From Promethearchaeota archaeon (GTDB lineage Archaea; Asgardarchaeota; Lokiarchaeia; Sigyniarchaeales; SOKP01), in NCBI GenBank assembly GCA_004524535.1, contig SDNY01000041.1, positions 1-28,979 of the forward strand: DNA of 28,979 bases, read 5' to 3'. Below the pieces are notes generated by a model. That model did not search any database and was not told the DNA's origin. It saw only the letters and a program-made list of their open reading frames with translations. The translations under genes were made by a program, and so were the position numbers. Below, piece by piece: positions 1-28,979 of this stretch (its first letter is position 1; the number at the start of each line of letters is the position of its first letter).

Positions 1-834
1 ATCTTTGAGAAAGACGACTCGAGTCCTGTAACCATCGCCGATTTTGCCTCACAAATCTATATAATATCAAAATTAAAAGAATTATACCCAAAGGATCAAA
101 TTATTGCAGAAGAAGACGCTATCTCTTTAATTGATGATAAAGGAATAAAAGTTATTAGAGATTGTTTTCATGATTTAAATATTCATGATGTAGCAGAAGT
201 GAAAGAAATTTTAAATTATCGGGGAAAAAGTAGTAATCGCATTTGGACTATTGATCCAATCGATGGAACCCGAGGGTTTCAAGAAGGTTTATCATATGCT
301 TTAGGAATTTGTTTAATGAAAAAATCAATACCTAAAATCTGTGCAATCGCTGTTCCTGATTATAATGAAAAAGGTTTAGCAATCTTTAGTGCTGAATTAT
401 ATCAAGGAGCAAAGGCTTCCTATGGAGGAGCTGATTTTAAGCCTATTAATGTAAGTACTCAAAAAGATATTAAAAAAGCACGAATGTGTCATTCATTGCA
501 TTATGATATGCCTTGGGTTGTGCAATTTGCGGAAAAAATAGGCATAAAAAACCGGATTCAGTTAGATAGCATGGCAAAATTCTGTATGGTAGCAGATGGA
601 AGCTGTGATATATATATTAAACCAATTATGGGTTATGAGGCATTTTCATGGGATTATTCCCCAGGAGATTTATTAGTACGAGAAGCTGGTGGAATAGTGA
701 CGGATCTTGACGAGGAACGCTTAACATTTAAAGATAACAAATGTATTTTAAGATCCCCTGGCATCATCAGTACAAATGGGCTCCTCCATGATGAAGTAGC
801 AGATTTTATCAGAATTAATTTCTTTTCAATATAA
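1..834 (+). CDS. Inositol monophosphatase family, HAL2/CysQ-like 3'(2'),5'-bisphosphate nucleotidase (5'-truncated by window edge)
   Basis: Frame is open from base 1 (IFEKDDSSPVTIADFASQ...IIAEED), then WTIDPIDGTRGF and WDYSPG..LVREAGG motifs; the true start lies upstream of the window. Confidence 0.88.
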   Translation: MFEKDDSSPVTIADFASQIYIISKLKELYPKDQIIAEEDAISLIDDKGIKVIRDCFHDLNIHDVAEVKEILNYRGKSSNRIWTIDPIDGTRGFQEGLSYALGICLMKKSIPKICAIAVPDYNEKGLAIFSAELYQGAKASYGGADFKPINVSTQKDIKKARMCHSLHYDMPWVVQFAEKIGIKNRIQLDSMAKFCMVADGSCDIYIKPIMGYEAFSWDYSPGDLLVREAGGIVTDLDEERLTFKDNKCILRSPGIISTNGLLHDEVADFIRINFFSI

Positions 835-925
835 TTTCTATATAGTGAATATTAAATTTTTTATGTTCCATTAAAATTTAAACGAGCCTACTTATCTTTT
901 TAATGAATTCTTAATTTATTATCTT

Positions 926-1597
926 ATGGAAGAAAAAGAAGTACTATATCGGGCTGAAGTTGTTAAAGGCGCTAAAGCCATCTTTAATAAAGGATTAGTT
1001 GATTTTGGAGAAGGGAATGTAAGTGTAAGAAACGGAAAAAAAGAAGAACTCTTTATAACTCCTTCGTTTAATAATTACGAAACTTTAACAGAAGATCAGG
1101 TTGTCCATATGAAATTTGATGGAACTCCTTTAAGTACAGGTAAGTTGCCATCTACAGAGGCAATAATGCATACAATGATATACCAATCGCGTCCAAAGGC
1201 TCATTCAGTCATACATACTCATTCATCCTATGCTACAATGCTTTCAGTCAATCAAATGGGCATTCCTATTATAATGGAAGAACAAGTGGCATTCTTAGGT
1301 GGGTCGGTCGATATATCTCCTTTTGGTGAGGCTCATACTGAAGATATCGGTAATTCTGCGTTAAAAGCCTTAGGAATAAAAAATGGAGCTTTATTGGCAA
1401 ATCATGGAGTAATTGTTTGCGGAAAGTCAGTAGAACATGCTGTCAAATTTGCGGAATTAATTGAAAAATTGGCTAAAATCTATATCGGAGCATTGGGAAT
1501 AGGAATTCCTCAGATTATTCCAGAAGATCAGTGTGATAAATTTAAGAAATTATTTAATAGCCTTTTTGCGAATTATCCACGAAAAATGCTGAAATAA
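926..1597 (+). CDS. Class II aldolase/adducin family protein (L-fuculose-phosphate aldolase-like)
   Basis: GNVSVR, ITPS, PSTE..MH, HTHS and LLANHG zinc-binding motifs. Confidence 0.9.
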   Translation: MEEKEVLYRAEVVKGAKAIFNKGLVDFGEGNVSVRNGKKEELFITPSFNNYETLTEDQVVHMKFDGTPLSTGKLPSTEAIMHTMIYQSRPKAHSVIHTHSSYATMLSVNQMGIPIIMEEQVAFLGGSVDISPFGEAHTEDIGNSALKALGIKNGALLANHGVIVCGKSVEHAVKFAELIEKLAKIYIGALGIGIPQIIPEDQCDKFKKLFNSLFANYPRKMLK

Positions 1598-1617
1598 AAA
1601 AATACTTGTTGAGATTA

Positions 1618-2451
1618 ATGGAATTAGGTATTAGTTCTCTTGGTTTTCTTGTAGATCTGGCGATGTCAGGAAAATTTAAAAATTTATTTAATTTATTCTT
1701 TGATTCTACTGAATCCTGTTTTAAATTTGCTGAAGAAAACGATAACAAGATATGTGAAATCGTCTTAGAGCCCCCAGAAATCTTAACGAGTGAAAAAAAA
1801 CAAGAATTTATTGATTTGTGTAATTCATTTTCAAATATTAAAAAACAAGTTCACGGACCGTTTCTTGATGTATGCCTTTGTTCTCATAATGATTTTATAT
1901 CTAAAGCATCTGTAGAAGCCTATGTTGAATCCGCTAAAATATGTGAAGAGATAAATGCAAGAGTTTTAACTATTCATCCTGGCTTAGCAAATTCTCTAGT
2001 TACGTCATATCATAAATATAATAAACAAAGATTGGTAGATGCAATCAATGATCTTTTAGATCTCGTAAAAAACATGGATATTATGATTTGCTTAGAAAAT
2101 ATGCCAAAAATGGTAAACTTATTTTTGAAAACTCCTGAAATTAAAGAATTTTTAGCAAATTTAAATCGAGATGAAATTTTTATGACATGGGATACGAGCC
2201 ATTCTTGGACTTGTGATGTAGATATCGAAATTTTCTGGAAAAAGTTCAGTAAAATCATCAAAAATATTCATTTAGTAGATAATTACGATAAAGAAAAGGA
2301 TAGTCATCCTGCTTTAGGCACAGGAAAAATTAATTTTAACGAAATATTTAAGATAGTAGATAACTACAACTATGATGGGGCATTAATAGTAGAATTATCA
2401 TCCGCAAAAGATTTACCACAAAGTATAGAGTTTATCCAAAAATTCTTATAA
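1618..2451 (+). CDS. Sugar phosphate isomerase/epimerase (xylose isomerase-like TIM barrel, AP endonuclease 2 family)
   Basis: VHGPF, TIHPG, LENMP, WDTSH, IHLVDN, H.ALGTGKINF and IVE metal ligands; ATG at 1618 preferred over TTG at 1606. Confidence 0.85.
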   Translation: MELGISSLGFLVDLAMSGKFKNLFNLFFDSTESCFKFAEENDNKICEIVLEPPEILTSEKKQEFIDLCNSFSNIKKQVHGPFLDVCLCSHNDFISKASVEAYVESAKICEEINARVLTIHPGLANSLVTSYHKYNKQRLVDAINDLLDLVKNMDIMICLENMPKMVNLFLKTPEIKEFLANLNRDEIFMTWDTSHSWTCDVDIEIFWKKFSKIIKNIHLVDNYDKEKDSHPALGTGKINFNEIFKIVDNYNYDGALIVELSSAKDLPQSIEFIQKFL

Positions 2452-2550
2452 ATAAATGAAAAAAGAGGATTTTTTCTTAATTTATATGTATTAATTATAT
2501 TTTCTAAGGTATTTTAAAGACTTAAATAATTCAAAATATCAGATATAATT

Positions 2551-4170
2551 ATGAATGTTATTTTTATTCTTTTTGATAGTTTAAACAAATCTTATATTGA
2601 GCCTTATGGCAATCAGCAAGTGGATACAAAAAATATGCAAAAACTTGCTGATAAAGGGGCGGTATTTGAGAATCATTTTCTATGCTCCGCACCTTGCATG
2701 CCTGCCCGTAGGGAGCTTTTTTCGGGAAGGAAAAATGAATTTCTCTGGAGGTTTTGGGGAAGTATGGAGCCCTTTGATCGTCCATTACCTTTAGAAGCTA
2801 GAAAGCTAGGAGCTGTTACGGCTTTAATTACTGATCACTACCATTATTGGGAACAAGCAGGCTTAGTTCATGGATATCATGAGAATTATATGTATACTGA
2901 TCTCATTAGAGGACATGAGATGGACACAGCAAATACTGAACCTTTAGAAGATGAAGTAAATTATCCAGGTTGGGTAAAATCTATAATAAAATGGAGGTCT
3001 TCAAAAACAGGAGCTCTCCAGTATTATAGAAATGTAAAACATTATAAGGGAGAAGAAGACTTTCATGGACCGAAAATAATGCAATCGGCTTGTGATTGGC
3101 TGGATAAAAATCATTCCCATGAAAAATTCTTCCTTCACATCGAAAGTTTTGATCCTCACGAGCCTTTTTATGTTCCTGAACCATATCGCTCTATGTATGG
3201 TCCATATAATGAAGATTTCACTTGCTGGCCTCCTTACCAGGACAGAAAAACTTTTACTAAATTTATGAAGGATGCTTCAAACGAAGAACTAGATTTTATT
3301 AGGAACCAATATAAAGGAAAAGTGACCATGGTAGATAGGTGGTTAGGAAAGTTATGGGATAAAATGGATCAGTATAATCTCTGGGAAAATACAATGGTAA
3401 TACTTACAGCTGATCATGGACATGCACTTGCTGAGCCAGAGAAAAAGATCAAACAATTTGCAAAAGGTCATCCCATTTTTGAAGATGTAGGTAATATTCC
3501 TTTAATTATTTATCATCCTGAAATGGACGGAAAGAAAAGATTATCTTCAACTTTTTCTACAATTGTGGACCTTCGAGCTACTATTTTACATGCCTTAGGT
3601 GCGGAAAAAGACGATTCTGCTATGGTTGATGGAAAATCTTTATTACCTGTTTTGAGTGGAGAAGAGAAATCAATTAGAGATTATATTTTATATGGAATAT
3701 TCGGAACTGGCTGTCATTTAACTACATGGGATACAACATATATCCGTGGTTTTAATTCTAAAAAACCTCTTCATTGGTATTCTACAGGCTTTTCTATGTT
3801 CATGTCTCCTAGCGTTATAAGCAGTTTAGGTGAAGCTCTTGGAGTTAAGATCAAATATGACGTGGCAGAAAATATGGTCGCCCAATTAGCAAAACAAGTT
3901 AATAATGGATTTTTCATTCCAGGAGTAGTTTTCCCTCAATGGAAGATCCCCATCCCATCAGTATTTTTCTCTGCAATGGTAGATAGTAAGGGGCAAAAGC
4001 AAAATTACTTATTCAATCGCAAAGAAGATCCTAATTTCCAGAATAATCTTGCAGATAACGAAGATTATAAAGAACTGGAACAGAATATGATTCAAAAAAT
4101 GAGAGATATATTAAAGAAGGAAGGCTGTCCCCCTGAACAATTTGAAAGGCTAATGTTAATAGAGAAATGA
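2551..4170 (+). CDS. Cys-type sulfatase (formylglycine-dependent family)
   Basis: N-terminal ILFDSL, CMPARRELFSG (CxPxR signature), DPHEP, TADHG. Confidence 0.92.
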   Translation: MNVIFILFDSLNKSYIEPYGNQQVDTKNMQKLADKGAVFENHFLCSAPCMPARRELFSGRKNEFLWRFWGSMEPFDRPLPLEARKLGAVTALITDHYHYWEQAGLVHGYHENYMYTDLIRGHEMDTANTEPLEDEVNYPGWVKSIIKWRSSKTGALQYYRNVKHYKGEEDFHGPKIMQSACDWLDKNHSHEKFFLHIESFDPHEPFYVPEPYRSMYGPYNEDFTCWPPYQDRKTFTKFMKDASNEELDFIRNQYKGKVTMVDRWLGKLWDKMDQYNLWENTMVILTADHGHALAEPEKKIKQFAKGHPIFEDVGNIPLIIYHPEMDGKKRLSSTFSTIVDLRATILHALGAEKDDSAMVDGKSLLPVLSGEEKSIRDYILYGIFGTGCHLTTWDTTYIRGFNSKKPLHWYSTGFSMFMSPSVISSLGEALGVKIKYDVAENMVAQLAKQVNNGFFIPGVVFPQWKIPIPSVFFSAMVDSKGQKQNYLFNRKEDPNFQNNLADNEDYKELEQNMIQKMRDILKKEGCPPEQFERLMLIEK

Positions 4171-4184
4171 TAAAAAAATAGATC

Positions 4185-4195
4185 TTTTTTTTTTT
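4185..4195 (+). terminator. Oligo-T tract, putative archaeal intrinsic terminator
   Basis: 11 consecutive T shortly after the sulfatase stop codon; low specificity in AT-rich DNA. Confidence 0.4.
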
Positions 4196-4281
4196 CTTAA
4201 TATTATCCATTTGATGGAATGGATAGTATTATTATAGATAAATTATAATCATTCTACAATAAAATAATTATTTTGATTAAC

Positions 4282-5352
4282 ATGAAGATTGGTCCAAATT
4301 CATTAGCAAATTTAGCAAGAATAAGAAAAAATGTTAAAAGAAAGCGAATTTCGAGTTATGATAGAACTGGAGCAAATGTAGATTTTCATTTAATAGAAGC
4401 TAAGAATCAACATGAAATATGTAATATTAGTGGAGCTGGATGCATAAAGCATATATGGATGACACTTGCCTCGAGAGATCGTGATTATCTAAGAAAGATT
4501 GTTCTTAGGATGTGGTGGGATAACGAAGAGAACCCCTCTGTGGAGTGCCCCATTGGAGATTTTTTCGGAATGGGACATGGTAAAACTAAAAATTTTTGGA
4601 GTTTACCACTCGCGATGGCACCTCAAGATGGGAAAAGTTTCAATTGTTTTTTTCCAATGCCATTTTCAGACAATGCAAGAATTGAAGTTGACAATGAAAC
4701 AGATGCGCAACTAATCTGCTATTTTTATATTGATTATGAAGAATATCCTGAATTAGATGACAATTATGGAAGGTTTCATGTATTTTGGAACAGAGTAAAG
4801 GAGTGTCCGGGAGATAATTATGAAACGGCTCGTAGAATCCAGAAACATCATAAAAAGAACCCAACACATGAGAATGATTATTTAATATTAGAAGCTGAGG
4901 GAGAAGGTCATTATGTAGGATGTCATTTAGACATACATAATTTATTTGATATGAAGAAACATGATAAGAAGAAACTTGTGGCTAGGATCAATTGGCCTGG
5001 AGAGGGCGATGATTATATTGAGATAGATGATGGAGAAATAAAGATTTATGGCACTGGTACGGAAGATTACTTCTGTACAGCATGGTGTCCCACACAGTAT
5101 TATTGTTCTCCATATTTTGGCATTGTTTTATCCGGGAAAAGACAATGGAGGTATATGTCTTATTATAGATATCATATAGAAGATCCCATCCATTTTCACA
5201 AAAATATTAAAGTAAAAATAGAGCATGGGCATGCGAACCAGAGATCTGATGACTATTCATCAACAGCATATTGGTATCAATTAGAGCCACATAAAAAATT
5301 TACTCCTCTATTGCCTATTGACGAAAGAATACCAAGAAAAGAACCAAAATAA
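4282..5352 (+). CDS. DUF2961 / glycoside hydrolase family 172 protein
   Basis: SSYDRTGAN.D, GAGCIKHIWMT, PIGDFFG.GHG, FPMPF, WPGEGDD, GTGTEDYF, YRYHIEDPI.F, IEHGHAN, SSTAYWYQ. Confidence 0.9.
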   Translation: MKIGPNSLANLARIRKNVKRKRISSYDRTGANVDFHLIEAKNQHEICNISGAGCIKHIWMTLASRDRDYLRKIVLRMWWDNEENPSVECPIGDFFGMGHGKTKNFWSLPLAMAPQDGKSFNCFFPMPFSDNARIEVDNETDAQLICYFYIDYEEYPELDDNYGRFHVFWNRVKECPGDNYETARRIQKHHKKNPTHENDYLILEAEGEGHYVGCHLDIHNLFDMKKHDKKKLVARINWPGEGDDYIEIDDGEIKIYGTGTEDYFCTAWCPTQYYCSPYFGIVLSGKRQWRYMSYYRYHIEDPIHFHKNIKVKIEHGHANQRSDDYSSTAYWYQLEPHKKFTPLLPIDERIPRKEPK

Positions 5353-5356
5353 AATC

Positions 5357-5365
5357 TTTTTTTTT
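5357..5365 (+). terminator. Oligo-T tract, putative terminator
   Basis: 9 T immediately after the GH172 stop codon. Confidence 0.35.
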
Positions 5366-5416
5366 AATATATTCAGAATAAAACTTATTTACAAGCATTT
5401 CCTTAATGTGTTTATA

Positions 5417-5809
5417 ATGCCTATAATATCATTGCAATTGAGTGACGATTTATTAGAAAGATTCGAAAAGATTCGCACTTTAAGTGGTTTTAACTCTAAA
5501 AGTGAAGCTCTAAGAGATGCTATCGTTAATTTCATTGAAAACCAAGAAAAATTCGATAAAATGGAAGGATATAAAATAACGACTATTAGTTTAGTCTATC
5601 CGTTCAAAGAAGTGATTATTAATCAAATATCTGAAATTTATTCTAAATTTCGTCAAATAATAAAAACAGCTACAGATTGGCGTATCGCTGAGAAAAAAAT
5701 TGAAATCATCTTAGCTGTGGGAGAATTTGGTCTTATAAAGGATTTAAAGAATTCATTAGCCAAAATAAAAGATGTTATTTGTTCTATTCACGAATTAGTC
5801 ATTGAATGA
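5417..5809 (+). CDS. NikR-like ribbon-helix-helix transcription regulator
   Basis: MPIISLQLSDDLLERFE...GFNSKSEALRDAI is a CopG/NikR RHH, followed by a NikR C-terminal-like domain; ATG at 5417. Confidence 0.82.
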   Translation: MPIISLQLSDDLLERFEKIRTLSGFNSKSEALRDAIVNFIENQEKFDKMEGYKITTISLVYPFKEVIINQISEIYSKFRQIIKTATDWRIAEKKIEIILAVGEFGLIKDLKNSLAKIKDVICSIHELVIE

Positions 5810-5820
5810 TTTTAGTAAAT

Positions 5821-6675
5821 TTAATCAAACCGAAGTGAAAGATCTAGGTGTTCAGAGGGGAATAGTGTCAATTCGCTAGTACTTATTACGTCTGGCTCTG
5901 ATTGTAGATAGTCAACGAGATTATCTGATTTTATACTCCCTGAAACTTCAACAATTACATTATCCCTTAAGTTGTTATTTTTAAGTGAATTTATTGCGTG
6001 TTCTACCTCAATAGAACTCATATTATCTAGCATTATAATGTCTGCGCCATTTTGTGCCGCAACTACAGCATTTTCTGCTTTTTCAATCTCAATTTCTATT
6101 TTTTTCGAAAAGCTTGCCTTCTTTTTTACATCCCTTAAAAGATCTACGACATCTCCTTTATAATATTTTAAATGAGTATCTTTTAAGAGTATCATATCAT
6201 CTAAAGAGAAACGGTGTGTATCTCCGCCACCTAAATCAACAGCTCGCTTTTCAAAAATTCGAAGACCTGGAATAGTTTTCCTTGTTGCGGCAATCCTCAC
6301 TTTTTTTCCCGTCTCTTCAATAATATTTACAAATTTTCGTGTAGTTGTCGTAATTGCGCTCATATGTGTTAGGAGGTTAAGCCCAACTCTCTCTCCGATT
6401 AATATTTTTCTTGCATTTCCTTTTAATTCTGCTACTATATCGCCTTTTTTAATTTCATCTCCATCTTTTTTCTTGATATCTATGGTAATTTCCAATAGTT
6501 CGAATAAAATCTCTAATTCCTCCAGTCCGGAAATATATCCATTACTTTTTGCTTTAATTTTTGCCGAACTTTCAGCATCTTCCGGTATAAAACTTGAACT
6601 TACGTCTTGAAATTGACAATCTTCTTCTAAATATTCCTTTAATTTCTTCTCTAATATGATTCTATTATAGCTCAT
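5821..6675 (-). CDS. nadC: Nicotinate-nucleotide diphosphorylase (quinolinate phosphoribosyltransferase)
   Basis: ER..LNLL.HMSAI, ATRKT.PGLR, GGGDTHR..LDD..L.KDTH, IEIE, GADIIMLDNM; ATG at 6675. Confidence 0.92.
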   Translation of the reverse strand: MSYNRIILEKKLKEYLEEDCQFQDVSSSFIPEDAESSAKIKAKSNGYISGLEELEILFELLEITIDIKKKDGDEIKKGDIVAELKGNARKILIGERVGLNLLTHMSAITTTTRKFVNIIEETGKKVRIAATRKTIPGLRIFEKRAVDLGGGDTHRFSLDDMILLKDTHLKYYKGDVVDLLRDVKKKASFSKKIEIEIEKAENAVVAAQNGADIIMLDNMSSIEVEHAINSLKNNNLRDNVIVEVSGSIKSDNLVDYLQSEPDVISTSELTLFPSEHLDLSLRFD

Positions 6676-6732
6676 TCTTCCCAGCACTCTTTTATGTCTT
6701 ACTTTTAATAAGATCAACAAATAAATAAAATT

Positions 6733-7368
6733 ATGGTAGGAACAGAAAAAATATTTATAATTAATGAAAATATTAAACTTGAGGCAGAATATTACCCATC
6801 AAAAGCAGTAAAAGATTCAGCAATAATTATCTGTCATCCACATCCCCAGTTTGGTGGAAGTATGTTGAACAACGTAGTTTCAGGAGTCTTTAATAAATTC
6901 ATTAAAGAAGATATATCTTGTTTAAGATTTAATTTTAGGGCTGTTGGAGAATCAAGCGGAGAACACTCAAGTGGAAGAGGGGAATTAAGCGATGTAAAAG
7001 CTTGTGTCGATTTTTTAATTAATGAAAAAAAGATTAAGAAAATCTTTATCTGTGGATATTCATACGGAGCAGCAATAGGTTGTTCAGCTATAAATTATTC
7101 TAAAAAAATTGTTGGATTTGCTGCAATCTCGTTTCCATGGGATTTCATGGGTCATAAATATAAGAAACTCTCGCAATCAGATAAACCTAAACTATTTTTG
7201 CAGGGAGATAGGGACGATATTGCTCGATACGATAAATTCAAAACTCACTATGATACATATCAGAATCCTAAGGAATATAGAATTATCAATGGAGCGGATC
7301 ATTTTTATTGGGGACATGAAGACGAGGTGGCATTTGAAGTATTTAACTTTTTCAAATCATTATTATAA
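6733..7368 (+). CDS. Alpha/beta fold hydrolase
   Basis: CHPHPQFGGSM.NNVV, LRFNFRAVGES, GYSYG nucleophile elbow, GDRDD, GADHF. Confidence 0.9.
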   Translation: MVGTEKIFIINENIKLEAEYYPSKAVKDSAIIICHPHPQFGGSMLNNVVSGVFNKFIKEDISCLRFNFRAVGESSGEHSSGRGELSDVKACVDFLINEKKIKKIFICGYSYGAAIGCSAINYSKKIVGFAAISFPWDFMGHKYKKLSQSDKPKLFLQGDRDDIARYDKFKTHYDTYQNPKEYRIINGADHFYWGHEDEVAFEVFNFFKSLL

Positions 7369-7494
7369 AAGATTTTAATCAATTTTTAATAATACTTTCC
7401 CAAATTGAATTCCTTCGTTTTAAAAAAAAAAAGTAATGAGAATATGAAAAAATAATTATAAGGACTAATTAGGCACGTAAAAATTATTAAGATA

Positions 7495-7890
7495 TTAGAT
7501 ACTTGAAAGTTTCTTTAAATCATCTAGACTGTTCTCCATGGCCCATTGAAGTAATTGGTCAATATATTTTTCCACTTCATCGGAATCAGGTAATTTTGAA
7601 AGAACTGCCAATAAAAATGATGTATCATTATTAATTGCAATATTTTTACATATAATATAATCATTCTTATAAAAGATTTTCATAATTGTGGGTTCACTCA
7701 AATCCATTTCTTCTGCGGCCTTTATAGCAGCATCACTTAATAGGGATCCCATTGCTGCGACTACTCTTTCATCGATATCTTCATCTTTCTGTGATGCTAA
7801 GACAAGTCCTGTTGATGTAGAAAAGAGGGATGCTCGAAAATTTCCATTTTCGTTCAATTCTTTGAGAACCATTTCTAATCTTGAAACCAT
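7495..7890 (-). CDS. Roadblock/LC7 domain protein
   Basis: 131 aa with roadblock pattern LE.VLKEL...ASLFSTSTGLVLAS...DERVVAAMGSLL..A..A.EEM. Confidence 0.8.
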   Translation of the reverse strand: MVSRLEMVLKELNENGNFRASLFSTSTGLVLASQKDEDIDERVVAAMGSLLSDAAIKAAEEMDLSEPTIMKIFYKNDYIICKNIAINNDTSFLLAVLSKLPDSDEVEKYIDQLLQWAMENSLDDLKKLSSI

Positions 7891-8011
7891 TTTTTAAAAT
7901 GTCATCTCGCTTTTATTTACTTAGTATAATAAGAAAATAACTATATTTAATTTTAACTTATTTTTTCTATAGATTTAAATATAAAATTTTACAAAGCATT
8001 TCGAAAGTATC

Positions 8012-8098
8012 ATAAGTTCCGGTTATTCCATCTGCCTTTAGTTTACTAAACGATTGAACAAGGATAGAATAATGTCCAGAAATGGCTGCCGGATTTAT
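8012..8098. ncRNA. Candidate structured intergenic RNA / imperfect inverted repeat
   Basis: Nested complementary segments ATAAG/TTTAT, TCCGG/CCGGA, CCAT/ATGG, CTG/CAG; GC above flanks; no family recognised. Confidence 0.3.
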
Positions 8099-8101
8099 AG
8101 A

Positions 8102-8629
8102 TTAAATCTTTAAATTAAGGTTAACTATATATGTTTTTAGATGGTCATTTTCATCAATTTCCATGAGAATTACGCTAGGTCTTGCTATTGGCTTTTTAAA
8201 TCCTCTTTTCTGAGGGGGAGGTTTTGGTTTTGTTGGAGAACCAGGATTTAAAAGTAAAGTATTATAAGGAGTTCCTTGGTTAAGAGGTTGATGTGAGTGC
8301 CCATGAATTAATATATGAATATTATTTTCTTTAGCAAAATTTTCAACATTTTCAGGCAATTCATGAATAACACCAATGCTATATCTACCAACGGAAAATT
8401 TAATGAAATTTTCCAGATCTTTAATTTTATCCATATTTCCTTTTACGCATTTTGTAGGAGCTATTTCGTTTAATTTTTCTAAAAAAAATTCGTCACATAC
8501 ATCACCAGCGTGAATTATTTCGTCAACGTCTTTAAAAGCCAGTCGTAATTGTTCTAATAAAGCCGAGATTTTTTCAGGTTCATCGTTTTTTTTAATGTGT
8601 GTGTCAGAAATGATGCCAAATTTAACCAT
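8102..8629 (-). CDS. YfcE/MJ0936 (Vps29-related) metallophosphoesterase
   Basis: ISDTH, IHAGD, VKGNMD, HGHSH, LNPGS motifs. Confidence 0.9.
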   Translation of the reverse strand: MVKFGIISDTHIKKNDEPEKISALLEQLRLAFKDVDEIIHAGDVCDEFFLEKLNEIAPTKCVKGNMDKIKDLENFIKFSVGRYSIGVIHELPENVENFAKENNIHILIHGHSHQPLNQGTPYNTLLLNPGSPTKPKPPPQKRGFKKPIARPSVILMEIDENDHLKTYIVNLNLKI

Positions 8630-8643
8630 TAATTATACCTCCT

Positions 8644-9708
8644 TTATATCAGAAAAAAAAGCCCTATAATTAAAATTAATAACCCTATTAAAAAATCAAT
8701 GAAAAAACGGAAATATAAATCGCTTTTGGACTCTCTAATGAATTCGTTTTTTTTGAAGTAGGTTTTAAATTCTTTAAATCCCGTCGATATTCCTTGTTTG
8801 ATTCGTGAAAATTGCCATATGAATAAAATACTAGTGATTATTAATAATGGAAAGTAAAGATAAATTGCTACTAAACTAAAATCGTTACCCTGAAGATAAT
8901 TCCATACAGCATATGCAGATATGATATTGTTTAATGCATGAGCAAAAATTACTGGCCAAATTCTTTTCTTTTTTACAATAAAAATAGATAACATTATTCC
9001 AACAGTAAAAGTCTGTAGAAACCATATAAGTGGGAACCAAACAGGATAATTTCTACTGATGGGATGTAAGTAATAGAGGAAGTGCATTAGACCAAAGTAT
9101 AAAGAGGATATAATTACAGCGGATATTCTATGAAAATATTCACCACCTCTCATTGTTAAAAATCCTCTTGTGAGAGATTCTTCGTATATCGCAACACTAA
9201 TTTGAATTATTATAACTGAAAAGAGAAAAATAAAGTACCCCCGTAATAAGTAAGCATCTGTTGCCTGTGTTGATAAGACGTTGCCTGTGAATTCAAGCAT
9301 TTCAGGAATTAAGAAATAGGTAAGAAAATCTAATGGTATGAAAACTATAAATAAAATTAAAATCCCATATAACAATTGTTCTTTAAAATCTCCTTCAGTA
9401 ACAGAGTAAAGATTTAAATATCTTGAAACAGGGCTCGAGTCATCCTCTATATTAGTGTTATTTTTCTGTGAATCTATAATTTTATTTAAAAGATATAACA
9501 ATATAGGAATCGCAATTAAAATCCCCAAGGCTCTTAATAAATAATATAATGGTCCATAAAAAATAGATTTTTCATCAATTAGCGAGGGTAAGAGCAATAA
9601 AGGAATAATCATAAAAAGAGTGATTCCTATAAATATCATTAAGACTTCGCAAATGAAGACACCCCTATCAACCACAATTTTTTTCTTTTTATTATTACTT
9701 GTCTCCAT
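8644..9708 (-). CDS. CPBP (Abi/Rce1-like) intramembrane glutamic endopeptidase
   Basis: Many hydrophobic segments with EESLTRG, FGLMH and AHALNN motifs. Confidence 0.88.
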   Translation of the reverse strand: METSNNKKKKIVVDRGVFICEVLMIFIGITLFMIIPLLLLPSLIDEKSIFYGPLYYLLRALGILIAIPILLYLLNKIIDSQKNNTNIEDDSSPVSRYLNLYSVTEGDFKEQLLYGILILFIVFIPLDFLTYFLIPEMLEFTGNVLSTQATDAYLLRGYFIFLFSVIIIQISVAIYEESLTRGFLTMRGGEYFHRISAVIISSLYFGLMHFLYYLHPISRNYPVWFPLIWFLQTFTVGIMLSIFIVKKKRIWPVIFAHALNNIISAYAVWNYLQGNDFSLVAIYLYFPLLIITSILFIWQFSRIKQGISTGFKEFKTYFKKNEFIRESKSDLYFRFFIDFLIGLLILIIGLFFLI

Positions 9709-9785
9709 TGTAGTTTTAATTCAAACGCAATTGTTCTAAATAAAGAATTATTAATTTAAGAAGTTATAAACTTTTTTATTCGATT

Positions 9786-10739
9786 TTAATCAAGGAAACC
9801 TATTAGTTCTTTATTTGTAGGAATCCCGTTTCTGGCACCTAACTTTTGGATACATTTTCCAGCAATAAAATTGCCAAATTCCACATTGATTTTAAGTTGC
9901 TCAAAGTCATAACTTAAATCTTGAACGAATTTGTAAATAAAACCTGCTGAAAAAGCATCCCCTGCCCCGGTTGTATCAATAACATCTCCAATTTTATTTG
10001 CTGAAATTATTGTTGATTCTTTTCTATTCATTAGGAAGGCTCCTTTACTACCCATTGTAATAATAATTACTTTAATGCCTAACTTTAAAAGAGTATTTGA
10101 GGATTCTAAAATGATTTTCTCATTCAATTCTGGTTCTTGAATGTTTAGCAGCGATATATATTCTCTTTGGGATAATATGAGTATGTCAATTCTTTCGAGT
10201 AATTGTTTTATATTATCGAGTTCTTGGTCAATTATCAACATACCTGGATTTAATATAACAGCAATATCGCTTTTTCTAGCAATTTCAGCAGCTTCAATTA
10301 AAGGTTCTAAATTTTTTAGACTACTTAAAAAAATTATCTTAGCTCTTGTTATTTCTTTAAATACAATATCTTCCTTAGAAAGGTAATTTGCCGCACCACT
10401 ATGGGCATAAATTCTCCGATCACCCTGAGGATTTAAAGCTACATATGCTGAACCTGTCCCATGTTCACTGGAATATTTTATTAACGAAGTATCTAAAGAC
10501 ACATATTTAAAATCGTTGATAATTTTATCGCTAAATCCATCATGAGGTCCTAATTTTCCGATAAATGCGGTTTTTAATCCTAATTTAGCGCAAGCATAGG
10601 CAGTATTAGCAGCGGCTCCTCCTGATAATAACTTTAAATCTGATACAAAAACTTCATCATCATTTAGTGGATGCCTCTCTACTTTGGCGACCATGTCAAC
10701 AAGAGCTGCACCTATACAAATAACATCTAAATCTTTCAT
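9786..10739 (-). CDS. PfkB family carbohydrate/nucleoside kinase
   Basis: GGAAANTAYACAKLG and DTTGAGDAFSAGF signatures. Confidence 0.92.
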   Translation of the reverse strand: MKDLDVICIGAALVDMVAKVERHPLNDDEVFVSDLKLLSGGAAANTAYACAKLGLKTAFIGKLGPHDGFSDKIINDFKYVSLDTSLIKYSSEHGTGSAYVALNPQGDRRIYAHSGAANYLSKEDIVFKEITRAKIIFLSSLKNLEPLIEAAEIARKSDIAVILNPGMLIIDQELDNIKQLLERIDILILSQREYISLLNIQEPELNEKIILESSNTLLKLGIKVIIITMGSKGAFLMNRKESTIISANKIGDVIDTTGAGDAFSAGFIYKFVQDLSYDFEQLKINVEFGNFIAGKCIQKLGARNGIPTNKELIGFLD

Positions 10740-10753
10740 TACTTTTTAATCCC

Positions 10754-11938
10754 CTAATCATAATTAAAAGTACCAAATTCAGACTTTATTTCTAAAACAT
10801 TTTTTCCTTTTATTGGGGATGTTTCGCAATGTCCTATAATTCTAGAGTCAATATTAAATTTTTTCGCAATTTGAATTATCTCTTGTGCTATTGATTCGTT
10901 GCATAACAGTTCCATTCTATGACCCATATTAAATACGCTATACATCTCTTTCCAATTGATTTCAGACGATTTCTGAATAATTTCAAATATTTTCGGAATC
11001 ATAAAAAGATTGTTTTTGATATATTTAATACCATTTCCAAAGTTTAATATTTTAGTTTGGCCTCCACCAGTGTTATGAATTATTCCGTGAATGTCTTTTC
11101 TATAATTTTTTAAAATCTCTATAATCACTGGAGCATACGTTCTCGTCGGCGATAATAAAGCTTTTCCTATACTTAAATTAATCTCATCAATAATATCTGT
11201 TAACTTATGTTTGCCATAAAATACAAATTTCTCGTCAAGATTCTGATCATAGCATTCCGGATACTTTTTATTATACTCATGAGAGAGCGTGCCATGTCGC
11301 GCTAATGTCAATCCATTACTTCCAATCCCGCTATTATATTCGTTCTCATAAGATGCTTTTCCAAAACTAGCTAACCCCACAATAACATCGTCAGTTCTAA
11401 TATTACTTGCGTCAATTACGTTCTCTTTTTTCATAATTGTGAAGGCTGATGCGTCAACGACAAGAGTTTTGACTAGATCTCCAATATCAGCAGTTTCCCC
11501 TCCGCAAATTGTTACTGGTAATCCAAGCGATGTTAATCTTTCACTATATGCATAGTACTCTTGTATAATGGTCGCAACTATATCTCCTTTTATAAATTTC
11601 CTATTTCTTCCAAGATTATTTGAGAAGTAAATATTTCCTGTGGCTCCTACACATAATAAATCGTCGATATTCATTACCATAGCATCTCTGACGATTCCTT
11701 TAAACAAAGATATATCTCCTGTTTCTCTGTAATACATGTATGCTAAACTGGATTTTGTCCCGGCTCCATCTGCATGAAATATTGAACAAAACTCTGGTCT
11801 TCCATAAATATCAAAAGGCATTATTTTACAAAAAGCACCAGGGAATAGCCCCTTATCTAACTTTTCAATTGCTTTATGAACATCCTCTTTTTTAGATGAC
11901 ACGCCTAATTTAGAATAAAGATTATTATTATCAGGCAT
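10754..11938 (-). CDS. purM: Phosphoribosylformylglycinamidine cyclo-ligase (AIR synthase), long form
   Basis: Y..LGVS, HADGAGTK, MNIDD..CVGA, GGETAD, GSNGLT.ARH, LLSPTRTY, HNTGGG, EMY.VFNMG; adjacent to purB. Confidence 0.92.
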   Translation of the reverse strand: MPDNNNLYSKLGVSSKKEDVHKAIEKLDKGLFPGAFCKIMPFDIYGRPEFCSIFHADGAGTKSSLAYMYYRETGDISLFKGIVRDAMVMNIDDLLCVGATGNIYFSNNLGRNRKFIKGDIVATIIQEYYAYSERLTSLGLPVTICGGETADIGDLVKTLVVDASAFTIMKKENVIDASNIRTDDVIVGLASFGKASYENEYNSGIGSNGLTLARHGTLSHEYNKKYPECYDQNLDEKFVFYGKHKLTDIIDEINLSIGKALLSPTRTYAPVIIEILKNYRKDIHGIIHNTGGGQTKILNFGNGIKYIKNNLFMIPKIFEIIQKSSEINWKEMYSVFNMGHRMELLCNESIAQEIIQIAKKFNIDSRIIGHCETSPIKGKNVLEIKSEFGTFNYD

Positions 11939-11939
11939 C

Positions 11940-13292
11940 TTAATCTTTATATTTATTTTTCAGAAATTTTATTAAAGTTTCTATTTGTTCAATTGCTTTC
12001 CCAATATATTTATGAGGGTCTAATATTTCATCTAATTCTTCTTTTGAAAATAGATTTTTTATTTTATTATCTTCTATTAAAATATCTTTCATATATAAGT
12101 TCTCATTTCGGGCCTTTATTGCCGCTTGCCTTAAAATTTCATGCCCCTCTTGTCTCCCAAGTCCTTTATTAACTAATTCCACCATAATTTTTTCAGCCAA
12201 GCAAGCGCCTTTTGTAAGATTGAGGTTTTCCTCTATTTTTTCTTTGTCAAATTCGAGACCTTGAAGAATTTTCGTTAATTCGCTTATCATAAAATCTAAA
12301 AATACGAAATTTTCAGCAAATATGACTCTCTCTGAAGCTGAATTTGTTAAGTCACGTTCATCCTCTAAAACTATATTATCTAACGCGGGAATGATATTAG
12401 ATTTTACCACTCTTGCTAAACTACAAATTCGTTCCGACTTGTGAGGGTTTCTTTTGTGAGGCATTGTCGAACTTCCTACTTGCCCTTTCTTAAATGGTTC
12501 AAATATTTCTGCTATTTCATTTCTTTGTAATACACGGATCTCTCTTGCGATTTTAGCTAATGTTTGTCCAATTAACGCTGTCAATAAGATTACTTCCGCA
12601 TGACGATCCCTTTGAACAACTTGATTTGCAATCATTTCAGGATTTAGATTTAATTCTTTCATGACTTCGTTTTGTAGTTCAATGCCCTTTACACCAAAAC
12701 TAGCCATAGTTCCAACAGCACCGGACATTTTTCCATATGAAATTCGCTCCAAAGTTTCGGAAATACGATCGATATGTCTGTCGACCTCATAAGCCCATAC
12801 TCCAAATCGCATCCCATATGTTGTTGGAATTGCGTGTTGTCCATGTGTCCGTCCAATGCAAACAAGTTCTTTTTTATCTTCCATTAATCGAACTAATTCT
12901 TTTAATAGGATTTTTAGCGAATTATTGATATAATTTAATGCTTCCTTTAATTGTAAAGCAATAGCAGTGTCTTCAATATCATAACTAGTTGCCCCTAAAT
13001 GAATGTATTTACCAGCATCTCCTTCACATTTCTCTGCTAAAGCTTTTACCATTGCCATTAAATCGTGATGAATTTCTTTGTCAATTTCTTTTACCCTCTC
13101 TAATTTTACTTTTTCTCTCGCTTCATCTATCTTCTGAGCTGCTCCTTTAGGAATGTTTCCTAATTTTTCATGAACTTTTGCTAAAACAGTTTCAATCATC
13201 ATCCAATTATTTAATTTTTCCTCTTCTGTAAATAATTCAGCTATTTCAGTTCTATAACGCGTTTCAATTGGACTTATAAATTTATGATCCAT
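11940..13292 (-). CDS. purB: Adenylosuccinate lyase
   Basis: HLGATSYDI.D, GRTHGQHA.PTT.G and GSSTMPHKRNP fumarate-lyase signature. Confidence 0.96.
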   Translation of the reverse strand: MDHKFISPIETRYRTEIAELFTEEEKLNNWMMIETVLAKVHEKLGNIPKGAAQKIDEAREKVKLERVKEIDKEIHHDLMAMVKALAEKCEGDAGKYIHLGATSYDIEDTAIALQLKEALNYINNSLKILLKELVRLMEDKKELVCIGRTHGQHAIPTTYGMRFGVWAYEVDRHIDRISETLERISYGKMSGAVGTMASFGVKGIELQNEVMKELNLNPEMIANQVVQRDRHAEVILLTALIGQTLAKIAREIRVLQRNEIAEIFEPFKKGQVGSSTMPHKRNPHKSERICSLARVVKSNIIPALDNIVLEDERDLTNSASERVIFAENFVFLDFMISELTKILQGLEFDKEKIEENLNLTKGACLAEKIMVELVNKGLGRQEGHEILRQAAIKARNENLYMKDILIEDNKIKNLFSKEELDEILDPHKYIGKAIEQIETLIKFLKNKYKD

Positions 13293-13450
13293 TTCTTATT
13301 TCACTTTATCGTCTCTTCCTAATTGAAAATAATTAAAGATTTAATATTATACTTTTTATTAAAATGGTGATATCAAATACCAACTGTAAATGAAATTAGA
13401 TTGGTTCAATCAATTTTGCAAAAATAAGTTAGATTAAGAATTTAAAGAGA

Positions 13451-14131
13451 TTAAACCGTGTCACTCCTCAGTAATTGCATTATATAATCAGCTACTGTTT
13501 CAATTGCGTCTGAAATCGCTTCCATTATATCAAAAGTGTTTCCAGCAGTAAATATTGTAAAGTGATTCACGTCATAGTTTGTTTCTTGAAGACTTTTTCT
13601 TAATTTTATATTAGAAAGATCTATTTTGTGTTCAAGTAAATTAATTTGTTTGCTAAAATCTATGACTTTTTTCCTTTCTTGAAGCAGATCTAAAACTATT
13701 TTATCTAAATAATCTACGCATTCTACGGTTGTATTCATAATTTCTTTCACAAGGTTGATAGTTTCCTCACTACTTTGGTTCCAAAATTTTATGGAGATTG
13801 TATTTATACGTCTTGCTACCCCAGTGGCACAATTAGCCACATCATCTTGACGTTTGATCAAATGAGATAAATCCGTTCGCACGCTAGGATTTAATTCACC
13901 CTTTGAAATATCTTGTAAAATTTCCCTTCTTAATTGATCTGCTTCACCTTCCAAAAGATCTACATTATGAAAATTAGTATACGCTTTTTCAAGATTTTTA
14001 TCTGTCAATAAAATATCTATTCCAATTTTCAATTCTCTGACACATTCTTGTACTTTTTGAGCATGTTTGATAGATTTTTCTAAAACTGATGTAGCAGTTC
14101 TTTTTTTAAAATATTCGATAAGAGTACCCAT
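13451..14131 (-). CDS. DUF47 family phosphate transport regulator (PhoU-like)
   Basis: LEGEADQLRREI, R.DL..L....DDVA, LEHKID, ISDAIE.VAD repeats; next to a PiT gene. Confidence 0.88.
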   Translation of the reverse strand: MGTLIEYFKKRTATSVLEKSIKHAQKVQECVRELKIGIDILLTDKNLEKAYTNFHNVDLLEGEADQLRREILQDISKGELNPSVRTDLSHLIKRQDDVANCATGVARRINTISIKFWNQSSEETINLVKEIMNTTVECVDYLDKIVLDLLQERKKVIDFSKQINLLEHKIDLSNIKLRKSLQETNYDVNHFTIFTAGNTFDIMEAISDAIETVADYIMQLLRSDTV

Positions 14132-14205
14132 TTTATTAACACACTCTAATTCTTTTCTTAATTAACATATATATAATTCATATTGTTTAAATAATTTAAT
14201 ATATA

Positions 14206-15243
14206 TTATATCATCCCAAAACTAATAAATCCAAAATAAATTAATCCTGCTAAAATAGCTGCCACCGGAAATGTTAAAACCCAAAATAGAAACATCTTTC
14301 CTAATTTGCCATAGTCTACTTCTTTTTTTTTAGCTAAATTCATGCCAATAATACAAAATACAATCACATGGCTATGACTTACTGGTACGCAAAATATAAC
14401 TGTACAAAACATTAATATTATGGATGAAGCAAGCTGAATGATAAAACCATCTGAGGGACGAGCATCTGTTAACTGACTTGCTAAATTTCTGATAACATAA
14501 CGACCTGCAATAAATAGCCCCAAGAAAGCTATCAGGGCACAAATTACAACAAAAAAATAATATCCAACAATTGTTAGATTTCCATTGGTATATAATGCAT
14601 AAAGAATTCCCAATGCTTCTGCTGAATTTGCACCAACCCATATTTCCGCAAAAATAATTGCAAATAACAACGCCCAGGCAAAATTTCTCTCTGATTTTTC
14701 AATTTCATTTAGTCCTTTCTTTTTTGATAAATATAAGTTATCAATTATTTTATAAAGAAGGTAAGACCCAAGTAAGCCAAATAAAGGACTTAAAAACCAT
14801 GAAAGTACAACTCCGCCCAATTTTTCCCAATTAAACGCCATTTCAGGATTAACGCCCCCAGAAAACATAGCATATACAATAACAACCCCAAAAATACTTC
14901 CTATTAGGCTGTGTGTACTAGAGAGCGGTATTCCTGCAAAAGAACCAATGATTAACCATACTATTGCGCTTATTAATACTGCCAAAAGCATAAATACAGT
15001 ATATCTTATTCCTGATCCCAATATTTTTTGACCAACTAAACTTGCAACTCCTTCTGAAAGAAATATTGTTCCAAAAGCGATAGCAGCACCTCCAATAATG
15101 AGTACAAATTTAAATCTTAAAGTTCCTGCTGCTGCTAAAGGTGCAGTTGTTTCATCATTTGCACCTATCGAAAAAGCTAATCCTATTGCTAAGACAATTA
15201 AAACGACAACCAGAATGGCCGCTAATTCATATTCAAAAGCCAT
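14206..15243 (-). CDS. PiT family inorganic phosphate transporter
   Basis: GAND signature, PLSSTHSLIGSIFG, W..SP, PVSHSH, W.LT.P; strongly hydrophobic. Confidence 0.92.
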   Translation of the reverse strand: MAFEYELAAILVVVLIVLAIGLAFSIGANDETTAPLAAAGTLRFKFVLIIGGAAIAFGTIFLSEGVASLVGQKILGSGIRYTVFMLLAVLISAIVWLIIGSFAGIPLSSTHSLIGSIFGVVIVYAMFSGGVNPEMAFNWEKLGGVVLSWFLSPLFGLLGSYLLYKIIDNLYLSKKKGLNEIEKSERNFAWALLFAIIFAEIWVGANSAEALGILYALYTNGNLTIVGYYFFVVICALIAFLGLFIAGRYVIRNLASQLTDARPSDGFIIQLASSIILMFCTVIFCVPVSHSHVIVFCIIGMNLAKKKEVDYGKLGKMFLFWVLTFPVAAILAGLIYFGFISFGMI

Positions 15244-15264
15244 ATATCAGACCCTAAATTCGGC

Positions 15265-15936
15265 TCATTTGAAATAGAAGTATTTGGTAGCTAAAAATTG
15301 AATGTATTCTGCGAAATTCTTAATATGATTAGCAAGCGTCTTTATTCCTTCAATTAATTCTTTTAAATAAAGAAAAGTCCTTGAAAGGTAATCCATATCG
15401 TAATTCCATAGACGTTCTAGTAAATCCCATTCCTCAATCCTCATCTTTCTTCTTTCCTCTTTTATGTATTCGCAAATCTCATGTGCTCGTTCTAAATCAG
15501 TTCCAATTGTTTTAACTGCGTCAACTAAATTCATTGTAATTTGTCTAAGAGATTTCAATATTAATTCCAATTTAAGCTTAAATTCCTCGTCAGGAAATAA
15601 TACTTTATATAATAGCATTTTATGTGCTAAAAATTCACCAATATCTTTAATATCGTTGATTTTGCCAAAGACTTTTAACCGATCAGCTTTAGAGAACATT
15701 AATTTGGATTTAAATATTTTAGCTTCGAATGTCTTTTTTATATCTAGTTCAGTTTTAGTTTCAAGTACATGATTCAAATTTTTAGTAAAATTATCAAAAT
15801 CTTCTTTTGTTAAATACTCAATTCCCTCTATTAATTTCTGTGTCTGCTCATTTATCGTATCCATAAATAAATGAGTTAAATCATCAATTTTTAATTTTTT
15901 AAGTTCCTTTTTAGTTAAATCTGTAATTTCAACCAT
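15265..15936 (-). CDS. Divergent DUF47-like helical protein
   Basis: Similar size to the neighbouring DUF47 protein, predicted all-helical, KADRL.V...I.DI.D pattern; first gene of the pit cluster. Confidence 0.6.
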   Translation of the reverse strand: MVEITDLTKKELKKLKIDDLTHLFMDTINEQTQKLIEGIEYLTKEDFDNFTKNLNHVLETKTELDIKKTFEAKIFKSKLMFSKADRLKVFGKINDIKDIGEFLAHKMLLYKVLFPDEEFKLKLELILKSLRQITMNLVDAVKTIGTDLERAHEICEYIKEERRKMRIEEWDLLERLWNYDMDYLSRTFLYLKELIEGIKTLANHIKNFAEYIQFLATKYFYFK

Positions 15937-16415
15937 ATGATTGATCCCGTTCTTTTTTTAGAAATTCTATACTATTATTTCAAGAAAATTTATCTTATAG
16001 GGATATTCTATTAATCTAATTTAATTTTATAAATATTCTATTAATTAATAAATTTATATTAAGAGGGTATAAATTTATAAAAGTGAATAATTATTGAATC
16101 TATGCTCTAATTCTATTTATCTTTTTCTGTATATTATTGATGAATTAAAAAAGAAATATCCATTTAAGTGACTTTTATCCTAATTATTTATTTGTTTTAT
16201 AGTGGTAAAGATGCTTTTTTAATTGATTTGATCAACCTTTTTGAACATTATGATCAGAAGAGACTTTGTATCAAGGATAAAATGATGGAATCCGACATTT
16301 GAAATTCTAAATTTGTTCGTTATATTAATGAGAATAATAAACCAAGTTATCAATATTAAATATGATATTATATTTATTAATCACAAGAAGTAAGATAATT
16401 TGAGGTTTTTAAAAA

Positions 16416-16676
16416 TTGGACAATGAAAAAAAACTGGATGATGCGATGAAAAGTTATGAAAAAGTAAGGGAGTCTTTAACAGGCTTGTATGAAATAATTA
16501 ATATAAATTTAAGTAATAAAGATTTTTTTTATAAAGTAGCCATTGACAATTTAAAAGCTCTAAACGAAAATATCATAGATATTTTAAAGCAATCTAATAC
16601 CCCTCGTGAAGTCAGGATGCGCCTGCGCAAGTTGCATAACGACGAGATTGACGCTGAAAAGCACTTCCCACTTTAA
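16416..16676 (+). CDS. Hypothetical helical protein (86 aa)
   Basis: TTG start preceded by TGAGG; protein-like charged composition. Confidence 0.65.
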   Translation: MDNEKKLDDAMKSYEKVRESLTGLYEIININLSNKDFFYKVAIDNLKALNENIIDILKQSNTPREVRMRLRKLHNDEIDAEKHFPL

Positions 16677-16761
16677 TTATCGGAAAATCTAAACAAAAAT
16701 CAGAAAATCTCTCTACTAATCTCAGTTTTATAAATTGTATCTTTCTAATAAATTGTTAAAG

Positions 16762-17001
16762 ATGCAAAATATTCAAAAATATTATTTTTTTCGATGTTAC
16801 CGCTGCGGCGAATGGTACTATACTAATAAAATTATAAAAACTAAGAAGTGTTGGAAGTGTCACCATTCTTTCCAATTTCAAAAGTCAACAAAATTCTCAA
16901 AAAAATGTTCAATAAATGATGCAATTGAAATAATAAAAGAATTAAAAAAGAGAAGGGTGAACGAGAATCTTTTAAAATACGTTAAGCTGATAAAAAGATA
17001 A
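16762..17001 (+). CDS. Small zinc-ribbon protein (DUF1922-like)
   Basis: FRCYRCGEWYY...KTKKCWKCHH, two CxxC pairs; ATG at 16762. Confidence 0.72.
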   Translation: MQNIQKYYFFRCYRCGEWYYTNKIIKTKKCWKCHHSFQFQKSTKFSKKCSINDAIEIIKELKKRRVNENLLKYVKLIKR

Positions 17002-17059
17002 TAACTAAAGGATTATTTTCTAAAACCAGAAATATTTAAGCTATTTTTTTTATAAAATT

Positions 17060-17254
17060 TCAAAGAGAAGGGGTATAATTAACTTGATTAATTTCTTTAT
17101 TCTTGAAATTGTACAAATTTCAGTTTCAGAATTAGCAGAAAATTTAGGCATATCTTCTTCATCATTATCAGGAACCCTAAATAGAATAAGAAAGAAACTT
17201 GCTACATACTATTTTGATTATCTAAAAATTTTTAAATTGTCAAAGCTACAATAA
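17060..17254 (+). pseudogene. Remnant of a helix-turn-helix regulator (HTH_10 / Bat-like C-terminus)
   Basis: Frame ending at TAA 17254 reads QISVSELAENLGISSSSLSGTLNRIRKKLA; a KEKGYN* segment sits upstream in another frame; no ATG. Confidence 0.5.
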
Positions 17255-17309
17255 TAAATATTTAAGAATCGCTTTGCGAAGTGTAGCAAAAAAATCAAAT
17301 GATGAGATA

Positions 17310-18776
17310 ATGGAAGAATTAAAGCATATTGATGAGGGATTTATTCAAGAATTAAATAAAATAGCAAACAACAGAATTGAGTATTGGGATTTAAGGTGTG
17401 GACTTTTAACAGGAACTATTCTGGATTTTACTGATCAAAAAAGTAAAGAAATATCTTCTTATAGTGTAAATGAATCTGCAATCAGAACATTTCTAAACGG
17501 TGGCTGGGGATTTTTAGTATTAAAAGATCTTAAAAGAAAGACAATTAAAAAAGGTTTCAATAATGCGATAAAATTAGCTCGATTAACCGAATCAATGACA
17601 AAAAATAAATTTAAGATGAAAGAAAGAGATCCGTTAATCAAAGACTTTAAAATTAGCAGTAAGAAAAAACTAGAAGATATTAGTATTGAAGAAAAAATTA
17701 AACTTGTTAAAAATCATGAAAAAACTGCTTCAGAGTATTCTTCAGATATAAAAAATACGCGCACATTGTATACTGACGGGCAATCTAATAGTTTATTTTT
17801 AAATACTTATGGAAGTCTAGTCCATCAAGAATATTCTACTTTACGAATATTTAATTTAGTGTTTGCTCAAAAAAATGGAATTCTTCAAAGAGCTGTTAAT
17901 TCAGTAGGCGGACTAGGAGGTTTTGAGATTGCAAATACAGATAAAGCTAGGAATTTAAGTTCTAAGACGGCAGAGGAAGTTATTCATTTATTAGATGCAA
18001 AATCTCCTACTGGTGGAAAATTTACCGTAATCATGGATCCAAAGCTGACTGGAAATTCACACGCAATTCGCGCGTAAATCAGAACTTTTATACACGAAGC
18101 TTTTGGTCATGCTTGCGAAGCTGATATTGTTTTAAATAAAGAAAGCATATTAGAGGGGCGGCTTGGTGAAAAAGTAGCTATTGAAGATGTTAATATTATT
18201 GATAATCCGACGATGGGACAGGGCAAAAAATTTAGTATACCATATGAATTATTTGGAAGTTATTTTATAGATGACGAGGGGATCCCTTCCCAAAAGACTG
18301 TGATAATCGAAAAAGGTATTTTAAAAAGCTATTTACATAGTATAGAAACCTCTTCAAGAATGGATTTTCCTCCAAATGGTCACGGTAGAGCTGCTTCAAT
18401 CAGTTCAAAACCTCAAGTTCGTATGGGAATAACGATCCTCGAACCGAAGGATTGGAGTTTAGAAGAAATGATTGAAAATACTCAAAATGGAATACTTTGC
18501 GAGGATTTTCAATATGGATATTGTGACCCCTCTACAGGAAACTTCCAATTCAAATGTAAAATGTCATATAAAATTGAGAATGGAGAAAAGAAGGAATTAA
18601 TGAGAGATGTATCGCTTTCTGGTATGACTTTAGAAGTTCTAAATAGAATTTCTGCAATTGGAAAAAATATTAGCTATAGTGACGGAATGTGTGGTAAGGG
18701 AGGTCAAAGCGTTCGGGTTTGCGACGGAGGACCATATATACGCGCGGAAAATATAATTGTAGGAGGTTTAAATTAA
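17310..18776 (+). CDS. tldD: TldD metalloprotease subunit, interrupted by a 30-nt candidate intron; join(17310..18054,18085..18776) gives 478 aa
   Basis: The two listed ORFs are in the same frame; removing 18055-18084 gives [36 protein letters not shown], PQVRM and GMCGKGGQ motifs intact; followed directly by tldE. Confidence 0.9.
18055..18084 (+). other. Candidate bulge-helix-bulge (BHB) intron in tldD mRNA
   Basis: ATTCACACGCAATTCGCGCGTAAATCAGAA carries an in-frame TAA (18075-18077); central helix CUGG(18049-52)/UCAG(18079-82) with 3-nt bulges AAA(18053-55) and AAC(18083-85). Confidence 0.72.
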
Positions 18777-20147
18777 ATGGATAATAAAGTTGATGTTTAT
18801 AGTTTAGCTAAATACGGTTTAAATTTAGCAGAAAAAAGTAATTCAAATTTAAGATGTGCAGAAATATTTTTTGGCAAAAACAAATATATAAATATTGAAA
18901 TCGAGGAAAACTCTATTAAAAACAGCGAGATTGGGAGCGATTTTGGTGTTTCAATAAGAGTAATTGACAAACAGGGGTCACTCGGATTTACATTTACGAA
19001 TAACTTAGAAAAAAAGTCAATTGAAAAGATGATTACAATAGCAATTAAAATGATGAATGCTGGTACGGAAGATTTAGATTTTAAGAATTTACCAGAAAAA
19101 TATAATGTATATCCAAGTGTGAAGGGTTTATTTGATTCTAACTTAAAGAATTTACAGATTGAAGATTCTGTAAGATATGCTAAGGATGTAATTAAAATAT
19201 GCAACGAAGACGAAATGGCGATATCTCAATCAGCAAATTTTATATCCAACTATTCAGAAAAATACATTTTTAACACGAATGGTATAGAAATTAATGGTAA
19301 TGAGACAAGTTGTACAATTTCTTCAAATATTATCGTTAAGGATAAAATAAGGAAAGAAACATCATCTGGTAATGATTGGCAATCAAAAAGAAGTTTAAAA
19401 GAAATTACCCCCGTAAAAATTGCTAAAAATGCATTAGAAGATGCTAAACGAAATTTAAATCGCATTAAAATAAAAAACATGAAAGTTCCGTTAATATTAA
19501 CACCCAAAGGTACAATTAGATTTATTTTAAGCCCAATTGCTTCAGCCGTAAATGGAGAAACTTTCCAATATAAGAGAAGTTTTCTTGTTGGTAAGATAAA
19601 TGAAATTATTGGGTCAGACTATTTAAATATTGAGGACAATGCCTTAATTGATGGACTAATTGGTTCAGCTCAATTTGATGGCGAAGGTGTTCCTTGTAAA
19701 AACAAAAAAATTATAGAAAACGGTAAATTTCTTCGATTGATACATAATAGCTATACAGCAGGAAAAGAAGGAATTGAAAGTACGGGTAATGCTTCTCGAA
19801 GTTCGTATAGTTCAGTCCCTTCAATCGGCGTTTCTAATTTTATTCTGAAAAATGGTGATTATACTAAGGATGAAATCATAAAAAACGTTAAAGAAGGAAT
19901 AATTTTAGATTATACCGGTGATTCTCCAAATATCACAACGGGCGATTTTTCAGGATTAATACTTCACGGCAATATAATTAAAAATGGAGAAATAAAGGAA
20001 TCATTAAATGAAACTATGTTTGGGATAAATCTTTTAGATCTTTTCAAAAATATTGATGCTGTTTCTAAAGAATTTAATATTTATGGTGGTTATCAAGCCC
20101 CTTTTGTAAGAATCAAAGAAGTGAGGATTATTGGATCAGCAAATTAA
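18777..20147 (+). CDS. tldE: TldE/PmbA non-catalytic partner subunit
   Basis: GVSIRV...GSLGF, SFL.GK, FDGEGVP, STGNASR, TTGDFS, ETM motifs; lacks HExxxH; starts immediately after the tldD stop. Confidence 0.9.
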   Translation: MDNKVDVYSLAKYGLNLAEKSNSNLRCAEIFFGKNKYINIEIEENSIKNSEIGSDFGVSIRVIDKQGSLGFTFTNNLEKKSIEKMITIAIKMMNAGTEDLDFKNLPEKYNVYPSVKGLFDSNLKNLQIEDSVRYAKDVIKICNEDEMAISQSANFISNYSEKYIFNTNGIEINGNETSCTISSNIIVKDKIRKETSSGNDWQSKRSLKEITPVKIAKNALEDAKRNLNRIKIKNMKVPLILTPKGTIRFILSPIASAVNGETFQYKRSFLVGKINEIIGSDYLNIEDNALIDGLIGSAQFDGEGVPCKNKKIIENGKFLRLIHNSYTAGKEGIESTGNASRSSYSSVPSIGVSNFILKNGDYTKDEIIKNVKEGIILDYTGDSPNITTGDFSGLILHGNIIKNGEIKESLNETMFGINLLDLFKNIDAVSKEFNIYGGYQAPFVRIKEVRIIGSAN

Positions 20148-20163
20148 ACTACGATCCAAGATA

Positions 20164-20712
20164 TTAAGAAATTATTGTTAAACGCAACCATAAGATATCG
20201 TAGAATTCTCTCTCACTGTCAGTATATTCCCATAATTCCACAATTATAATTTTATCTGTTCCATTTTCAGGAAAAGACACGCTCAATTCATCAGATTCCC
20301 AGTCCTCGTTTGGTTTTAAAGTTTCTTTATCTGTTGAATAAAGATATTCTGCGTTCTGTGATCCATCTGAACTTAGTTCAGTTTCACTATCTCCTCTATA
20401 AACTCTAACTTTAAATGTGAAATCACCACTTAATGCACTTGCCTTCCATTCAACAGTAACATAAAATTGGATTTCTTGGTTAACGTATGCGACCGTTGGA
20501 TAATCTTCTGCTTCTTTACGATGGTTAAGAATTCCAAAACCAACATAGTCCTCTTCTTGTGAGAAATTAAAATACCAAATATAATAAATAATAAAGCCAG
20601 AAACAATTACTATACCCATTAATAAACTAACTTTAAGAATTTTTTGAAATCGTATATTTTCAATCCGTAATTCGGCTTTTTCTTGTTCTTTACGTTTATT
20701 TGATTTGCTCAA
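20164..20712 (-). CDS. Membrane-anchored DUF1616-like protein
   Basis: Single N-terminal TM helix, then FGILN....AEDYPT and a beta-rich domain ending LWLRLTI; TTG start overlapping the upstream gene end is inferred. Confidence 0.68.
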   Translation of the reverse strand: MSKSNKRKEQEKAELRIENIRFQKILKVSLLMGIVIVSGFIIYYIWYFNFSQEEDYVGFGILNHRKEAEDYPTVAYVNQEIQFYVTVEWKASALSGDFTFKVRVYRGDSETELSSDGSQNAEYLYSTDKETLKPNEDWESDELSVSFPENGTDKIIIVELWEYTDSEREFYDILWLRLTIIS

Positions 20713-21766
20713 TATCCTTAAACCACGCAATGGTTTTTTTTAAACCCTCTTCTGTTGAAGTTGTTGGTTGCCAATTTAGAATATCTTTTGCCTTTTTTAA
20801 AACCGGACATCTTCTAACAGGATCATCAATAGGAAGTGGATGATATGTTATTTTCGAATTTGAATTTGTTATATTAATTATTAATTTTGCTAATTCAAGA
20901 ATTGTGAGTTCTTTATCATTTCCAAGATTGATAACCTCTCCAATTGCTTCATCTTTATGGACGGTTTTTAATATGCCCTCAATTTCATCCACAACATAAG
21001 TAAAAGAACGTGTCTGGGATCCATCGCCAAATATAGTTATATCTTCATCGTTTAAAGCTTGGTGTATAAAATTTGGAATAACTCTACCAAATTCAGCTCC
21101 ATATCGAATGCGTGGACCAGAGGTGTTAAAAATCCTAATAATTTTCGTTCTTAAATTATGTTCAAGTTCATAAGCTTTTATAAAAGCTTCTCCAGCTCTT
21201 TTTGATTCATCGTAACAACTGCGAGGACCTACAGGATTCACATGTCCAAAATAACTTTCAGATGTAGGAACTGCTTCTTTTGGAGGATTTCCGTAAATCT
21301 CTGATGTGCTCGTGTAGAAGAATATAGAATTATGTTTCTTAGCGACATTTAATGCGATCATTGTCCCAAGCGTATTACTTTTAAGAATAGATATTGGATA
21401 TTGTTTGAATTCAAAAGGCGATGCTCTGCTTGCCATATGTATAACGATATCAATTTTCTTAATATCTCCTATACAAATACCACGTGGATGATGAGTCAAA
21501 CCAAAATAAATTGGCTTAGAAATATCGTGATTTAGAAATCTAAAATTTTCTTCTTCCATTAAATGAGATATATTTTCATAGCGTCCTGATGATAAATTGT
21601 CCAAACAGATACAATACGCTCCTTGTTTAACCAAAACATCACAAACCCATGAACCGAGAAATCCAGCGCCCCCTGTCACTAATATTGCTCTATTTTTAAA
21701 GGAGATATTATCTTTCTCAATTCTATTTATTATTTCTTGGATATCATCATTAATGTTATAGCTCAT
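20696..21766 (-). CDS. UDP-glucuronic acid decarboxylase family NAD-dependent SDR
   Basis: VTGGAGFLGS, HMASRASP, STSEIYG, VNPVGPRSCYDESKR, GDGSQTRSF.YV.D, LP.DDP.RR.P. Confidence 0.92.
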   Translation of the reverse strand: MSYNINDDIQEIINRIEKDNISFKNRAILVTGGAGFLGSWVCDVLVKQGAYCICLDNLSSGRYENISHLMEEENFRFLNHDISKPIYFGLTHHPRGICIGDIKKIDIVIHMASRASPFEFKQYPISILKSNTLGTMIALNVAKKHNSIFFYTSTSEIYGNPPKEAVPTSESYFGHVNPVGPRSCYDESKRAGEAFIKAYELEHNLRTKIIRIFNTSGPRIRYGAEFGRVIPNFIHQALNDEDITIFGDGSQTRSFTYVVDEIEGILKTVHKDEAIGEVINLGNDKELTILELAKLIINITNSNSKITYHPLPIDDPVRRCPVLKKAKDILNWQPTTSTEEGLKKTIAWFKDIEQIK

Positions 21767-21920
21767 TTCAACAACGACTATTATAAGTTTTTTTAATGAT
21801 TTTTATATGTAAAATTTTCTTTAAGATTTATTCTTTTTTAAAAAAAAGGAATTTATAGATATAAGTTTATCTTAGGAATGGAAAAAATCTGCAAATATTT
21901 AAAAAAAGCTATTAAAAAAT

Positions 21921-22526
21921 TTAGAAGCGTTTTGAGCCACAATATTGGCAAAATTTTAATTCAATTGGATAATGCTTCCCGCAATTGGAGCATTTTATTA
22001 GAGAATTTTTAAGAATCTGTTCTCCTAACATCTTAAAAGCATTTTCTACATTTTCTCCCGTTTTTGCCGAAGTAGACATGATTTCTCCTTCAAAGTTATA
22101 TTGATTAAAAACCTCCATCGCATCTTCTCTCGACACTTCCCTTTGGTCTTCCAAATCTATTTTATGCTCTAATAATATTTTCGTCCTTGGAGGATTTTGA
22201 ACATTATCTATGATATTTATCCAATTGTGAAGATCTTCCAATGAATCTTTATTTGTAATATCGTAAAGCATTAATGCCCCGGATGCACCAGAAACATAAG
22301 AAGGAAAAAGAATACGGAACTTTTTTTCGCCCCCGAAATCCCAAAGATTTAAGAGAATATCGATTGAACTTCCATCGTCCGTGTTCACAGCAACTTTTTT
22401 GGTTTCAAAATCTACGCCTATGGTAGATAATGTGCTTTTATCAAATTTCCCAGTTGCGTATCGTCGAAGGAGGGAGGTTTTTCCCGCATTTTTGGCTCCC
22501 GCAATGACAACCTTAAATTTGATAAT
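21921..22526 (-). CDS. Rab-like small GTPase with C-terminal zinc ribbon (inferred ATT start, 201 aa)
   Basis: The frame extends 46 codons beyond the listed ORF and contains G1 GAKNAGKT and G2 STIGVDF; also WDFGG, HKID, TSAKTGENV and CSNC..CQYC. Confidence 0.88.
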   Translation of the reverse strand: MIKFKVVIAGAKNAGKTSLLRRYATGKFDKSTLSTIGVDFETKKVAVNTDDGSSIDILLNLWDFGGEKKFRILFPSYVSGASGALMLYDITNKDSLEDLHNWINIIDNVQNPPRTKILLEHKIDLEDQREVSREDAMEVFNQYNFEGEIMSTSAKTGENVENAFKMLGEQILKNSLIKCSNCGKHYPIELKFCQYCGSKRF

Positions 22527-22786
22527 TTTTCTCTCACCTAATTTGCTGAATAGGATAATTAGAGATCCTACTACGAAGATTCATTGTTCTGAGTGAAGTA
22601 CTCTTCATTTCTTATCTAATTATTAGTTTAATAGTATATAAGTATTAATATATTTAATTATTTATAGATTCTTTCTTATTTTAAGGTTTTTATAAAAAGG
22701 AAAAAAATAAGAAATAATATGGAAAGAAAAACCAAAATATTATTTTATTGAAATCTAAAGCTCAACTAAAATGGGAAAGAATTTAT

Positions 22787-23731
22787 TTATATGTTAATCT
22801 TTATTTTATCAAGATTAACATCATATAAGATCCTCCACAAATCTTTATTAATCCTATCTGGTAAAAATGGACTTTCAAGGTATAATCTTCCATCTAATTC
22901 CCCTATTTTAGGTACAACTTGATCATAAGCATAATTCTCATCAGGTGGTCCTGCAGGGGTATCCCAGTCGTTTATTACCTCCCAAATACCAGCAGAGATC
23001 TCGTCTATTAAGTCAAAATATTGGATTAATTTGTCCCCTAATAGTTTTGGATTATTCGAAAAGTCCTTCGAAAGGATATTAATTAGAATTTTCTTAAAAA
23101 AAGGTTCATCGACTAAATTAGGTATTCTAGTAGAAGAACTACTGGAATTGCATCGATAGTAGCTTATAGAGTGAAAAAGTTTAAAAATTTTTAACCAATG
23201 ATCAAAATCTTTACCTTTCCGACTTAACACATTTATAAAATTAAAGTCGTCGAACAAGGCTTTGCGTTCTTCTCTTGAAAAATGATCTAAATATCCTTTA
23301 TTTAATAAGAAAGTTATAATTTTAAAATAGCCACTTTTAAATCTCTTAGCTACTTCCTCTTTAAATACTTGTTTTGCTTTGTTATCTCCCAATTCTACTA
23401 ATTTTCTTAATAAAGGAAAAGCGAAACTACTGTTGATTAATTTTGTATTATAATTATTTTCCACCCATGCCTGCATAGTAGAACAATAACCCCAGAATTC
23501 CTCCTCTGGAGTAATTCTTTTTTCTGCTCTAAAGAAATCTCCTGAGTTTTTATAAATTTTAGAAGCTTCATCAATAATAGATTCAACCTGATCATCATGC
23601 CGAATTTTATCTAAGGGGATATTTAATACAAGCGCCATACATTGGTCGAACCTCTCCCCTTTAATATAAAGGCGAGTCTTACCATCCTCGAGCTTTAGCG
23701 TGATATACTCGTTAACCTTGAATTCTTTCAT
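22787..23731 (-). CDS. Lokiarchaeal-type expanded-family protein (N-terminal domain usually fused to LRRs), here without LRRs
   Basis: EFKVNEYITLKLEDGKT..YI.G..F.QC, ITPEEEFWG.CS..QAWVENNY.T, AFPLLRKL...GD..AK.VFKEE..KRF; recognised from memory of lokiarchaeal proteins. Confidence 0.7.
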   Translation of the reverse strand: MKEFKVNEYITLKLEDGKTRLYIKGERFDQCMALVLNIPLDKIRHDDQVESIIDEASKIYKNSGDFFRAEKRITPEEEFWGYCSTMQAWVENNYNTKLINSSFAFPLLRKLVELGDNKAKQVFKEEVAKRFKSGYFKIITFLLNKGYLDHFSREERKALFDDFNFINVLSRKGKDFDHWLKIFKLFHSISYYRCNSSSSSTRIPNLVDEPFFKKILINILSKDFSNNPKLLGDKLIQYFDLIDEISAGIWEVINDWDTPAGPPDENYAYDQVVPKIGELDGRLYLESPFLPDRINKDLWRILYDVNLDKIKINI

Positions 23732-23954
23732 ATTGAATTTTCTTTTTGTCTTATATTAAATGTATCTATTCGATTATTTAAATTTCACAAATAGATAGAT
23801 TAATTTTATTTAAAGAGTTAAAAAAGAAAAAATTATTATTTATATCCTTTAAATTAAAGAAATTAGGAGGTCTAAATTTGCTAAATGTAAAAGTGAAATT
23901 TATATCGAGAGGATTAGGTGGTGGAGAGAAAAATATAAACAAATATTTACTGAT

Positions 23955-26303
23955 TTACGATTTACTTTGGTATTTCCATCTTGCTATTTTATAGATATCT
24001 TGAGCAATTTTTTTACCAATGTTCTCAACTTTCATTAATTCTCCAATGTCAGAATTAACTATATTTTTTAGAGTTTTTAACTCACGCAGTAAATTTTTAG
24101 CTCTTAAAGAATTCACACCGGGAATTCCAGCAACGATATATTCTAATAAATGAGAAAATTCAATGGGGGCTTTATCAAATCGTAATTTAATGTTACTTTT
24201 TGATACAGATTGCTCTTTTTTAGCTAGTTGATATAAAAACATCGCGGTTTCTGTAGAATTTTTTGTCTTATATATCATTATCCCTAAATTTAGGAGAATT
24301 GAAGTTATTGCTCCATAAAGAGCATTCTCGTTAATGTTTGAATTTAAAAAAGGATCTCCTTCTAAAATTAAAATTGGTCTCTCAAAATTATTTTTTAATT
24401 CTATTAATTCGTTAAATAACCTGCCATCTTTTAAAGAATCATTAAAATCTTGAGATGCTTTTCTTTCAATACCAACCCTATTCGAAATTATGTAATCGGC
24501 TACGGCTAACTGTTCTAATTTTAAATTTATTCCAATTAACGATAAATTTCGAACAACAGGGGATGAAGTTTCTCGGTTATCACATATGATCCTAAATTCA
24601 TTGGCACCATCGATATTAGTTATTGAAATGTGCTCTTTTTCTTCTACTTCTCTTTTTTCATTCTTCTTTTCTTTTTCTTCAGAAATAAAATCTAAAAGAT
24701 TAGGTTGTCCCGATTTAATTTGGTTTTCAGATTCTTTCATTTTCTTTAAACTTTCATTCATATTTTTTTCTTTTCTTTTTTCAGCCCAATAATATCCTTC
24801 GTCCCTTGTATCTTTGGCCATCAATATGAAAACTTTACCTTCTTTCTTTCTTCCTGTGCGACCACGACGTTGTATGGAACGTATCGCACTAGGCACAACA
24901 TCATAAAAAACAACTAAGTCGCATTCTGCGATATCAAGTCCTTCTTCAGCAACGCTAGTCCCTATCAACGTGTTATAAATACCTTCTCTGAATTCTTCCA
25001 ACAATTTTATTTGTTCCTTTTGAGTCAAACCTTTGTCAAAGCCTTTATTTGCTTGTCCAACGAATTTATGAGCTTTAATTAACTTATCATTTTCAAAAAA
25101 ACGCACTATATTATTTACTGAATCTCTAAAATGACAAAATACTAATATTCTTGATTCTTTATTATCTTTCAATTGATTAGACAATATCTCTTTTAACTTT
25201 CCTAATTTTGGATGATTAATTCCTTCAGATAAGAACTTATATGTTAATTGCTTTACGCGCTTGAAATCTTCATCGAAAAATAATTCTTTTAATGATTTGT
25301 TTGCAGTATTTTTCTTAATCTTTTCTTCATTCTTTTCAATATAATCCTTTAATGCGTTAATTCCTTGAGTTTCAATTAGTTCTAACATATGGGATATTCT
25401 AATTGCATTTGCTTGCAATTTTTTAGCATAAAACATTTGGAATTTTTCATTGGTATCTCTTGTTGCAGAAATCTTACCGTTAATTATTCTATTTAACTTT
25501 AACAAATCTTTTCTGGTGATTTTATTGATATCGTAGGAAGCCAATAATTCATTTTGTTTTAACCATTTATAAATTTCTTTTAATTTTTCTGTAAGTATTT
25601 TTTTTATATCTAAAAATTCTTTTGGAAGCTTAATTTTAACCCATTCATTATCTACATTATGGATATATGGTTTCACATCCAAGTCTTTTTCAGTTCTAAC
25701 TTCTACGTGATCGATGTATAGATTAGTCTTAATCTCATTAATCTTCTCCTCTGTAGACCCAGGACTTGCCGTGAGACCTAATATTTGGGGAAAATTTGAT
25801 TCTTCTAAATATTTTTTAGCAATAAAACAATACGCATAATCCCCTACTGCTCTATGACATTCATCAAAAATAATTAATGATATCTCTTTAATTGAATAAA
25901 GGTTTGATATAATATCGTTTTGAAGTACTTGAGGTGTCATAAAAGCAACTTCTAAATTTTTCCATATTTTTTTCCTTTTTTCGGGTACTATTGATCCCGT
26001 AATGGGCTTTAACGATTCTGGTGGAAGTAGAGTAAATTCTAAAAATGATTTATAATGTTGTTCTACTAATGGTTTTGTTGGCGCTAAAAAAACAACTTTG
26101 GAATTTGATTTTTCAGTTAATCTATGCACAGCTAGCATAAGAGCTATGATTGTTTTACCCAAACCCGTGGGAATTACGACTAAACAATTACAATTTAAGC
26201 ATTTAATAAAGATTTTTTCTTGATATGCTCTCCTTATAATTAAATCTTTCCTAATTAACGGATGAGTAATAAATTCTTTAGCTTTCGATAATGAAATCAC
26301 CAT
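23955..26303 (-). CDS. hef: Hef helicase/nuclease (FANCM-like DEAH helicase + ERCC4/XPF nuclease + HhH2)
   Basis: PTGLGKT, DECHRA.G.YAY, LTASPG, SVAEEGLDI, QRRGRTGR, then DNRE, ADY, ERK...DF..S..DGRL and GIPGV/IGKKIA HhH motifs. Confidence 0.95.
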   Translation of the reverse strand: MVISLSKAKEFITHPLIRKDLIIRRAYQEKIFIKCLNCNCLVVIPTGLGKTIIALMLAVHRLTEKSNSKVVFLAPTKPLVEQHYKSFLEFTLLPPESLKPITGSIVPEKRKKIWKNLEVAFMTPQVLQNDIISNLYSIKEISLIIFDECHRAVGDYAYCFIAKKYLEESNFPQILGLTASPGSTEEKINEIKTNLYIDHVEVRTEKDLDVKPYIHNVDNEWVKIKLPKEFLDIKKILTEKLKEIYKWLKQNELLASYDINKITRKDLLKLNRIINGKISATRDTNEKFQMFYAKKLQANAIRISHMLELIETQGINALKDYIEKNEEKIKKNTANKSLKELFFDEDFKRVKQLTYKFLSEGINHPKLGKLKEILSNQLKDNKESRILVFCHFRDSVNNIVRFFENDKLIKAHKFVGQANKGFDKGLTQKEQIKLLEEFREGIYNTLIGTSVAEEGLDIAECDLVVFYDVVPSAIRSIQRRGRTGRKKEGKVFILMAKDTRDEGYYWAEKRKEKNMNESLKKMKESENQIKSGQPNLLDFISEEKEKKNEKREVEEKEHISITNIDGANEFRIICDNRETSSPVVRNLSLIGINLKLEQLAVADYIISNRVGIERKASQDFNDSLKDGRLFNELIELKNNFERPILILEGDPFLNSNINENALYGAITSILLNLGIMIYKTKNSTETAMFLYQLAKKEQSVSKSNIKLRFDKAPIEFSHLLEYIVAGIPGVNSLRAKNLLRELKTLKNIVNSDIGELMKVENIGKKIAQDIYKIARWKYQSKS

Positions 26304-26486
26304 TAAACATAATTCCTTTGTAGCATATAATAATATGATTCAAAGTCATTATTTAAAATAATAGAGTCTGAAGGATCTCTTAAAATAAATTAATATCATA
26401 TTGATAATTAGTATCATAAGAATAAATTATAATATTAAATATGAAAATTTTAATTCCTAATACTCATTATTTTAAATTGTTTAATT

Positions 26487-26561
26487 GCGCGAGTGGTTTA
26501 GCTTGGCGATAACGACACGCTCACACCGTGTAGGGCGAGGGTTCGAATCCCTCCTCGCGCA
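26487..26561 (+). tRNA. tRNA-Val(CAC), intronless, CCA not encoded
   Basis: Acceptor GCGCGAG/CTCGCGC, anticodon arm ACACG-CTCACAC-CGTGT, T arm GAGGG-TTCGAAT-CCCTC, discriminator A. Confidence 0.95.
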
Positions 26562-26631
26562 TTATTATTATGTCAATAAAAACCAAAAAAGTTATATGAT
26601 ATCATATATGTTATTGGGTAATGACTTATTT

Positions 26632-26955
26632 TTGGTTAGTTTAACTGTGCCTGAATCAAGTTTCTTACAATCTCGTAATTTACGTAAACTCTATAAAGAA
26701 GTAAAAGAATATATTAAGATTGGAACAATCTTTTTAACTCGGTATGAAAAAGCTCGAATAGTAGGTGCACGTGCATTACAGATAAGTTTTGGGGCCCCTA
26801 TATTAATTGAAAAGCCAAAAAATATGATTGATCCTATTAGAATTGCTCAATTAGAACTTAGAGAAGGTATCCTACCGCTCACTATACGCCGTGAACTGCC
26901 TTCAGGAGAATGGCAAGATATACCAATAAATAAACTTATTTTAAAAAAAGATTAA
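26632..26955 (+). CDS. rpo6: DNA-directed RNA polymerase subunit Rpo6 (K/omega)
   Basis: LTRYEKARIVGARALQISFGAP and ELREG.LPLTIRR.LP; the start is uncertain (TTG at 26632 chosen, since the listed ORF start overlaps the tRNA). Confidence 0.93.
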   Translation: MVSLTVPESSFLQSRNLRKLYKEVKEYIKIGTIFLTRYEKARIVGARALQISFGAPILIEKPKNMIDPIRIAQLELREGILPLTIRRELPSGEWQDIPINKLILKKD

Positions 26956-26984
26956 AATAATTTTGAAATAATACCCTTTCAATC

Positions 26985-27431
26985 TTATTGAATGTATTCT
27001 TTCCCTTTATCAGTAAGAAAATAAACTCTTTCCTGGTTGACGATATCAAAACCTATATAATTCTTATGAATCAACCGATCGAGTAATAATTCTAACTGTT
27101 CTTTATTAAATGGTTCAATTCCTAAGGGAATTCTACTCTGATTAACAACAATTGCTATTCGCCTTAGGAATAATCTTTTTCCTACGAAAGATTCAAGTAT
27201 AGTTATCTCATCATTACTAAGTTCTTCAGATACACTTTCCTCTTGTCCGAACTGTTTCAAAGCATCTGATAATTTCTTTGTTTCTTGACTCATTTCCTGT
27301 TTTTTAACTTCAACATGCTCTAATTCAACTAAATCTTTTGCAACAATCTTCTTTTTATCTTGAGTAGTTTTTTGCTGTGATAAATTTGTGATATCTTCTT
27401 TTTCTTCATCTTCATCTTTTTCAATATCCAT
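26985..27431 (-). CDS. Hypothetical protein with acidic N-terminus and winged-helix-like C-terminus
   Basis: LS.DE..IL..F...LE.LLDRL..K.YI.......VYFLTDKGK resembles a wHTH wing. Confidence 0.65.
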   Translation of the reverse strand: MDIEKDEDEEKEDITNLSQQKTTQDKKKIVAKDLVELEHVEVKKQEMSQETKKLSDALKQFGQEESVSEELSNDEITILESFVGKRLFLRRIAIVVNQSRIPLGIEPFNKEQLELLLDRLIHKNYIGFDIVNQERVYFLTDKGKEYIQ

Positions 27432-27520
27432 AATATTAAAATAAATCATGTAATTATAAAAATATTATATTATTATCCAAACATTGCCATCCAAATATTA
27501 AAGATAATAGAATATCTATA

Positions 27521-28081
27521 ATGAAAAAAACAATTAAGCTTAAAAACGGCGAAAAAGTTATCATTAGACATTTAAAAGAGTCCGATAAAGATGGTGTTTG
27601 GAAAAACTTTAACGATGTATTAGAAGAAGGAATATATCTGCCAGTTTTTACACCAGTCATATTAGAAGTAGAAAAAGACTCTTGGTACGAGAATATTAGA
27701 AGGGAGAAGGAAATATGCATCTTAGCTGAAATTCCAACTCTGAAATCCCCTCTTAACATTATTGGACAATGCGAAATATCAAATTTAGAATGGGAAGCAG
27801 CCACTCATGTTGGAAACCTTGGAATTATTGTTAGTCAAAAATATCGCAATATGGGAATAGGTTTCACCCTTATAGATTCGGCGATTCGTGAATCCAAAAT
27901 TTTAAACAATAAAGAAAAAATAGTATTAAGTTGTTTCTCAACTAATAAAAGTGCCTTACATCTTTATAAAAAACTAGGTTTTCAAGAAGTCGGATTAAAA
28001 AAAAAACAATTTTATATGAACTCGATTTACTACGACGAAATAATCATGGAACTATGGATTGACGATTACTTAGAAAAATAA
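27521..28081 (+). CDS. GNAT family N-acetyltransferase
   Basis: HVG.LGI.V..KYRNMGIG, N..A..LYKKLGF.E.G. Confidence 0.92.
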   Translation: MKKTIKLKNGEKVIIRHLKESDKDGVWKNFNDVLEEGIYLPVFTPVILEVEKDSWYENIRREKEICILAEIPTLKSPLNIIGQCEISNLEWEAATHVGNLGIIVSQKYRNMGIGFTLIDSAIRESKILNNKEKIVLSCFSTNKSALHLYKKLGFQEVGLKKKQFYMNSIYYDEIIMELWIDDYLEK

Positions 28082-28239
28082 TTTTTTTTAAATTTATCAA
28101 AAACAGAGGAATTTAGGCAATTTAAAAAGTTTTTATTTCATAAGACATATTAATATTTTAATTATAAGAAATTAATTAGGAATTCTAATAACAGAATTTA
28201 TTATCTTAGAGTAATACTTCCAAAAAAATTAATAGAGTT

Positions 28240-28830
28240 ATGTTAAAGTATAAAATAGTACTTGCGGGCGCCAAAGATGTAGGAAAAAGCTCCTTAATAG
28301 CTCGTTTTTGTGATGATGTTTTTCACGAAAGGACGATGGAGACAATTGGAGTTGCCTTTAAAAGGAAAAATATTAATGTTAACGATAAAATCTCGATAAA
28401 CCTCGCAATTTGGGATATGGGGGGGGAAGACAAATATAAGGCTCTTTTGCCTCAGTATATAAAAGGTGCGACAGCAGCTTTAATATTATATGATACCACA
28501 AATAAAGAAACTATAGATGACGTTAATAGCTGGGTTGAGATTGTTAATGAATATGCTAGTGAGGATATTATTAAAGTTTTAATTGGTACAAAAATAGATT
28601 TAAAGGATAAACGAGAAATTACTAAGATGGAAGCAGAAGAATTATGTTCAAAGCAAAATTGGTGTGCTGAAATGATTGAGACGTCGGCAAAAACAGGAGA
28701 AAATGTTGAAGATGCGTTTCTGAACGTGGCAAATGAAATAGTTAAAAGAAATCTTCAGAAATGTACTGGTTGCGGGGATTACTTTTCTATAAAATTAAAA
28801 ATTTGTAATTATTGTGGTCAATCTGTATAA
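28240..28830 (+). CDS. Rab-like small GTPase with C-terminal zinc ribbon
   Basis: GAKDVGKS, TIGVAF, WDMGG, TKID, ETSAKTGENV, CTGC..CNYC. Confidence 0.92.
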   Translation: MLKYKIVLAGAKDVGKSSLIARFCDDVFHERTMETIGVAFKRKNINVNDKISINLAIWDMGGEDKYKALLPQYIKGATAALILYDTTNKETIDDVNSWVEIVNEYASEDIIKVLIGTKIDLKDKREITKMEAEELCSKQNWCAEMIETSAKTGENVEDAFLNVANEIVKRNLQKCTGCGDYFSIKLKICNYCGQSV

Positions 28831-28979
28831 AAAAAATTGTAAGTACTAAGTTTTTTGATCCTTAATTACATTATTGAAATCGTAACATTTAAATCTCCTA
28901 GTTAATTCGTTATTTTATGGGTCTTTGGCTCGTATTCTTCATTTTCTTCGTTGGGATTTGCGCTTACTTGCTTTGGAAG

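Follow-up and report, generated by a model that had tools for sequence, protein, structure and literature searches.

The window analysed here is a 28,979-nt contig (C115 of genome G000) from a Promethearchaeota archaeon, a member of the Asgard group. It carries a tldD gene (17274-18776, forward strand) that is split by a 30-nt insert at 18055-18084. The upstream open reading frame spans 17274-18077 and is closed by an in-frame TAA located within the insert; the frame reopens right after this stop. The genes at the locus are as follows.

17274 to 18054, forward strand: tldD exon 1, TTG start at 17274, first ATG at 17310; contains the second PmbA_TldD domain, delimited by orthologue alignment
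18055 to 18084, forward strand: candidate bulge-helix-bulge (BHB) type mini-intron, 30 nt, TAA at 18075-18077; without counterpart in the orthologues examined, and seen in independent DNA contigs
18085 to 18776, forward strand: tldD exon 2, running from TFIHEAFGH to the stop codon; PmbA_TldD_3rd, E 1.3e-58
18777 to 20147, forward strand: tldE/pmbA, the intact partner gene, beginning directly 3' of the tldD stop

Exon 1 ends with the codons for DPKLTG and the first base of a split Thr codon, while exon 2 holds the metal-binding motif and the C-terminal domain. Excision of the 30 nt is scarless and restores a functional sequence, with a junction peptide that matches those of the orthologues. The sequence, the open reading frames and the orthologues thus all agree with the initial annotation, in which an insert with an in-frame TAA splits tldD and removal of 30 nt restores the protein. 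Beyond the insert, no second stop or frameshift was found in tldD upon inspection of the open reading frames and translation, and tldE is likewise free of lesions. A search for other copies of the insert in G000 gave nothing above 12-16-nt chance matches.

The insert is present in independent DNA and absent from orthologous loci

The tldD insert is real DNA. Logan contigs from two studies, neither of them the possible source, carry it without a gap: 17994-18157 is covered by record 9 of DNA run X2 with 0 differences, and 17879-18113 by record 22 of DNA run X3 with 2. No contig of X1, the possible source run, covers the insert. No joint skipping 18055-18084 is listed in any run, although rare variants may be lost from contigs. 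In X3, a loose end at 18082 corresponds to a diverged relative that lacks the insert.

Among relatives, all 16 of the loci containing HEAFGH read LTG(T/V)(F/L)(I/V)HEAFGH without interruption, including those of same-genus genomes whose proteins are 81% and 77% identical. Named MAGs and metagenome contigs contribute a further 24 loci, all of them uninterrupted at the site. The insert is therefore absent from 40/40 orthologous tldD loci (16 + 24, with some genomes in both sets) and unique to G000 among the loci compared, and there is thus no covariation to be drawn from the tldD locus.

The tldD insert fits a predicted bulge-helix-bulge fold

Cuts after positions 18051, 18052, 18053 or 18054 define four registers, which share the same best-scoring junction peptide when compared with the orthologue. 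Only the register 18054/18084 gives 4/4 central pairs, so register scoring bears out the initial annotation on this point, namely that one of four equivalent registers (18055-18084) is fully paired as a BHB. The elements of the predicted fold are listed below.

18047 to 18048, forward strand: 5' strand of the outer helix, weak, 2 bp; pairs with 18086-18087 (G.U and A-U)
18049 to 18052, forward strand: central helix, exon strand CUGG; pairs with 18079-18082, 4/4
18053 to 18055, forward strand: 5' bulge AA^A, predicted cut after 18054; assigned from geometry, with A-rich bulges also found in the class described below
18056 to 18078, forward strand: intron hairpin; stem 18056-18064 with 18070-18078, 7/9 paired, loop 18065-18069 AAUUC
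18079 to 18082, forward strand: central helix, intron strand UCAG; pairs with 18049-18052
18083 to 18085, forward strand: 3' bulge AA^C, predicted cut after 18084; assigned from geometry and class comparison

The central helix consists of C18049-G18082, U18050-A18081, G18051-C18080 and G18052-U18079, and is flanked by the bulges A18053 A18054^A18055 and A18083 A18084^C18085. The inner pairs adjoining the bulges are U18056-A18078 and U18057-A18077, and the outer pairs A18048-U18086 and G18047-U18087. The initial annotation had described the same central helix, bulges, inner and outer pairs, all of which stand, but a 9-position stem with a 5-nt loop fits better than its ACGC/GCGU stem and 7-nt loop. 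The two mismatches in this stem are C.A and A.C.

The tldD insert has the defining features of a BHB: two 3-nt bulges on opposite strands, a 4-bp helix between them, and cuts after the second bulge base. The predicted topology is that of a tRNA BHB, with the outer helix, central helix, bulge and inner helix following one another on the 5' strand. The strict hBHBh' form, reportedly set out by Marck and Grosjean in 2003, calls for a helix on either side (h and h'), each at least 2 bp long. The tldD insert reaches this minimally, with an outer helix of 2 bp (A-U and G.U) and an inner helix of 2 bp followed by 5 more pairs of the 9-position stem. It stands at the weak end of its class given the 2-bp outer helix that includes a G.U, only two pairs beside the bulge and two stem mismatches.

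A minimal motif (outer helix of at least 2, central helix of 4 and inner helix of at least 2 pairs) is formed by 655,148 of ~1.02e9 (i,j) pairs in G000, a frequency of 6.4e-4, corresponding to a chance of ~2.6e-3 (~0.3%) for four registers. For a 66-nt context (18035-18100), minimum free energy folding gives another, non-BHB structure that does no better than shuffled sequences (z of -0.07). This result is uninformative, because the minimum free energy fold of a 54-nt context has 7/9 stem pairs and 3/4 central pairs and is essentially the BHB model.

Similar inserts interrupt conserved genes across the genome

A census of interrupted genes was carried out in which the BHB motif was not used. 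Stop-to-stop open reading frames of G000 and of the same-genus genome G005 (2.31 Mb, ~70%, contigs rebuilt) were compared in both directions, and adjacent same-strand pairs were kept when they aligned collinearly to a single orthologue with 20-45 nt in excess. This yielded 22 interruptions, 5 in G005 and 17 in G000. Host genes were named by Pfam on the uninterrupted orthologues. The inserts in G000 are the following.

RNA polymerase Rpb1/A': 31 and 30 nt
EF-2: 30 nt
Ribosomal S8: 29 nt
ELP3: 31 nt
MoxR: 29 nt
Prismane/CODH protein (CdhA-like): 30 nt
CdhD: 30 nt
CdhC: 30 and 29 nt
Arf/Ras-type GTPase: 30 and 30 nt
E2 enzyme: 35 or 38 nt
POR: 31 nt
SCP2: 26 nt
DUF2507: 30 nt
TldD: 30 nt

Several of these (29 or 31 nt) shift the reading frame. 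EF-2 has a single match in G000 at E<=1e-30, and it is this gene that carries an insert with a TAA; the sole assembled piece of RpoA' carries two inserts. On the G000 contigs, the EF-2 insert occupies 9431-9460 of C129 (forward strand), the two RpoA' inserts 309-338 and 449-479 of C17, and the CdhD insert 3057-3086 of C8.

The fit to a BHB was then assessed with the cut length fixed to the extra length inferred from homology. A fully paired central helix (4/4) lies within 3 nt of the best orthologue-restoring register in 17/22 interruptions, compared to 0-6/22 when the 3' partner is displaced by 1-6 nt. Requiring in addition a stem of at least 5/7 leaves 14/22 versus 0-3/22 in the displaced controls. 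A stricter combination of 4/4 central pairs with an inner helix of at least 3 is found in 12/22, and in 0-1/22 when the 3' partner is displaced by 1-3 nt. Counts of equivalent registers are unreliable at some loci, where the scored peptides differed in length. Only 3/4 central pairs are reached by the RpoA' insert after residue 56 and by the DUF2507 insert, and the E2 insert (35/38 nt) is an ambiguous case. Two of the G005 interruptions (41 and 38 nt) are without structure and are probably not introns. A whole-genome scan that combined the BHB motif with ORF fusion was swamped by ordinary gene junctions and gave no clear excess, with 695 loci versus 687-735 in controls; with longer stems the counts were 102 versus 90-97, or 45 versus 31-47, the shift control being imperfect.

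The 30-nt inserts share a stereotyped architecture

Sixteen 30-nt inserts from 9 genomes were compared, 9 of them from G000 and 7 located in EF-2 or RpoA' of relatives. All can be laid out in the same order: four exon bases, a bulge NN^N, a 9-position stem with a 5-nt loop, four exon-complementary intron bases and a second bulge NN^N. Accordingly, the 30 nt begin with 1 bulge base, continue through the 9-position stem with its 5-nt loop and the 4 nt that pair with exon bases -6 to -3, and close with 2 bulge bases. Across the class 194/208 cells are paired, compared to 94 on average and at most 116 over 2000 column shuffles and to 72-90 with slid partners, although the central-helix counts (columns C1-C4) are inflated, some members' registers having been picked with the help of central pairing. 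Every column shows many pair types. The bulges are A-rich, and the outer helix is weak, with 75, 62 and 56% paired. The predicted class motif is hence a relaxed, HBh'-like BHB.

The tldD insert forms 11/13 pairs, equal to three other members and within the class range of 11-13 (n=16). Its AAUUC loop recurs in two other members of the class.

Candidate RpoA' introns covary with their exons in the central helix

An insert after residue 93 of RpoA' is found in 5 genomes from 4 genera: G000, G006, G021 and G010, where it measures 30 nt, and G023, where it was detected as a 40-nt break between two HSPs. Stop flags in RpoA' of 13 relatives were also considered as candidate inserts; most lie upstream of the true start, and only G006, G021, G010 and G023 carry an insert. 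Within the four 30-nt introns the exon strand reads GG(U/A/G/G)C, opposite G(G/U/C/U)C(U/U/C/U) on the intron strand. Pairing is kept as U.G, A-U, G-C and G.U (in G000, G006, G021 and G010, respectively) at the wobble position of a Gly codon.

For EF-2, 30-nt inserts are present in 5/24 genomes of the family (G000 and four others), and none was found in the 16 genomes from other families of the order (0/16). The EF-2 intron of G000 sits 6 nt downstream of a related intron in G001 and G020. Related introns also occur behind similar exon words in different genes, for example in MoxR (G000) and EF-2 (G001). This exon-word pair, together with the 6-nt offset in EF-2, may point to a reverse-splicing-like spread.

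The genome encodes EndA and RtcB

Archaeal tRNA splicing endonuclease (EndA) cuts BHB motifs after the second bulge base, and RtcB ligates the exons. Genome G000, 99% complete in 198 contigs, encodes two EndA paralogues of 201 amino acids (on contigs C100 and C84), both with PF01974 and PF02778. The C100 protein is closest to A. pernix EndA (3p1z_B), and its K-P-R aligns with K44-P-R46 of that enzyme. K44 and R46 belong to a Crenarchaea-specific loop that confers broad substrate specificity on EndA (PMC3241643), and Asgard EndA is described as (alpha-beta)2 with the Crenarchaea-specific loop (PMC5829648). By eye, the C84 protein appears to be without the catalytic histidine context. RtcB is encoded as well (contig C101, E 1.5e-168), and the genome holds this ligase together with an EndA predicted to accept relaxed motifs.

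Only 15 tRNA genes were found in G000 with RF00005, and 9 with ARAGORN without introns. Such a low count fits the strongly interrupted tRNA genes described for some Asgard lineages (PMC11291895; preprint 10.64898/2026.10.13.758758).

Proposed excision of the tldD insert and alternative explanations

We put at roughly 80% the probability that the tldD insert is a tRNA-type (BHB, relaxed HBh'-like) mini-intron of the tldD pre-mRNA. In the proposed mechanism, the exon bases CUGG (the last but two of exon 1) would pair in the transcript with UCAG near the 3' end of the intron. The resulting 4-bp helix would be flanked by two 3-nt A-rich bulges, with the intron closed by the 9-position stem and its 5-nt loop. 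A heteromeric (alpha-beta)2-type EndA could then cut after the second base of each bulge. Joining of the exons by RtcB would produce a message encoding a junction identical to that of the orthologues, and the 30-nt intron would be released, probably as a circle. Cleavage and ligation on the tldD mRNA, at whatever efficiency, are inferred from sequence comparison.

An inactivating insertion is an unlikely alternative. Under this explanation tldD is either a recent pseudogene or the site where a mini-intron landed but is not usefully spliced, with the BHB-like fold irrelevant at tldD. The TAA adjoins the catalytic HExxxH motif, the insert occurs in the tldD of G000 alone, and its flanking helices are weak and its stem has two mismatches. 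Further TldD/PmbA paralogues are present in the genome (for example C106:21320-22582, 29% identity), and contigs of RNA run X24 cover 17872-17929, 17988-18022, 18874-19126 and 19739-19986 but none crosses 18054/18085. Against this, tldD scores like other class members at 11/13 pairs, and neither tldD nor tldE shows a second lesion. The same insert was recovered in contigs from two further studies. Compared to a 95%-identical relative, exon 2 has 10 synonymous and 4 nonsynonymous codon differences in 112 codons, too few to decide the matter; the split is close to that of tldE, with 47 synonymous and 35 nonsynonymous differences. The exon 2 differences fall mostly on third codon positions (3, 2 and 10 at positions 1, 2 and 3). 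The metagenome locus L048 (95% identical) ends before the insert site.

The census supplies the decisive evidence. The class cannot consist of dead genes, because its members interrupt the sole EF-2, RpoA' and roughly twelve further conserved genes, in some cases shifting the frame; frame-shifting inserts in such conserved genes cannot all be lesions. Since inserts of the same kind as that in tldD sit in the only EF-2 gene and in RpoA', the cell must remove them. The proposal of the initial annotation, a BHB intron rather than a pseudogene, is accordingly strengthened by the exact geometry, the stereotyped class, the census fit of 17/22 versus 0-6/22, the RpoA' covariation and the presence of EndA and RtcB.

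Programmed translational bypassing, whereby ribosomes would hop over the 30 nt, has known examples in gene 60 of phage T4 and in the mitochondrion of a yeast ('byp' elements). The present inserts resemble bypass elements, which are likewise short, form hairpins and place early stops within coding sequence, and a GAA repeat flanks the tldD insert (the left repeat being of 3). We nevertheless regard bypassing as highly improbable: the in-frame take-off codon equals the landing codon in only 1/26 inserts, and tldD is not the exception (GGA versus AGA). Bypassing also predicts neither exon-intron covariation nor, for a cut of exactly the insert length, a 4-bp helix between exon and intron with two 3-nt bulges. 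Least probable of all, and barely credible, is that the insert arose as an artefact of assembly or binning or represents a minority allele: the assembly is a MAG of 198 contigs for which the possible source run offers no covering contig, but the insert is spanned without a gap, at 0 and 2 differences, by contigs of two other studies, no joint skipping it is listed in any run, and genomes assembled separately have class inserts at the same sites.

Relation to known introns and implications

To our knowledge, BHB introns in mRNA are described in print for essentially one gene, cbf5 of Crenarchaeota. Watanabe in 2002 and Yoshinari in 2006 reportedly documented this pre-mRNA intron. It is also the mRNA case cited by Yokobori in 2009 (PMC2738675) and in the references of PMC5829648. 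The tldD insert resembles the cbf5 intron in having an archaeal host with hetero-oligomeric EndA and in that removal restores the frame. It differs in its Asgard host and in its gene, and where cbf5 is one gene, there appear to be at least about 15 such introns in this genome, including those in EF-2 and RpoA'. The form is also distinct, with a stereotyped length of 30 nt, a 9-bp/5-nt hairpin and a weak outer helix. Splicing of cbf5 has been shown on RNA, whereas that of tldD is predicted here from DNA sequence.

A second point of comparison is provided by the non-canonical tRNA introns of Asgard archaea and Thermoproteales, for which the same enzyme and motif are predicted (PMC11291895, PMC5829648, preprint 10.64898/2026.10.13.758758). 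The available parts of these papers deal with tRNA introns only; in them, the host lineage has many interrupted tRNA genes, and intron gains look repeated and lineage-specific. The hosts in the present case are mRNAs, which offer no tRNA stem to support the outer helix, and this helix is nearly absent. A full-text literature search with limited coverage of subscription journals turned up no report of BHB introns in protein-coding genes of Asgard archaea.

More distant parallels are found outside archaeal BHB introns. Eukaryotic HAC1/XBP1 mRNA is cut by Ire1 and ligated by RtcB or Trl1 in a stress-regulated manner. It shares with the present model that proteins alone, with no spliceosome, excise a short mRNA intron at stem-loops and that a tRNA ligase does the joining, but differs in its endonuclease (Ire1), its motif and its regulation by stress. 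Bypass elements (T4 gene 60, mitochondrial byps) are likewise hairpin inserts with stops, but their codon rule fails in 25/26 of the inserts considered here.

Taken beyond tldD, the data suggest that this Asgard archaeon probably splices many of its mRNAs. A broader scenario can be offered tentatively, at somewhat less than even odds: mobile, stereotyped 30-nt BHB mini-introns may have colonised protein genes of one Asgard family, including the essential EF-2 and RNA polymerase A', with new sites chosen by pairing between the 4-nt 3' segment of the intron and the exon, and mRNA splicing by EndA and RtcB may be routine in this family.

The stereotyped 30-nt form offers a concrete search model for further cases. 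Gene callers split or truncate such interrupted genes, which affects the proteomes of Asgard archaea, estimates of their completeness and reconstructions of their metabolism, such as those involving the CODH/ACS subunits. As to scale, one Asgard genome appears to need splicing of this kind for at least about 15 genes, including its sole EF-2 and RNA polymerase A'. If true, interrupted protein genes and an obligatory, non-spliceosomal form of mRNA splicing would exist in the archaeal group nearest to eukaryotes.

Interruptions in conserved protein genes

Besides the candidate bulge-helix-bulge (BHB) intron of tldD, 16 interruptions of 26-38 nt were located in conserved protein genes across the genome from which the window derives (G000), and most of these display BHB geometry.

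Interruptions in G000 (contig, coordinates, strand)
C129 9431-9460, +, EF-2
C17 309-338, +, RNA polymerase A'
C17 449-479, +, RNA polymerase A'
C8 3057-3086, +, CdhD (CODH/ACS subunit)
C32 3640-3669, +, CdhC (CODH/ACS subunit)
C32 3788-3816, +, CdhC
C100 12004-12033, +, conserved gene
C104 6213-6242, +, conserved gene
C104 6346-6375, +, conserved gene
C98 11116-11146, +, conserved gene
C26 5940-5968, +, conserved gene
C50 3920-3950, +, conserved gene
C86 9543-9568, +, conserved gene
C188 33791-33819, +, conserved gene
C148 3001-3030, +, conserved gene
C123 about 17002-17039, +, conserved gene

The ribosomal protein S8 intron call is made less certain by a second stretch on C188 (38442-38567), located 4.6 kb from the S8 gene and resembling the S8 N-terminus (86% over 42 residues).

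Among 26 inserts of this class, 17 fall between codons (phase 0), while phase 1 accounts for 7 and phase 2 for 2, and 17 are exactly 30 nt long; these counts include homologous sites more than once, and no statistic is claimed.

In the tldD intron itself, the tip of the hairpin carries a GC-rich word of 11 nt (window 18062-18072) that is also found in an intron of an unrelated gene in the same-genus genome G005 (C4 215763-215799). The hairpin loop AAUUC occurs in 3 of the 16 30-nt inserts that share one architecture. A tldD orthologue from another family (G029 C28 92848-94233, locus L188) contains one in-frame TGA and no extra length.

Intron position and likeness between genes

The EF-2 introns of two other genomes of the family, G001 and G020, are located 6 nt (two codons) upstream of that in G000.

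EF-2 intron loci compared
L182 2156-2209, -
L183 2156-2209, -
L192 389-442, -

Alignment shows the intron sequences are clearly related despite this shift, and the exon word ..CAGAU precedes both sites. Hence, comparison of these sequences suggests sliding or re-insertion, guided by 4-nt pairing. Furthermore, the MoxR intron of G000 (L196 389-441, -) resembles the G001 EF-2 intron (L182) over most of its length, and the 5' exon flanks are also similar (AAUG-R-CAGA). This likeness hints that introns may be mobile between genes.

tRNA genes and gene calling

Only 15 tRNA genes were detected in the whole G000 genome (99% complete) at the Rfam tRNA threshold. One intron-free tRNA gene lies in the window:

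26486-26562, tRNA-Val(CAC)

Many tRNA genes of G000 are probably interrupted beyond recognition. The protein genes holding the 16 further inserts would appear split or truncated in gene-caller output.
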